From assembly GCA_049513715.1 (NCBI GenBank), contig JBEKVV010000001.1:224001-288000 (forward strand): 64,000 nt of DNA, in the 5' to 3' direction. Below, piece after piece: positions 1 to 64,000 of this stretch. The notes under the pieces were generated by a model. The model saw only the letters and a program-made list of their open reading frames with translations. It ran no database searches and had not been told where the DNA came from. Positions within the stretch are counted from its first letter, which is position 1; each line of letters opens with the position of its first letter. Both the position numbers and the translations under genes were made by a program. The DNA comes from Candidatus Bathyarchaeia archaeon (lineage in GTDB: Archaea; Thermoproteota; Bathyarchaeia; 40CM-2-53-6).

Positions 1-513
1 CATGGATCCGCATTGAGTGCATTTGAATCGCGAGTAGAGATTCGATGGGGTTGCGCAACGCGGGCAGTAGAGGACCCTCTCGAAGAGGCTTTCAGCTACG
101 ATTCGGATATCAGCCATTCGTTGAAGCAGGGGCCGTTCGACGAGCATAATGTTGTCTCCGCTGGCGTCTCCAACGGCGTATCGGGGGAGACGGTCTGTTC
201 CAAACTCAGGTTCAAGCATCTTTCCGCCAGTCCGAATGAAGTGGCTAATGACCGGCTGGACCTGTGGGTCATTGTAGGTTCGCAGGCGAAGTCTCCTTGC
301 CACAGATTCGTCTTTTCTAGCCATCTCGTAGGCTACAGACTCAGCCCTGCGGATTCGCTCATTCAGTTGCCTCGAAAGCACTTCGAATTTATCCCGGTCT
401 AATTTACGGTCTGCAAATTGCTTCTCAAGGTTGGCAAGTTCACTAGTCAAATCGTCGTGTTCTGTCAGCGGGTCCTTTGCTGGCTCTGCGGGTGCCATTA
501 TAGACATGCTCAT
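1..513 (-). CDS. Partial Zn-finger protein resembling the TACK output domain (TackOD1); runs off the window edge
   Basis: Not in ORF track (no stop inside window). Manual translation gives MSMSIMAPAEPAKDPL...FERVLYCPRCATPSNLYSRFKCTQCGSM, open to position 1, with CxxC pairs. Confidence 0.65.
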   Translation of the reverse strand, partial: MSMSIMAPAEPAKDPLTEHDDLTSELANLEKQFADRKLDRDKFEVLSRQLNERIRRAESVAYEMARKDESVARRLRLRTYNDPQVQPVISHFIRTGGKMLEPEFGTDRLPRYAVGDASGDNIMLVERPLLQRMADIRIVAESLFERVLYCPRCATPSNLYSRFKCTQCGSM

Positions 514-578
514 TGTTCTGCGAATCGTTTGGAGAAGCCAAATATAACTGGTCCTATCGCCTTCTCTGTGTTAAGGTC

Positions 579-2630
579 TTGTCTGTGAAACATGGTAAGG
601 TCATTCTGCTTTCAATTGCCATGTTCATTACCTTGACCGTCATTTCATTCCCGCGATCAGCAGCTCAAACAATTTCGCCCGAACTCACAACTGACCAAGC
701 CATTTACCCATTATGGCACATTGGGGGTACCGTCACAATTACTGCCTCGAAACTGATCACGAACCAGACCTACTATCTTTGGTTGCAACGGCCAAACCAA
801 GAAAGCACCCTCTATGCGACGATCAGGGGCATAAGTGGGGCCACTAGCATTTCGCTCCCGATCGCGGCCACAGATCCCTCAGGCACATATCTAATCAGTC
901 TTTCAACATCAAGCCTTACCGACACGAGGTCAGCGGTTATCCATGTCGGTATCTTCGGAACAGACGCTAGGAGCTACGAACGCACTGAAAAGATCGTAAT
1001 CTCCGGAGGCGGGTTTGCGGCCAATTCAACTATCTCCATTGGCCTTGCGGCCGCGGGCCAGACCGTGAATGGTTTCCCACAGAACATCAGATCCCAATCG
1101 GATGGCGGATTCAGCTACACACTCAAGCTTCCGCCCTCAGCGAACCTTGGGGTCCTTGCAGTGAGCGCTGAGGGGTCTAATTACGACAATCACGGCCTGA
1201 CGAGTACCGCTAGTACCACTGTGAATGTTAATCCAACTTCAATCAGGATCAGCCGGGGGACACCGCCCCCTGCCACCGTTGAGAGAACGGCTAAGGTGTC
1301 CGTGTCATATCTGCTCACGTATCCGGATGGCTCAGGTGTCACTACCGCCTCGGCGGGCTCATCGGTTAGCGTCCTAAGAGAGTCTGATAGGACGGTTGTC
1401 GGCGCGGTGCCACTGCAATTGTCCAACAGTTCCGGTACTTGGAGCGCAGTTTGGGTGCCTCCGCCCAACGCCACCCTCACAGCCTACCAGTTCGAGTTGG
1501 CGGCCACGAGTTTCAGCGACTCCTACGGTAACCTGGGGCAAGGGCCTGCTGTGGATTCCGCCAGTTTCGCGGTAGGAAAGGCAAATGGTGGTCTTTCCTA
1601 TCCGGCGAATTCTACACTCGAACGAGCCCAGGACGCAAACGTGGTGATCACAGCCCAGTATCACGACGGGTCCAATTTTGAAAACGTTACCTCGGCCAGT
1701 GGCGAAGTTATCGATGTCGAAGAGGTTAGTCACACGCTTGCATTCAACAAGACATTGAACGCGTTGAGCGGGCAACTGAATGTTCCCGTCAACGCCACCC
1801 TCGGCAAGTGGCGGATTACTGGTACCTTCACTGATCTTTATGGCAACACAGCTTCAGGGGAGGTTGTGATTCAAATAGTGAAGGCAAACTTGAAGTTCGC
1901 AGTCAACGTGCCTCCATCAGAAAGAACGACAATGATGAACGTCACCGCCAGAATATCATACCCTGACGGAACAACCGTCAATCCTGGCTTGGTCCCAGCT
2001 GGGTTTAACGTGACAATCTCAAATGGCAATTTCACTTGGACCTCAAGAATGATCTTTGACGACACGAGCGCGAGATGGACCGCAGGATACCTAATTCCAA
2101 TCAACGCAACTGTCGGGGATTACTCAGTTGGAATGGTCGTTCTAGACATTTATGGCAACGGCGGTGGATCCAACACAACCGCAAGTGTGGTCCCTGCAAG
2201 GTTCACGATCACGGCGCCTCAAGCCAGTGCGAAAGTCACCCCTGGACAAATCGTTGACATATCGATCTCTGTGCTGTACCCGAATGGTTCCTCTTTGACT
2301 ACCCGCGGCGGACGAGTACTTGCTTCATTCACCAACTCGTCAGGGACTTACATTTTACAGATGATATTCAACGCCGGCGATGATACCTGGCATGAATACT
2401 TCACCGCACCAGACCCTGGACTAAGTTTCGGCAAAACCATACCTTTCTCATTCTCCGCCACTGATCAGTTCGGAAACTCAGGTGCCGCAGCGAACGCCTA
2501 CGAGCTAGACGTCGGCGCGGGCATTGGATCATTGATCTTGGCGAGTGTGATAGGGGCACTGGTGCCAATCGCTTTGCTTAGCTGGGCGATAGTTACGATT
2601 TCAAAACGGCGCCGAAAACACAAACCGTAG
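579..2630 (+). CDS. Secreted, C-terminally anchored surface glycoprotein with repeated Ig-like beta domains
   Basis: Signal peptide (KHGKVILLSIAMFITLTVISFPRSAAQ), repeated YPDGS/T...DxYGN units, many N-x-S/T sequons, C-terminal TM helix plus RRRKHKP. Start moved to TTG 579 downstream of TATA-like AATATAA at ~541. Confidence 0.75.
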   Translation: MSVKHGKVILLSIAMFITLTVISFPRSAAQTISPELTTDQAIYPLWHIGGTVTITASKLITNQTYYLWLQRPNQESTLYATIRGISGATSISLPIAATDPSGTYLISLSTSSLTDTRSAVIHVGIFGTDARSYERTEKIVISGGGFAANSTISIGLAAAGQTVNGFPQNIRSQSDGGFSYTLKLPPSANLGVLAVSAEGSNYDNHGLTSTASTTVNVNPTSIRISRGTPPPATVERTAKVSVSYLLTYPDGSGVTTASAGSSVSVLRESDRTVVGAVPLQLSNSSGTWSAVWVPPPNATLTAYQFELAATSFSDSYGNLGQGPAVDSASFAVGKANGGLSYPANSTLERAQDANVVITAQYHDGSNFENVTSASGEVIDVEEVSHTLAFNKTLNALSGQLNVPVNATLGKWRITGTFTDLYGNTASGEVVIQIVKANLKFAVNVPPSERTTMMNVTARISYPDGTTVNPGLVPAGFNVTISNGNFTWTSRMIFDDTSARWTAGYLIPINATVGDYSVGMVVLDIYGNGGGSNTTASVVPARFTITAPQASAKVTPGQIVDISISVLYPNGSSLTTRGGRVLASFTNSSGTYILQMIFNAGDDTWHEYFTAPDPGLSFGKTIPFSFSATDQFGNSGAAANAYELDVGAGIGSLILASVIGALVPIALLSWAIVTISKRRRKHKP

Positions 2631-2649
2631 CATCATGTTGGGCAGTAGT

Positions 2650-3441
2650 TCAGTGAGCAGCCTTCAACAAAACTGTCGAAAACACAACGTCCCCAAAAAT
2701 CAACGTAATTACCAAACCTATGAGGATGAAGAGTAACATCGGAAGCCCTGGCGTAACCCAAACTTCCCCTTGGAAGCCTAGCCTGGAAAGCGATTCTGCG
2801 AATTTTGAGACCAACTGATCCCGGTCGATTTCGGCGTCGAAAAAGAACTTGAAGGAACGCTTCGTCGCGCCATCGGGGATCTCCTCCATCGGATAAAGAT
2901 AGAAAGTTGAGCGAAGCGTGGATACACTAGCACGGTAGCCAGTGAAGAACGCCATCAGTTTCCTCCACTTCGACTCCTCCTCTAAGCCATCAAACATGTT
3001 CCGTTTGTCCCTAATGTAGGTTAGAGAATTCCGCAACCCAAACCAAACCGCAACTGACGCAGAGCAAATGTAACCCATGATCATGACAGTAACGGGGAAG
3101 AATGGATGCGGATATCCCAACAAGGACTGGAAGCTTCTTGGCGCCAGAGGAAGGGTGAGACCGAGACAAATGATCGCTTTCGCGTCAGCACCTCCGAAGA
3201 GGCCAAAGTAGAATATTGCCAATGCAAGAATCGTTGCGACCGCGATCGATATGGCGGTAACAATTAGCGCTGAAGGGTCTAGGATTAAGCGAGAGGCGGT
3301 CAGTGCTGCTCCTATGCTGCCGTAGACCAACCAAACCTTATCGTTCACTTCACGCGTCCTGAGGTCAAACACCGAGCTCAGAACGTAGAAGAAGAGTGTA
3401 ACAAGAATCGCGGCGTACTCGGAGAGTTGCAAGGGATCCAT
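2650..3441 (-). CDS. A24 family prepilin/prearchaellin peptidase (FlaK/PibD-like)
   Basis: SVFDLRTREV first Asp motif, FGGADAKA (GxGD-type) second Asp, C-terminal WVTPGLPMLLFI; multi-TM. Confidence 0.88.
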   Translation of the reverse strand: MDPLQLSEYAAILVTLFFYVLSSVFDLRTREVNDKVWLVYGSIGAALTASRLILDPSALIVTAISIAVATILALAIFYFGLFGGADAKAIICLGLTLPLAPRSFQSLLGYPHPFFPVTVMIMGYICSASVAVWFGLRNSLTYIRDKRNMFDGLEEESKWRKLMAFFTGYRASVSTLRSTFYLYPMEEIPDGATKRSFKFFFDAEIDRDQLVSKFAESLSRLGFQGEVWVTPGLPMLLFILIGLVITLIFGDVVFSTVLLKAAH

Positions 3442-3777
3442 TGATAGTACCGGCGAACTGGTTGAGAATGGGTCTCAGTCCAGTAGGAAGAATAGCTTTT
3501 CGATACGTACCCTGAAATCGGACCACTTCTTGGTTGAGGTCATCGCGATTCAACAAGCTGAATTGGAAACCGAGGCAGAACTTGAGCAACTTTGACTACC
3601 TCAACTTAGGGTTCTGAGTGCTCGGCTATCTTTGTAACCGTGCTAATGTTTTATACGCTTAGGCAATGATTCGTGATACGCCTAGCGGAGCTAATGTAAG
3701 GGGTGTGAGCACTCTTCAGCAGAACCAAGCAAGCCACCTGTTTCAAGAAGGTTGCGGAGGCGCTTTGTCTCCTTGCT

Positions 3778-6700
3778 TTGATCCTTTCTGGCATTCTCGC
3801 CCCGTTACCTCACGTGGGCTTGCTTCGGCCCGTTCAGGCGCAGGCGCCACCTAACTCTGCTGCCGCCTCTCCGACTAAGTTCTGGGGACCGTTTGTAACG
3901 TCAACAGGTGATGTGGAAATTGACGTGAATCGCAGGGGAATCGCGGTCCGTGTGGAAGTTCCGAGAGAGTTCCTCAACAATGTAGCTGGCGGCGAGAATG
4001 ATACTCATTTCATACAGAGCGACATAAGAAATGACTATTACTACTACAGCACCGTCGACGAAGCGAAGCATTGGAGCCATGAAGAGAATCGAACTGTAAG
4101 TCAGGCACCGTGCTACAAACCAAACTTCGGAATCTACGACCCGAATGCACCATGGTGTGTGGAAATATGGAATTACCTGAATGGAACGTTCCTTAACTTC
4201 ACTGCCCCCCGATTCGTTAGGTTCAAGGGTTTGAACGCGCCGCCAATCGCAGGAATCTACAATGTCACTCTCTTCGTAGCCAACCACACAAATAGCCTCA
4301 ATTTGCCAGACTTCATTCACGCTTGGAACACGACGTTCTTCGTTCCCGTTAGCATGAGCGACAATCCAGGAAGCATCAGCGGAACAATATGCGACGACGA
4401 CACCTCGGGCTGTTCCACCATACTTGCTAAAGGAGTAGTTTTGGCGAAGAACACGGCCGGGCAGGTAGTAGCCCGAGGCTTCGTGAATCAGACGACTGGA
4501 GCCTTCAACGTTCCGGGTCTAGCGCCGGGGACTTATCAGGTTCAGGCTTCCGCGGGTTTGTTTAATGGTGTAGCGTATTCCCTATCAGATCCCATCTCGG
4601 TTCCAGTGTCAGGAGGCCACAACGGCTCCCCAGGGTCCATCCATCTGCATCGGGCACCGCAAGTGTGTGGCAAGATAACTTATGAGAACGATAATCCTAT
4701 ACCTGTTCCGATTTTGCATTCGCTCTCTGATCACCCATATCTAACGAAGATCGGCGTTAAAGCAGACAGTTACAAACTCAACATAACCGTTGAGGGCTAT
4801 GACCCTTCAGGTCACACATTTCGCAACATGACAACTTCCCTGGACCAAGCTAGCGATAACTTCATCCTCATCACCGGTCTTGGAGAGATGTATTTTGGTG
4901 GCGATCCATACGGCACGGAGTTCGCGGGTCTGCCTCCTGTAAGCTCCGGGAGTTACCAGATGAGTCTCAGATTCAGCATTACAGGGTATTTGCAGAAGTT
5001 CACAGAGACTGTTACTGTCTCAGTCGCCGCTGGAAGAACCTTCCCACTGCAATGCAACAACCCCAACCCTAATCCTGTGGTGATGCTCTCTGCTGGGGTG
5101 ATAACTGCGGACATTCAGTTCTTCAACCTAGCCGTCCCTGAAACACCTGCTCAGGCCGAGATTTCGACCGACTTATCCTCACCCTCAGGGAGCCTCTTCG
5201 GCGGTAACATTCTGGTTCAAGCCTACGATCACTCAGGTGCTCTTCGTGGGGTGACGGTGGTTAATGGAACAGCCAACGGGATAACCACATACAAGGATGT
5301 GACTTCTCTACGGCTGTACATTATTGGTTTCAGTGAGTTCTACTACCGGACTTTGAGCGGTCCCTGGGGAGAGGAAGACTCTGGGTTATCTGGTGATCTC
5401 TCGGGTTACACTTTGAATGTTCGCATTCGCGGTTACAACCAAACAACAAACCCCATCATAAGCCTTCCAGCGGGGGGAAACGCTACTGCAGCAATTCGAA
5501 TGACGAGGGGAGGTGCGATTTCTGTTGACGTGTTCTCGTTCGACAATCGCCCCGGAACAAGGGCGGCTCAGGCCGCGCAGGAGTTCAGGTTTCTGAACCT
5601 CGCGATACCCGTCGCAGCCAGAGTGTACTTTTACGATCAGAGCGGCGTGAGCGTGGGCTACGTTGAACGGTTCATGGTCATCAAGTCGGCAAGCAATCCG
5701 CTGGGCGTAAACAGCAAATCCTTCAATGTTGTCTTCACAGGAATGAATTGGGGTCTTAAGGAGATCTGGTACTACAACGACCTTCCCACCTTTCTTGGGG
5801 ATGAAACTTACACCATCAAAGCATACACCCTAGGCTACGTGCAGCAAAAGGAAATAGCCATCTTCGTTGGTCAAGCAGGCGTCGGCACGGCAGCAGTAAC
5901 TCTCTTCATCGGAAACGAGGTCGCCATCACAGCGCCGATATATCTGCAGCCAGTTCTCTTCGGCCAGGTCTCGGAGCATGCTCACGCAATAGGTGAGGCT
6001 TTTTCAGATTCAGGATTAGCGGGGGCCGAAACCGATAACGTCACCGCAGGTACCAAGACGCTGGGGTTCACTCTGTTCGGTTTCGGCGCCATGGAAGTGA
6101 ACGCTACATTTCCCTTCGAAGGTCAGGGACATTTCTTCTACGTAGACTCAACCGGACAAAGGCACTTTGATTACGGCCTCGACGTTGGATCATATACCGC
6201 CCAAATACCTGAGTTCGGCTTCAACGTGCATCTTACGCAACTAACCGCCTCCACGACAACGTTCACAGACCTCTTCTTGGAATCCGGCGTCCTCATATCG
6301 ATGATCACCATGGCGAAAGTCTTCGAGAACGAGAACCTGCCTCACCCCATCGCGGGTTGGGTGGCGGGGAGTGCCGGGAGCGAGGTAATGCCGCTGTCTT
6401 GGGTACGTGTCGATGCGTTCAATGGATCATTTGATCGTTCCGTTCCAACCTTGGACGGGGTATATGATGGTCCAGGGGCATTGTTTCTGCCCGCTGGGCT
6501 CTACAATATCACGTTCTCTGTCCCATTTTACAAGACAAGTGGGGTGACGGTGAATTTCCCAGTAGACTGGGCTGGTAGCTATCCACTGCTGCCGCCGGAC
6601 GGATATCTCTGCCCAATCAACAATGCCGGTCTACCTTGCGATCCGCCCTTGGAAATATCCGGATCACCCGCTGGGGGGAGTTCATCGCCCGGCGTTCTTG

Positions 6701-7071
6701 TGCTGACTTCACAGCTGAACCTGCGCAAGGACTCGTACAGCAGCGTCAGTTACTTTTGGTCCGCATCCCAAGGCAGGTTGAATGCAACCAGCGGTCGCGC
6801 TGTCCTCTGGACCCGCACAAACCAAACCGAGGGCAACGTCACAATTTATGCTAGCGCACTGGTCAACACGGGTTCAGGTCCTACTCTGCTCTTCTCAGCA
6901 GAGTATACGCCCACCGACCAAGCAATCCCAGAGTTCCACGCATCTCCCTCAACCCTAATGGCTGCCATTCTCCTTTCATTAGCAGTCTTGGTCGTCAACC
7001 GCAAAACTCGGAACGAACTACCAAGATCACGAAAGTCCGCGCTCCCCAGAAAGAACAATCGGAAAATGTAA
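3778..7071 (+). CDS. Large secreted surface protein with carboxypeptidase-regulatory-like domain and PEF-CTERM-like tail
   Basis: 1097-aa ORF; GAFNVPGLAPGTYQVQAS segment; ends IPEF + hydrophobic helix + basic cluster. Start codon uncertain (see findings). Confidence 0.7.
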   Translation: MILSGILAPLPHVGLLRPVQAQAPPNSAAASPTKFWGPFVTSTGDVEIDVNRRGIAVRVEVPREFLNNVAGGENDTHFIQSDIRNDYYYYSTVDEAKHWSHEENRTVSQAPCYKPNFGIYDPNAPWCVEIWNYLNGTFLNFTAPRFVRFKGLNAPPIAGIYNVTLFVANHTNSLNLPDFIHAWNTTFFVPVSMSDNPGSISGTICDDDTSGCSTILAKGVVLAKNTAGQVVARGFVNQTTGAFNVPGLAPGTYQVQASAGLFNGVAYSLSDPISVPVSGGHNGSPGSIHLHRAPQVCGKITYENDNPIPVPILHSLSDHPYLTKIGVKADSYKLNITVEGYDPSGHTFRNMTTSLDQASDNFILITGLGEMYFGGDPYGTEFAGLPPVSSGSYQMSLRFSITGYLQKFTETVTVSVAAGRTFPLQCNNPNPNPVVMLSAGVITADIQFFNLAVPETPAQAEISTDLSSPSGSLFGGNILVQAYDHSGALRGVTVVNGTANGITTYKDVTSLRLYIIGFSEFYYRTLSGPWGEEDSGLSGDLSGYTLNVRIRGYNQTTNPIISLPAGGNATAAIRMTRGGAISVDVFSFDNRPGTRAAQAAQEFRFLNLAIPVAARVYFYDQSGVSVGYVERFMVIKSASNPLGVNSKSFNVVFTGMNWGLKEIWYYNDLPTFLGDETYTIKAYTLGYVQQKEIAIFVGQAGVGTAAVTLFIGNEVAITAPIYLQPVLFGQVSEHAHAIGEAFSDSGLAGAETDNVTAGTKTLGFTLFGFGAMEVNATFPFEGQGHFFYVDSTGQRHFDYGLDVGSYTAQIPEFGFNVHLTQLTASTTTFTDLFLESGVLISMITMAKVFENENLPHPIAGWVAGSAGSEVMPLSWVRVDAFNGSFDRSVPTLDGVYDGPGALFLPAGLYNITFSVPFYKTSGVTVNFPVDWAGSYPLLPPDGYLCPINNAGLPCDPPLEISGSPAGGSSSPGVLVLTSQLNLRKDSYSSVSYFWSASQGRLNATSGRAVLWTRTNQTEGNVTIYASALVNTGSGPTLLFSAEYTPTDQAIPEFHASPSTLMAAILLSLAVLVVNRKTRNELPRSRKSALPRKNNRKM

Positions 7072-7336
7072 CCTCAGCTTCGCGGCGCGCGTGACGCGTT
7101 ATTGAGAAATGCGGATTCATTTACCCGTGCCCTCCGGGAAGTATTGACTCGAAGCAACACTTTTCAGCTCGTTTCTGACACTGGACCGAAAGGTCTCAGG
7201 GAACACTAGGGTTATTCCAAATTTAACCTAAGTTAAATGCTTGAGTAGGCCTTGGAGAAAGTAAGTGAAGTACAAGAACGCCAGAACGGTTCAACGCTAA
7301 TCACACAAAAACCAATCACAAAGCAGGCTGAATGAC

Positions 7337-7552
7337 TTGACTCTTAAAATCAAACCCGTAATGCTGAAGCAGTCCGTCTACTTCAGAGTGCCAAACGACA
7401 TTGCAGACCTCATCGGCATCGAACCCCAAGCAGACGTAACCATGACACTAGAAGATCAAGAGGACAATTTCCTCCTGATTTACTCAGTCAAGAAATCACC
7501 AATTCTGAGGGATCCGCGAAGACCCGAGCAACTCGCCGCTGGCCCCCCCTGA
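7337..7552 (+). CDS. Small AbrB/MazE-like DNA-binding protein
   Basis: KQSVYFRVPNDIADLIGIEPQADV matches the swapped-hairpin pattern. Confidence 0.6.
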   Translation: MTLKIKPVMLKQSVYFRVPNDIADLIGIEPQADVTMTLEDQEDNFLLIYSVKKSPILRDPRRPEQLAAGPP

Positions 7553-7586
7553 GAGCCAAACGAACGATGAGTCCTGAAGATCAGGA

Positions 7587-8215
7587 ATGAGTCATATTTC
7601 GAAATATGACCATCAAGCAGCCACATCCCAAGTGACCATCGCAGGACTGGACGAAGCTCTAGGGGAGAACATACATCCCAGCCAGAACGTACTCCTCCTC
7701 GGCCCTCCTCCCAGCGGCAAATTCACACTAGCCATCCAATTCCTGGCCTCAGGACTAAGAGCCCGCGAATGTGCGCTCCTGGTCACAACCGCAGACACCC
7801 CTAGTGCGATTAAGAAAAGAGTGAGAGCCACGGGGTGGAATCTGGAAGGGTATGAGAAGCAAGGCGAGCTCATGTATGTCACCTGCCACCGCACCGACGG
7901 CACAGCAGCGGGCGTCACGGCCAGCACAGAAAGAGAAAACCTAGAAAATACACTTGTGAAGATCTCCAGCATAATCTCAGGCTTCCAAGGGCAAGGACGA
8001 AAACTCAGGTTTGTCTTCGACAACCTCACAACATTACTCGACCACAACGGCTTCCGAAACGTGGCCATGTTTCGGCACCAATTGATGGGCATCTGAAAGC
8101 AGCTGAGGCAACCAGCATATTCATACTAGAAGGCGGAGTCCACGATGAAGAAGTTACGCGAGTACTGCGGTCAGTGTGCGACGGCGTACTCGAGCTGAAT
8201 CGTGAGAGCAAGTAA
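7587..8215 (+). pseudogene. KaiC/RAD55-family RecA-type ATPase, frameshifted
   Basis: TIAGLDEALG, Walker A GPPPSGK, Walker B FVFDNL. ORF stops at 8096, but the -1 frame continues LKAAEATSIFILEGGVHDEEVTRVLRSVCDGVLEL to TAA 8213-8215. Confidence 0.7.
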
Positions 8216-8529
8216 CATTCAAAGTGCTCTCGGCATAGGCGCGCAAATGCGCCACTTCGTACTGATCTCCAACGACCCAAAACGAGCAACCAACTCATTC
8301 ACCGACATTCCCCCTTGCCCCAGTGGAGTTGTGAAAAGCAGAGGGTGGCTCCTGCAGAGATCCTCGTTGACGGTTCCTCCCCGGATAATCCCACATGTAT
8401 ATCCGCATTGCAAGGGCACGTACCACGAGCACACATTGACGCATGTTTAGAGCAAGAAGGCTCTTCAGGCCTTTATGCAAGGTACCACATGCCTACACAG
8501 GTTCTTCAAACGGTCGAGTGGAATAGTAA

Positions 8530-9354
8530 TTGGCAGTTAACGACAGGGAGGCTGCAGTCCTTCAACGCTTAGGGCTCACCGAGTACGAATCACGCATTTA
8601 CCTCGTTCTAGTGAAAATGGGCCCGATCAAAGCTAGCGAGGTCAGTTTCTTCGGGCGGGTTCCACGCACAAAGACCTATGGTGCAATCAAGGAGCTTGAA
8701 AGGAAAGGATTGCTGAAAACTGTGCCGGGCAAACCTGAGGTGTACTCGCCTGCTTCACCGAACGACGTGCTAATGCCCCTGGTGACAAAGCTGAACCGCG
8801 AAGTGAGAGACTCGGAAGGTGTAGTTCAATCACTCAGCGTAACATTCGAATCTAGCAAATACGTAAGGCGCGATGTTCCGAGGGAAGCGGGTGAATTCTG
8901 GCAGATCAATGGGCGCCAAAGTGTCCTCGAAAAACTGAACCAAATCCTCAGGGATGCCAAGACCTCAATTTCCATGTCCACGAGCGCCATGGGGTTGATC
9001 CGCGCATACAAATCTCAAGCCGAAATCCTCGAAGTAGCAAAGACACATGGCGTCGCCGTCCGCTTGCTCGCCCCCATAACCACGGAAAATGCGGGGGTTG
9101 CTCAGCAAATAGCTGAGGTCATCGAGCTCAAGCGATTAGAGAAACCCTTCAGCAACAACTTCGCGTCCGTAGACAGCCGAGAACTCGTCGTAATAGAGAG
9201 CAAACCCGATGACCTGAGAACCGACAGAGGGTCGGATTTGGCAATCTGGACAACGAACAAGCTCCTGATCGAGTTGCACGAGCAATTCTTCGAAAGGATC
9301 TGGAGCACAGTCCCCACCCTAGAGTTCCCGAAGAAATCCAGGAACGCTGGATGA
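8530..9354 (+). CDS. TrmB family transcriptional regulator
   Basis: LQRLGLTEYESRIYLVL...VPRTKTYGAIKELERKGL wHTH plus C-terminal PLD-like domain. Confidence 0.9.
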   Translation: MAVNDREAAVLQRLGLTEYESRIYLVLVKMGPIKASEVSFFGRVPRTKTYGAIKELERKGLLKTVPGKPEVYSPASPNDVLMPLVTKLNREVRDSEGVVQSLSVTFESSKYVRRDVPREAGEFWQINGRQSVLEKLNQILRDAKTSISMSTSAMGLIRAYKSQAEILEVAKTHGVAVRLLAPITTENAGVAQQIAEVIELKRLEKPFSNNFASVDSRELVVIESKPDDLRTDRGSDLAIWTTNKLLIELHEQFFERIWSTVPTLEFPKKSRNAG

Positions 9355-9524
9355 TCGGGCCATTCTCACTTGACGTTCAGGTGCCGTTAACTGCACTGGG
9401 GCGACGGTCGGACTACTACAGGAGCCATTGAAATCCGGAACCAGCGCAGAGGCGGCAAGGAGGATCAGCGACCGTCCCAACAAGAGCTATTAGCAGGACG
9501 AGTACTCTGGTACCCGAGTGAAGC

Positions 9525-9785
9525 ATGGCACAAATCAAGATTCTGGCTTCTCAGGACACTATTGAGAAATTCAAGAGGATAGTCCTTGCCAAACATGGCA
9601 AACTCGAGCTTAGCGCAGAAGGAGAAGAAGCGCTAAGGCTCTACATCAAACGATACGAGCGGCTACTGGGCGGGCTTTGCGCTCCAGACGAAGATCCACT
9701 TACCAAAATTTGTGGAATAGGGCGTTCCTTGCGCCGGCACAACGTGCTCAGGGACCTCGAAAAACTTGAGTCCGGAGAACTTTGA
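9525..9785 (+). CDS. Putative antitoxin (VapB-like)
   Basis: 86-aa ORF overlapping the start of the downstream PIN gene by 4 nt. Confidence 0.65.
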   Translation: MAQIKILASQDTIEKFKRIVLAKHGKLELSAEGEEALRLYIKRYERLLGGLCAPDEDPLTKICGIGRSLRRHNVLRDLEKLESGEL

Positions 9786-10213
9786 TTTTTATCGATACAA
9801 CGGTCTGGGTCGGCGACGCTGACCTGAACGATGACTTCCATGAGTCATCTCACCGAATCATGGAGTCTGTGAGGACTGGGAAGACGCCTCTTGGTCTCGT
9901 TTCTGACTTTATCATTGACGAATTGGTCACACTTCTTGGTAAGCGCAAAGGTTTCGGTGCAGGGCACGCGAAAGAAACAGGCATGGCTATCCTGCACTCT
10001 CCTCGCATCTTCACAGTTTTCGTCGATGACAGCATTCTGAAAGAAGCGCTGGCGATATATCCGACTTTCAATGGCAAATTGAGCTTAACCGATGTTGTCA
10101 CGACAGTAGTCATGAAGAGGTACGCGGTCAACAATGTCTTCTCACACGACTCTGATTTCGATGCCGTGAAAGGCGTTCGGCGCCTAACTTCTGTCCAGAA
10201 AATTGAGAGATAA
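9782..10213 (+). CDS. vapC: PIN-domain toxin (VapC family)
   Basis: MIFIDTTVW, IIDE, LSLTD, FSHDSDFD acidic PIN motifs. Confidence 0.9.
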   Translation: MIFIDTTVWVGDADLNDDFHESSHRIMESVRTGKTPLGLVSDFIIDELVTLLGKRKGFGAGHAKETGMAILHSPRIFTVFVDDSILKEALAIYPTFNGKLSLTDVVTTVVMKRYAVNNVFSHDSDFDAVKGVRRLTSVQKIER

Positions 10214-10247
10214 GAAGACGCTGCATCGTTCGGACGCCCTTGCATGG

Positions 10248-10268
10248 TGGTCGTAACCCACCCTCTGT
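10248..10268 (-). repeat. Direct-repeat copy of the RNase P RNA 3' end (att-like)
   Basis: tggtcgtaacccaccctctgt matches 11853-11873 (tggtcgtaacccaccttctgt) at 20/21 positions. Confidence 0.7.
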
Positions 10269-10463
10269 CTGGTCACAACGGACGGCCTAAGAAACCGGTT
10301 TGTTGAGAAATACGAGTGTGCCGCGCTCAACACCAAAGCTAATCTAGCGTTTCGATGAACGTTAAGGCTATCTGTTGGGTCTGCATTTACAGTTACTCGA
10401 GTCAGACCCTTGACTTACCGAATGTCTGTAGGTTGTTGGGGATAGGCTCGGAAAGGCATCTGG

Positions 10464-11726
10464 TTGCACCTAGTCATCTACCGACTTCTCATTGTCGGGT
10501 TGCTTGTGATTTCGATGGTCTTCGCTGTTCCAAGCGCCCATGCCCAAACTTGCGGTTTCGGGATCCTAGGCGTTGACTCTCCGGTTACGTTGGCAACGAA
10601 TCAGAGTTTCGAGATTGATACTAAAGTGTCGGTTGATTGCGATTCAACGAAAGATTTTGTGGTTGTTGTGGTCGACGTTGAAGAACTTCCCTCGAACATC
10701 GTTCTTTCAACTACAGCCCATCTGTTCCCGCTTGAAACATTTGCTGGGTTGTCCGGGGTTGCGAATGCGACTTCGCACTGGTCTGCGAATGCGACTCTGC
10801 ACAACCAGTTAACCGCACCATCAATAGCGAGTTCATGGACTTTGCAAGTGCTAGGGTTCCTATACTTCGAAAACACTGGTGCTGCGGGCAGCGCACAGCA
10901 GAGCCCATTCACAATACAAGTCGGACAAGTACAGCCAACTGTGCGATGGGCGAATATTTCCTTGATTCAAAACGGTGGATTCGAGGATGGCATGGCAAAT
11001 TGGCAGGAGACGCAAGGTGTGGGCCGTTACGCGATCTCTCACAAAACGGTGCATGCAGGCGGTTCGTCTTTGTGGATGTATATGCCCCTTCCGCCCATTC
11101 CGCCAACTTCATCAGGCCCGGGGCCAAGCATGACTGTCACTCAAACAAACACGGTAACGATGTTGCGTGGGCTCTATGTTGAGGCGTGGGCAGACGGATT
11201 AGTACGGCTGCGAGTCAAGTTCGCGGGACTTATGGTAGACTACGATTTCGGCCAGGGATCGACCACTATGAGCATAGGTTGCGGAGGCTGCGCGTACGGC
11301 GTGAATGGTGTTGCTGTGGTCCGAGTGGGGTTGGCAGACTCTGGTTGTAACGGAGTGTGGTGTTCCCTAGAACGCAATGTCACTTCGGACGTTCAACCCT
11401 TCTTGACGATATCGCGGTACGCTTCGATCTTCAACCTTGCTCACCCTGTGCAAGTTACGCTCTCCGTTTTCCTTCATCAGTTCCTACCAGTGTGGCATGT
11501 CAGCTATGTTGATGACATTCAATTGTTCGCCTACGTTCCGCAAACGGCGCAACTACAGTCGCCACGAGAAACAACCTCCGCAGTTACGGTGGGCAGGACA
11601 CCCACAGCCTTCGGTCATCTTCCATCTCCCCAGACTAGACCAGACGGATTGAAACTAGACGTTTCCGTTGGTGGGTTTTATCTGGAATCTCCTACGGCTA
11701 AGCACTTACCAAAATCTGTGGAATAG
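10464..11726 (+). CDS. Secreted protein with possible carbohydrate-binding (CBM4/9-like) domain
   Basis: Signal peptide ending AHA-Q; LIQNGGFEDG...W start motif and YVDDIQL end motif of the jelly-roll CBM fold. Confidence 0.6.
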   Translation: MHLVIYRLLIVGLLVISMVFAVPSAHAQTCGFGILGVDSPVTLATNQSFEIDTKVSVDCDSTKDFVVVVVDVEELPSNIVLSTTAHLFPLETFAGLSGVANATSHWSANATLHNQLTAPSIASSWTLQVLGFLYFENTGAAGSAQQSPFTIQVGQVQPTVRWANISLIQNGGFEDGMANWQETQGVGRYAISHKTVHAGGSSLWMYMPLPPIPPTSSGPGPSMTVTQTNTVTMLRGLYVEAWADGLVRLRVKFAGLMVDYDFGQGSTTMSIGCGGCAYGVNGVAVVRVGLADSGCNGVWCSLERNVTSDVQPFLTISRYASIFNLAHPVQVTLSVFLHQFLPVWHVSYVDDIQLFAYVPQTAQLQSPRETTSAVTVGRTPTAFGHLPSPQTRPDGLKLDVSVGGFYLESPTAKHLPKSVE

Positions 11727-11850
11727 CATGTTCCTCGGGCCGACACATTGTGCTCAAAGACCTCGGAAAATTAGAGGAGGACTTTGATCTTCATCGTTGC
11801 TGCGGTTTGGTTTCGGCCGGGGTTATCCTCTTGGGTGATGGGTTGTGCGT

Positions 11851-12138
11851 GTTGGTCGTAACCCACCTTCTGTTTTAGGCGACATTCATCTAATCGGGAT
11901 ACCCGCGCCTCAGGCGGAGGTTCACAGGCGCCTATTATCCCTTTCACGGCGTGTGTAGGCCTTTCACCCTTACCGCTAGCCTCCTCAACGCAAGCGCATC
12001 ATAGTCCACGACTAGCGGAGGTCCGTTTCTGCGCCTTAACCCAGCCTCTCAGCTGGCACCTCGCAGTGCCACGCTTCCGCCACGTGGGTGGAGTTTCCTC
12101 AAGCCCCATACACATAGGGCCCGGAGTCGCCCACCAAC
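11851..12138 (-). ncRNA. rnpB: RNase P RNA (archaeal type A-like)
   Basis: Minus strand shows CR-I GAGGAAACUCCACCC, AGAAAC, UGAAAGG, CR-V AACAGAAGGUGGGUUAC; P1 GUUGGU/ACCAAC; P6-type pairing GGCGGA/UCCGCC. Confidence 0.95.
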
Positions 12139-12511
12139 TCGCCAACCCAACACATATGCACGCCACAGTGATACACAAGTGTTACGCTCCTCGAGGGAGT
12201 TCAAACGTGTCGTTCCTCAGCTAAATTTCTAATACAATGTAGCCTTTAACTGCCCTGAAGATTCCCTTGCAATAAAACAATCACTTCGTTGACTCACCAG
12301 AAGGCGGCCTGTGAACTTTCGTCGTCGCGATTCAAGGATTCGTAAACATGAATTATCTTTGCGAGGTTTCTGGCGTCCCCAATGCAGCTGGCATTGTCTT
12401 GGAGTTCACTTGTCATTTTCAGTGCATCAAAAGAATCCGAGTAACCTGAAAGGACCGTTCGTCTTGTTCACGAAAAGAAAGAAAAGGAGGAGCGGGCGGT
12501 GTTCGGGCGAA

Positions 12512-13054
12512 CTACTTCGAGCGTAGGACGATCAGGTATCCGATTCCACCACAGAAGAACCCGATTAGGCCAAGCCCGAGGAATACGGCGATTGGGTTCG
12601 AGTAGTATTGCAATATGCCGACATGTACCTGCCCTGTGCTCCAACCCATCCCACCAAAATTCTTTGGCTGCATTGCCGCGCCGCCGAGATATCCTCCAAC
12701 CATTGCTAGGATTGCTGCGCCAGCAACGCCAACGTTACCGAGCACCAGGTGTATCCATGAGAGCGCCTTGGCGATGCCCTTGTACACTTTGCCTTGGACA
12801 GTTTCAATGAAGAAGTAGAATAGGGATGTTACGGCCGTGGCGAGTACTCCGACGATGAGATAGGTGAGGTATCCGACAGTGAACCATGTGCCTGCTTCAC
12901 CGCCAGCGATGACTCTTGAGGCGGAAACCTGCAGTATACCGATTTGGTCGCCGAAGCCTCCCAAGAAGGTGATCACTGCTGCGATTGCGCCTTGGGCTAT
13001 AGCTGCGTAGAGGAAGAGTGCTGCCATTTTGCTTGTTTTTCCTTTAAGTTCCAT
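12512..13054 (-). CDS. Hypothetical four-TM membrane protein
   Basis: Four hydrophobic helices, SWIHLVLGNVG segment; start taken at ATG 13054 (MELKGK) downstream of a TATA-like element. Confidence 0.65.
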   Translation of the reverse strand: MELKGKTSKMAALFLYAAIAQGAIAAVITFLGGFGDQIGILQVSASRVIAGGEAGTWFTVGYLTYLIVGVLATAVTSLFYFFIETVQGKVYKGIAKALSWIHLVLGNVGVAGAAILAMVGGYLGGAAMQPKNFGGMGWSTGQVHVGILQYYSNPIAVFLGLGLIGFFCGGIGYLIVLRSK

Positions 13055-13422
13055 TGTCAAATCAACCGGCGGTAAATACCGGGCAACCGAATATAAGTGA
13101 AATGTATAGTTTGCATATAGACAATTTACGAGACAGTCAAACCAAAAAACCAAACCAAAACGAAGTAACACGTTCTCCCCACAAAGTTACGCCCCCACCC
13201 CCTTCCCACTCGAAATAATTGGAGGGCGCGGGGCCAGAAGAATATCAGAAAACCTATCGGAGTTCTCGTTTCAGTTTGCGGTCCTGCGCCTAATCAACCC
13301 GTACGCGAATATCATGGAAACCGCCAAGACCGGGAGGCCCAACGGATACTCAGGATTCGATCCTTTTCACGGGTTCATTTAATACACCGAAAATCTAAGC
13401 CACCCGAAGCTGGGTTTGTTGG

Positions 13423-14028
13423 TTGGGGTACTTTCAATGGGGAACGAGAAGGGCTCTTCCGCTTTCATCCCCGACCATCATTTTGATCCTGCTCAACTGC
13501 GTGGTCTACGTCTTCCTCGTTCTAGGCGGTGACCCTGCCTACAATTTCCTCGCCCTCTCAGGCAACGCTTTCTACCAAGCGCACGCTTACTGGCAACTCC
13601 TAACCTCAATGTTCGTACACTTCGGAATTCTGCACATCGCCTTCAACATGTACGGCCTCTACTACTTCGGGCGGATTAACGAAAACGAATTCTCAACACC
13701 TCAATACCTCGCCATCTATTTCGGGTCCGGCCTCATCGGGAACATCGCATCCCTTTTTCTGCTTGCACCGGACACGCTTTCCGGTGGGGCCTCCGGAGCT
13801 ATCTTCGGGCTTCTGGGTTCATACGTGGTCATTGAGAGACGGGCTCGCCGCATGGGTATGGCGTTAGGCTACGCAGCCTTCATCTTGATCATAAGCGCCC
13901 TGAGCGGCCCGGACGTAAACAACTTCGCTCATCTGGCCGGATTGTTGGGAGGTCTAGCGCTCGGACTAATGTTCGCGCCAAAGCGTGCAATGGGGGGATA
14001 TAATATTGGCTACACCTACACAACCTAG
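13423..14028 (+). CDS. Rhomboid family intramembrane serine protease
   Basis: WQLLTSMFVH, HIAFN, GASGAIFG (catalytic Ser), AHLAG (catalytic His). Confidence 0.92.
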   Translation: MGYFQWGTRRALPLSSPTIILILLNCVVYVFLVLGGDPAYNFLALSGNAFYQAHAYWQLLTSMFVHFGILHIAFNMYGLYYFGRINENEFSTPQYLAIYFGSGLIGNIASLFLLAPDTLSGGASGAIFGLLGSYVVIERRARRMGMALGYAAFILIISALSGPDVNNFAHLAGLLGGLALGLMFAPKRAMGGYNIGYTYTT

Positions 14029-14053
14029 AATGCATGTGCCAATCCTAGTTGAA

Positions 14054-15712
14054 CTAGTCTAGCATGGGCATCTTGATTTGCTTCTCTCTGGCAACCTTTT
14101 TTGATGCGTCATAGCCCGCATCCGCGTGCCTAACAACGCCCAATCCTGGGTCAGTAGTTAGGACTCGTTGCGCTCGTATCTCCATTTCACGCGAACCATC
14201 TAGGACCAGGCACATGCCAGCGTGAATGCTGTAACCGATTCCTACACCGCCACCGTGGTGCACTGAAACCCACGTTGCTCCAGCAACAGCATTCAACAAC
14301 GCGTTAAGGATTGGCCAGTCCGCCACCGCATCCGATCCATCTTTCATGTTCTCAGTCTCCCGCCGCGGCGAAGCCACGCTGCCTGTGTCCAAGTGGTCGC
14401 GGCCCACCCAAATTGGCCCAGACAATTGCCCAGATGCGACCATATCGTTCACTATCTTGCCGAATCGGGCCCGTTCCCCGTAACCCAGCCAACAGACCCG
14501 TGCTGGTAGGCCTTGGAACTTCACCTGGGCACGAGCCTTTTCGATCCAACGGACGAGGTCCTTGTTGTAGCCAAACTCTTTCACTATCATCTCGTCGATC
14601 TTGAAAATGTCCGACGGTTCTCCCACAAGTGATGCCCACCTGAAGGGTCCCCGCCCTTCACAAAACATTGGGCGTATGTACTCGGGCACGAAGCTTTGAA
14701 ACGCGAAGGCCTCTTTCAACCCAGCGTCGAAGGCTTGTTGTCGTATGTTGTTTCCATACTCGAAAGCAACCGCGCCACGTTCCATCATTTGAATCATGGC
14801 TTTGACGTGAACCTTCATACTCTCCTTCGCTCGACGCAAGTATTCTTGCGGTTCGTTCTTACGGAGTTGATCTGCCTCGTCGAGGCTTAGACCCGCGGGG
14901 TAGTATCCTCGCAACGGGTCGTGAGCCGAAGTCTGATCCGTCACAATATCCGGTGTGATTCCGCGCCTCACCAACTCGGGGTGTATCTCAGCTGCATTAG
15001 CGAGTAAACCTACACTCAGGCTTTGCTTGGACTCTTTCGCAGCGATCACCATCCGCATGGCTTCGTCCAAATCATCCGTCCACTTCTCAACGAAACCATG
15101 TTTCAGCCGACGCTCAATAGCAGCCTTGTTAACTTCTACAACCAGCGCGACTCCATCGTTCATGGTTACGGCGAGTGGCTGCGCGCCCCCCATTTCACCG
15201 AGCCCGGCCGTCAGAGTAATCCGCCCTTTGAGCGTGCCGTTGAAATGTTTCTTGGCCACTGAGGCCAGGGTTTCATAGGTGCCTTGAAGTATCCCTTGGG
15301 TGCCAATGTAAGCCCAGGATCCCGCGGTCATTTGCCCATACATTATGAGGCCTTTCTGCTCCAGCTCGTAGAAATAGTCCCAGGTAGCCCACTTGGGAAC
15401 AAGCATCGCATTCGAAATGAGCACCCTCGGAGCCCATTCATGAGTTTCGAAGACCGCGACCGGTTTGCCGCTTTGTATCAGAAGAGTCTCATTCGGTTTC
15501 AATTCCTCCAGGGTTTGCGTGATCTTCTCAAAGCATTCCCACGAACGAGCAGCCTTTCCGGTTCCTCCGTATACGATCAGGTTCTCTGGGTCCTTCGCCA
15601 CCTCTGGGTCGAGGACATTGTGAAGCATCCTGTAAGCGCCCTCAATCTGCCAATTGGCGCAATGAAGCTTCTTCCCCGCCACAGCGGCAGCCGAGGGTTT
15701 GAATTTCAACAA
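14054..15712 (-). CDS. hutU: Urocanate hydratase
   Basis: [58 protein letters not shown]. Confidence 0.98.
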
Positions 15713-15761
15713 ATGTGATCACTCAGTACTTCGTGAATCTCGCGATTTTAACCTTCAGCAA

Positions 15762-17036
15762 CTATACTACAAGAGTCCTATCTTTCACGACGATCTTTCC
15801 ATTTTTGACCACAGTGCTGATCTGGTTCATTCCTATGCGGTAGGCGAGAAATTTGTAGTCGGGAGCTTCGAATATTGCGATGTCCGCCTTCTTACCCGGC
15901 TCAATGCTGCCAATCTCGTGCCCTCTTCGAACTGAGTGTGCAGCATTGATTGTTGCCGCCGTAATCGCTTCAGCGGGGGTCATTTTGAGTTTGTAGCATG
16001 CGAGTGCGAGCACCAATTGGTAGTTCTCAAGCCAACAACTAGGGCTAAGGTCACTGCCCAGCGCAACTGCGACTCCTTCAGAAATCATTCGCCTCGCGTC
16101 AGCGTATCGGTCCAGCATCAACGTTAACGGCGCAGCTGGCAGAAGGGTCGCAATCACGCCTGCCTGCGCCATTCGCTGAATGCCCCGCTCAGAGGCATAG
16201 AGCAGATGGTCGGCTGACACGGCCCCAAGCGTCGCCGCGAGTTCAGCGCCCCCAAGCGGGTAGAGCTCGTCGGCATGAATTCTTGCAAGCAACCCCGCGC
16301 GTTGACCTGCCTCCAGAATCGTACGTGATGCTTCGATTTCAAAGACGTTTTTCTCGCAGAATACATCGCAGAACTCTGCGAGTTTTCTTTTCGCTATTTC
16401 TTTTACCCATTCTTGGGCAACCTCGGTGACGAAATCTGGCACCTTTCCTTCATACTCTGGAGGAACGGCGTGTGCGCCGAGGAACGTGGGAACTAGCGTT
16501 AGCGGCCCTTTGCCATTCAGCTCATCGATCACTTCCAACGATTTGATTTCATCATTCAAGGTGAGGCCATAACCGCTTTTGGCCTCAATGGTCGTTGTTC
16601 CATGAAGCAATAAGTTGCGGCTCCTTTGCAAGCAGATCTGCAGAAGTTGACTCTTGCTTGCACCACGAGTATCGCGAACCGTTCTAAGGATTCCACCTCC
16701 CTTCTGCAGAATTTCCAGGTAACCCGCTCCTTTGATTTTCAACTCAAGCTCATTCTCTCGAGATCCTGCAAATACGAAATGTGTGTGCGCGTCGATGAGG
16801 CCTGGTGTTACAACCTTTGCGGATGCATCGATTCGCTCATGGGCCGAGTATTCGCCACCTATCTCGCTCGACTTCCCAACGGCCGCAATGTTTTCGCCTT
16901 TGATTGCGACGGCGCCGTCTTCAATGATAGCGAGCTCTTGCATCTCTTCACCAGTTGCTGGCCGCTGACTGTGGCCTCGCGAGGTCACGAGTTGTTGTGC
17001 GTGTTCGATAATCAGGTCGACTTCCGTCTTGGGCAA
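15762..17036 (-). CDS. hutI: Imidazolonepropionase
   Basis: PGLIDAHTH, GTTTIEAKSGYGL, FLGAHAVP, IHADEL, SADHL; adjacent to hutU. Confidence 0.96.
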   Translation of the reverse strand: MPKTEVDLIIEHAQQLVTSRGHSQRPATGEEMQELAIIEDGAVAIKGENIAAVGKSSEIGGEYSAHERIDASAKVVTPGLIDAHTHFVFAGSRENELELKIKGAGYLEILQKGGGILRTVRDTRGASKSQLLQICLQRSRNLLLHGTTTIEAKSGYGLTLNDEIKSLEVIDELNGKGPLTLVPTFLGAHAVPPEYEGKVPDFVTEVAQEWVKEIAKRKLAEFCDVFCEKNVFEIEASRTILEAGQRAGLLARIHADELYPLGGAELAATLGAVSADHLLYASERGIQRMAQAGVIATLLPAAPLTLMLDRYADARRMISEGVAVALGSDLSPSCWLENYQLVLALACYKLKMTPAEAITAATINAAHSVRRGHEIGSIEPGKKADIAIFEAPDYKFLAYRIGMNQISTVVKNGKIVVKDRTLVV

Positions 17037-17135
17037 GTTGTTTACCTCAATTTCCTTTGGAGCGCTTGAAGATTTGTCCGAATTGTCTTGATTTAGTGAT
17101 TTGGCGCTGTTCCGCCTTTGTTTGACATCACCATG

Positions 17136-17142
17136 TTTATAT
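17136..17142 (+). promoter_or_regulatory. Probable TATA box of the rRNA operon
   Basis: TTTATAT ~300 nt upstream of the 16S gene, in the hutI/rRNA divergent region. Confidence 0.45.
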
Positions 17143-17440
17143 TGGCGCCGAGGGCGTATTCATGATTTGTTAACACATCATTTCGATGGATTAACTCCCG
17201 CGATTACCCGGCGGCGGCGTCAACTTGACAAGCAGGGCTAGTGCCCTCGAATGAAATGTTGACCTCCAACTGCGGGAACAAAGATGAAGGCCTGAACAAA
17301 CTTGGGCACTCACGGCGTCCATGATAAGTTTAGGTCCAAGATTGGCTTGCAGTCACTCTGCCAAATTCCAGTCCGTTCAATTTCCTTGAAATTGAATGCG
17401 GTCTCAATTCCAAAATCGTCCTAGCTAACACAACTTGCCA

Positions 17441-18989
<1,549 letters not shown>

Positions 18990-19130
18990 TAGTAATATCC
19001 GTGGAACGGACTGGAAGGCAAATGAATAGTGACTGCAAGCCTAGTTGCGTACCGATCATGCAGCTTCTAAGCTGAAGCTCAGAAGCGAAGGGTATAGTGG
19101 TCGTTCATTGAACCGAACGATCATGATGAA

Positions 19131-22277
<3,147 letters not shown>

Positions 22278-22452
22278 AACACCACAACCACCGTTATTTT
22301 TTCGGCCATTTACCCGTAAGATGACGGGACGATGGGTCGCTGAACCGGCTGATTTCTGCACTGTTTTTCTTGTTGGGACTGGTTTTGGGTTTGTCGAATG
22401 GGATTCCGACGGAAGCTACTACATACGTCACTTGCCGTTGCTGGGTCTTGAG

Positions 22453-23598
22453 TTACCTGCGGGGCCGCTCAATGGCCGCGCGTCCGTTCCTCTTGACAAG
22501 CAACTTCTTGGGCGCGCGAAGGCGTCGGAGTTCAGTGAGGCACCGGCTTAGGTCGAATGTCCATCCCTCTTCATCGTCGAACAGTTCATAGGATATTGTC
22601 TGTGTCTCCCGAGCGGAGAAGTCCAACCTAACCGAAGAGAAATCGTTGAGCATTCTCGCTTTGGCCATCTCGGAGAAGAAATCGAACATGCTTAAGAGCT
22701 GAGATTGGAGAATGGTCGTTCGCACAATGAGAGTGTTTTTGCGGAGAACCTTCGAGAAGCCTATAATGAAGAATAGGTCGTCTATGAGAGAGACTAACTT
22801 GTTTAGCGACGATTCACTTGTGAACTCGAGCATGATCTCATGGTACGCTGAGACCTCCGGAGGGTAGGGATGGACGTCAAGCGCGAAGCTGCCGATTATC
22901 CCGTTTGGAATCAGCCTCTTATCATAGCGGTATTTTGCGCCGGGGAGAGTCATCTCAAGCATCGAGGCAAGGTCCGTGTATCTCCTTCGGCCATTCTTCT
23001 CAAGTTCCTTTACAATAAGCAGGTCTTTCCTGTCAGCGAGATTGGGATAGCCGTCAGGGTCTGATATAGTTCGTTGAGGTTTGATCTTCTTGAGGGTGTT
23101 GAACCATCGTTCCCATGGAATCGTCCATTGATTTGCGGCGGGATTGTAGTATTTGAAGTTAGGAAAGTTCGGTTGCTGTTCTCCGGTCTGAATGATTTCG
23201 AAGCGAGTGATCAATCCTAGTCTGAGGACGGATCGCAGATACTCTTTGAACTCATCAAGAAACTTGACGGGGACGGCGTGAACTGAGTGGTGTGTGAATG
23301 CGCCTTCGCAGCGGTTGATTGACCACCACCAGTTGGGTATCTTGAGAGCCGCCTCCGCGCGATCCTCATAGCCTGATCTTGCGGTGACCAAGACTACTAG
23401 CCTTGTCATGCCGAACCTCGATATGTTGGGAATCAAGTAAGCAACACGCCGAGAACGGGCTTCAAGTTTTGCCACGCGATGGTACACCGAGGTGAATGGA
23501 ATATTGGTCCGTCTGGACACTTCTAGGAGGTTCCTCGGGCCGTATTTCCACATGGCGGAGAGTATCTTGATGTTTGTTCGGTCGAGTTGCTTCGCCAT
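22453..23598 (-). CDS. Tandem Lrp/AsnC-like winged-helix transcriptional regulator
   Basis: Two HTH modules: LDRTNIKIL...VSRRTNIPFTSVYHRVAKL and DRKDLLIVKELEKNGRRRYTDLASML; start taken at MAKQLD. Confidence 0.8.
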   Translation of the reverse strand: MAKQLDRTNIKILSAMWKYGPRNLLEVSRRTNIPFTSVYHRVAKLEARSRRVAYLIPNISRFGMTRLVVLVTARSGYEDRAEAALKIPNWWWSINRCEGAFTHHSVHAVPVKFLDEFKEYLRSVLRLGLITRFEIIQTGEQQPNFPNFKYYNPAANQWTIPWERWFNTLKKIKPQRTISDPDGYPNLADRKDLLIVKELEKNGRRRYTDLASMLEMTLPGAKYRYDKRLIPNGIIGSFALDVHPYPPEVSAYHEIMLEFTSESSLNKLVSLIDDLFFIIGFSKVLRKNTLIVRTTILQSQLLSMFDFFSEMAKARMLNDFSSVRLDFSARETQTISYELFDDEEGWTFDLSRCLTELRRLRAPKKLLVKRNGRAAIERPRR

Positions 23599-23739
23599 CT
23601 CTCTGACTGGTTTGACGGTGTCCGTGATGTGCACGGTTTCTGTCTGCAATGCAAACAACTGCGATTAGTACTGCTACCTGAGTTTATTATTCTTATCAAA
23701 AAATATGAAATGGGAGTTTTGCTTCGAGGGTTAACAGGC

Positions 23740-23871
23740 TTACAGTAGAATGGCTGCGATTATGTTGTGAGTGCCTCCTCCGCCCGGGTCGCCCGCACTG
23801 ACGTGAGTAAGGGTCAGCGCTACGGTCAGTAGAACGGACGCGGCAAGGGCGAGGAACATGAACTTGTTCAT
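23740..23871 (-). CDS. 43-aa signal-peptide-bearing small protein (below ORF-track cutoff)
   Basis: MNKFMFLALAASVLLTVALTLTHVSA-GDPGGGGTHNIIAAILL; perfect SD GGAGGTGA at 23880-23887. Confidence 0.7.
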   Translation of the reverse strand: MNKFMFLALAASVLLTVALTLTHVSAGDPGGGGTHNIIAAILL

Positions 23872-23987
23872 GCTTGGATTCACCTCCCGTATATGAAGCA
23901 ATGTCAAGGTACTTAGTTTTTTACAAGAACAGGTTAAAGAGCAGGTAATCGATTTCCCACCGAGCGTGGGAGTGCGCAGAGTCAGTT

Positions 23988-24224
23988 TTGTGCGATCATT
24001 GCGAGGCCTTAGAGAAGACGTTGGTTCCTCTTCTGGGAGCCAAGACGACCGAGATTATTCTTGGGAGAGTGAAGCGAGAATTGCACAGCGATTTGGCTGT
24101 GGAGGTTAGATTCAACCGCAAAATTCCGGATGTTGGGCTTGGCCGGATTGAACCGGGGACGCGGCGACCTCTTCTAGCCGGTCAAATCAGAAGGGGTAGC
24201 AGAATGAATCGTAATTCTAAATAG
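23988..24224 (+). CDS. Hypothetical small protein
   Basis: 78-aa ORF with N-terminal CxxC and amphipathic helix, filling the gap before coxM; no family recognised. Confidence 0.35.
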   Translation: MCDHCEALEKTLVPLLGAKTTEIILGRVKRELHSDLAVEVRFNRKIPDVGLGRIEPGTRRPLLAGQIRRGSRMNRNSK

Positions 24225-24275
24225 TGCAGAGGCAGCTGGCTTTTACGAGCTGTCGGAATTGAAGGGTTCTGTTCT

Positions 24276-25151
24276 GTGATTCCCCCACGTTTTGATTACG
24301 TCGCGCCGCGTGAGTTGGCCGAAGCTGTCGACTTTCTTGAAAAGCATGGCGATTATGCAAAGATCCTCGCTGGAGGACACAGCCTCATTCCTTTGCTGCG
24401 TTTCAGATTTGCAAGCCCCAAGTATCTGGTGGATATCAACGGCATTTCCGATCTCGAGTACATGCGCGAATCTGATGGCCACCTGCATATTGGGCCCCTC
24501 ACTCGCTATGTAGATGTCGAGAGCTCGAAGTTAATTCAGTCGAAATATGCGGCACTGTCGGATGCGGCTGGGCATATTGCTGATCCACTGGTTAGGAACA
24601 TGGGCACGGTTGGGGGCAACGTTTGCCATAGTGACCCAGCGAACGACCTGCCCGCGGTCATGTTGGCTCTCGGAGCCTCAATCATTGCAGTTGGTCGTGC
24701 TGGTGAACGTGTCATCCCCGCTGAAGAGTTCTTCGTGGACACTTTCCAGACTGCACTGAAGCCAACCGAACTCCTCAAGGAGATTCTGGTACCGATTCCT
24801 CCTGCACGCACGGGGAACGCTTACCTCAAGTTGGAGAGAGGAGCGGGCGACTTCCCCGTGGTCGGCGTCGCAGCCCAAGTAAGACTTGATGAACAGGGCA
24901 GCTGCGAAGCCGTTGGGCTAGGTTTGACAGCGGCCGCTCCCAAGGTGCTCAAACCCAAACGTGCGGAGACCTTTCTCGAAGGTAAGAGGCTCAGTGAGAA
25001 GGAGATTCAAGAGGCAGCGTCTCTTGCGGCTCAAGACGCACAACCAGTATCCGACATACGCGGTCCAGCAGAATACAAACGAGAAATGGTCCAGGTTTTG
25101 GCGTTTCGAGCCTTGCAGCAGGCTCTAGAGCGAGCACGAGGAGGGGCCTGA
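24276..25151 (+). CDS. coxM: Molybdo-hydroxylase FAD-binding subunit (CoxM/CutB-like)
   Basis: [38 protein letters not shown]. Confidence 0.92.
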
Positions 25152-25153
25152 AC

Positions 25154-25651
25154 ATGTCTCTGCACCACATCGTTGTGACGGTGAATGGAGAGAAGCGCGA
25201 AGCCGAAGTAGACTCGCGCCTGCTTCTGGTGCATTTCCTCAGAGAGACGCTGGGGCTTACGGGCACACACATTGGTTGCGATACAAGTAACTGCGGCGCA
25301 TGTGCAGTGATAATGGATGGCAAAGCAGTCAAGTCCTGCACGATTCTCGCCGTGCAGGCAGATGGGAAGGAGCTACTCACTGTTGAGGGGTTAGCGAAGA
25401 ATGGAAAGCTCCACCCCGTGCAGGAGGGCTTCCTGAAGAAGCACGGTCTTCAATGCGGTTTCTGCACGCCAGGAATGCTCATGACATCGTACTGGCTTCT
25501 TCAAAAGAACCCGAATCCAACGGAAGCGGAAATTCAAAGGGGAATTTCCGGAAACCTCTGCCGATGCACAGGTTACGTCAAAATTGTCGAGGCAATCCAA
25601 TACGCGTCGCAGAAGATGAGGGAGAGCAATGCACAAGTTCAAACCAAATGA
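25154..25651 (+). CDS. coxS: Molybdo-hydroxylase 2Fe-2S subunit (CoxS/CutC-like)
   Basis: [10 protein letters not shown]...[19 protein letters not shown]. Confidence 0.95.
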
Positions 25652-25702
25652 CGGATATCAAGACCGTTCTGTCACACAAAGAAACTTGGCGGGTGGTTAT
25701 CC

Positions 25703-27730
25703 ATGAGCGACAACTTGCGTCGCCTTGTCGAAGGTCGAGGACAGTTCGTGGACGATTTGCATCTCCCGAACATGCTCCACCTAAAGCTGGTGCGAAGTCC
25801 CTATGCTCGGGCGCGGGTTGCGAAAGTGAAAGGAGGAATAAACGGTTCCGAAGTCAAGTTTGATTTGGTGTCGGTAGGCGAAGGCGCGTCCGATGAGACC
25901 CAGACCGTTGCTTACCCTGTCCTCGCGTCGGATTACGTTAACTATGCCGGACAACCTGTCGCTGCCGTATTCGCAGAGGATCTCTACAAGGCAACGGACA
26001 AGATAGAAGAGGTGGAAGTTGAGTATGAACCACTGAAGCCTGTCGTTGATCCGGAAGAGGCTTTGCGCTCTGAGCCAATTCATCCCGGCACAAAATCCAA
26101 CATCATCAGCAGTGTTCAACTTGGCAAGGATTTCCGTGTCCCAAATGCCTACGTGGAGCTTGAAGAGGAATTTGCGAACGAGAGGATAATTACCGACCCA
26201 CTAGAACCCCGCGGACTCGTCGCGCATTTCGACGGATCGAGACTAACCGTGTGGGCGTCGACTCAGTCTGTTCACAGTTGGAAAGAAGGCATCTGTGATT
26301 GCATGGGTCTATCCGCTGACAAGGTGAGGGTTATCCAGTTGGACACTGGAGGAGCATTCGGCAGCAAGAGCAGTCTCTACCCTGAGTACGTGGTCGCCTG
26401 CTACCTCTCAATGAAGACGCGAAGACCTGTGAAATGGATCGAGACTCGTTCCGAGCATTTGTTGGTTACCCATCAGGGCAGAGGCACTAGAGCCAAAATG
26501 AGAATCTTCGCAGATAGAACTGGCGTCGTGTATGGCTTGAAGGGGGACTTGCTTGTAGATGCGGGAGCATATCCTGTGGGGATGGGAGCCTTCGCGCCTG
26601 GTTGGATAGGATTCCAGGTGACTGGACCATACACTTTCTCCCATGCCCTTGTCAACGCGAAGTCCGTGTACACAAACAAAGTTCCTTTGGGGCCGTATAG
26701 GGGAGCTGGAAGGCCTGAGGCAGCATTCTTCATTGAAAGGATGATGGACCTGCTAGCCGACGAACTTGGCATGGACCCTGTTGAGGTCAGACTCAAGAAC
26801 GTCAGTGGCGAACCATTCGTTTCGCCGCTCGGCCTGAGAACTGAACCATTCAAGCCGTTCCTTGAATCCGCCGCGCGCGAACTAGATTATCAAAACAGAG
26901 CACGAAAAGGAGCCGTGGGCTTCTCATGTTTCGTACTGATCCCTGCGATTCAACCTGGAGAATCGGCACGAGTGGCGATTGCGAAAGGGAAGGTCAAGGT
27001 TTGGATGGGTGGCTGCGCGCACGGTCAGGGTCATGATATCCTAGCGAAGGTGCTTGTAAGTGAGGAGTTGGGTGTTCCAGAAGCTTGCATTGAAGTTGAG
27101 AAGGGTGACACCGACCAATTGAGCGAAGGTGTTGGAACTTGGGGCAGCAGAACCACCATCGTGGGAGGAGGGGCCCTTGTTCAGGCTTGCCGAAAAATCA
27201 AGGATGAGGCCAAAAAGGCACTAGGGGACTACAGCTCTGATGCCTTGCTCGATCATGAGTTTGATGCTGAAGTCTTCTTCTCCCGGCGTGAACCGCTGAA
27301 CTCATTCGGAGCGAACTTGGTATCTGCATCCGCGGGCGAATTCGGTGTAATACGAATTGATGAGTGCATGGCTTACTACGACGCCGGGCGAGTTCTTAAT
27401 CCGGCAATGGTTGAGAGTCAGATAATAGGCGGCTCCGCACAAGCGATCGGGCAGGTGCTGTATGAAGAAGCCAAATATGATGAAGATGGCCAGCTGCTCG
27501 CAGCCACTATGGCAGAAGCAGGAATGCCAAAGGCCCAACACATGCCCAGGTTCACAATCAAACTGGCAACCAACACTTCGTCCCCCAACCAACCAAGAGG
27601 AGTCGGAGAAAGCCCAACAATGGGCGTCCCACCCGCCGCCGTCAGGGCTATTGAGAAATTGACCCGTAGGAAACTCACAGAGACACCAATTCGACCAGAG
27701 GACATTTCATCCAAGAAACTTGCGAAATGA
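25703..27730 (+). CDS. Xanthine-dehydrogenase-family molybdopterin subunit (CoxL/CutA-like; not form I CODH)
   Basis: GGAFGSK, PYRGAGRPE, HGQGH, GTWGSR, RGVGES. Confidence 0.9.
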   Translation: MSDNLRRLVEGRGQFVDDLHLPNMLHLKLVRSPYARARVAKVKGGINGSEVKFDLVSVGEGASDETQTVAYPVLASDYVNYAGQPVAAVFAEDLYKATDKIEEVEVEYEPLKPVVDPEEALRSEPIHPGTKSNIISSVQLGKDFRVPNAYVELEEEFANERIITDPLEPRGLVAHFDGSRLTVWASTQSVHSWKEGICDCMGLSADKVRVIQLDTGGAFGSKSSLYPEYVVACYLSMKTRRPVKWIETRSEHLLVTHQGRGTRAKMRIFADRTGVVYGLKGDLLVDAGAYPVGMGAFAPGWIGFQVTGPYTFSHALVNAKSVYTNKVPLGPYRGAGRPEAAFFIERMMDLLADELGMDPVEVRLKNVSGEPFVSPLGLRTEPFKPFLESAARELDYQNRARKGAVGFSCFVLIPAIQPGESARVAIAKGKVKVWMGGCAHGQGHDILAKVLVSEELGVPEACIEVEKGDTDQLSEGVGTWGSRTTIVGGGALVQACRKIKDEAKKALGDYSSDALLDHEFDAEVFFSRREPLNSFGANLVSASAGEFGVIRIDECMAYYDAGRVLNPAMVESQIIGGSAQAIGQVLYEEAKYDEDGQLLAATMAEAGMPKAQHMPRFTIKLATNTSSPNQPRGVGESPTMGVPPAAVRAIEKLTRRKLTETPIRPEDISSKKLAK

Positions 27731-27757
27731 ACTAGCAGAGTCACAGTGGGCACGCTA

Positions 27758-27849
27758 TGGTGGGCCTGGCCGGATTTGAACCGGCGACCCCACGATCTCT
27801 GAGCAGCTGATATCAGTCGTGTGCTCCAACCATGCTGAGCTACAGGCCC
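27758..27849 (-). tRNA. tRNA-Ile(GAU) with 14-nt intron at 37/38 (27797-27810), CCA encoded
   Basis: Cloverleaf GGGCCTG...CACGA-CT-GAT-A[intron]A-TCGTG...GGTTCAAAT...CAGGCCC-ACCA. Confidence 0.93.
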
Positions 27850-28003
27850 GTTCGCTGGTCGGTGGTGGTGTTTTCGCTTTAAGCATTTGTCGGGTGCAAG
27901 GTATTCGGGCTGATTGGGTCTTGATTGCGTCGTAGTATATTCCAACTATAGAAATCATGCGTCACTATAATTAGCATATACATAGTGGTTCAAGTGCATA
28001 CTG

Positions 28004-28570
28004 GTGACGCGACAAGTGCATGAGGTAAGATTTCACGGAAGAGCAGGGCAGGGCATCCTAACGGCCAGCCGACTGCTCGCTCAAGCAGCGATTTTTGATG
28101 GCAAGTACGCGCAAGCGTTTCCCGACTTCGGGCCCGAAAGACTGGGCTCACCGGTTCAGGCGTTCTGCCGAATCGACGACCAACCCATAGAGATCAGAAG
28201 CCAAGTGTACACGCCAAACGCGGTCGCCGTCTTTGAGCAAAGCCTCCTGAACCTCGTTCCAGTGACGAATGGCATGGTATGTAAGGGCAATTTCGTTGTG
28301 AACGCCACAGACGCAGCGACGCCTGCTGTTAAGAAGTTGAGTGATGAATCAAAAACAGCTCCATACGTCATTGACGCATCGCGCATCGCAATGGAACTGA
28401 TTGGCTCGCCTACGGTGAGCACAATCATGCTGGGGGCTCTGGCGAGTGCATCAGGTTTTGTCAGCATTGATGCCTTAGAATCGGTTGTCAAACAGAGGTT
28501 TCACGGTAACATGGGAGAAGTGAACGCGAAAATGGTCAGAATGGGATTCAAAGAGGTGCGCCAAGCATGA
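28004..28570 (+). CDS. porC: 2-oxoacid:ferredoxin oxidoreductase gamma subunit
   Basis: EVRFHGRAGQG, FPDFGPERLGSPV. Confidence 0.92.
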   Translation: MTRQVHEVRFHGRAGQGILTASRLLAQAAIFDGKYAQAFPDFGPERLGSPVQAFCRIDDQPIEIRSQVYTPNAVAVFEQSLLNLVPVTNGMVCKGNFVVNATDAATPAVKKLSDESKTAPYVIDASRIAMELIGSPTVSTIMLGALASASGFVSIDALESVVKQRFHGNMGEVNAKMVRMGFKEVRQA

Positions 28571-28848
28571 GCGCAACTAAACCTGGTTGGCGCCAACTCA
28601 CAAGAGGCGCTGTCGTGACCCAACCGAGCTCGGCGAGAGAATTCAAGACAGGGAGCTGGCGCACCCAGAAACCCGTCCTAAATGAGGCCAAATGCACGAA
28701 TTGCTTATTCTGTTGGATCTGGTGCCCCGAACCCGCAATCGTACGAGGACCCAAGAAAGTCTCCTTCGACTACGATTACTGCAAAGGATGCGGCATTTGC
28801 GCAGTCGAATGTCCCGTTCACGCAATAGCGATGGAGGAGGAGCACTGA
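28567..28848 (+). CDS. porD: 2-oxoacid:ferredoxin oxidoreductase delta subunit
   Basis: TGSWRTQKP; CTNCLFCWIWCP and CKGCGICAVECP 2x[4Fe-4S] motifs. Confidence 0.95.
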   Translation: MSATKPGWRQLTRGAVVTQPSSAREFKTGSWRTQKPVLNEAKCTNCLFCWIWCPEPAIVRGPKKVSFDYDYCKGCGICAVECPVHAIAMEEEH

Positions 28849-28851
28849 AAG

Positions 28852-30042
28852 ATGATGAAACCTCAGAAAGTAGAACTCGTGCCGATGAGTGGGTCGGAAG
28901 CCGTCGCCAAAGCGGTAATACAATCGAACGTGGACTTCACTTCCGCCTACCCGATCACCCCCCAGACCATAATTGTCGAGCGGCTTAGCGATCTCGTAGC
29001 AACCGGAGAGACCAAAACAAGTTTCGTAAACGTAGAATCAGAGCATTCCGCGTTGTCAGCATGCGTAGGGGCAAGCCTAGCTGGAGGGCGAGTTTTTACA
29101 GCTACTTCAAGCCAAGGGTTAGCTTTGATGCACGAAGTCCTGTACCTTACTTCAGGCCTCAGGTGCCCGATTGTTATGGCCGTCGCCAACCGCGCCCTCT
29201 CGGCGCCGATTAGCATCCATGGCGACCACTCAGACATGATGGGTTCTAGAGATTCCGGTTGGGTACAACTGTACGTTGAAAACGCGCAAGAGGCCTACGA
29301 TTGGATTATGCTTGCCTACAGGATTGCTGAGGATGAGCGTGTGGCGTTGCCATTCACCGTGAATATGGACGGCTACGTGATCACACATTCGGTTGAGGCA
29401 ATGTCCCTGATTGACGACGAGACAGCGCACAAATACCTGCCACCGAGACAACCGCTCCTGAAACTAGACCCACAAAAACCCGTCACGTTCGGAACGCTAA
29501 CGCTACCCGACTACTACTTCGAGTTCAAGCGCCAGCAGGAAGAGGGAATGCGGAACGTGCCAGCTGCCTTCGCGGACGCCACAAAGGAATTCGCGGACCT
29601 TACTGGCAGACGATACGAACGTTTGGTTCCATTCGAACTTGAGGACGCAAAAGTCGCAGTCGTCTCGCTCGGAAGTGCCTCGGGAACTGTGAGGTGGGTA
29701 GCGAGAAACCTTAGGAAGAAGGGCCTACCGGTGGGTGCGTTGAAAATCGCACTCTATCGCCCGTTTCCACATGAGGAGGTTGGGAAGATGCTTGAGAACA
29801 TTGACGTCGTGATTGTGTTGGAGCGCGCACTTAGTCCGGGTTCACATTGCGGGCCACTTGGAAGCGACGTAGTCTGCTCACTTTACAACCGCTCGGCGCA
29901 GCCGCAAGTGTTAGACATAGTCGCCGGCTTAGGTGGCCGCGATTTGTCGCCAGATAGCATCGAAAAGATCTTCCGAACCGGACTGGAGGCTACATCTAGG
30001 CCTACTGGTCTTGAGATGGAGTTTGCAGGAGTGCGTGATTAG
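28852..30042 (+). CDS. porA: 2-oxoacid:ferredoxin oxidoreductase alpha subunit
   Basis: AYPITPQT, VESEHSA, TATSSQGLALMHE, GLGGRD. Confidence 0.96.
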   Translation: MMKPQKVELVPMSGSEAVAKAVIQSNVDFTSAYPITPQTIIVERLSDLVATGETKTSFVNVESEHSALSACVGASLAGGRVFTATSSQGLALMHEVLYLTSGLRCPIVMAVANRALSAPISIHGDHSDMMGSRDSGWVQLYVENAQEAYDWIMLAYRIAEDERVALPFTVNMDGYVITHSVEAMSLIDDETAHKYLPPRQPLLKLDPQKPVTFGTLTLPDYYFEFKRQQEEGMRNVPAAFADATKEFADLTGRRYERLVPFELEDAKVAVVSLGSASGTVRWVARNLRKKGLPVGALKIALYRPFPHEEVGKMLENIDVVIVLERALSPGSHCGPLGSDVVCSLYNRSAQPQVLDIVAGLGGRDLSPDSIEKIFRTGLEATSRPTGLEMEFAGVRD

Positions 30043-30044
30043 AA

Positions 30045-31016
30045 ATGGCCACTTTAAAGGAACTCCAGGTACAGGAACTGCTCGGACCTGGCCACAGGCT
30101 TTGCGCCGGGTGCGGAGGCGCAATCACCGCACGCATGACCCTCAAAGCAATCAAACGACCCATGGTCGTAGTGAACGCCACGGGCTGCTTGGAAGTAGCA
30201 ACAACCATCTACCCATACACCGCCTGGGGCGTCCCATGGGTACACGGCCTATTCGAAAACAACTCCGCAATAGCAAGCGGCATCGAAACCATCCTGAAAG
30301 CCAAGAACGGCGGAAAATTGGACACCGACATTATCGTATTCGGCGGTGACGGAGGAACATTCGACATCGGCCTACAGGCCCTATCAGGGGCTTTCGAAAG
30401 AAGGCACGACTTCGTGTACGTGTGCTATGACAACGAGGCTTACATGAACACGGGGATACAACGCTCGGGTGCAACTCCTGAGGGAGCTTGGACCACCACA
30501 ACCCCAGTAGGTGCTGCGTCGCCAGGGAAAGTGGGGCCGAAGAAGGATCTGATCGCAATCAGCCTCGCGCACCACATCGACTACGCCGCCACCGCATCTA
30601 CTGCCTATTGGAATGATTTCATCACCAAAGTTCAGAAGGCAGCTGCGGTTGAAGGACCAGCGTTGATTCACGCGATCTCCCCTTGCCCGTTGGGTTGGCG
30701 GTTCAAAACCGAGCAGACGATTCAAATGGGTAAGTTGGCGGTGCAGACTCGTTACTTCCCACTGTACGAAGTTGAGAAGGGGAAGTACAAGCTCAGCGTC
30801 AACCCGCACCAAGAGCCGTTGGAAAAGTTCCTCAAAATGCAAGGACGCTTCAACCACCTCTTCAAACCAGAATATGCGGGTGAACTTGAGGCGTTAAGGA
30901 ACCAAGTTGACCAGAAATGGAATGCACTACAGGAGCTCTGCCAGGGAAGGCATCCCACATGGAACGGCTCCAATATTACAACTCGTCCCACTCCAACCCC
31001 TACTGCGGCGAACTAA
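30045..31016 (+). CDS. porB: 2-oxoacid:ferredoxin oxidoreductase beta subunit
   Basis: GHRLCAGCG, TGCLEV, GGDGGTFDIG...DNEAYMNTGIQRS TPP-binding motif. Confidence 0.96.
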   Translation: MATLKELQVQELLGPGHRLCAGCGGAITARMTLKAIKRPMVVVNATGCLEVATTIYPYTAWGVPWVHGLFENNSAIASGIETILKAKNGGKLDTDIIVFGGDGGTFDIGLQALSGAFERRHDFVYVCYDNEAYMNTGIQRSGATPEGAWTTTTPVGAASPGKVGPKKDLIAISLAHHIDYAATASTAYWNDFITKVQKAAAVEGPALIHAISPCPLGWRFKTEQTIQMGKLAVQTRYFPLYEVEKGKYKLSVNPHQEPLEKFLKMQGRFNHLFKPEYAGELEALRNQVDQKWNALQELCQGRHPTWNGSNITTRPTPTPTAAN

Positions 31017-31036
31017 CGCCAAGGAGGTGAGACGTG

Positions 31037-31168
31037 GTGAAGACGGTTGGAAGATGTGCTGAATGCCGGGACTGCTACGGAAGCGATTGCACCCCGTGCA
31101 CGATCTGCGGAGCGACCCCATACGACGCCTGCATGCACTGCCCGCCAAGCCTAATACTCGGCGGTTAG
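31037..31168 (+). CDS. 43-aa cysteine-rich small protein (8 Cys)
   Basis: MKTVGRCAECRDCYGSDCTPCTICGATPYDACMHCPPSLILGG; SD GGAGGTGA at 31023-31030; 20 nt after the porB stop. Confidence 0.65.
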   Translation: MKTVGRCAECRDCYGSDCTPCTICGATPYDACMHCPPSLILGG

Positions 31169-31286
31169 ACTGACCCCTCGTTAAGACAAGCGCGTAAGTC
31201 GGCAAGTCCAAGCTGGTTCTCGTTTCTGGTTAGCTGGCTCTCTCGAATAAACCGTTTAAATCAGGGCGGGTTTTCTTAGGCCGCGA

Positions 31287-31404
31287 GGGCCGGTAGTTCA
31301 GCCTGGTATACCCCAAGAATCATCAAGGGCCAAAGAACGCCCGGTTCGCATAAGTTCCAAGAAAAACCGGGAGGCCGCGGGTTCAAATCCCGCCCGGTCC
31401 ACCA
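31287..31404 (+). tRNA. tRNA-Ala(CGC) with two introns (31310-31334 at about 21/22; 31351-31365 at 37/38)
   Basis: Acceptor GGGCCGG/CCGGTCC with G3:U70, T-arm GCGGGTTCAAATCCCGC, encoded CCA; removing both inserts restores the cloverleaf; TTTAAAT upstream. Confidence 0.9.
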
Positions 31405-32031
31405 AATTCTCGAAGCCTGTCACTTAACCTCGTGCGATTCTTGTACAATCCGCGAGTCAAATATCATGAAAGACGAAACCTAGACTCTTGTCTTGTTCAG
31501 CTATGTCGGCGTCTGGGGCTAACGAATGGAATAATCTGCTTCCAAATCTCGACAGGGGAAGAAGTGTGGAATCAATCCTTCGATCAAGCAGACGCACCAC
31601 GCATACACAGTGAGCCCCTTCGACCCCACCATCCCTGCCCGTGAATAGCATGTGCTAGGCACCTTTTTTCTGGGCCGTCTTACCGCGCATGCGCGAGTGC
31701 TTGATTCAATGTGTGGTGTGCTTTTGTGGGGAAAACATGTCACTCATCCCTAACTCCAGTGGAGAAAATGTCGGTATGACGCTGGGATGAGGCTTGTTAA
31801 TGATGAATGGTTTGGGGTGTTCGACTGCAAAATTAGCATCCAAAATCCGCAGAACAAGCTCTCGTGGCTGTGGGGGGGGGCCACTAATGGCTCCGGATCA
31901 AGCGAAACCGGTTGAAAAAGCTCTGGAGTTCCCACCCCGCAAAGGTCTTGAGAATGATTAGCATAACCTAGCTTAGGGGAGACATTGCCGTTTCTTTCCC
32001 GAGGTTATTTCCCTCTCGCAATAACTAGGAG

Positions 32032-35000
32032 ATGTTCCCGAGTTTGAAGCAGAGAAAACGAAAGGCCGCTAAAGTGAATGTAAAGGCGACCAAGATCAGC
32101 GTCAAACCGCACAGAATCAAATTACATGAAAAGCTGATGGCGCTACATCAGCACGCGGCCAAACTCAGCTCAGCCACGCAGATTGAAAAGGTAGCCAAAT
32201 ACACGCTAGACGCGATGGAGTACGCACTTGGATTCGACTACGGTGACTTCACAACCGTTGAGAATGGATGGCTAAGAAAAAAGGGCTCCCGAGGAATGAA
32301 AATCGTCTACTCAGATCTACCTCTTAATGGGCCTGGAATAATTGTGAAGGCCGCAAGAATGAGGGACACGGTTTCAGTGTCCGACACTAGGAAGGAACCA
32401 GCGTATGTCGATCGCATGGGCATCAATTGGAAAGGACCACGAACAATGCTTTCGGAACTGGCAGTGCCCGTGGTCGTAGACGAAGAGAGTGCTGCTGTGC
32501 TAAACGTGGAAAACGCGCGGCCGAATACCTTCACTGACGAAGACCGCAACCTCCTCGAAATACTCGCGTCCCATGTTGGCTCAGCGTACAAGCGTCTAAA
32601 CTACGAGGGGAAGTTGATTGCACTCCACAAGCATGCACAGCAACTCGCCTCCGCCACATCCTTGGAGGAGATCATCAAGTGCACCTTGGACGCAATCGAG
32701 TCTCCGCTGGGAGTCGAGCTGGCGGATTTCTATGTGATTGACACCGAGAAGGAATGCCTTCGTCTTGTTGGGTTGCGCGGATGGAGTCCTTCCTTCTCAG
32801 AATTGAGTCTGCGAGGCCCCGGTTTCACAGTGATGGCTGCAAACTCACAACAGACGGTTAGGATACCCAACATTAGCAAAGAAGAAGGTTATGTTGATTC
32901 TGCAGGCCGTTCAGGAAAGGCGGTATCGACGACGCGGCTTTCGGAACTCGCAGTACCCGTGATCGTTGAAGGCAAGACCGTCGCAGTCTTGAACGTCGAG
33001 AGCAGTCAACTCAATGCCTTCAACGATGAAGATCAAAGGTTACTCGAAACACTTGCGGTTCACGTGGGCTCGGCGCTTGGACGCTTGAGACATGAAGAGG
33101 AGCTAGAGACTTTAGCGAGGTTCCCCTCCGAGAACCCGGATCCCATCTTAAGGTTGGACAGGCATGGCACCGTTCTCTTTGCAAATGAGGCGAGTAAGGC
33201 ACTATTGCAGGACTGGAACTCGGGAATTGGTCAAGCTGCTCCCAAGCCTTGGCGCGACCTTGTTACTGATGTTCTTTCCTTTGGAGAAGGCAGGAATATC
33301 GACATCGAGCTTGGCGGCAAATCATACACGTTTCTTGTTAAGCCGATCGTGGAAGGGGATTACGTCAACCTCTACGGAGCGGACATCACTGAACGCAAGC
33401 GGATGGAGAAGGAGCTTAGGCAGAGCGAGGAACGGTTTCGTCTCATCACCGAGAATATGCCTGGAAGCGTATATCTCATGGACATGAATCTGAAGCCGAC
33501 CTACATCAGCCCAAACAACACACGTGTTCGAGGTTACACACTAGAGGAACTTTACGCTCTACCGCTCGATAGACAATTGACCCCTGACTCACTCAAACTT
33601 GCTTTGGAAAATTTCAAAAAGGCTTTGTCCGAAGAGAACCTGAAGTCAAAGGACGCACGGACAAGTCTCACAGAGGAACTGGAGTTCTATCGGAAAGACG
33701 GATCTACTTTCTGGAGTGAGAACACATTCTCATTCGTCAGGAACTCAAAAGGCGAACCTGTCGGAATCCTGGGAGTTGGACGAGACATCACCGCACGCAA
33801 GTGGGCGGAAGAGAAACTTCGTCAATCGGTAGAACGCTACCAGTCTCTCTTCGATCGGATGCTGGATGGAACATACCGCAGCACGCACGAGGGCCGATTT
33901 GTCGACATCAATCCTGCTTTTGTAAAGATGTTCGGGTATTCGAGCAAGCAGGAAATGCTGGACATTACGGACATCAAGAAGCAACTGTATTTCTCACCCG
34001 AAGAACGCGGAAGCCACATTCTGGACACAGGCCAGGAAGAAGTGGAAGCATACCGGATGCGTCGAAAGGATGGATCCGAGATCTGGGTAGAAGATCATGG
34101 TGGTTACGTTCACGACGAACGGGGGAAAATCATCTTCCATGAGGGGCTACTGCGTAATGTTACAGAACGCGTGCGCGCCGAGGAGGCGCTACGCCAGCAT
34201 GCTAGGGAACTGGAAGCGCTCCAAGCGATAGTTCTGGATATTACCCGAAGACAAGACTTGCCGACGATGCTCCGCGCCATCGTTGAACAAGCGGCGACTT
34301 TGCTGAGAACTCCAAGCGGAGGATTGTATACGTGTAATCCTGAAAGGCAGATGGTGCGATGCGTCGTGAGTTACAACACCCTTAAGGATTATACCGGAAC
34401 GTCACTCATGTTTGGAGAGGGCGCTGCCGGCACAGTGGCCAGCACAGGACAGCCATTGATAATAGACGATTATCACAGCTGGTCAGCTCGGGCTGGAGTG
34501 TTTGAGGAGGACCAGCCTTTCGGCGCCTTGCTCAGCGTGCCCATGATCTGGGAAGGCCAAGTTACCGGCGTAATTCACGTCTTGGACAAAGAGTCAAGAC
34601 ACTTCACCAAAGCCGATCTTGCGTTGCTGAAACTCTTCGCAAACCACGCAGCGATCGCCCTCGAGAACGCACGTCATTCAGAGAACTTGGAGCGGATGGT
34701 TGGAGAAAGAACCGCTAAGTTGGCCGAGAGCCAACATCAGCTTCAACTCATGGCAGACTCCTTGCCAGCAGCGATAAGCTACGTGGATTCGCAACAGAGG
34801 TATAGTTTCAACAACAAAACCTACAAAGAATGGTTTGGTAAGTCGCCCAACGAGATTGTGGGACGACATGTTAGAGAGATATTGGGTGAGCAGACCTATC
34901 AGAGAATTCATGGGCGCATGGAAGCCGCACTCTCAGGAGAGGGACAGTTCTTCGAATATGAGTTAACGCTTAGATCGGGCACACGGTATCTCAGCGCCAC

Positions 35001-35781
35001 CTACGTTCCAAACTTCGGAGAGGACGGACAAGTCAAAGGAGTGTTTGTTTTAGGCATTGACATTACAGAACGCAAAAGGATGGAGGAGCGTCTTCTCAAG
35101 GCTCAGCGTTTTGCTGCTATCGGGGAGACAGCGGCAATGGTGGGCCATGATCTTCGCAACCCATTACAAGCAATTTCTGCGGCGGCATACGTCTTGGAGA
35201 AGAAGCTTAGCTCAGAAGCAGATTTGCAGACCAGGGAGATGCTTGAAGCGGTCAAGAACAGTGTCGCATACTCAGATAAGATCGTAGAGGACCTCTTAGA
35301 GTACTCTGAAGAGATACGATTGGAACGCTCAGAAACAACACTCAAATCGCTCGCAGGAGACGCATTACTTAACGTGAGAATTCCAAGGAACATATCCGTT
35401 TCAAACTTGACATCAGACGAGCCGAAGATACGAGTCGACGCAGCAAAGATCCGGCGTGTGTTCTCTAACCTGATCGAGAATGCTGTCGACTCCATGCCCA
35501 ACGGCGGCAAACTTACAATAATCAGCAACAAGTCAAATAGCCAAGTCGAACTCAAGTTTATGGATACGGGAGTAGGTATCCCTGAGCATGTCTTGCGTGA
35601 ACTCTGGACGCCTCTCATCACCACGAAGCCCAAGGGGATCGGGTTAGGTTTGGCTATCTGCAAACGCATCGCGGAAGCACATGGTGGTTCCATATCTGTG
35701 ACCACCAAGAAGGATGAAGGCACAACCTTAATCCTGAAACTTCCTCTCACAGCAAACCAAGAAGAAGGTAGGAGCGCATGA
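32032..35781 (+). CDS. Cytoplasmic sensor histidine kinase (GAF-GAF-PAS-PAS-PAS-GAF-PAS-HisKA-HATPase)
   Basis: Duplicated LSELAVPV..LNVE GAF domains, DITERKR PAS/PAC ends, GHDLRNPL H-box, NLIENA, DTGVGI, GIGLGL. Confidence 0.93.
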   Translation: MFPSLKQRKRKAAKVNVKATKISVKPHRIKLHEKLMALHQHAAKLSSATQIEKVAKYTLDAMEYALGFDYGDFTTVENGWLRKKGSRGMKIVYSDLPLNGPGIIVKAARMRDTVSVSDTRKEPAYVDRMGINWKGPRTMLSELAVPVVVDEESAAVLNVENARPNTFTDEDRNLLEILASHVGSAYKRLNYEGKLIALHKHAQQLASATSLEEIIKCTLDAIESPLGVELADFYVIDTEKECLRLVGLRGWSPSFSELSLRGPGFTVMAANSQQTVRIPNISKEEGYVDSAGRSGKAVSTTRLSELAVPVIVEGKTVAVLNVESSQLNAFNDEDQRLLETLAVHVGSALGRLRHEEELETLARFPSENPDPILRLDRHGTVLFANEASKALLQDWNSGIGQAAPKPWRDLVTDVLSFGEGRNIDIELGGKSYTFLVKPIVEGDYVNLYGADITERKRMEKELRQSEERFRLITENMPGSVYLMDMNLKPTYISPNNTRVRGYTLEELYALPLDRQLTPDSLKLALENFKKALSEENLKSKDARTSLTEELEFYRKDGSTFWSENTFSFVRNSKGEPVGILGVGRDITARKWAEEKLRQSVERYQSLFDRMLDGTYRSTHEGRFVDINPAFVKMFGYSSKQEMLDITDIKKQLYFSPEERGSHILDTGQEEVEAYRMRRKDGSEIWVEDHGGYVHDERGKIIFHEGLLRNVTERVRAEEALRQHARELEALQAIVLDITRRQDLPTMLRAIVEQAATLLRTPSGGLYTCNPERQMVRCVVSYNTLKDYTGTSLMFGEGAAGTVASTGQPLIIDDYHSWSARAGVFEEDQPFGALLSVPMIWEGQVTGVIHVLDKESRHFTKADLALLKLFANHAAIALENARHSENLERMVGERTAKLAESQHQLQLMADSLPAAISYVDSQQRYSFNNKTYKEWFGKSPNEIVGRHVREILGEQTYQRIHGRMEAALSGEGQFFEYELTLRSGTRYLSATYVPNFGEDGQVKGVFVLGIDITERKRMEERLLKAQRFAAIGETAAMVGHDLRNPLQAISAAAYVLEKKLSSEADLQTREMLEAVKNSVAYSDKIVEDLLEYSEEIRLERSETTLKSLAGDALLNVRIPRNISVSNLTSDEPKIRVDAAKIRRVFSNLIENAVDSMPNGGKLTIISNKSNSQVELKFMDTGVGIPEHVLRELWTPLITTKPKGIGLGLAICKRIAEAHGGSISVTTKKDEGTTLILKLPLTANQEEGRSA

Positions 35782-36248
35782 GCGGCTCGGCAAGAATTCT
35801 TATTGTCGATGATGATCAGGAGATTCTGAAGACGTTCTCCGCAGTGCTAAAGGAGACCGGGTATGTGGTGGATACGGCGGAGAGTGGGAGAGAGGCGATT
35901 GAGAAATCTGAGGCCAACTTCTACAACCTCGCTCTGATAGACATCCGTCTGCCCGACATGGAAGGCACGAGACTGCTAACAGCCCTAAGGGAGACAACTC
36001 CGAAGATGATCAAGATAATTGTGACAGGCTACCCAAGCCTGCAGAATGCTGTCGACGCTGTAAACAAAGGTGCCGACGGTTACGTTATCAAACCAGCGAA
36101 AGCAGAAGAGCTTCTCAACACCATCCGAGAACACTTGCGAAAACAACAGGAGGCGAAGCAGTACGGGGAGCAGAAGATCAAGGAGTTCATCGAAACGCGG
36201 GTTGGAGAACTAGATACGGAAGAGAAGCAGCCTTCAAAGCGAGCTTGA
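35778..36248 (+). CDS. Response regulator receiver protein
   Basis: ILIVDDD, LIDIRLPDMEG, VTG, YVIKP; ATGA overlap with the kinase. Confidence 0.95.
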   Translation: MSGSARILIVDDDQEILKTFSAVLKETGYVVDTAESGREAIEKSEANFYNLALIDIRLPDMEGTRLLTALRETTPKMIKIIVTGYPSLQNAVDAVNKGADGYVIKPAKAEELLNTIREHLRKQQEAKQYGEQKIKEFIETRVGELDTEEKQPSKRA

Positions 36249-36757
36249 AATTCGATGTGAATTATGGGAGGGCAGGTCGTTTGAGTGAGGATGCGGTCTG
36301 GGACACTGAGAAGGGTGAGCTTCGCATCTTAGGCAAACGCCATACAGCTATTGATGCTCAGACTCTTTGCAGCCATCTTGATTCTTTGGTCGGCGTCCAA
36401 GTTGCTGAGGTTATCATGCATAACCTTGAATTTCGCCTAGGCAAGTTGGACGCCGCAAGGCTCAAACCTGAGAGACCGCAAGCCCCTCTTAACGAACTCG
36501 TCGAGCACCTTGCCAAAACAGACCGTCTATCCGGAATAGGAGTAACGAAAGTGACGTTAGCAGAAGACCCACAGAAACCAATACATATCGAGGTTGCTAA
36601 CCCCAATGTCAAAGGAACGACAGGAGCCGCGAGAGCGTTTCTCTTCTCATGGTGGGCTGGCGCACTGACCGCACTGCTCGACAAAGAATTCGATGTGAAG
36701 TACGTTGCTTACGACGAAACAAAGAACTTGCTGAAGGGCCAAATTGCAGTGAGGTAA
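36245..36757 (+). CDS. V4R-like small-ligand-binding protein (putative)
   Basis: GELRILGKRH, SGIG, FSWWAGALTALL pattern resembling V4R; overlaps the receiver gene. Confidence 0.5.
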   Translation: MKFDVNYGRAGRLSEDAVWDTEKGELRILGKRHTAIDAQTLCSHLDSLVGVQVAEVIMHNLEFRLGKLDAARLKPERPQAPLNELVEHLAKTDRLSGIGVTKVTLAEDPQKPIHIEVANPNVKGTTGAARAFLFSWWAGALTALLDKEFDVKYVAYDETKNLLKGQIAVR

Positions 36758-36762
36758 GGTCA

Positions 36763-37146
36763 TTGACTACCGCAACGCCTGTTGTGAGCGCCGAAGAAGT
36801 CTTCGCGGTTAACAAGAAGATACGATGGATGGCCTTAACGACCGAGAGGGGCGATGTCGTTCTTAACCAGATGCGCCCGGGCGTTCAATCACACTCTCCA
36901 ACGCAAGCTGATGAGGAGTTCGTCAGGTTAGGGCCTCTCACGTTGTTAGGGGTAGCGGAGAAATATTCTGAATACCTGAAGGGGGTGGACAGCGTCGTTG
37001 TATGGTTCGGACTTGCCGTCTGCGTGTACTCAAGGCTAGGTTCCCAAGTCATATCGGTCTCGATCGAGAAACAATTCGAGGCCCTCTCTCAATTCCTGAC
37101 TTGGCTTGAGAAGAAGAGATCGCTACAAGTGCCTGCGCCTCCATGA
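36763..37146 (+). CDS. Roadblock-like/DUF6659-like small protein (putative)
   Basis: KIRWMALTTERGDVVLNQMRPG pattern; start moved to TTG 36763, 5 nt after the previous stop. Confidence 0.5.
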   Translation: MTTATPVVSAEEVFAVNKKIRWMALTTERGDVVLNQMRPGVQSHSPTQADEEFVRLGPLTLLGVAEKYSEYLKGVDSVVVWFGLAVCVYSRLGSQVISVSIEKQFEALSQFLTWLEKKRSLQVPAPP

Positions 37147-37267
37147 ATCACCCTCAAATTCATGATAGGTTGGATACGATGAATTAGCATCTGTCAGACG
37201 AAGTGCCAGAGAAGTCTGGAATGGAACAGTTGCGTGAGCGTGGTTGGTCATTACGGTTTTGGAACGT

Positions 37268-37756
37268 TTACTGAAGCTGTCGGACTTCGATTAGAATCAC
37301 TCTGTAGGAAATGTAGATCTCGACTGATAGAAAAGCTACTCCGCAGAGGACGAGCAACATGCCCCCAATGAATGTGGCGTTTATCAGGGTTTGAGTCAGG
37401 TTCGGTGCGACCGAAAAGTAGCCCAAGCTGATGGAGAAAGATGTCAGGACGAAGAACAAGACCGAGAGCATGTGACATAGCATCCCATTCCTAACGTAGG
37501 CCAAACGCGGAAGAAGCAGGTTCAGCTGAGTCTCGATGCTTCTCAACCTTTCATTTTCGGTGTCGTCCAACTTTCTCTCCTTTCGAAGCTTCTTACCCAA
37601 CGTTCTCTTCTCGTCGTCAAGCAACCTAATTCTGTTCACAATGGAGCTGTGTCTCGTATTCAACGTAAGGAGGAGTAGAGCTACGCCGGTAATCATTACC
37701 GCTGGGGCGAGAATGGCCTAAATCGCCTGTATTGTCGTGACGATGTCGCTTTCCAA
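37268..37756 (-). pseudogene. DUF2721-like membrane protein with in-frame TAG at codon 13
   Basis: SD GAGGAG + TTG 37756; MESDIVTTIQAI*AILAPAVMITGVALLLL...; TAG at 37718-37720. Confidence 0.65.
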
Positions 37757-37881
37757 CCTAAGTCTCCTCGTAAACTCGATTTTGGTCGGGTGTATGAATC
37801 ACGCTCCATTTCCAGCTTGGGGAATTAGCCGGAAACATCAGGAACATCACGAATACCCTGCCTGGAATGTTGGTATGCTGC

Positions 37882-39186
37882 GTGAAGCAAGCGCAAATAG
37901 CGCTGCCCATAGACGACCTCCCGAAGAAATGGTACAACATAATCCCGGACATGCCGCACGGGATTCCTCCTCCGAAAGACCCCGCAGATGGAGAATCGCG
38001 ACTGCAAGCGCTCGGACGGAGGATGATTGGTGAGTGCCTAAAACAAGAATCATCAAATGATCGATGGATCGACATACCTGACGGAATTCGTGAACTCTAC
38101 ATTCAGGCGGGCAGGCCGCGCCCCCTCTACCGCGCCTACAGGCTCGAAGAGAAACTCGGCCTTAAGAAAGTCAGAATCTACTACAAACGAGAAGACCTCA
38201 GCCCTACAGGGTCGCACAAGGTTAACACGGCTCTGGCCCAAGCATACTTTGCCGCTAAAGCAGGAAAGCAGGTGCTTGTAACTGAGACTGGTGCAGGCCA
38301 ATGGGGAACCGCGCTGGCTTACGCAGCCAGCCTGATGGGGCTTTCCACTGAAGTATTCTGGGTGCGGGCGGTATACGACTGGAAACCCGAACGACGCACC
38401 CTAATGCAAATGTACGGCGCGAAAGTACACGCCTCTCCGAGTGGCAAAACCTCGTTCGGGAAAAAACTTCTCTCCCAAGATGCGAAACATCCCGGCTCCC
38501 TGGGTATCGCTGTATCTGAGGGCCTCGAATACACAGACGAATCACCTGAACGAGTCTATTGCTTAGGGTCAGTCCTGAATCACGTTCTGATTCACCAATC
38601 CATCATCGGTCTTGAGGCAATCAAGCAATTCGAGCAGGTGGATGATTCACCCGACCTTGTAGTTGGCTGCCTAGGCGGTGGATCAAACTTCGGCGGCATC
38701 GCTCTGCCATTCATGGGCGAAGTTCTAGCCAAGAAGAGGGAATGCGACTTCCTCGCTGCACAATCAGAGGCCGCTCCCAACCTTATCAAAGGTGAGTACA
38801 AGTATGATTTTGGCGATACTGCCGGGCATACGCCTCTTATGATGATGTACACGCTTGGTCACGAAGCGGTCATGCAGCCAATTCGCTCCGACGGCCTGCG
38901 CTATCATGCTGCTGCACCAATCATCAGCGCACTAAAGCATGAAGGCTTACTACGAGCGATTGCTTACCCCAGCGACGAAGTAGATGTATTCACAGCGGGG
39001 AAATTGTTCCTTGAGAGTGAAGGTTGGCTCATCGCGGGAGAATCCGCCCACGCGGTCAAGGCCGCAATTGATGAAGCGAAATCAGCGGAATCAAGGAACG
39101 AAGAAAAATGCATACTCATCAACATCAGTGGACATGGGTTCCTAGATATTGACGCATACCGCTCCATACTGCATCTAGATCGCTAG
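37882..39186 (+). CDS. trpB2: TrpB2-type tryptophan synthase beta-like PLP enzyme
   Basis: PKKWYNI, SPTGSHKVNTA (PLP Lys), TETGAGQWG, GSVLNHV, NISGHG; stand-alone gene. Confidence 0.92.
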   Translation: MKQAQIALPIDDLPKKWYNIIPDMPHGIPPPKDPADGESRLQALGRRMIGECLKQESSNDRWIDIPDGIRELYIQAGRPRPLYRAYRLEEKLGLKKVRIYYKREDLSPTGSHKVNTALAQAYFAAKAGKQVLVTETGAGQWGTALAYAASLMGLSTEVFWVRAVYDWKPERRTLMQMYGAKVHASPSGKTSFGKKLLSQDAKHPGSLGIAVSEGLEYTDESPERVYCLGSVLNHVLIHQSIIGLEAIKQFEQVDDSPDLVVGCLGGGSNFGGIALPFMGEVLAKKRECDFLAAQSEAAPNLIKGEYKYDFGDTAGHTPLMMMYTLGHEAVMQPIRSDGLRYHAAAPIISALKHEGLLRAIAYPSDEVDVFTAGKLFLESEGWLIAGESAHAVKAAIDEAKSAESRNEEKCILINISGHGFLDIDAYRSILHLDR

Positions 39187-39222
39187 CAAGGAAACCGTCA
39201 CCCAGCTAGGAGCATCAGTGAT

Positions 39223-39909
39223 TCATGGAATCTTGTATGAGAGCCACCAAAAGCATTGGCCAACATGAATCTCCAACTCGATAACTAGAGGTGCGAAGAT
39301 TCCTCGGAGTTCTTCCTCATCGTAATAGTTTTTCAGTACAACGTGCTTTGAACCGGTTCTCAGTTCTCGAATCTTGAATGTGTCTTCAATGTCTGTTCGT
39401 CTGATCAGCTCGCCGCCGATATCGGGCACGTAGACATTATCTGCCATGAATACCGCTGCCCCAGTGACGAGTTTCTTGTGAAAACCGTGCAGGAACTCAT
39501 TGACTTGAGCTTTGGGAATGTGCGAGAACCAGAAGTTCGCCAGGCCTGCGTCGAATGTGCCGGCCACCCTGTCCAAGTTGTAGGCGTCAGCTTGCTCGAA
39601 CTCCACCTTATCCGCGGGTATGTTCTTTGCTCGCGCAATTTCTAGCATTTCGAATGACTCATCGATTGCCACGATGCGCTCTGCAACTCTAGCTGCAAAT
39701 TCGGTCCAGTATCCAGTTCCGCATGCAACCTCCAGTACGCAACGCCCACGAAAGTTTTCCATGATGGCGTGGGAGATTACCTGTAGCTCGCTCAGCCGAA
39801 TTGGGTCTTGCCGTCGGTAAATTGCTTCATACTCTGAAGCGCGCTTGCTATAGTACTCAACAAGATCACCGTTGACCTGAGCTTGCTTTTTGGATTTGCC
39901 AGTTCTCAT
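39223..39909 (-). CDS. Class I SAM-dependent methyltransferase
   Basis: YYSKRASEY, VLEVACGTGYWT. Confidence 0.9.
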   Translation of the reverse strand: MRTGKSKKQAQVNGDLVEYYSKRASEYEAIYRRQDPIRLSELQVISHAIMENFRGRCVLEVACGTGYWTEFAARVAERIVAIDESFEMLEIARAKNIPADKVEFEQADAYNLDRVAGTFDAGLANFWFSHIPKAQVNEFLHGFHKKLVTGAAVFMADNVYVPDIGGELIRRTDIEDTFKIRELRTGSKHVVLKNYYDEEELRGIFAPLVIELEIHVGQCFWWLSYKIP

Positions 39910-40778
39910 TTTATCCTGAGCAGTTTTCTAGCATTTTCACTTAGAACCATTCTTCTCACGTCGCTGTTCACGTTGAGGCCTCCAAAATCATCAAGCCACC
40001 TTTTTGGGCTCAGCATAGGGTAATCGGTTCCGAACATGAATTTTTCCGGAATCATCTTGGTCATGTATGTTACGAGGAGTGGTTGGAAGTACTTTGGGGA
40101 CCAGCCGGAGAGATCAATGTACACGTTTTCCTTATGCGCTGCAATTGCGAGCTGTTCATCTTGCCACGGCCATCCCGGGTGCGCCATGATTATTTGCAAT
40201 TCAGGAAAGTCAGCCGCCACATCATCTAGTAACATGGGATTTGAGAAACGGAGTTTCACATTGCCTCCGCCTTTGAGGCCTGCTCCCCAATTAGTCGAAC
40301 CTGTGTGAAAGGTAATTGGTACGTTCAGCTCGAGGCATTTGGAGTATATCGGATAGTACTTAGGGTCATTTGGTTCGAAGGCCTGGACTTGGGGGTGCAG
40401 CTTCAGCCCAGAGAGCTTCAGCTCTCGAATCGAGTGATCAAGCTCCTTCACTGCTTGCTTCTTGTGCGGGTCAACTGACGCAAAGCCCAAAATCCTGTCG
40501 GGATAGCGGTCAACGGCCTTCGAAACAAATTCATTACTAACAGCCGGCCTGTGGCTTGTCGTCTCTGCGTCCCAAGCAAACATAACCAACTTTTCCACCC
40601 CGCAAACTGAATACTCTTCAAGCATCTCCTCGAAGGTAGCTAGCTTGATTGGGTGCCCAAACTTCTTGGCAGCGGCCTCGGCATGAATCCCTCCAGCATC
40701 AATTAGGAACTCCTTTGTGGGCGGATGGACATGGACGTCAACGAACCCATTACTCTCAGAAGACGGCATCCTCTGCAC
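39906..40778 (-). CDS. Amidohydrolase family 2 protein
   Basis: DVHVH, GLKLHP, FHTG, IMAHPGWPW, FGTDYP. Confidence 0.92.
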   Translation of the reverse strand: MQRMPSSESNGFVDVHVHPPTKEFLIDAGGIHAEAAAKKFGHPIKLATFEEMLEEYSVCGVEKLVMFAWDAETTSHRPAVSNEFVSKAVDRYPDRILGFASVDPHKKQAVKELDHSIRELKLSGLKLHPQVQAFEPNDPKYYPIYSKCLELNVPITFHTGSTNWGAGLKGGGNVKLRFSNPMLLDDVAADFPELQIIMAHPGWPWQDEQLAIAAHKENVYIDLSGWSPKYFQPLLVTYMTKMIPEKFMFGTDYPMLSPKRWLDDFGGLNVNSDVRRMVLSENARKLLRIK

Positions 40779-40929
40779 TCCAAGCTAGGTCTGTTTTCGC
40801 TTTGCAGTCATAAAAGCTCAATGCGGCTCCTCATATTCTTTCCATAAGACCGAGCCTTACACGATCAATGACTCGCCAGCGACAGACTTATGATGCCGGG
40901 AATGAGTTGAGAAACGTGGCGAGTGCTGC

Positions 40930-41349
40930 TTGAAGGCGAAACACTCTGCTCTGCTGGCAATAGTTGGCGGTTTTATTGATTTGGCAGCCGGCTGGGCGTT
41001 GATGGTGAGTGTTCCACCGATGATGCCGATCACAGTTCCCCTTGGGGAAACTACGCTTCCGACTATGATGCCTATTGGCCGGTCTACGTTGGTGGTGAGC
41101 TACTTCCTGCTTGCTCTTGGCGCAATTGTCTTGGTGACCGGTGTCTCCATGTTCTACGCGAAAATGATGATGCATCGCGTAAGTTTCGGAAGGCTGATGG
41201 TTGTCTATGGCGTTATCATGCTGGTGCTAGGCGCAGGCATGATTGGGAATCTGTTTTCGATGATGCAGGGGTCGGCGATTTCGGGTGCTGCTATGCTTGT
41301 CCTTGGAGCAGCGATGCTCTACAGCGGCTCTAGTATGGCTAGGGAGTAG
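40930..41349 (+). CDS. Met-rich four-TM membrane protein
   Basis: Four hydrophobic segments with MM/MMM clusters. Confidence 0.65.
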   Translation: MKAKHSALLAIVGGFIDLAAGWALMVSVPPMMPITVPLGETTLPTMMPIGRSTLVVSYFLLALGAIVLVTGVSMFYAKMMMHRVSFGRLMVVYGVIMLVLGAGMIGNLFSMMQGSAISGAAMLVLGAAMLYSGSSMARE

Positions 41350-41354
41350 TAGTC

Positions 41355-42584
41355 TCACTCTACGGAAATCACTATTGTTTGGCGAGCCAGCTTCAGGACT
41401 TGAGATTCAACGGCGTTCTTTTGCTTCAGCACACCCTTACTCAACTCTTGTGCCCTCCTTTCCAAATTTCGGTTTTCAGTCAAGATTGATTGTTTTCGAG
41501 TTCGCGTTTCGGTCAGCGATCGGTCAATGGTCTCCTTCTTCTCAATTAGTCCTCTAGACTTCAGCTGGCGTGTGGTTTCCTGGATGTTTGCCTGGAGGGT
41601 GAGGTATTCTTCGCGAATTGTGTCGAGCATTCCAGCATTGATAGATTGAATTGTTTCTGTCGCCTTTCTCCGCTTCCTCTCTTCAACCTCCAATTGACCT
41701 CCCTCAAGCGCTTCCTCGAGTGAGTGCAACACGTCCACAATGCCAAATGACTGGGTCATCGCAATCGATTCCACGGGTTTCTCTATCATGTCATGAAGTG
41801 CTCTTGCATCAACCGAGGCAACCTGTTTCATTGAAACGGCTCGCTCCAACTTGAGAAGAGGCTTCAAAATGGGTTGCAGCAATTGCTTGATTTCATCTTC
41901 TTTCCCGGACAATCCGTCCTCCAAGCGCTTTAGTTCAAGAAATTCCGGTCCCGACGTAAGTGCCTCCCTTTCGGATGAGAGTTGTTGCTCAACAGTTGAA
42001 ACTTCGCTTAGCAGTTGGATCTCTTGCTCTAGCTGAGCCCTAAGTGCGACTAGTTCACTCTGCTTTTCGACAACTGCATGAGCCTCTCTATGTAGAGACT
42101 CGAGTTTGAGACCAGGGGAATTGTCGAGAGCCGCTCCCAAAGCTTTGACTGAATTCTCGAGCTTTGCAAGGGCACCATTGAGAGAGGCCAATTCAGTCTT
42201 CAGTCCTCTATGCAATTTGGGAATGTACTTTCGGACGGCAAGTATGATTGAGTTCATTGCTTGAACGGATTCTTCGTGGAACTTTTCAGTGTCCTTGTAG
42301 GATGGTTTGCTGTCTTTTTGTGACAGTTCTTGAGACGTTTCCTGGATTTTGTGGGCAAGGCGCATTCCATATTCGGAGGCGGTTTTGTCCATCGATCCCC
42401 AGGCATTCTTCACGCCGGTCGCGAACTTTATTGCCGCATTGTTCAATCCCGATGCGTTATCCTTGACTGTCCTAGCTATTTCCGCGAAGCGCTTCTGGTG
42501 GTCCTTCATGAGGTCGTGCGCTAGGGAATCACAGAAGTCTGATAGTTCATCGATTCGAACATTCCTGGCGCCCACCGCTCCCAC
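41355..42584 (-). CDS. Hypothetical coiled-coil protein
   Basis: 409-aa all-helical E/K/L/Q-rich ORF; no catalytic motif seen. Confidence 0.7.
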   Translation of the reverse strand: MGAVGARNVRIDELSDFCDSLAHDLMKDHQKRFAEIARTVKDNASGLNNAAIKFATGVKNAWGSMDKTASEYGMRLAHKIQETSQELSQKDSKPSYKDTEKFHEESVQAMNSIILAVRKYIPKLHRGLKTELASLNGALAKLENSVKALGAALDNSPGLKLESLHREAHAVVEKQSELVALRAQLEQEIQLLSEVSTVEQQLSSEREALTSGPEFLELKRLEDGLSGKEDEIKQLLQPILKPLLKLERAVSMKQVASVDARALHDMIEKPVESIAMTQSFGIVDVLHSLEEALEGGQLEVEERKRRKATETIQSINAGMLDTIREEYLTLQANIQETTRQLKSRGLIEKKETIDRSLTETRTRKQSILTENRNLERRAQELSKGVLKQKNAVESQVLKLARQTIVISVE

Positions 42585-42649
42585 CTAGTGCAGCAGAAGG
42601 TGCGCGGGTTTGCCTGATAAACACCGAGTTGGGCGGTTGCGGATGGCAA

Positions 42650-43531
42650 TCATTGAGAAGGAGTGGAATCATTCGTGTGCTTCTTCTGGTCAAATCGCGC
42701 CATTGCCTGCTCTATAGCCTGGTGCAGTTCTTGGCATGCGAGCTGTCTAACGTCCACCGCATCATCTACAGTGTTCCCCTTCGCTTCTGCAAGCCCCTTT
42801 CGAAGCTCTCGTACCTCCGCCTTCAGGCGTTCGAGCTCACGTTGATGTTGAGATTTGGACTTGTCCAATTCTTGTTGGAATCCTTCTTTGTTGGTTCCCA
42901 AGGCTCTTTTCTTGGCTTCCAATGCTTTCGTGCTGTCCTCGATTTTTGACTCCGATCTGTGTAAAATTCGTTGCAGGAAGCCGCTCTTTTTGCGGAGCAT
43001 TTTCAGACGCTTCCTGTCCAGCGAGTCTATTTCACTATGGAGCTTCTCTTGGGATTTCTCGAATTTTCTCCTAGTTTCGCGGGAATGAGCCTTCTGGTCA
43101 TTTTCGAGCCTCGTGATCTCCATTTCATGTTGGGTCAGTCTGTTCTGAAGTTTGGAGACCTCTTCGGATGTGTTTTGTTCGGCTTCGACGTGTTTAGTGA
43201 AGTTTTCTTCGACGCGAACTAATGCTTTCCCGACGCGATCCTTGTATTCCTGGTCACTTGCCTCGGGTAGTTGCGTTTCGAATTCTGTAAGAACGGCTCT
43301 AAGATCTTTCATCCATCTCTGGAAGTGCTCAGAGAATGGCGGTAGTGCGAATCTCTGGTTTCCGAGGTGTAGGACCGCATTTAGCACTTTGGATGATATT
43401 TGGGTTGGGTCTACGAGTTCTGCTTCTTGGTAGGCGAATCGGGATCCGCGGTCGTCGCGCTTTTCCTTGGAAGATTTCTTGGGGGCCGGTCTACGAAACC
43501 GACTACCGCGCATGCGTGGCTCGTAGCTCAT
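42650..43531 (-). CDS. Hypothetical coiled-coil protein
   Basis: 293-aa ORF; LGNQRFALPPFSEHFQRW segment followed by heptad-rich helix; TTAATATA upstream. Confidence 0.7.
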   Translation of the reverse strand: MSYEPRMRGSRFRRPAPKKSSKEKRDDRGSRFAYQEAELVDPTQISSKVLNAVLHLGNQRFALPPFSEHFQRWMKDLRAVLTEFETQLPEASDQEYKDRVGKALVRVEENFTKHVEAEQNTSEEVSKLQNRLTQHEMEITRLENDQKAHSRETRRKFEKSQEKLHSEIDSLDRKRLKMLRKKSGFLQRILHRSESKIEDSTKALEAKKRALGTNKEGFQQELDKSKSQHQRELERLKAEVRELRKGLAEAKGNTVDDAVDVRQLACQELHQAIEQAMARFDQKKHTNDSTPSQ

Positions 43532-43570
43532 GATTGCAGGTTTTCTTGGTCGATGCTATATTAAGTGTCA

Positions 43571-44137
43571 TCATGCTCGAGCGTTTGAGCGCAGCGCCTT
43601 GTTGAACCAAAGGTAACGGAATGCTAGACCTACGAGGAGCCCGTCAGCGTGGGCTAGGAAACCCCCGCCACTGAAGATATCCAGTCCAAGGAAGAATATC
43701 ATCCCAATGAGCCCTTTGAGCCCACCGGCGGCACCGAGCAGGCCCCAGATTGCCCCTGACGCACCCAGCCCAACCGCGTCGCCTCCCAAGAAAAGAAAAG
43801 CGACGTTTCCTACAAACCCGCTTGAGAAGTATGTGGCTAACCATTTCTTACGAGACACTTGCTCTTCTAGGGACGTTCCGAAGATTAGGAGGAACAGCAA
43901 GTTCCCACCTAAGTGGGTGGGGTTTGCGTGCATGAACATGGCCGTAAACAGCATCCACACTGCCCCCTGCCAAACCGCAGCATTGACTTGTGCCAGTGGC
44001 AGGAACAGCTGATAATTGAAAGAGAGGAGATTGCCACCAGCGATTCCTAAAGCCACGTAGATGATGAGTAAAAAGGCCGACATCATGACACTAGGCGAGT
44101 CTCTAACTCTGCCGGCCGCTCGCTTCTGCATATGCAA
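43571..44137 (-). CDS. Rhomboid family intramembrane serine protease (second copy)
   Basis: WMLFTAMFMH, HLGGN, GASGAIWG, AHADG; true start may be ~44086. Confidence 0.88.
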   Translation of the reverse strand: MHMQKRAAGRVRDSPSVMMSAFLLIIYVALGIAGGNLLSFNYQLFLPLAQVNAAVWQGAVWMLFTAMFMHANPTHLGGNLLFLLIFGTSLEEQVSRKKWLATYFSSGFVGNVAFLFLGGDAVGLGASGAIWGLLGAAGGLKGLIGMIFFLGLDIFSGGGFLAHADGLLVGLAFRYLWFNKALRSNARA

Positions 44138-44202
44138 GACCTGTCCAATGGATATGTCTGGCTGGTTTTGGCCAGGTCCAATTTAATAAGTGAATCCGCC
44201 CA

Positions 44203-45096
44203 TTGAACCAATTCGTGTCGGGATTAGCGGGCTCCTTCCAAGCAGGTGAACGTGTCGCAAAGTTCTCGTTCATGACCCTTGTCAGCATTGGATTGGTTGA
44301 GCTCGCGATTGGGTCTTGGACCGGAAGCGTAGGGCTCACGGCTGATGGAGTCGATTCGATTTCAGACTCAGTCATTTCCGTCATCGTCTGGATCGGTTTG
44401 CACTACTCCAGGAGGCGACCTGATGCACGCTTCCACTTCGGCTACCACAAAGTCGAAAGCTTGTCCGCGCTCGTCGTATCAATCGGAATGGTGGGAGTTG
44501 CGGGTTACATCATGCTTCATTCATACTTCACCTTCCTTAACCCTAGGGCCATCAATTATCCAGAGGTTGCTTTCATCACGCTGCTGTGCGCGGGAACTGT
44601 ATCGCTGTACCGAGCATTTCGAATGAGGGCAGTCGCGAAAAAGTACGGTCTTCTTTCACTTCGGACCGATGCTAACAACTCACTCAAAGACGGGACCGCA
44701 TCGTTCGTGGTGCTCGCTAACGTAGCCGGGGCTTCACTTGGCTTCCTTCAACTTGATGCGGTGGGCGGAATGATAGTCTCAGCATACATTATCGGAATCG
44801 CATATGTTGCGATCAAGGAATCATCCTTAGTGCTTCTGGATGCTTGTGAGAGTCCAGAGATGACATCGGTATTAGCGAATGCGTTGAAAACAGTGAATGG
44901 AGTTCAAGACGTGAAGAGCATAAAGTTGCGCCCCTCGGGCCCATACTTGACCGGCATCATTTCCCTAGTCGTAGATGGCCAGAAAACGATTGTTGAGAGC
45001 GAGGGCATCCGTCGCCAAGTCTTGGACACTGTGTCGGCGATTGTCGAGCCCCTAGGCGAGATTACCGTCATATTCAGGTCGGAGAGTCAGGCATGA
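44203..45096 (+). CDS. Cation diffusion facilitator family transporter
   Basis: ADGVDSISD, FHFGYHKVESL, DANNSLKD, C-terminal dimerisation domain. Confidence 0.9.
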   Translation: MNQFVSGLAGSFQAGERVAKFSFMTLVSIGLVELAIGSWTGSVGLTADGVDSISDSVISVIVWIGLHYSRRRPDARFHFGYHKVESLSALVVSIGMVGVAGYIMLHSYFTFLNPRAINYPEVAFITLLCAGTVSLYRAFRMRAVAKKYGLLSLRTDANNSLKDGTASFVVLANVAGASLGFLQLDAVGGMIVSAYIIGIAYVAIKESSLVLLDACESPEMTSVLANALKTVNGVQDVKSIKLRPSGPYLTGIISLVVDGQKTIVESEGIRRQVLDTVSAIVEPLGEITVIFRSESQA

Positions 45097-45219
45097 AAAT
45101 CCATCAATCTTTGGACAATTGGACCTAGAATCGGTCAATCATGTTGCGCCACAATTCTACTTGGAAGAATCGGCCTGAAATCAGCTAAGCCGCTTGAGTT
45201 TCTGAGTATCTTTGAACTT

Positions 45220-45930
45220 TTAGGCTTCTATCTTCTCTACGAGCAGCATCTTTCCTAAGGTTGTGAGCGTAACCTTGGTTTTGCCCCTAGCGTGTCTCGT
45301 GGCTTCGGCCAGTCCGAGATCTATTAATCCTCTTGCGTCTTCAGAGCCGTGTATGTGGTAACTCAACAATGGTTTCCCATAGTTTGTGAGCTTGCTTAAC
45401 TCGTCGAGGCTATCTACTTCACCGCCAGCCTTGTCCAATGCCTTAAGGATGTCCAACTTCACCTCAGAAACCATCTCTGTGTAGCTCAGCTTCATTGGTG
45501 GAAGCATAACGCATTCGTCCCCTTTGCAGAAGAAGGCCTTGAAACCGAGTATGAACGAGGTGACCGCCGCGGCGATACAGATCATCTTGTCGCCGCTACT
45601 GACATTGAGCAGGAAGTCATCATATTGAGAACGGTTCTTCTGCACTATGTCCGAGAACACTTGCATGATGTCCTTGTAGGAATGCTCCGGCCTAATGTTG
45701 TCGTAAGCCTCTACTTCGGTCTTAAGCGTGTCGGAGATGTTCTTGGAAAGGCGCTTTGCAACCTCCTTGTCCCGATCATAACAAATCAGGACGAGTTTGT
45801 TGGCCGGAGCGTTCCGCACTCCTGAGAGGACTCCGCTGGGGTCGTCGCCGATTGTTGCGATTTGAAGTGTCTTTCGGAAAGCCCTTGAGGACTCGCTGTC
45901 CGATCCTCTTCCGCGGTGTCCGCTGTCCAA
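45220..45930 (-). CDS. CARF-like + winged-helix regulator (Csa3/DUF6293-like)
   Basis: LQIATIG strand, LNVSSGDK motif, C-terminal wHTH (LSYHI...LTTLGKML); start approximated at TTG 45930. Confidence 0.7.
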   Translation of the reverse strand: MDSGHRGRGSDSESSRAFRKTLQIATIGDDPSGVLSGVRNAPANKLVLICYDRDKEVAKRLSKNISDTLKTEVEAYDNIRPEHSYKDIMQVFSDIVQKNRSQYDDFLLNVSSGDKMICIAAAVTSFILGFKAFFCKGDECVMLPPMKLSYTEMVSEVKLDILKALDKAGGEVDSLDELSKLTNYGKPLLSYHIHGSEDARGLIDLGLAEATRHARGKTKVTLTTLGKMLLVEKIEA

Positions 45931-46171
45931 TACGGTCACAGCTCTTGGCAGTCCTTTGTGCCCCTGCAGGTTTGGGTAAGAAAAGCTTGCTGGTCTCGTC
46001 GGCGTGGTTTGACATGGTTTCTTCAACTGACGCTACCTCCAATTGCGCCCAGTGGACAACGCGGTCTTATCCAGACGGTTTAAACAAATTCGTGCGGCCT
46101 GACCATTCATAAACCTAGGATCAACCCGAACCTGGGTACAAATTCTTCTAGCCAACCAGTTCTATTACAGT

Positions 46172-46996
46172 GTGGTCTCGTTGAACCTGAAGATTGGGTG
46201 CAGTGGCTGGTCATACGTCGACTGGGTAGGCCCGTTCTACCCTAAGGAAAGTAAGCAACAAGAATTCCTGCGGCTGTACTCCCAAGTCTTTGATTGTGTT
46301 GAAATCGACTCCACATTCTACAGAGCTCCCTCCATGGCCATGGTACAACAGTGGGACAAGTCAACCCCTCAGGGTTTCATCTTCTCTCCCAAACTCCCTA
46401 AACGAATAACCCACGACCAACACTTGGAAGGCATCGCATCTTATCTGGAGCATTTCACCCGAACCTTAGGGCAATTGGGGGGCAAGCTTGGCCCGTTTGT
46501 GGTGCAACTTCCACCCTCTTTCAAACGCCCAAAACACGAGAAAGCACTTAGTAGTTTCCTGTCGGAGCTGAGTGGTGCGCATAGATACGCTATCGAGTTT
46601 CGTCATAAATCCTGGTTTGATACCGACGTGGAAAAGCAGCTCGAAACGCGGAACATCTGCCAAGTATGGTCGGTCAACCAATACCTAACAACCCCAGCGA
46701 GTGTTACCTCTGATTTCGTCTACATGCGGTTCGTTGGTGATAGGGCGATAAACCAATTCAACAAAATACAGAAAGACCAAGCAGATACCATGAAGTCTCA
46801 GAGCAATACTCTCAAGGAGGTCGGAGACTCCGTCAAAGAGCGTTTCGTTTTCTTCAACAATCACTTTGCGGGTTTCGGCCCTGCTTCGGCAAACGAGTTC
46901 AGAAGGTTGATGGGCCTCGTAGAGATGGATTGGACTGGACTGCAGAAGGGCGGTTTGCCACAACGAACACTCTTCGATTTCTCGAAATCAAAATAG
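46172..46996 (+). CDS. DUF72 family protein
   Basis: IGCSGWSY..W, VEIDSTFY, QLPPSF, EFRHKSW, FFNNH. Confidence 0.93.
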   Translation: MVSLNLKIGCSGWSYVDWVGPFYPKESKQQEFLRLYSQVFDCVEIDSTFYRAPSMAMVQQWDKSTPQGFIFSPKLPKRITHDQHLEGIASYLEHFTRTLGQLGGKLGPFVVQLPPSFKRPKHEKALSSFLSELSGAHRYAIEFRHKSWFDTDVEKQLETRNICQVWSVNQYLTTPASVTSDFVYMRFVGDRAINQFNKIQKDQADTMKSQSNTLKEVGDSVKERFVFFNNHFAGFGPASANEFRRLMGLVEMDWTGLQKGGLPQRTLFDFSKSK

Positions 46997-47014
46997 GCTG
47001 CTGATGAAGCGCAA

Positions 47015-48100
47015 TTGGCGCGTGTAATCTTCCATGTCGATTTGGACGCATTCTATGCGTCCGTCGAACAAAGGGAAAACCCCTCACTGCGCGGAAAGGC
47101 CTTGATTATCGGTGCCGACCCAAAGGAAGGCAAAGGCCGTGGGGTTGTCGTAGCATGTTCATACGAGGCTAGGAGAAGAGGCCTCCACTCAGGGCAACCA
47201 ATTTCCCAGGCATATCGGCTGTGCCCGGACGGCGTATACATCAGACCTAACCTCGCTCTGTATGGACAAATTTCCTCGGATATCATGGAGCGCTTAAGAA
47301 AGTACGCTGACAAGTTCGAGCAAGTTAGCATAGATGAGGCCTTCCTGGATGTAACTCAAAGCTTCACTCGGTTTGGCGGAGTAGTAGAACTCGCCAAAGG
47401 CATTAAGTCCGAGCTTAAGGAAGCGGAAGGATTGACCTGTTCGATTGGGATAGCGCCGAACATTTCGGCTGCGAAGATTGCTTCTGACTTCCAAAAACCC
47501 GACGGCCTAACTTACATAGATCGTGACCGCGTGAAGGAATTTCTGGCCCCACTTGAAGTTTCCAAAATCAGCGGCATCGGAAAGAAAACTGAACGCAGCC
47601 TCAACGAATTGGGGATCAAAACCATTGGCGACTTGGCCGCATACCCGCCGAAGGAACTGTACAAGCAATTTGGGAAACCAGCAATTTGGTTGTGGGCTAT
47701 TGCCAACGGCGATGAGCGAGTCCAGGTGCAGGAAAACTATGTGATGAAATCGATTGGGGCAGAACACACGTTTGAGGAGGATGAGGATGATTGGCACGTT
47801 ATTGACCGAGAACTCGCTTCTCTAGTCGAATCTGTCCATGGACGTTTGGAGGATGAGAGAAAGGTGTATCGCACAATCACCTTGAAAATCAGGTTCAAGG
47901 GGTTCGAAACATTCACGCGGGCGAAGACACTTGCATTTTCCACATCAAGTAAAGATGTCATCCTCGAAACGATCAGTGGGCTAGCCAAAGAGTTCATGGG
48001 TTATCCCAAGAAGGTGCGGTTGGTCGGAGTCCGCCTTTCTGGGTTTGAAGCACGCCCCTCAACGGCCGGGCAGACTTTGGATTCGTTCGCGTCGTCCTGA
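47015..48100 (+). CDS. dinB: Y-family DNA polymerase IV
   Basis: HVDLDAFYASVE, SYEAR, SIDEAFLD, AKIASD..KPDG, VRLVGV little finger. Confidence 0.96.
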   Translation: MARVIFHVDLDAFYASVEQRENPSLRGKALIIGADPKEGKGRGVVVACSYEARRRGLHSGQPISQAYRLCPDGVYIRPNLALYGQISSDIMERLRKYADKFEQVSIDEAFLDVTQSFTRFGGVVELAKGIKSELKEAEGLTCSIGIAPNISAAKIASDFQKPDGLTYIDRDRVKEFLAPLEVSKISGIGKKTERSLNELGIKTIGDLAAYPPKELYKQFGKPAIWLWAIANGDERVQVQENYVMKSIGAEHTFEEDEDDWHVIDRELASLVESVHGRLEDERKVYRTITLKIRFKGFETFTRAKTLAFSTSSKDVILETISGLAKEFMGYPKKVRLVGVRLSGFEARPSTAGQTLDSFASS

Positions 48101-48111
48101 CGGTCATGCAT

Positions 48112-49014
48112 CTAAGCTGCGAGTTTGATCTCGGGCATGATTTTTCCGAGAGAGTCGCGAAGTGCCTGTATTTCTTGGGCGCTCATGTGGCGCAATGGTG
48201 GTTTGACCGTCCCGCTCCGTAATCCCCTCATCTTCAAGGCTTCCAGCAGTGGGGCGATGGGGGGGTTGCTCAGTGCGGACCGAAGCGCATGGATTCTCAG
48301 CTGTAAGGCTTTTCCCCGTTCGTAGTTCTTGTTCCTGTAAGCGTCGTACATTTCAACGAAGATTTCTGGAAAAGCGCTCGCGGTTGCAGAGACGCCCGCT
48401 GCGACGCCAGCGCAGAAGGCTGAAAATTGGTAGGAGTCAGTTCCGTTCAGTATGTTGAACTCGCTTGGTAATTTGTTCAGGTAGTCAAGTAGTTGCAGGA
48501 AATTTTGGCTGCTGTCTTTGATCCCTATGACGCGGGGAATTTTGCTGAGTTTCAGGAGCAGGTTCGCGTCGATGTTGTTTCCGGTATTGGGCGGTATGTT
48601 GTAGACGAGCAAGGGCAAGTTTGTTGCGCGCGACAGCCTTTGGTAGTGTTCAATGAACGCTTCTTCTCCTGGATGGTAATAGAATGGTGTTAGGTAGGCT
48701 ACGGCGTCCGCGCCGATTCCTTCAGCGTGAATAGCAAGCTCTATCCCAACTAGTGGGTCGGCGGCTCCGACCTGCACGATGACTGGTACGCGTCTCTTCA
48801 CTGCTTTAACTACGACCTCTGCAACTCTTTTTCTTTGCTCGGGTTGCATAACGGGGCCGAGGCCTGTGGTTCCGAGAGGAAAGAGCCCATTCACCTTACT
48901 CTTAATTTGGAATTCAACGAGTTCTTTCAATGAATCCTCTTCGACTTGGCCAGCGGAAGAGAAAGGTGTTACGAGCGCTGGAATCATACCGCGTAACTTG
49001 AGCGAGTTTGACAT
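48112..49014 (-). CDS. DapA/N-acetylneuraminate lyase family aldolase
   Basis: GTTG, YNIP, GIKDS (Schiff-base Lys); substrate not assignable. Confidence 0.9.
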   Translation of the reverse strand: MSNSLKLRGMIPALVTPFSSAGQVEEDSLKELVEFQIKSKVNGLFPLGTTGLGPVMQPEQRKRVAEVVVKAVKRRVPVIVQVGAADPLVGIELAIHAEGIGADAVAYLTPFYYHPGEEAFIEHYQRLSRATNLPLLVYNIPPNTGNNIDANLLLKLSKIPRVIGIKDSSQNFLQLLDYLNKLPSEFNILNGTDSYQFSAFCAGVAAGVSATASAFPEIFVEMYDAYRNKNYERGKALQLRIHALRSALSNPPIAPLLEALKMRGLRSGTVKPPLRHMSAQEIQALRDSLGKIMPEIKLAA

Positions 49015-49075
49015 TGTGTGCGCTCCGCTGTCAGTCGGAGTGTAGCACCGACTAAAAGGTATTGATTTCAGAGGG

Positions 49076-49666
49076 TTACGGTTTTCTGCGTTGCAGAAAC
49101 CGGGTAAGGCGAGTGGCCATCTTCAACGCGATTCTCCCGGGAAGAGTCACAAGGTAGCGGCCCCTGTCTCCCTCTTGGACGATTAGACCCGCCTCTTGGA
49201 GAGTCTTGAGGTGGTTCGATATTGTGCTTGGTGAAATGTCTTTGAGCACTGATTCTATTTCGCTAGCATATCTTCCTCCATACAGAAGCTCGGAGAGAAT
49301 TCGAAGGCGATGCTCGCTTGCAAGCGCTCCCATTAGTGAAGCGGCACGTTCAGCCTCAGTGGCGTTCAGAGAGTGCGCGCTAACTCTCTCGATATGTCTA
49401 TCAAACCAAGCTCCAGTCGGATCCACAAGGACTGATTTCTCGATTTCAGAAGAAATGCCTGACATGACGCTTTCAACAACATCGCTCACGTAGTCACCTA
49501 TTGACTGGCCCAAATTGCGGTTTGGAGTACGTTCCCGTGTCTTGCTGCTGGGCGGTGGAATCGATTCAGAGACCCGTCTGATATCTTCGCGGAGTTTTGC
49601 AACTTCCTCTTTCAGGTCGTCGATGCCTTCTCGACGTTCCTTGGTTGTGTCGTCCAATTCGTTCAC
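49076..49666 (-). CDS. ArsR family regulator with N-terminal coiled-coil extension
   Basis: ALASEHRLRIL...SPSTISNHLKTLQEAGLI. Confidence 0.85.
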   Translation of the reverse strand: MNELDDTTKERREGIDDLKEEVAKLREDIRRVSESIPPPSSKTRERTPNRNLGQSIGDYVSDVVESVMSGISSEIEKSVLVDPTGAWFDRHIERVSAHSLNATEAERAASLMGALASEHRLRILSELLYGGRYASEIESVLKDISPSTISNHLKTLQEAGLIVQEGDRGRYLVTLPGRIALKMATRLTRFLQRRKP

Positions 49667-49775
49667 CGAATTTAATTCGTGTTGAATCGAATTGAATTCG
49701 TATATTATAAATATTGCTCACGTTGTGGGAGTTCCGATTATGGCCTTTCTGCTCTAAATCTCCGTGACCGACCCG

Positions 49776-50582
49776 TTACTCCTCGAGTGTAACCTGCTGG
49801 TTTTCTTGGAGCTTGATGCGGTGCCAACGTGCATCAAAACCAATATCCTTCATGCTCCTCAGGCGAATCAGATTCTGGGCTGGGTCAGAAGTCTCATCAA
49901 GCTTGAAATCCACCACTCCATCGGCAGCGGCTTCGAACCGCTTGTAGACCCAATCGCTATGGACGCCCTTGATGAGGCTAGCTATGATTGTTGTATTGCG
50001 GAACTTAGCCATGGGAATAATCCTAGTCAACGAGAATTCAACCCAGTTTTTCTCCTCGTTGAATCGAGCCAAGATAGAACCGTCATCTATGATATTCAAT
50101 GAAGTTGGAAGAGGGGGCCCTCGCAACTGTTCCTGTGAGTAAAAGATACTCAGATCGGAAACCTTCATGGATCCGATGGCGAATGGCTCATTAGATTTCT
50201 GGCCGAGTGCCGCGGTATACCAATCCCAAATCCGTAGCTTTCCTTCTTCTTCTAGGGTCTTCGGATCTAGGCCCTGGCGTTTCAACTTGAGACGTATGCT
50301 CTCTGGGGGTTGTGTGGAGACGCTGTAGCTGACTTTGCCCCCGCCCTTTATCCACCCCACCACAATTGTGAGGGAAGCATTGAACCATTGTGAGGCGGGG
50401 TCGAACTCAACTAGAAGGTTTGTTCCCTGCGGCACAGGGCCAGTGGTCAATTCTTCGATTAGTGGAATTCGCACTGTCAGTCCCTGATCTAAGGGAGTTC
50501 GTACATGACTTAACTTCTGATGCTTGTTCCGAACAAATAGAGAGGTAGGAGACTGCCTGGCCGCTTCATCGTCTCTAGGCAC
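49776..50582 (-). CDS. KaiC/RAD55-like RecA-fold protein with degenerate Walker A
   Basis: RIPLIEELT, LLVEFDPASQW in place of the P-loop, IWDWYT, ADGVVDF; true start probably ~50474. Confidence 0.75.
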   Translation of the reverse strand: MPRDDEAARQSPTSLFVRNKHQKLSHVRTPLDQGLTVRIPLIEELTTGPVPQGTNLLVEFDPASQWFNASLTIVVGWIKGGGKVSYSVSTQPPESIRLKLKRQGLDPKTLEEEGKLRIWDWYTAALGQKSNEPFAIGSMKVSDLSIFYSQEQLRGPPLPTSLNIIDDGSILARFNEEKNWVEFSLTRIIPMAKFRNTTIIASLIKGVHSDWVYKRFEAAADGVVDFKLDETSDPAQNLIRLRSMKDIGFDARWHRIKLQENQQVTLEE

Positions 50583-50880
50583 CTTTCGAGGTCGCGACCA
50601 ATGTCTCCGTTGACCCTAGCTCAATGCTGCACGCATCGAACAATTCTTGCAAGTATTGACCCATCGTTGTCAAATCGGGTGCGCGCCATACTACGACCAG
50701 GTCGTAGCGCCCGAGTGTGACGAAGGTGTGATCCTCGTGTATCCCTCGCTTGTGTCTGGCCAACTTCTGGTCCGCTTGGTCGATGGCTTTCATGAAGTTG
50801 GTCGGGGTCTTCCCTGGACTGAGTTTGACAAGTGTGATGAAGTAGTGCGCCTTTGTTCCGTCTGGCGCAGTAATCGGCAT
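50575..50880 (-). CDS. GYD domain protein
   Basis: YFITLVK, TLGRYDLVVV..APD, STETLVA; start at ATG 50880. Confidence 0.75.
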   Translation of the reverse strand: MPITAPDGTKAHYFITLVKLSPGKTPTNFMKAIDQADQKLARHKRGIHEDHTFVTLGRYDLVVVWRAPDLTTMGQYLQELFDACSIELGSTETLVATSKGA

Positions 50881-51110
50881 TATTGCAAATCGATTAGGCA
50901 AACTGTTCACCTCAACAAACTGTCCACTTCGGTACCATATATCGCTTTGCAAAGAGCAATGGTTTTTGAGGTTGGTTTTTCTCAAGGCGGCGAGATTTGG
51001 GAAATTCGTAAAATAGGAAAATTCCCGGACACAGCTGTCCTTGAGCGGTAACGCCAGTCGACTTTGGCATCTTCCAAAATCCGGAGTGGGATTAAGGGGT
51101 CCCTCGAGGT

Positions 51111-51422
51111 CTAGGCTGGATTGGCCTTTTCACAGTCGTAAATGATTTCTCGCTCAAGTGCCCTGCCCTTCCTGAACTTCCAAATTTCAGCTCGGCCGCG
51201 GAAAGCTTCAGCCCACACTTTCAGCGTCTCTTTCTCGGTTTTGCTTGCGCGGCCCTTTCCGCTCTTTACTTGAACCATTAGAATTCGGCCATCCCGGCCT
51301 GCAAAGATGTCAACGGGGCCGTGGGAGGCTGCGCTGCGGCTGCAATACCACCCTTCTTGCCTCAATTTTCGCAGCACCTGGTACTCGCGGCTACGGCCTC
51401 TAGTATAGGGTGTGGAAACCAT
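51111..51422 (-). CDS. hjc: Hjc-like Holliday junction resolvase
   Basis: RGRSREY, RSAAS.GPVDIFA, VQVKS (PD-(D/E)xK variant with Q). Confidence 0.8.
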   Translation of the reverse strand: MVSTPYTRGRSREYQVLRKLRQEGWYCSRSAASHGPVDIFAGRDGRILMVQVKSGKGRASKTEKETLKVWAEAFRGRAEIWKFRKGRALEREIIYDCEKANPA

Positions 51423-51549
51423 TCCTCAATCCGGCCCTCTTGATTTCCTATTCTCAATCATATACATGTTCCAGTGGATACGGGGACGGGTGGTTATCTT
51501 TGATGCGGAGATGTAAAACACTTAAGGCGCTGTAAATCGGTCTCATCGA

Positions 51550-53241
51550 GTGGGACGACCCGCTTTGCGCTCTTCAACCCGCCTGCTAGTTTTGTCAGCG
51601 CTATTTGTGGGCTTGTTTGCTCTTCTGAATCCAGCTGTTCGCGCCCAACCCATTTACACCGTCACAGTCACGGTTCAAGGGTTGCCAGATACTGCGAGTA
51701 CAGTGGTCTACGTTGACGGTGGCGCAAACGGAACTCTCTCTGGCGGCCAATCGCGCACATTCACTTTCATGTTCGCGAGCTCACCTCACATAATCACAGT
51801 GGACTATTACGTTCCTAATGTCGGAGCCAACGGCACGAGGTATTATGATAAGGATACTTCTTGGACGTTCAACGGCACGGCCAACCATGTCTTCACTTAC
51901 GTGACCCAATACTACCTTGAAGTGAAATCCTCATACAGCACATCGGGAGGGCAGGGATGGTATGACGCGGGGACGTCGGTTCAAGCCACCATTCAGGACG
52001 CTCAAGTAGGCGAGGGCGCGGGTACTCGGAACGTCTTCGCTGGTTGGTCTGGAGATGCGACCGGCAAGGATCTGAGTTCCGTAACTATATCCATGAATGG
52101 GCCGAAGACAGCAGTTGCTACTTGGAAAACGCAGTTCTACCTGAATGTAGAATCCGACCCGCCTAGCGTCAGCAACCTGAATGGGTCAGGTTGGTACGAC
52201 GCAAATAGCGTTGCGAATTTCTCCGCGCCCACAGTCATATCAGCGAATGACAATTCTCGGTTGAGGCTGAGTCATTGGACGGGTGCCTACAGTGGTAGCG
52301 ACCCTACGGGCAGCACTGTGATGGATCAACCCAAGTCGGTTAAGGCGAATTACATCGCACAATACCTGCTAACCGTAGAGTACAATCCACACAGCATCAC
52401 AACTTCCTACAATGAAACCCACACCGGCTGGTTCGACGCGAACACGAACGTGCAACTCGGTCCCGCACCGGCCACAATCACGCTCAGCACTGTGGAGAGG
52501 ATTCGATTCCTACAATGGGATGTGGACGGCAACACAAGCACCAATCTTTCGATGACGGTCCTTATGGACAAGCCGCACAAGGTTGCGTTGGCGTACAAGA
52601 CACAGTACTTCGTTGAAGTTCGCTCGTCCTATGGTTCAGCGACTGGGACCGGGTGGTATGACCAAGGGTCAACCGCAACGATAGCAGTCGCTGCGACGCA
52701 GGGAACATGGCCGATTTCATACGCGCTCACAGACTGGCGCGTAGATCCACCTACTGGAACGCTGACAAAAACGGGCGATTCATGGTCGTTGACTGTTGAC
52801 CGGCCATATGTCGTTGAAGCGGATTGGAACCTAGATTACGTGCCACTAATACTTGTCTTCGGTGGTGGTAGTGTCGCCATCGCCGCGGTTGCAGTTGGTA
52901 TTTTCTTCGCCAACCGGCGGGGGCTCTTCAATTTTGGTGGTCCAGTCCTCGGCTCTTTAGGACCAAAATCGAGGTTGCCGCGCATTCCTAGAGGGAGGGG
53001 AAGGGTCTGTAGCAGTTGTGGCAATCGCATCCCAGAGGGTGCGACCTTCTGTCAGAGATGCGGAGCGCCTGTTAGAGCGCCTGCTGTGCCGCCTTCTACT
53101 CTAGATGATAAGGTGTACGATTACATTGTCAAGCATGAAGGCGTGATTTCTACGAGCAAAGCATCGAGTGACCTGGGGCTGTCGGTTAATGAACTGAAGG
53201 AAATTACGGAGAGGTTGAAAAAGAAGGGGCTACTGACCTAG
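51550..53241 (+). CDS. Type I membrane protein: extracellular beta-repeats, TM, cytoplasmic zinc ribbon and winged helix
   Basis: Signal peptide; four QY..L.V...GWYD repeats (divergent InlB B-repeat-like); TM; CSSC..CQRC; LDDKVYDYI...LKKKGLL wHTH. Confidence 0.75.
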   Translation: MGRPALRSSTRLLVLSALFVGLFALLNPAVRAQPIYTVTVTVQGLPDTASTVVYVDGGANGTLSGGQSRTFTFMFASSPHIITVDYYVPNVGANGTRYYDKDTSWTFNGTANHVFTYVTQYYLEVKSSYSTSGGQGWYDAGTSVQATIQDAQVGEGAGTRNVFAGWSGDATGKDLSSVTISMNGPKTAVATWKTQFYLNVESDPPSVSNLNGSGWYDANSVANFSAPTVISANDNSRLRLSHWTGAYSGSDPTGSTVMDQPKSVKANYIAQYLLTVEYNPHSITTSYNETHTGWFDANTNVQLGPAPATITLSTVERIRFLQWDVDGNTSTNLSMTVLMDKPHKVALAYKTQYFVEVRSSYGSATGTGWYDQGSTATIAVAATQGTWPISYALTDWRVDPPTGTLTKTGDSWSLTVDRPYVVEADWNLDYVPLILVFGGGSVAIAAVAVGIFFANRRGLFNFGGPVLGSLGPKSRLPRIPRGRGRVCSSCGNRIPEGATFCQRCGAPVRAPAVPPSTLDDKVYDYIVKHEGVISTSKASSDLGLSVNELKEITERLKKKGLLT

Positions 53242-53243
53242 GG

Positions 53244-53666
53244 TTAGAATGGCCAAGACCGGTTCTGTTCTTGCGGCTGGTAAACTATCTGAGGTTGTTG
53301 TTCGTACGCGTTGGGTGGGTGGCCAATTTTCGGAGCCAAGCCCCAGTAGCATTCAGGGCAGAAGTTCAGCATACCGTACTGTTTGTTGCACCCGGCGCAA
53401 ATGGATCTGCCACACCGAGAGCATACATATGACGACGGCAACTCGTTATGGTAGTAGCATGTTCCCGGCCGCGATACGTTCCTAGGGGTGTAGATTGGTG
53501 GAGCCATCGGGCTCGGGCCCGGAGTGGGCAAGCCAGTCAGCGGGGACTTCACCTCAACTTTGACGGGTGGTGTAAGTGAAGGCGCTTGCGATACTGCCGC
53601 TCCACAACTGTAGCAGAACTTAGCATTGTCTGCGTTGCCCCTGCCACAAACTCGGCATATTGCCAT
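53244..53666 (-). CDS. Zinc-ribbon + B-box-like protein (soluble)
   Basis: CRVC..CYSC, Pro-rich linker, CYYH-x7-CSRC-x4-CAGC-x8-CPEC; start at MAICRV. Confidence 0.8.
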   Translation of the reverse strand: MAICRVCGRGNADNAKFCYSCGAAVSQAPSLTPPVKVEVKSPLTGLPTPGPSPMAPPIYTPRNVSRPGTCYYHNELPSSYVCSRCGRSICAGCNKQYGMLNFCPECYWGLAPKIGHPPNAYEQQPQIVYQPQEQNRSWPF

Positions 53667-53823
53667 GTCGTGTACCTTACAAAGAACTGCTCTCATGCAT
53701 TTCTTAACAGTTACTTACCCTGAAATGCTTCTCTCCATTCCCTTTCGCCACAAAACAAGGCTATTTCAGCGAGTGACGCTGCATTGGCTTATGAAATATG
53801 ACACGGTTGATGCAAAATCATTC

Positions 53824-55074
53824 CTAAATCAGCCTGAGGATTGATTCGCGCAGTTCTCCGTTTTTGCTTTCTGAAATGACTTTCAGGTAATCCCCATGTG
53901 CAAGCTTCTTAACCGCTCTAGGGAGAGGCTCTAGGCTTTCCTCTCCTTTGATGGTTTCAGTGAAAATTCTGACTTGTGCTTCTGTTCTGAGAGCTTCTCG
54001 AATCGCGCCTTGCGGAGTCTGGCTTGAGGCGTGGATTTTCGCGAGCACAAAGTCGAGTCGCGGCACAACTTCCTTTGCAGTTCCATCTTTTCCGCATACG
54101 AAGCATTTCTCGCCTCGCTTCAAATCCATTTGTGTAAATCGGTTGTTTTTCATGTCAATGAACAGTACTGATCGCAAGGGTGGCCCGCTTGTCTCTGGCC
54201 ATTTGTGTTTCTCTTGGAACGTTGCGAGTCCCAGGATCAGTTTGGTGGTTTCTTGGGCGACGATTGAGGAGACGAGTGAGATTGAGGTCGCGAAAGATGG
54301 AACGGCTTCCTGTTCTAATGGTGCATCGCATGGGTTTCGTAGACCCACGATGTGTGAGTATTGGTTTGGCGGGAACATGCAGATTGGGCAAGGGTCTTCG
54401 GGCGGGATGTAAACGTGGACTCTGGCATTCAGGCCAGTGATACCGCCGTCGACCAGGGGCGTCGAGTATTTTCTGCTTACTTGTGTTAGGAAAATCCTTG
54501 AGACAACATTGTCGAGTCCGCAAACAATCACGTCGGAATCCAGGTAGAGCTTCAAGGGCAGCGATTCCAAATCGCCCCTAAAGGCTGCGGTTTCCACGAA
54601 TGGATACTTTTTGTGTACGTTTTTTGCGAGAACCTCGGCCTTGTTCTTTCCCAAATTGGTGGGTTCGAAGAATATCATGCGGCTGACGTTTGACATTTCT
54701 ACTTTATCGCGGTCCACAATGAGAAGTTTGCCGATTCCAAGCATCGCCAGATTCTTGGCGACTTCGTTTCCTATGGCGCCTGCGCCAGCGATAAGGACGG
54801 TTGAGTTTCTAATCTTATTCTGCCCGTCTGAGCCCCAGGCAATTAGGTGCCTTGCCCAAAGGTAGTCTACGACCACTGGCTCGCCAGACACTTTGAGTTT
54901 CGACACTCGGGTTGCGTCAGGGAGATTTTTCCCTGCCAGAAGTAGTCTTGTGAGTTCCGGCTCGATGCCGAACTTTGCACAAACAAGTTTCTTGAGATCT
55001 CTGACAGTCTGGTTGGGGCTCAGCTCCATCTCGATTTGTTTGTATGAGGGAATGGAGGCTTTCAGGCGCATCAA
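53824..55074 (-). CDS. Ubiquitin-activating enzyme E1-like protein with N-terminal Ubl domain
   Basis: AGAGAIG, DRDKVEMSNVSR, GKNKA, GLDN..SR, CPIC and CFVC Zn pairs, putative catalytic Cys in RNPC; N-terminal beta-grasp pattern. Confidence 0.9.
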   Translation of the reverse strand: MMRLKASIPSYKQIEMELSPNQTVRDLKKLVCAKFGIEPELTRLLLAGKNLPDATRVSKLKVSGEPVVVDYLWARHLIAWGSDGQNKIRNSTVLIAGAGAIGNEVAKNLAMLGIGKLLIVDRDKVEMSNVSRMIFFEPTNLGKNKAEVLAKNVHKKYPFVETAAFRGDLESLPLKLYLDSDVIVCGLDNVVSRIFLTQVSRKYSTPLVDGGITGLNARVHVYIPPEDPCPICMFPPNQYSHIVGLRNPCDAPLEQEAVPSFATSISLVSSIVAQETTKLILGLATFQEKHKWPETSGPPLRSVLFIDMKNNRFTQMDLKRGEKCFVCGKDGTAKEVVPRLDFVLAKIHASSQTPQGAIREALRTEAQVRIFTETIKGEESLEPLPRAVKKLAHGDYLKVISESKNGELRESILRLI

Positions 55075-55670
55075 GTGGACGCCCTATGCTCTTTCCCCGG
55101 AATACTGAACCTGACAATGTCCCTGGGTCCTGAGGGTGTGACAGGTACTCGTGGGACGGGAACGACGTTGAAGCGGAGAGTGTCGTCAGCTTCTTTCTTG
55201 GGTTGTTGTTTGACCTTGGTCATCTTCGGGAAGCCGTAGGAACGGCACACGTTTGCCGCCTTCAGTGACCGGGGATGGTCGAAGACGTTCGAAGGGTTCG
55301 GGTCGGTTAGGAGGTAGTGTAAGGCGTTAACAACTGAAATGAGCCTGAGGCGCGGGTCCCACTTATCCCCGAGGATCGAAACGCAGACAGCGTTCGGTAT
55401 GTTCGGCACAATGTTGGGGTGTGAGATGTCGGAAAGCCACATTGCTACCGGCGGCTTCAGGGGGTACTCTGGCGTTAGGTCTAGCCGAAACCGGTTCCAG
55501 TCAGTGTACTCAGTGAAAGGCCAGACGCCCTTCTCGGAGAGCTTCTTTACCTCACCCTTCTCGCAGCGAATCAGGCCCTCGAATTGGGTGGGGGGGTCGT
55601 TGAGGGCCGTGATCGTGGGGAACTGGTGGTTCAGCAGGGTCTTCTCTTTGTAAAGTACAGTGGTGTCCAT
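55071..55670 (-). CDS. Ubiquitin-conjugating enzyme E2 (UBC fold)
   Basis: EYPLKPP, HPNI, catalytic Cys in VCVSIL, WDP, LLTDPN. Confidence 0.93.
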   Translation of the reverse strand: MDTTVLYKEKTLLNHQFPTITALNDPPTQFEGLIRCEKGEVKKLSEKGVWPFTEYTDWNRFRLDLTPEYPLKPPVAMWLSDISHPNIVPNIPNAVCVSILGDKWDPRLRLISVVNALHYLLTDPNPSNVFDHPRSLKAANVCRSYGFPKMTKVKQQPKKEADDTLRFNVVPVPRVPVTPSGPRDIVRFSIPGKEHRAST

Positions 55671-55681
55671 TTGGGTTGGCC

Positions 55682-55924
55682 TTACCCACCTATGATGTTG
55701 TACGGCATGAGGGCAAGTTGAGCGTTCTCGGGAATACCCAACCGCGCTACGGTTGTACTCTCGTCAAGTATGGCTCCACCATACATGAGAGCGACGGTGG
55801 TGGGATCGACGTTGAAGGACTGGCAGACCTGCTGCTTGATTTCGCCAACTGTGTGGTCTGGAATTACGTCAATCTCCGCCAAGCCTGTCTGCGGCCCGAT
55901 TGGAGCTTGGACGAACAGTTTCAT
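55682..55924 (-). CDS. Ubiquitin-like protein ending in diglycine
   Basis: MKLFVQ..TVGEIKQQV..LMYGGAILDESTTV..GI..IIGG-stop; SD GGAGGTGA at 55935-55942 favours ATG 55924. Confidence 0.9.
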   Translation of the reverse strand: MKLFVQAPIGPQTGLAEIDVIPDHTVGEIKQQVCQSFNVDPTTVALMYGGAILDESTTVARLGIPENAQLALMPYNIIGG

Positions 55925-55980
55925 CTGCGATGATTCACCTCCGCTCATGCTGGTCTGGCAATTCTATAGAGGAGCTTAAA

Positions 55981-57534
55981 CTATCTTACTATGAATTGAA
56001 TTGCCTGGGAATGGGTGACTCCGCCACCCGACGCGTTGATGGTTAGGGTGTATGATCCCCGTTTTACTGCCGTGGTTGTCGTGATTTGGAGTGTGATGGT
56101 GATGGTTCCGGTGCCACCGACCGTGTTTCCGCTTGTGGTCAGTTTGTACGTTGCCCCTTGAGGAAGGCCGTTGACAGTTACCGCCACAGGGTCTACGAAT
56201 CCGTGTTGCAAAGTTATCAGCAGTGTATAGGCGGTTGACGTCCCCGCAGACACCTGCGCAAGACTCGGCGAGACTTGCAGGTCAAAGTCAGCGACGGTGA
56301 CCGGTATCGTAACCTGGCGCGTAACTGGTTGGGCTCCGGAGGGGGAATAGGTGCTTTTCACCACAATTTGATACGTGCCGTTGGGAGTCGTTTGGGATGC
56401 TGCGAGTTTCATTGTTACTTTGGTCAAACCAATCGGAACGGGGTTGGGGTTGAAGCTTATCGCCAACCCGGATGGGGCGCCATCCGCAGAAAACGACACT
56501 TGTTGGCTGAAATCATTGATCATGAATAGATCCACTTCCTCAGATGCCGTTTGTGTTCGGTAAACGGTAAGCGTCGGAGTTCCTGGGGAGAGCGCAAAGT
56601 CTGAGATCAGGATTCGATATTGGCTTGTCTGTTTCTGGTTGCCTGCCTGATCAGCTGCCGCAATGTAGTACGCCAAGTTTCCAGTAACCTGCTGGCCTGG
56701 AATCGTGTACCCGTAGAAGCTTCCTTGCACCAGCGTCATTTTGACCGGGGCCAAGTTTGCGCCGGGTGCTGCGTAGTATAGTGTTACGTCTCGAACTGGG
56801 CCGGTAACGTTAGCTGTGATCTCAACGGGTGTTCCAACAGTGCCGGTTAGAACTGGGTTGTGAACAATCGCCAAGCCTGATGTCGACGGGGTGCCCCTGT
56901 ATAATATTGCGCCGATTAAGCCCGCGGATGCCACGAGCGTTATGAAAACCACGACCATGAGAGTGGTGCTTATTCGCTGCTTTGGCATGGGTCGGGGTTG
57001 GGGCGGGAGCAACTGTTGCTGCCGCACCTCGATCGTTGGCGTGGGTCGAGTAAGGGCTCTGGTTGGCTCCCGCGGGGTTGCCTCAAAGGCTTCTTCGGTT
57101 CGAACGCTCACCATTTCTTCAGGTATCCGAAAGGGTTTCTTGGTTTGTGGGTCGATTCTGAAGTATCCCACTTCTCCCGTGGTAGCGTCTATAACGACAC
57201 CTGTGACGAGGGAAGAGAACTGCTGAAGGGTCCTCTGTGTCTCAATGTCGGTTTCAGAAAAGAACACTCCACCCTCGGTGTGTGAGTGGTACCATCCTAC
57301 AATGTTGCCTTTCACCCGCCCACTAACCAAGTCATCGGCAATTTGGGCGAGCGTTGAGGGAGGTAGCGTTACTCGGTGCGGTTCTGATGAGAATTCGCCG
57401 GTAATTGAATCGTCAATAACGATGGAGTCACTTTCGCGCCGGCCAAGTAGAAGGCCGATTATTTCGTTTCTTGTCTCATGTGAAGCCTGGACGATTCGGT
57501 CGTAGACAGGCTTCCATATGCTCACATAAGACAA
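55981..57534 (-). CDS. JAMM/MPN+ isopeptidase with TM helix and predicted extracellular beta-rich domains
   Basis: EIIGLLLG...GWYHSHTEGGVFFSETD intact JAMM motif; TM LMVVVFITLVASAGLIGAILY; Thr/Val-rich C-terminal repeats (DF.L..SP). Confidence 0.9.
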   Translation of the reverse strand: MSYVSIWKPVYDRIVQASHETRNEIIGLLLGRRESDSIVIDDSITGEFSSEPHRVTLPPSTLAQIADDLVSGRVKGNIVGWYHSHTEGGVFFSETDIETQRTLQQFSSLVTGVVIDATTGEVGYFRIDPQTKKPFRIPEEMVSVRTEEAFEATPREPTRALTRPTPTIEVRQQQLLPPQPRPMPKQRISTTLMVVVFITLVASAGLIGAILYRGTPSTSGLAIVHNPVLTGTVGTPVEITANVTGPVRDVTLYYAAPGANLAPVKMTLVQGSFYGYTIPGQQVTGNLAYYIAAADQAGNQKQTSQYRILISDFALSPGTPTLTVYRTQTASEEVDLFMINDFSQQVSFSADGAPSGLAISFNPNPVPIGLTKVTMKLAASQTTPNGTYQIVVKSTYSPSGAQPVTRQVTIPVTVADFDLQVSPSLAQVSAGTSTAYTLLITLQHGFVDPVAVTVNGLPQGATYKLTTSGNTVGGTGTITITLQITTTTAVKRGSYTLTINASGGGVTHSQAIQFIVR

Positions 57535-57588
57535 TCGTTACACCGAAAGTAAAAAGGGAACAAAAAATTGGGGACCCTTGCGGGGTTG

Positions 57589-58422
57589 CTAACGTCCCAG
57601 CATGCCGAGTATTCCGCCCAGCACGCCAAGGACGAAGCCGGCCACAAAACCTCCGCCAATTATCAGACTCATTACAGCCAGCGGGAAGACAACGATGCTT
57701 CCGATGGTTCCGTACCCTAGTAGCATCAAAATCGAACCGATCACTAGGATGAGTCCGATGATAGCGCCGAGAGCGAAGGCAAGGCTTTGTGGAATCGATG
57801 TCGGTGGAGCCAACCAGAAGAAGATGCTCGACCACATTGTGTAGAACGAACTGGAGAGCAATGCTGCTGCGTTGAGTATGACCAGGATTCCTGCAATCAT
57901 GGAGAGTATGAATCCCCACAGAGCTCTTGGCGCACTCGGGGCCATGAACGGTCCCGGATAGGGTGCTGGCATGAAGGACGCTGGCGGGCCTGACATCGGT
58001 GGGGCCATCATTGGTCCCATTGGTGGGGCCATCGCTGGACCCATTTGAGGTGCGTAAGCCGGACTGTATTGGGGTGCCGGTTGCTGCGGATTTGCCATAG
58101 GTTGTTGGGCTGTCATAGGCACTATTCCTGCGTAACACTGAGGACAGAGAACAAGGTCCATATATGCTTTAGAGTCGTCTCTGCAGATTGCTCGTCCACA
58201 GCGGTTGCAAACGTAGATTGCTGGAAGGTTCGGGTGATAGAAGCATTGGCCAGGTGCTGGAACCCTAATTGGGCCGCCGGGGCTGACTGGGGTTACTACG
58301 CGGACTGATGGGACTGGTTTGAGTGCTGGGGCCATTGCGCCTGCAAGTGACGCGCCACAACTGGAACAGAATGCTGCATCGTCGCGGTTGTTGTAGCCAC
58401 ATGATGGGCATTTCTTGACCAT
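57589..58422 (-). CDS. Zinc-ribbon + B-box-like membrane protein
   Basis: CPSC..CSSC, CFYH-x7-CNRC-x4-CRDD-x8-CPQC, Pro/Met/Gln linker, C-terminal multi-TM; SD AGGAGGA and CTTAAG upstream. Confidence 0.82.
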   Translation of the reverse strand: MVKKCPSCGYNNRDDAAFCSSCGASLAGAMAPALKPVPSVRVVTPVSPGGPIRVPAPGQCFYHPNLPAIYVCNRCGRAICRDDSKAYMDLVLCPQCYAGIVPMTAQQPMANPQQPAPQYSPAYAPQMGPAMAPPMGPMMAPPMSGPPASFMPAPYPGPFMAPSAPRALWGFILSMIAGILVILNAAALLSSSFYTMWSSIFFWLAPPTSIPQSLAFALGAIIGLILVIGSILMLLGYGTIGSIVVFPLAVMSLIIGGGFVAGFVLGVLGGILGMLGR

Positions 58423-59286
58423 TTTTCTAAATATCCTCCTTTAGCTAATTTAACACGGATTGACCGTGCTATGGTGAGCGCACTTAAGCATTTGCTCCAG
58501 CGTTGTCAAATTAGTGAATGGTAAAAGCCCAGTTATACCATTTTTTAGCGCAAACATAGGGGAGTCCCCAAAAATGGCTGCCACGAGCAGTTTTCGCGCA
58601 TCCGTTTGACAAAGAGAAAGCAATGAAACCCTTCGGAAATCTACTACGCGTTTCTGAACAGAACAATTTCATGATCAACCAGGCGCCCAACGTGACCAGT
58701 AATGCCGAGATTTCACCAAACGCGATTTTTCGTGGCCGCGATCTCGAAACATGGCCAAGGAAATTGCTCGATCACTGTTTCTCCGATCCCCTGCGTTGTA
58801 GCATAAGAAAATTCAGATCTCACGGCCTTCTGTAGGGCTAGGTACTGTGATGCCGAGAGGAGGAGTTGCATTCGGAATCTGCGGGGGTGTCCTGTGATTC
58901 GTTTGCGATGCGCCCGCCCCCTGTGGGTTGAGATGTAGCCTATTGGCGGGCGGGATGATGTCGTTTCGGTTTGCATAATGGCTCCCTTCCAGTCCTGGCT
59001 GGGTCAATTGGGTGCTCGCCTGCCTGCTGTTTGGAAATGTAAATAGTGGATGAACGCTTCTACGTGAGTTCGCTTCGTTCTTTGTACCTAGTGTCGCGAC
59101 GTGGGTTTTTTCGTTACTTAGTTATCTTCGCGCATGGCAAATGATTCATCTCTATCGGTGCAACGTGCTGAAGACACGTGTTTGTGGCTGTGAGTATCAT
59201 TCATGTCTGGCTACGAGTTTGCGTGAAATGCCTGTTGGATTCAGCAGATATTTAGCGAAGTTGTGCATAGGTGCGGTTTCGCGGAA

Positions 59287-59390
59287 GCCCCGGTGGCTCA
59301 GCCTGGTAGAATGATTGCCAACAGCGACGCCTTGGTAGCATAGTGACAATGAGGCGTAGGTCGCGGGTTCAAACCCCGCCCGGGGCTCCA
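59287..59390 (+). tRNA. tRNA-Thr(GGU) with two introns (59310-59322 at about 22/23; 59338-59351 at 37/38)
   Basis: GCCCCGG/CCGGGGC acceptor, ACGCC/GGCGT anticodon stem, GGT at 59334-59336, encoded CCA; UGGU/GCCA helix at the D-arm intron. Confidence 0.9.
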
Positions 59391-59531
59391 GTTTTTGCCG
59401 AACCTCACCAGCGAGTGCAATGACTCCGTTCAGCACGTTACATGATTTGATGCAAACTCAAGGCTAATCACTTATTCCGCTTCAGCCATTCCAACCTCAT
59501 TTCTCCAAGCATGATTGCGAATCGGATCTCT

Positions 59532-60360
59532 TTATCGCCTGGCACGGGGAGTTAAGTGCAGTCCTGTAGATACAATACTGAAAAGGAAAACAAGATACAA
59601 CCACACGTTCACGCCTGACCAATTTACGTTTGAAGCATAGCGCGCCAGCGCAGTCAATTCAAGTAAACCGAAGGCAACGTAACTCACTGAACCAGACCTG
59701 ACTCGTGTATAGTCCCTCTCTACGAGGGAATGTGAAGCGAAAATCCCAATACCCACCAACCACGCGCCGACCGCACGGGCCGTCAGAGGCGTAAGCTTCC
59801 ACAGCCAAACGCCAGCGAACATGGATGGAAACGTGAACAACCCCACCCCAATGACCAGCATGACGAACGCTTGAACGCCCAGAACCACGAGCAACCAAGA
59901 AGGAATAGGCATCTTCCGGGACGAATCGGAGCCCTTCTTCAACGCCTGTCGAAACAAGGCAAGGATCATTGCTGGAGGAACTAAACGCGTAGATCCCCAA
60001 CTATAACCATGCAGCAGCATTTGCGAAGGGGCTCGGGCTTCCAAAGTGAAATCGGTCTAGGTGGAGCAGTGTTGCCACAAGCGTCAAGGTTATGAATGCG
60101 AAAACCGCAGGGATCGCGATCCGCGCGTTCGCCCACTCTTTCTCTCGCGCCGCAAGGAACTCCATAAGGAAGCTGGCGAAGTATCCGGCGCCTAGGAAGG
60201 CTGCGGTAAGCGGAGGCTGAATTGTCCACGCAAAATAGAGGTCAGTCTGCTCGGTCAAAGTGAAAAGTTGGAATCCTGCCAGGAAGACAAGAGCGCTTGC
60301 AGCCAAGAGTAAGAGGCGCATACTCATCGTCAGCGGGACCGTGGTTCCTGAACCAGCCAA
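59532..60360 (-). pseudogene. Disrupted multi-TM membrane protein
   Basis: AAWL-TAG(60001-60003)-LGIYA, then +1 frameshift near 59982-59985 into LVPPAMIL; internally repeated W...PLTA..GA halves. Confidence 0.75.
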
Positions 60361-60691
60361 CCAGAATCAACATTCCCGAACGATGTTTGAACTTAAAGGT
60401 CGGTGTATAACTCGTTCGGGTATCAAAAAGAACCCAAAACGAAATGGAACCGCTGAAGTGTTGAGTTTGGCACATTTGCCCACTTCTTTATGGTAAATGC
60501 TTGGATGCGATAACGCGTACAGACTATGCCTCAGACCGCGGATGCAAGCTTCTGAATTCGCAACTTGCGGGGCGAAGGGCGGATTGAGGCATGTCAGCTG
60601 CAACAGGTTCCCTGAACGGCCCGCCCGGCTGAAAAAACATTAATGCGGGGTCCTTGCAGAAAGCAACCTCTCAGAGCAGGGTGGTTTTGGT

Positions 60692-61894
60692 TTGGAAGGT
60701 CCATTTGCGGAAGCTGTTCAGCTCGCTGGCCGACTGCGTAAGCTGAGTGAAGGTCAATTGAAGATTCTTGAGCGTGTAGATGAGGCCTCTCAAGAGCTGT
60801 ATCTCCCTGAGTTTGAGCATTACCTCGCCCACAAATACAATGAGGAAACGCCCAAGATTCTGAAAAAGTACGGTTTGATGGGTCTTACAGTCTCCTCAGA
60901 TTTCGGGGGGCTCGGTGCTGATTCTCTGACTTGGGCTCTGGCCTTGGAGCGGCTCGTAACCTTCGTTGATGTTCATTGCTTGTTGGCGGCGGTAGCGATT
61001 GAACAATGGGGCAGTGATTACCTGAAGAAGCAGTATCTGATTCCAGCGGCGAAGGGCGACAAAATCCTAGCATACGGTTTGACTGAGCCTGAAGCGGGGA
61101 GCGAGCCGACGAGACTAAAGACGAACTACGAGGAACGTGACGGCGGTTATGTCCTGAATGGAACGAAGTACTTGATTTCAAACGGCTCTATCGCGGACTC
61201 CCTGGTCATTTTTGCTTACCCGAAGGGCAAGACGCAGGGCATGTCAGCCTTTGTCGTTGATTCGAAATCTCAAGGGTTCTCGGTGGCAATGCACCTTGAA
61301 GAGAAGATTGGACTGTTCACGTCCGACACAGCCATGCTGGAATTGGCCAATTGCAAAGTGCCCAAGGAAAACCTGCTAGGACAACCTGGAAAGGGACTTC
61401 ACGTAGCCTACTCCGCGCTCTTGAACGGGCGAATCGGCATAGGGTCAGGTTGCGTCGGCGTAATCGAAGACTGCCTGACCGCCGTCATTGAACGCGCAAA
61501 GTCACGAGTCCAACATGGCAAGCTGATTGGGAAGCATCAGTTGATTCAAAGGCACATTTCCAACATCGCTATGAACCTGACAATGGCTCGGTGGCCTACG
61601 TACGTGGCCGCGTTAGAGAAGACCAAGCTGGACGCCGAGCCTGCCAACCTCGAACTACGCAACCAGGTCGATTTGCAGTCAGCCATCGCGAAACGCATTA
61701 CGTCTCGCATGGCGTATGAGAGCGCAGATTTGGCGGTTCAGGTGTTCGGTGGTTTTGGATACTCACTACTTTCACCTGTCGCCAGGCATTTGTGCGATAC
61801 GCGGGTTGCGAGGATTTATGAAGGCACGGACGAGATCATGGAGTTGAAGATTGCCTCCCTAATTCTAGGGAAGGGATTCGAAGCTTATAGTTAG
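60692..61894 (+). CDS. Acyl-CoA dehydrogenase family protein
   Basis: AYGLTEPEAGS, LNGTKYLISNG, RVQHGKLI, QVFGGFGY, RIYEGTDEI. Confidence 0.93.
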   Translation: MEGPFAEAVQLAGRLRKLSEGQLKILERVDEASQELYLPEFEHYLAHKYNEETPKILKKYGLMGLTVSSDFGGLGADSLTWALALERLVTFVDVHCLLAAVAIEQWGSDYLKKQYLIPAAKGDKILAYGLTEPEAGSEPTRLKTNYEERDGGYVLNGTKYLISNGSIADSLVIFAYPKGKTQGMSAFVVDSKSQGFSVAMHLEEKIGLFTSDTAMLELANCKVPKENLLGQPGKGLHVAYSALLNGRIGIGSGCVGVIEDCLTAVIERAKSRVQHGKLIGKHQLIQRHISNIAMNLTMARWPTYVAALEKTKLDAEPANLELRNQVDLQSAIAKRITSRMAYESADLAVQVFGGFGYSLLSPVARHLCDTRVARIYEGTDEIMELKIASLILGKGFEAYS

Positions 61895-61898
61895 AAGC

Positions 61899-62354
61899 TC
61901 ACTTGCCTGCCTTGGCTTTCAGGCGGGTCTCCATGTTTTCTACGACCTGCTCGACCATTTTGGTTGAAGTGGAATCCAGCAATTTCGTGCCCAACCCGGC
62001 CATTATTCCACCCACAGTAACATCTGCAACCCAACCAACTTTCGTTGCCGAGTTCGTTTCTTCCAGAGTGAAAGCGGTTTGGATGTCGACTGTGCTTCCC
62101 ACGCCTTTGCCCTTGCCGATTAGTTTGGCCGAACTCGGTGGGGTTTTCTCAGCCGCATGGAAATCAAAATCCATAGTTCCCCTAACTACTGAGAGGCCAA
62201 CCTTCACTTTGGCTTTGAATGAATCGGGGCCTAAGACTTCCAAGGATTGCATATCGGGGAAGCATGGTCCGATGTCATTGGGGTTGAGGAGAAATTCCCA
62301 CACCGTTTGCCGCGGAACGGGGGTCTCAAAGGATCCTTCTAAGTGCATTTTCAT
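61899..62354 (-). CDS. coxG: CoxG/SRPBCC family protein
   Basis: VPRQTVWEFLLNP..IGPCFP, GGIMAGLGTKLL. Confidence 0.85.
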   Translation of the reverse strand: MKMHLEGSFETPVPRQTVWEFLLNPNDIGPCFPDMQSLEVLGPDSFKAKVKVGLSVVRGTMDFDFHAAEKTPPSSAKLIGKGKGVGSTVDIQTAFTLEETNSATKVGWVADVTVGGIMAGLGTKLLDSTSTKMVEQVVENMETRLKAKAGK

Positions 62355-62579
62355 CCACCTAAGCTACGAGTCCTCTTTGCATCAGATAGTTAAATTAGTC
62401 GTGATCGTGGAAGCATGTCGTGAGAGAATGGCGGCATTTTCTACCCGTGGCCGTGCGCCCACCATTTTGCGGTCGCCCCTTCTGCATGGCGAGTCTCAGT
62501 CATGAAACCAGGTTTGGCAGGGCGCTAAGCTATTAATACACTCATTCGCAGATAGTCGCTTGGAATTCAGGGGCCAATC

Positions 62580-63230
62580 TTGGTGAGCTTGACCACCCTA
62601 CTTGCTTTTTGGAAGAAAAAGGAAACCTCTGCCCCTGAGCGAATAATCCTACTCCCAACCATGCCAAGCCCACGTACAGAAACGCCTCGGTCGACAAGTC
62701 AGGAAGCTGTTGGCCGCGCAAGGGAGGACCTGAAAGTTCTCAGGTTGGAAAGGCAAATTCTTGGGTCTGCGGTTACTACGATTTACGAGTCACAAACGAA
62801 GGGCCAGATTAGCCAGGTCGAGAGGGATCGGCTACTGGAAAAGTACAAAGTGGACCTGAAGAGGCTGGAGAAAGCGATCGAAGAGAACCAAAGGGTCGTC
62901 GACCTCTTTGACCTCGAGTCCGCGCGGGATAACCTGATTAGAGATTTCAACGCCAGGATGGCCGATATTGATGCCCGCCTCAAGGACATGAAATCAGGCA
63001 CGAGTTCCATGAGTGTGGCTAAGCAGGCACAAGACCTGAAGCCGGACCCAGCTGAAGACGGGAATAAGAGTCAAGATCAGGCAGACGAGTCCGCGCAAAA
63101 GCAAGCAAATGAAACCAACCCCAAAGAGGACGACCCGGAGATCACTGACGCTGAAAAGCGAGTCAACCAGATTCGCGAGGAAATTCTCAGAGCCATGGAT
63201 CGCCTTGAACAGATCGAAGCGGAAGGATGA
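62580..63230 (+). CDS. Hypothetical coiled-coil protein
   Basis: 216-aa helical ORF, ATGA-coupled to rpiA; TATTAATA upstream. Confidence 0.7.
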   Translation: MVSLTTLLAFWKKKETSAPERIILLPTMPSPRTETPRSTSQEAVGRAREDLKVLRLERQILGSAVTTIYESQTKGQISQVERDRLLEKYKVDLKRLEKAIEENQRVVDLFDLESARDNLIRDFNARMADIDARLKDMKSGTSSMSVAKQAQDLKPDPAEDGNKSQDQADESAQKQANETNPKEDDPEITDAEKRVNQIREEILRAMDRLEQIEAEG

Positions 63231-63931
63231 AAATGTCTTGGGTTGAGGACGCCAAACGCAAAGCTGTCCTCAAAGCCCTTCAGCCCATAAAGAATGGTTG
63301 GGTCGTGGGCGTTGGTAGCGGAACAACGACTGCTTATGCAGTTGCGGAGCTGGCGAGGCTCGCCAGAGGAAGGCATTTGGAGATTTCAGTAGTTCCAACA
63401 TCACATCAAATTGAGAACCTCGCACACGCACACGGACTTCGAACCCTTACAATGAATGAGGCCTACGTGGTCGACTATGCAATTGACGGCGCCGACCAAG
63501 TTGAGCGGCGCTCACTCCATTTGATAAAAGGAGGAGGAGGAGCATTACTCAGGGAGAAAATAGTTGATGCAGCCGCCCAACAACTCGCCATAGTTGTAGA
63601 TGAAACGAAGCTCTCAACGACATTGGGAGGAAAGCAACTGGTTCCTTTGGAGGTTCTCCCATTCGCTCACAAGTATGTGCAAGCTCAGATTGCGAGAATG
63701 GGGGGCCGAGCAAAGCTGCGGGAAGGGACGGGAAAGGTCGGGCCCGTGGTGACTGATAATGGCAATTTCGTGTTGGACGCTGATTTCGGCAAAATTGAGA
63801 AGCCCCATCTGTTAGAGAAGAGGTTGAAAACGATGCCGGGGTTGCTGGAGACCGGCCTCTTCCTAGGTATGGCAGATTTCGTTTATGTCGGCTTGAGGGG
63901 CGGGGACGTGAACGTGCTGTCTCCATCCTGA
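63227..63931 (+). CDS. rpiA: Ribose-5-phosphate isomerase A
   Basis: GVGSGTT, DGADQV, IKGGGGALLREK, TDNGNF. Confidence 0.97.
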   Translation: MKMSWVEDAKRKAVLKALQPIKNGWVVGVGSGTTTAYAVAELARLARGRHLEISVVPTSHQIENLAHAHGLRTLTMNEAYVVDYAIDGADQVERRSLHLIKGGGGALLREKIVDAAAQQLAIVVDETKLSTTLGGKQLVPLEVLPFAHKYVQAQIARMGGRAKLREGTGKVGPVVTDNGNFVLDADFGKIEKPHLLEKRLKTMPGLLETGLFLGMADFVYVGLRGGDVNVLSPS

Positions 63932-64000
63932 TTTGACGAATTTCACTTTCTGCAAGTTCTTGACAAGGCAAACCGCCTGCATAACAGGCTTTGGCGCGAT

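Follow-up and report, generated by a model that had tools for sequence, protein, structure and literature searches.

A eukaryote-like gene cluster for Ubl conjugation and deconjugation in a peat-soil Bathyarchaeia archaeon, predicted to act at the membrane

Six co-directional minus-strand genes at 53244–58422 of the window, a 64,000-nucleotide stretch of DNA from a peat-soil archaeon, raise the question of whether they encode a working system for attaching and removing a ubiquitin-like protein (Ubl), and which of their products would serve as the E3. The set comprises, in order, a transmembrane (TM) finger protein, a TM JAMM protease, Ubl, E2, E1, and a soluble finger protein (Table 1). The number of genes, their shared strand, and the coordinates reported in an earlier sequence-only reading were all confirmed, and the JAB, ubiquitin, UQ_con, and ThiF assignments passed the curated Pfam cut-offs. 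The inventory of that reading was correct for the six genes and overlooked an N-terminal ubiquitin domain in E1 and a conserved convergent neighbour. Literature searches found no published description of this variant.

Table 1. Features of the Ubl cluster and its downstream neighbours (positions in the window)
Feature	Length (aa)	Positions	Strand	Domain matches
TM ZnR/B-box protein	277	57589-58422	-	Zn_Ribbon_1 3.7e-8; zf-B_box 0.0028 (below Pfam cut-off)
Rpn11-like JAMM	517	55981-57534	-	JAB 2.5e-11 (residues 13-106); Prok-JAB 2e-9
Ubl	88	55682-55948	-	PF00240 7.4e-10
E2	199	55071-55670	-	UQ_con 4.9e-14
E1	416	53824-55074	-	ThiF 5.5e-48; PF00240 5.2e-10
Soluble ZnR/B-box protein	150	53244-53696	-	Zn_Ribbon_1 4.6e-6; zf-B_box 0.0019 (below cut-off)
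Convergent ectodomain-TM-zinc-ribbon gene	563	51550-53241	+	Zn_Ribbon_1 1.3e-7
Hjc-like nuclease gene		51111-51422	-	Hjc 1.1e-8

Gene order and distribution of the cluster

The earlier description of the locus as a eukaryote-like cluster (Ub/E1/E2/JAMM) of a host belonging to the Bathyarchaeia was borne out, with Bathyarchaeia names on the related loci and on the E2 homologues in NCBI. Gene order is conserved in relatives: of 20 close loci, 15 have the full six-gene order, and 8 loci of other families show it with variations, all 8 keeping the order Ubl-E2-E1. Four of the remaining close loci are cut by contig ends, and the fifth (L020) has no TM finger gene. The soluble finger gene is absent from 2 of the 8 distant loci, and the gene at the JAMM position in family f4 encodes no JAMM domain; because each of these parts is missing somewhere, no single accessory part is indispensable. 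Among 105 genomes of the order, E2 was found in 66 and the TM finger protein in 67, with identical family tallies and with genus tallies that agree except in g1, g166, g179, and g182. Neither protein was detected in the genomes searched from genus g163 (0 of 22) or family f66 (0 of 7), and thus the system is not essential.

Each genome carries one cluster, embedded in a fixed chromosomal context, and the GC content of the cluster is in line with that of its surroundings. The convergent gene adjoins it in 18 of the 20 close loci, and a related protein is encoded adjacent to it in all 8 loci of other families. The product of the convergent gene combines a signal peptide and a repeat ectodomain with a TM helix, a cytoplasmic zinc ribbon, and a weakly wHTH-like C-terminus (weak family matches of 0.01–0.13), and is a candidate partner or substrate. 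The Hjc-like nuclease gene, found downstream in 14 of the 20 close loci, is probably a syntenic neighbour outside the system; an acyl-CoA dehydrogenase gene lies upstream in 8 of them. RNA-labelled libraries yielded cluster sequence in short contigs only, and such libraries may hold DNA, making this weak evidence of expression.

Conjugating enzymes and the JAMM protease

The catalytic motifs, previously judged to be intact, consist of residues that are invariant or nearly so among 21–23 homologues per enzyme. The Ubl ends in ...IIGG, with the Gly-Gly immediately before the stop codon, and would be 80 rather than 88 aa long if translation starts at Met9; short tails extend past the GG in some lineages. 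Its closest solved relatives are ubiquitin and CsUb, with PDB matches (~1e-6) to ubiquitin and to the C. subterraneum Ubl entries 6fj7, 6fnn, and 2mqj. The gene is present in 19 of the 20 close loci, where Ubl identity was 86–97%, compared with 40–55% for JAMM.

The predicted catalytic cysteine of E2 is Cys96, and this residue and H84-P85-N86 of the HPN motif are invariant in 22 sequences. No other protein of the genome matches UQ_con, and the top PDB matches of E2 are eukaryotic Rad6/Ubc2 (1.4e-12). It differs from the Caldiarchaeum-type E2 by a 13-residue insertion, and two short motifs, RFN[IV]VP[VI]P and D[IV]VRFxIPG, are conserved in its C-terminal tail. Where E2 meets E1, the sequence is ACTTGATG; the 4-nt overlap described earlier holds if E1 starts at TTG, and shrinks to 1 nt if the next ATG is used.

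In E1, the ubiquitin-family domain (about residues 1–72; PF00240 on residues 11–68) precedes an adenylation domain whose top PDB matches are eukaryotic Uba1 (2e-28), with ThiF behind at 5.9e-19. The GxGxxG motif and both CxxC zinc pairs (229/232 and 324/327) are invariant in 21 sequences, and the C-terminal domain of ~85 aa can be aligned with the Ubl/UFD domain found in E1s of the Caldiarchaeum type. A short crossover loop (RNPCD) contains Cys249, which is conserved in the 17 Bathyarchaeia-type sequences of the alignment. Caldiarchaeum-type E1s have a ~50-residue catalytic-cysteine insertion, whereas the Bathyarchaeia E1 does not, a difference that counts against a working conjugation system, our best reading.

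The JAMM protein consists of a cytoplasmic JAMM domain (residues 1 to ~130), a linker, a single TM helix (~190–212), and an extracytoplasmic Ig-like region of ~300 aa. Among 23 homologues, H83, H85, S93, and D96 are invariant and E24 is nearly so. In profile searches, the closest solved relative was the Rpn11-like protein of C. subterraneum (6fjv, 1.3e-20), followed by CSN5 (1.8e-15). We retrieved 173 homologue clusters; the 120 listed showed identities of 44–99%, and 112 of these 120 had a query coverage of at least 98%. The mode of membrane attachment varies by lineage (one TM helix with an Ig ectodomain, a multi-TM domain, or a tail anchor).

Zinc-finger proteins and the E3 question

The membrane-centred architecture proposed earlier agrees with our assignment of JAMM and one of the two finger proteins as membrane proteins. 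The TM finger protein begins with a RanBP2/NZF-like zinc ribbon (C5, C8, N12, C19, C22), after which come a conserved linker of beta-strand-like character, KPVPSVRVVTPV, and a binuclear B-box-like finger (C60, H63, C72, C75, C80, D83, C93, C96); these residues of the ribbon and finger, from C5 to C96, are invariant in 17 orthologues. A P/Q/M-rich spacer then leads to a highly conserved Gly-rich module, in which four TM segments were read from the hydrophobic C-terminal part of the alignment. The zinc-ribbon and 4-TM modules are found again in other membrane proteins of the genome. The soluble paralogue shares the zinc ribbon, linker (PPVKVEVKSP), and eight-ligand finger, and ends in a Q/P/Y-rich tail. 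Its ligands (C80, H83, C92, C95, C100, C103, C113, C116) are invariant in 19 orthologues, and C80, H83, C92, C95, and C113 also in 65 diverse family members.

The AF2 model of the soluble finger (residues 80–120, pLDDT ~97) predicts a cross-brace fold. Its nearest neighbours are FYVE and Rab-effector fingers rather than RING domains, with no B-box among the matches listed, at Z-scores of 4.0–5.0; all finger Z-scores were ≤5, which according to the comparison tool is common for unrelated pairs. The finger spacing in the cluster, C-x2-H-x8-C-x2-C-x4-C-x2-C-x9-C-x2-C, resembles that of the Caldiarchaeum RING, C-x2-C-x11-C-x2-C-x4-H-x2-C-x10-C-x2-C, and hhalign placed 6 of 8 ligands in register (E 3.5e-4, probability 37.5%), with the cysteines as the main driver. 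The 99.4%-complete genome contained neither U-box nor HECT, no match to the srfp profile, and no zf-RING_2 match above the cut-off. The label "RING-less" given to the cluster thus stands as far as sequence models are concerned; because the finger has eight zinc ligands with nearly RING spacing and a weak profile–profile match, the RING may have been replaced by, or have diverged into, another cross-brace finger.

The earlier contrast with Caldiarchaeum-type clusters, described as having a soluble JAMM and a RING, was overdrawn. In three of four such loci, a soluble small RING directly follows E1 and a multi-TM RING protein is encoded nearby, and one Caldiarchaeum-type JAMM (L097) has a C-terminal TM helix. 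The soluble and 4-TM finger proteins of Bathyarchaeia match these soluble and multi-TM RING proteins in position, and in our analysis the two are likely to be E3s or adaptors.

Alternative readings and proposed role

The same fingers fit another reading, in which the cascade is real, E2 works without an E3, and the finger proteins are membrane Ubl receptors, adaptors, or substrates, their NZF-like ribbon and FYVE-like finger forming a loosely ESCRT-0/ESCRT-II-like arrangement. The ribbon follows the RanBP2/NZF pattern C-x2-C-x3-N-x6-C-x2-C with an invariant Asn, and 11 of 19 members match Zn_ribbon_RanBP (best 0.0011). Among the structural neighbours of residues 6–36 are the NZFs of Npl4, TAB2, and Trabid, at Z-scores of 3.0–3.3, again in the range common for unrelated pairs, with one further row from Foldseek. 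The FYVE-like neighbours of the second finger and the reuse of the ribbon and 4-TM modules elsewhere in the genome also favour a receptor role, as does a Cdv/ESCRT-III/Vps4 cluster in the same genome, although it lies ~450 kb away. NZFs contact ubiquitin through a Thr-Phe pair, which the ribbon replaces with G-Y or G-R/K, and the FYVE basic motif, R(R/K)HHCR, is not present in the second finger. With the position after E1 and the soluble/TM pairing paralleling the RING proteins of Caldiarchaeum-type clusters, we consider a pure receptor role conceivable but rather doubtful.

An antiviral or conflict system resembling bacterial Ubl-conjugation operons of the Bil or type II CBASS kind, tagging virus proteins at the membrane, appears improbable. 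Bacterial E1/E2/Ubl/JAMM operons are described as defending against phage (PMC10557695), and the dispensability of the system, the differing ectodomains of the JAMM proteins among lineages, and a match of E1 to the PADLOC E1-E2 models (1.5e-17) would fit such a role. However, this match covers the generic adenylation domain only, and PADLOC gave none for E2, Ubl, JAMM, either finger protein, or the neighbour. The single syntenic copy with unremarkable GC content and the extreme conservation of the Ubl, unlike fast-evolving defence genes, also argue against it, and the family and genus tallies are consistent with vertical descent and losses rather than patchy transfer. With only a generic E1 matched and inheritance apparently vertical and syntenic, the antiviral tagging suggested earlier is unsupported. 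A system of the sulfur-carrier or SAMP/Urm1 type, whose E1 would activate a beta-grasp protein chiefly to transfer sulfur, with no E2 step, is disfavoured and seems highly improbable: E1 does match MoeB/ThiF/UbaA models, but all far below their cut-offs (for example, the SAMP-activating E1 model at 3.7e-26, scoring 92 bits where the cut-off is 450), and Uba1 ranks ahead of ThiF among its closest solved relatives. Translation of E1 is coupled to that of a canonical E2 with HPN and Cys, the Ubl matches the ubiquitin family and not ThiS/MoaD, and the Pfam domain search reported no rhodanese domain.

On the evidence of the sequences, the cluster thus probably represents a working eukaryote-like Ubl conjugation and deconjugation system of one Bathyarchaeia order, organised around the membrane's cytoplasmic face, in which the finger proteins would be E3s or adaptors. 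Judging from the conserved catalytic residues, E1 would use ATP to adenylate the Ubl at its Gly-Gly end, take it onto Cys249 as a thioester, and pass it to Cys96 of E2, which would then transfer it to target lysines. The position, co-occurrence, and finger geometry of the two zinc-ribbon and cross-brace-finger paralogues suggest that they would act with E2 as E3 ligases or adaptors, one soluble and the other held in the membrane by its 4-TM module, in place of the small soluble RING and multi-TM RING of the Caldiarchaeum type. The Rpn11-like JAMM, with its intact residues and a cytoplasmic catalytic domain on a membrane tether, would strip the Ubl from targets and may also mature it in lineages with a short tail past the GG. 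The most likely targets are proteins in or close to the membrane, and the system may serve in membrane-protein turnover or signalling.

Gene content and enzymes of the cluster

The six-gene cluster is a real and conserved ubiquitin system, ordinary-looking in its parts and distinct in its architecture. The sequence-only reading had described six co-directional genes for a zinc-finger protein with a transmembrane (TM) part, a TM-anchored JAMM protease, a ubiquitin-like modifier (Ubl), an E2, an E1 and a soluble zinc-finger protein, and this description agreed with the open reading frames and the Pfam matches. The curated Pfam cut-offs were passed by JAB, ubiquitin, UQ_con, ThiF and both zinc ribbons. 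In gene order, the intergenic gaps derived from the coordinates were 54, 32 and 11 nt, followed by the E2/E1 overlap and a gap of 127 nt. The stop of E2 and the start of E1 lie together in ACTTGATG; the reported overlap of 4 nt holds if E1 begins at the TTG and falls to 1 nt if it begins at the ATG one codon on.

Coordinates of the cluster genes and other features in the window, in the window's own genome (G000; C1, C2 and C5 are contigs), in fetched related loci (L-numbers) and in one other genome (G429)
Feature	Location	Strand	Size; match
TM finger protein: zinc ribbon, B-box-like finger, hydrophobic C-terminal half	57589-58422	-	277 aa; Zn ribbon 3.7e-8
JAMM protein: N-terminal JAB/JAMM, one TM helix, ~300 aa Ig-like	55981-57534	-	517 aa; JAB 2.5e-11
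Ubl: ubiquitin family, C-terminal GG	55682-55948	-	88 aa; PF00240 7.4e-10
E2: UQ_con	55071-55670	-	199 aa; 4.9e-14
E2 tail	55074-55223		
E1: ThiF-type	53824-55074	-	416 aa; ThiF 5.5e-48
Soluble finger protein: zinc ribbon and B-box-like finger	53244-53696	-	150 aa; Zn ribbon 4.6e-6
Convergent gene: signal peptide, repeat ectodomain, TM helix, cytoplasmic zinc ribbon	51550-53241	+	563 aa; Zn ribbon 1.3e-7
KaiC-like ATPase and GYD-domain protein	49776-50985	-	0.0016 and 2.4e-4, both below cut-offs
Contig X23	57492-57669		
Contig X24	55643-55730		
Insertion between TM finger and JAMM genes	L009:5296-7001		
JAMM-less genes of family f4, at the JAMM position	L086:9595-10761; L092:10298-11383	-	
Third finger paralogue	L082:6141-6506 = G000:C2 ~460.1-460.5 kb	-	121 aa
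Signal-peptide/ectodomain/TM/zinc-ribbon protein	L082:9540-10796	-	418 aa
Second small JAB-domain frame	G000:C2:301942-302250	-	145 aa; 1.7e-10
Frame with ectodomain, zinc ribbon and 4-TM module	G000:C1:836287-838767	-	827 codons
Membrane-anchored Ub-fold protein	L083:5282-6058 = G000:C5 ~173.3-174.1 kb	+	258 aa
Neighbour of the Ub-fold gene	L083:4380-5285	+	
Neighbour of the Ub-fold gene	L083:6216-7010	-	
Cdv cell-division/ESCRT-III cluster	L084:4353-8199 = G000:C1 ~731-735 kb	-	
Doubled E2 and TM finger genes	G429:C20:12254-12829; G429:C4:233777-234352		

The catalytic motifs, which had looked intact in the one sequence, are so across relatives, with the key residues of JAMM, E2 and E1 invariant or nearly so in 21-23 sequences per family. 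The JAMM domain matches the Rpn11-like pattern E...HxH...S...D, E24 being nearly invariant and H83, H85, S93 and D96 invariant among 23 full-length homologues. H84-P85-N86, C96, W104 and P124-N125-P126 of E2 were invariant in 22 sequences, four of them of the Caldiarchaeum type, as were G97, G99, A100 and G102 of the E1 glycine-rich loop, D121, D123, N129, R132, K145, D188, N189 and both CxxC pairs (229/232 and 324/327) in 21 E1 sequences. Cys249 of E1, within an RNPCD motif, was kept in all 17 Bathyarchaeia-type sequences. The E1 also has its own N-terminal ubiquitin-family domain (PF00240, 5.2e-10, residues 11-68), which the sequence-only reading had overlooked, and its C-terminal domain, backed by no Pfam family, aligns with the Caldiarchaeum Ubl/UFD domain. 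The GG of the Ubl was conserved in 21 Ubl sequences and stands directly before the stop in the window; most relatives end in the same way, and a few lineages carry short tails (GGSC in locus L003, GGTL in L093).

Pfam matches of the Ubl were to ubiquitin, TUG-UBL1 and Rad60-SLD, not to ThiS/MoaD. Among PDB sequences, the best matches were eukaryotic E2s for E2 (Rad6/Ubc2 at 1.4e-12), eukaryotic Uba1 for the E1 adenylation domain (2e-28, ahead of ThiF at 5.9e-19), ubiquitin and the C. subterraneum Ubl entries for the Ubl (about 1e-6), and, for the JAMM profile, C. subterraneum Rpn11-like (1.3e-20), CSN5 and Rpn11 in that order. Since these are the best matches, the parts are, as judged by sequence similarity, of the eukaryote-like kind and not of the MoeB/ThiS/SAMP kind. 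The genome has another small JAB-domain frame away from the cluster, possibly a housekeeping JAMM for a pathway of the SAMP type. The motifs RFN[IV]VP[VI]P and D[IV]VRFxIPG of the E2 tail, like VKVEVKSP and VRVVTPV in the linkers of the finger proteins, are short, hydrophobic, strand-like segments with Pro at the end; they resemble SUMO-interaction motifs and might be shared docking motifs for the Ubl.

Distribution and inheritance

The window's genome (2.79 Mb in 11 contigs) is 99.4% complete, with 8.79% contamination. Related loci were found in Bathyarchaeia/Bathyarchaeota MAGs and in a few short contigs binned as bacteria, and the NCBI names of the E2 homologues agree. Twenty DNA runs from wetland or peat contain the complete window stretch, and its source may be among them. 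With the window's own genome counted, the E2 query matched in 66 of 401 phylum-sampled genomes: five matches fell in the same order and one in another family of the class (f12, one of two genomes), and none was obtained in 49 genomes from six other families of the class (f6, f7, f8, f9, f10 and f11). The other 59 were weak (~1e-8 to 1e-14) and came from other classes, including all genomes of families f24 (17/17) and f29 (24/24). Within the window's order, E2 was present in 66 of 105 genomes, with 20/22 in genus g1, 10/10 in g166 and 35/39 in seven other families; the TM finger query matched 67 of the 105, with the same family tallies and with genus tallies that differ only in g1, g166, g179 and g182. 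Neither query had a match in the 22 genomes of genus g163 or the seven of family f66. One genome of g166 (G429) has two E2 and two TM finger gene copies on different contigs, which could reflect duplication or a mixed bin (contamination 8%).

Twenty close loci were fetched with the JAMM protein as query, so that its presence there is by construction. The gene order, for which the sequence-only reading had proposed a neighbourhood survey, is well kept: all six genes followed the window's order in 15 of these loci, Ubl, E2 and E1 were ordered in 19, and the soluble finger gene followed E1 in 18. Contig ends cut four close loci (L007, L011, L014 and L015), and in L020 other genes lie upstream where the TM finger gene is expected. 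Eight distant loci, which represent six further families of the order and one more family of the class, all had the Ubl-E2-E1 order; the TM finger gene was found in seven of them (L088 is cut by a contig end) and the soluble finger gene in six. Because gene order is conserved and the tallies of E2 and the TM finger gene match, the six genes are taken to be passed on, retained and lost as a set. Compared with the window's proteins, those of the close loci had identities of 86-97% for the Ubl, 72-81% for E2, 58-69% for E1 and 40-55% for the JAMM protein; on these values the Ubl is the most constrained part, like ubiquitin in eukaryotes.

The convergent gene ends 2 nt from the soluble finger gene, and its C-terminus gave weak wHTH matches (0.01-0.13). 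It was adjacent in 18 of the 20 close loci, and a related protein was adjacent in all eight distant ones. An Hjc-like gene beyond it was syntenic in 14 of the close loci, and nothing ties this gene to the ubiquitin system. Just past the Hjc-like gene, the genes for the weakly matched KaiC-like ATPase and GYD-domain protein overlap by 8 nt. Three close loci (L009, L010 and L011) have a 1.2-1.7 kb insertion between the TM finger and JAMM genes, which in L009 holds an opposite-strand frame of 374 aa, secreted-looking, with WNG-type repeats and open at both slice ends.

Four metatranscriptome-labelled runs gave short contigs only; such libraries can hold DNA, and the contigs were not counted as transcription. 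X23 spans the TM-finger/JAMM junction and X24 the Ubl/E2 junction, as contigs and not as single transcripts, and uncovered parts carry no meaning. A scan for sigma-70 promoters and terminators, a model unsuited to archaea, gave nothing above shuffles.

Membrane attachment and the finger proteins

The JAMM domain is predicted to face the cytoplasm, because a signal peptide is absent and basic residues lie between the domain and the TM helix. Across lineages the JAMM stays attached to the membrane, but through differing parts. In most lineages this part is one TM helix with an Ig-like ectodomain; the C-terminal part differs in loci L016-L018, L020 and L021, and L020 shows it to be multi-TM; and in family f12 (L093) the JAMM has nothing more than a tail anchor. 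The f4 gene that occupies the JAMM position encodes a P-rich linker, a TM helix and an Ig-like ectodomain without a JAMM domain, and JAB genes occur elsewhere in the f4 genomes, one of which (G492) has a 171-aa JAB gene 1.7 kb upstream of E2. The Caldiarchaeum-type JAMM of L097 likewise ends in a TM helix.

Modules of the cluster's proteins recur in other membrane proteins of the window's genome. The 827-codon frame, outside the window, encodes a signal peptide and a large ectodomain, whose Ig-like repeats are similar to the ones in the JAMM protein; after these come a TM helix, a zinc ribbon and the Gly-rich 4-TM module of the TM finger protein, with 52% identity over residues 134-276. Many genomes of the family gave matches to frames of 725-852 aa that contain this module. 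Also outside the cluster lies a second Ub-fold protein, membrane-anchored, with an N-terminal ubiquitin-family domain, a TM helix and an ectodomain; its PF00240 match is just below the cut-off by hmmscan (1.7e-5) and over it in the genome search (27.5 bits). It adjoins a 301-aa multi-TM zinc-ribbon protein.

The soluble and TM finger proteins are paralogues, with 39-45% identity over their common module. Each contains a zinc ribbon of RanBP2/NZF spacing (C-x2-C-x3-N-x6-C-x2-C; spacing and Asn invariant), a linker with a short conserved strand-like segment (PPVKVEVKSP or KPVPSVRVVTPV) and a second finger with eight ligands, C-x2-H-x8-C-x2-C-x4-C-x2-C-x9-C-x2-C, in which an invariant Asp stands for the sixth ligand in the TM form. 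Among 65 diverse members, C80, H83, C92, C95 and C113 never varied, and C100, C103 and C116 were almost invariant. When 1.84 billion representatives were searched with the profile, 2173 proteins matched at E <= 0.001 and 115 at <= 1e-10; the 58 matches inspected were mostly small soluble or multi-TM proteins with the ribbon and finger module, and many other matches had the zinc ribbon alone, in several repeats. ESM Atlas returned only 'hypothetical protein' clusters from Bathyarchaeota. A third paralogue with the full module stands alone near a thermosome gene in the window's genome, 3 kb from the gene for the 418-aa zinc-ribbon protein.

The zf-B_box model (PF00643) scored 18.2 and 18.8 bits in the two finger proteins against a cut-off of 24.1, and all 19 orthologues matched it at E <= 0.05 (best 2.3e-4), none reaching the curated cut-off; PF00641, the RanBP2 ribbon, matched 11 of 19 members (best 0.0011). 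The soluble-finger profile matched only zinc ribbons among PDB sequences (a double-zinc-ribbon protein at 5e-4, ArnA at 0.044). AlphaFold2 with the 65-sequence alignment predicted a beta-hairpin followed by a helix, with a pLDDT of 81 overall and ~97 over residues 80-120; a model from a 19-sequence alignment (pLDDT 52) was not used. Foldseek gave no match for the finger model in the PDB at E <= 0.001. For the second finger, the top matches in VIA-align were FYVE and Rab-effector fingers (Z 4.0-5.0 over 44-51 residues, rmsd 2.2-3.2), ahead of PHD, LIM and RING (Z 2.6-3.4), for a predicted fold and at Z-scores common among unrelated small domains; B-box structures were absent among the matches listed, and none exceeded Z 5.0. 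The ribbon matched RanBP2-type and NZF fingers at Z 2.9-3.8, likewise a range common between unrelated small domains. Since such Z-scores are common, we claim for the second finger a predicted binuclear finger of the cross-brace type and no closer assignment. It resembles the B-box, FYVE, RING and PHD fingers in its eight ligands and central C-x2-C-x4-C-x2-C, and differs from them in its first ligand pair, C-x2-H.

Relation to known systems and the question of an E3

Eukaryote-like ubiquitin cascades of archaea are the main evidence for the origin of ubiquitin signalling and, to our knowledge, have so far been described from Caldarchaeales and Asgard archaea, with RING ligases. The operon of C. 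subterraneum (Caldarchaeales), with an Rpn11-like gene and Ub-E2-E1-srfp(RING), was reconstituted in vitro according to the accessible text of PMC5654768 and PMC6043591. The Bathyarchaeia cluster shares with it a modifier of the Ub family, an E2 of UBC fold with HPN/Cys and an E1 that has two CxxC pairs and a C-terminal domain aligning with the Ubl-like one. In both, the genes run Ubl-E2-E1 and then a small zinc-finger gene, another finger protein, embedded in the membrane, is encoded nearby, and some lineages have short propeptides after GG; the Rpn11-like JAMM of C. subterraneum is the best solved relative of the cluster's JAMM. However, Ubl, E2 and E1 are only 24-34% identical, and the fingers of the cluster are zinc ribbon plus B-box/FYVE-like, not RING by any model. 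Its E1 has the N-terminal ubiquitin domain but not the ~50-residue insertion in which Caldiarchaeum-type E1s have their catalytic Cys; its E2 has a 13-residue insertion and the tail with two conserved short motifs. The JAMM gene runs in the direction of the others and adds a TM helix and ectodomain to the protease; in C. subterraneum it is divergent and its product soluble.

The weak phylum-level E2 matches belong to clusters of this published Caldiarchaeum kind. In one of the four fetched loci of this kind, L094, the JAMM gene is divergent, E2 and then E1 follow Ub, and the Ub propeptide ...TVGGYGEPIRRAA is near the published ...TVGGCGEPIRRAA (PMC5654768 supplement). Three of the four have a 76-80-aa RING protein after E1 and, nearby, a 231-254-aa protein with several TM helices and a C-terminal RING, so that a pair of soluble and membrane-embedded finger proteins is common to both types, with RING in one and the cluster's own finger in the other; the order from N- to C-terminus is fingers and then TM module in the TM finger protein, opposite to that in the Caldiarchaeum-type TM-RING. 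The spacing of these RINGs, C-x2-C-x11-C-x2-C-x4-H-x2-C-x10-C-x2-C, is nearly that of the cluster finger.

Asgard clusters contain Ub, E1, E2 and an srfp RING, often beside ESCRT genes, and a link between ubiquitin and membrane remodelling has been proposed there (accessible text of PMC5654768 and 10.1101/2020.10.19.343400). By this description, the Bathyarchaeia cluster is likewise a eukaryote-like Ub/E1/E2 set in an archaeal operon, but has no RING. A search for RING/HECT and ESCRT genes across the genome, as the sequence-only reading had suggested, found no RING or HECT and did find Cdv/ESCRT-III/Vps4 genes, ~450 kb from the cluster. These comprise CdvA (4.1e-14), two Snf7-like genes that score under the cut-off (~2e-5) and a Vps4-like AAA ATPase that contains MIT and Vps4_C domains. 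In the SAMP/UbaA/HvJAMM1 system of Haloferax and Urm1/ELSA of Sulfolobus, Ubl conjugation uses E1 only and no E2. These systems share with the cluster a GG-ended beta-grasp modifier, a ThiF-type E1 and a JAMM protease, whereas the cluster has an E2 coupled to E1 and a ubiquitin-family, not MoaD/ThiS-like, modifier; the NCBIfam desampylase model matched the JAMM weakly (9.8e-6, 25.5 bits against a cut-off of 130). The coupled E2 also excludes a sulfur-carrier role.

The sequence-only reading had proposed antiviral tagging among possible functions, and the four-part Ubl/E2/E1/JAMM set is indeed shared with BilABCD and type II CBASS Cap2/Cap3 of bacteria, defence operons that conjugate a Ubl and in which the JAMM can pre-process it (accessible text of PMC10557695). 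The cluster nevertheless differs from them in its vertical, syntenic inheritance and its additional zinc-finger and membrane components. PADLOC, none of whose models matched E2, the Ubl or the JAMM, gave no match at E <= 0.001 for seven of the eight submitted proteins, and its E1-E2 models were matched by the E1 adenylation domain only. A defence role is unlikely, because PADLOC was silent apart from this generic E1 similarity, the chromosomal context is fixed and the phyletic pattern fits descent with loss.

We take the cluster to encode a working Ubl cascade, each biochemical step of which we infer from sequence-level competence, conservation and co-occurrence. E1 Cys249 would pass the Ubl to E2 Cys96 and thence to target lysines, the membrane-tethered Rpn11-like enzyme would reverse the modification, the finger proteins would likely be E3s or adaptors, and the likely targets would be membrane-proximal proteins. 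The description of the system as RING-less stands insofar as the genome contains no RING, U-box or HECT by model (best zf-RING_2 score 19.7 bits against a cut-off of 27.3), and the srfp profile gave a best E of 0.09; it needs amending in that a predicted cross-brace finger of RING-like spacing occupies the RING's place. Since none of these models matched, the finger proteins would be the only candidates found if the cascade uses an E3. Aligned by hhalign with the Caldiarchaeum-type RING, the finger gave 44 columns with six of eight ligands in register (E 3.5e-4, probability 37.5%), a match that is suggestive and not proof, because cysteines dominate such scores.

The main rival holds that the fingers are Ubl receptors or substrates and that E2 acts alone, as their NZF-like ribbon and FYVE-like finger might suggest. 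Ubiquitin-binding NZFs have a Thr-Phe pair after the second Cys, which by inspection is not in the cluster's zinc ribbons. FYVE fingers have a PI3P-binding motif and many RINGs an E2-clamping Arg after the last Cys; neither is evident in the second finger, which has a Tyr after its last Cys. Beyond the preferred reading of the fingers as E3s or adaptors lies a bolder and rather unlikely one, in which proteins with a zinc ribbon and cross-brace finger form a distinct, unrecognised E3 class and, with the tethered Rpn11, a membrane-ubiquitylation machine; the N-terminal ubiquitin domain of E1 and the E2 tail motifs would then dock onto the fingers.

The literature searched contained no Bathyarchaeia ubiquitin operon, TM-fused Rpn11 or B-box partners, and the further archaeal clusters (I-III) in Supplementary Fig. 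1 of PMC5654768 may include a Bathyarchaeia genome. The architecture, which the sequence-only reading had allowed might already be described, does not appear in the accessible text of PMC5654768, PMC6043591, PMC4594999, PMC4327156, PMC10557695, 10.1101/763623 or 10.1101/2020.10.19.343400; in that text, 10.1101/763623 states that ESPs including a ubiquitin system were detected in its Bathyarchaeota MAGs, and nothing further. Individual genes are already annotated publicly, for example as 'ubiquitin-conjugating enzyme E2'.

The cluster extends the eukaryote-like cascade to a Bathyarchaeia order of peat and wetland soils, with a different, predicted cross-brace finger at the RING's expected place and with ligase-like and deubiquitinase parts both tied to the membrane. 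It bears on non-RING fingers as E3s, on the evolution of E1 domain architecture and on membrane-linked ubiquitylation before eukaryotes, and E1, E2, the Ubl, the 150-aa soluble finger protein and the JAMM domain make a small, tractable protein set. For work on how E3 ligases and membrane-linked ubiquitylation evolved, it is of solid interest. Bathyarchaeia are among the most abundant archaeal groups in peat and sediments; should the bolder reading of a new E3 class be true, their fingers may be a sister or precursor form of RING, B-box and FYVE fingers, and the machine would be an archaeal analogue or forerunner of ERAD or ESCRT-type sorting.
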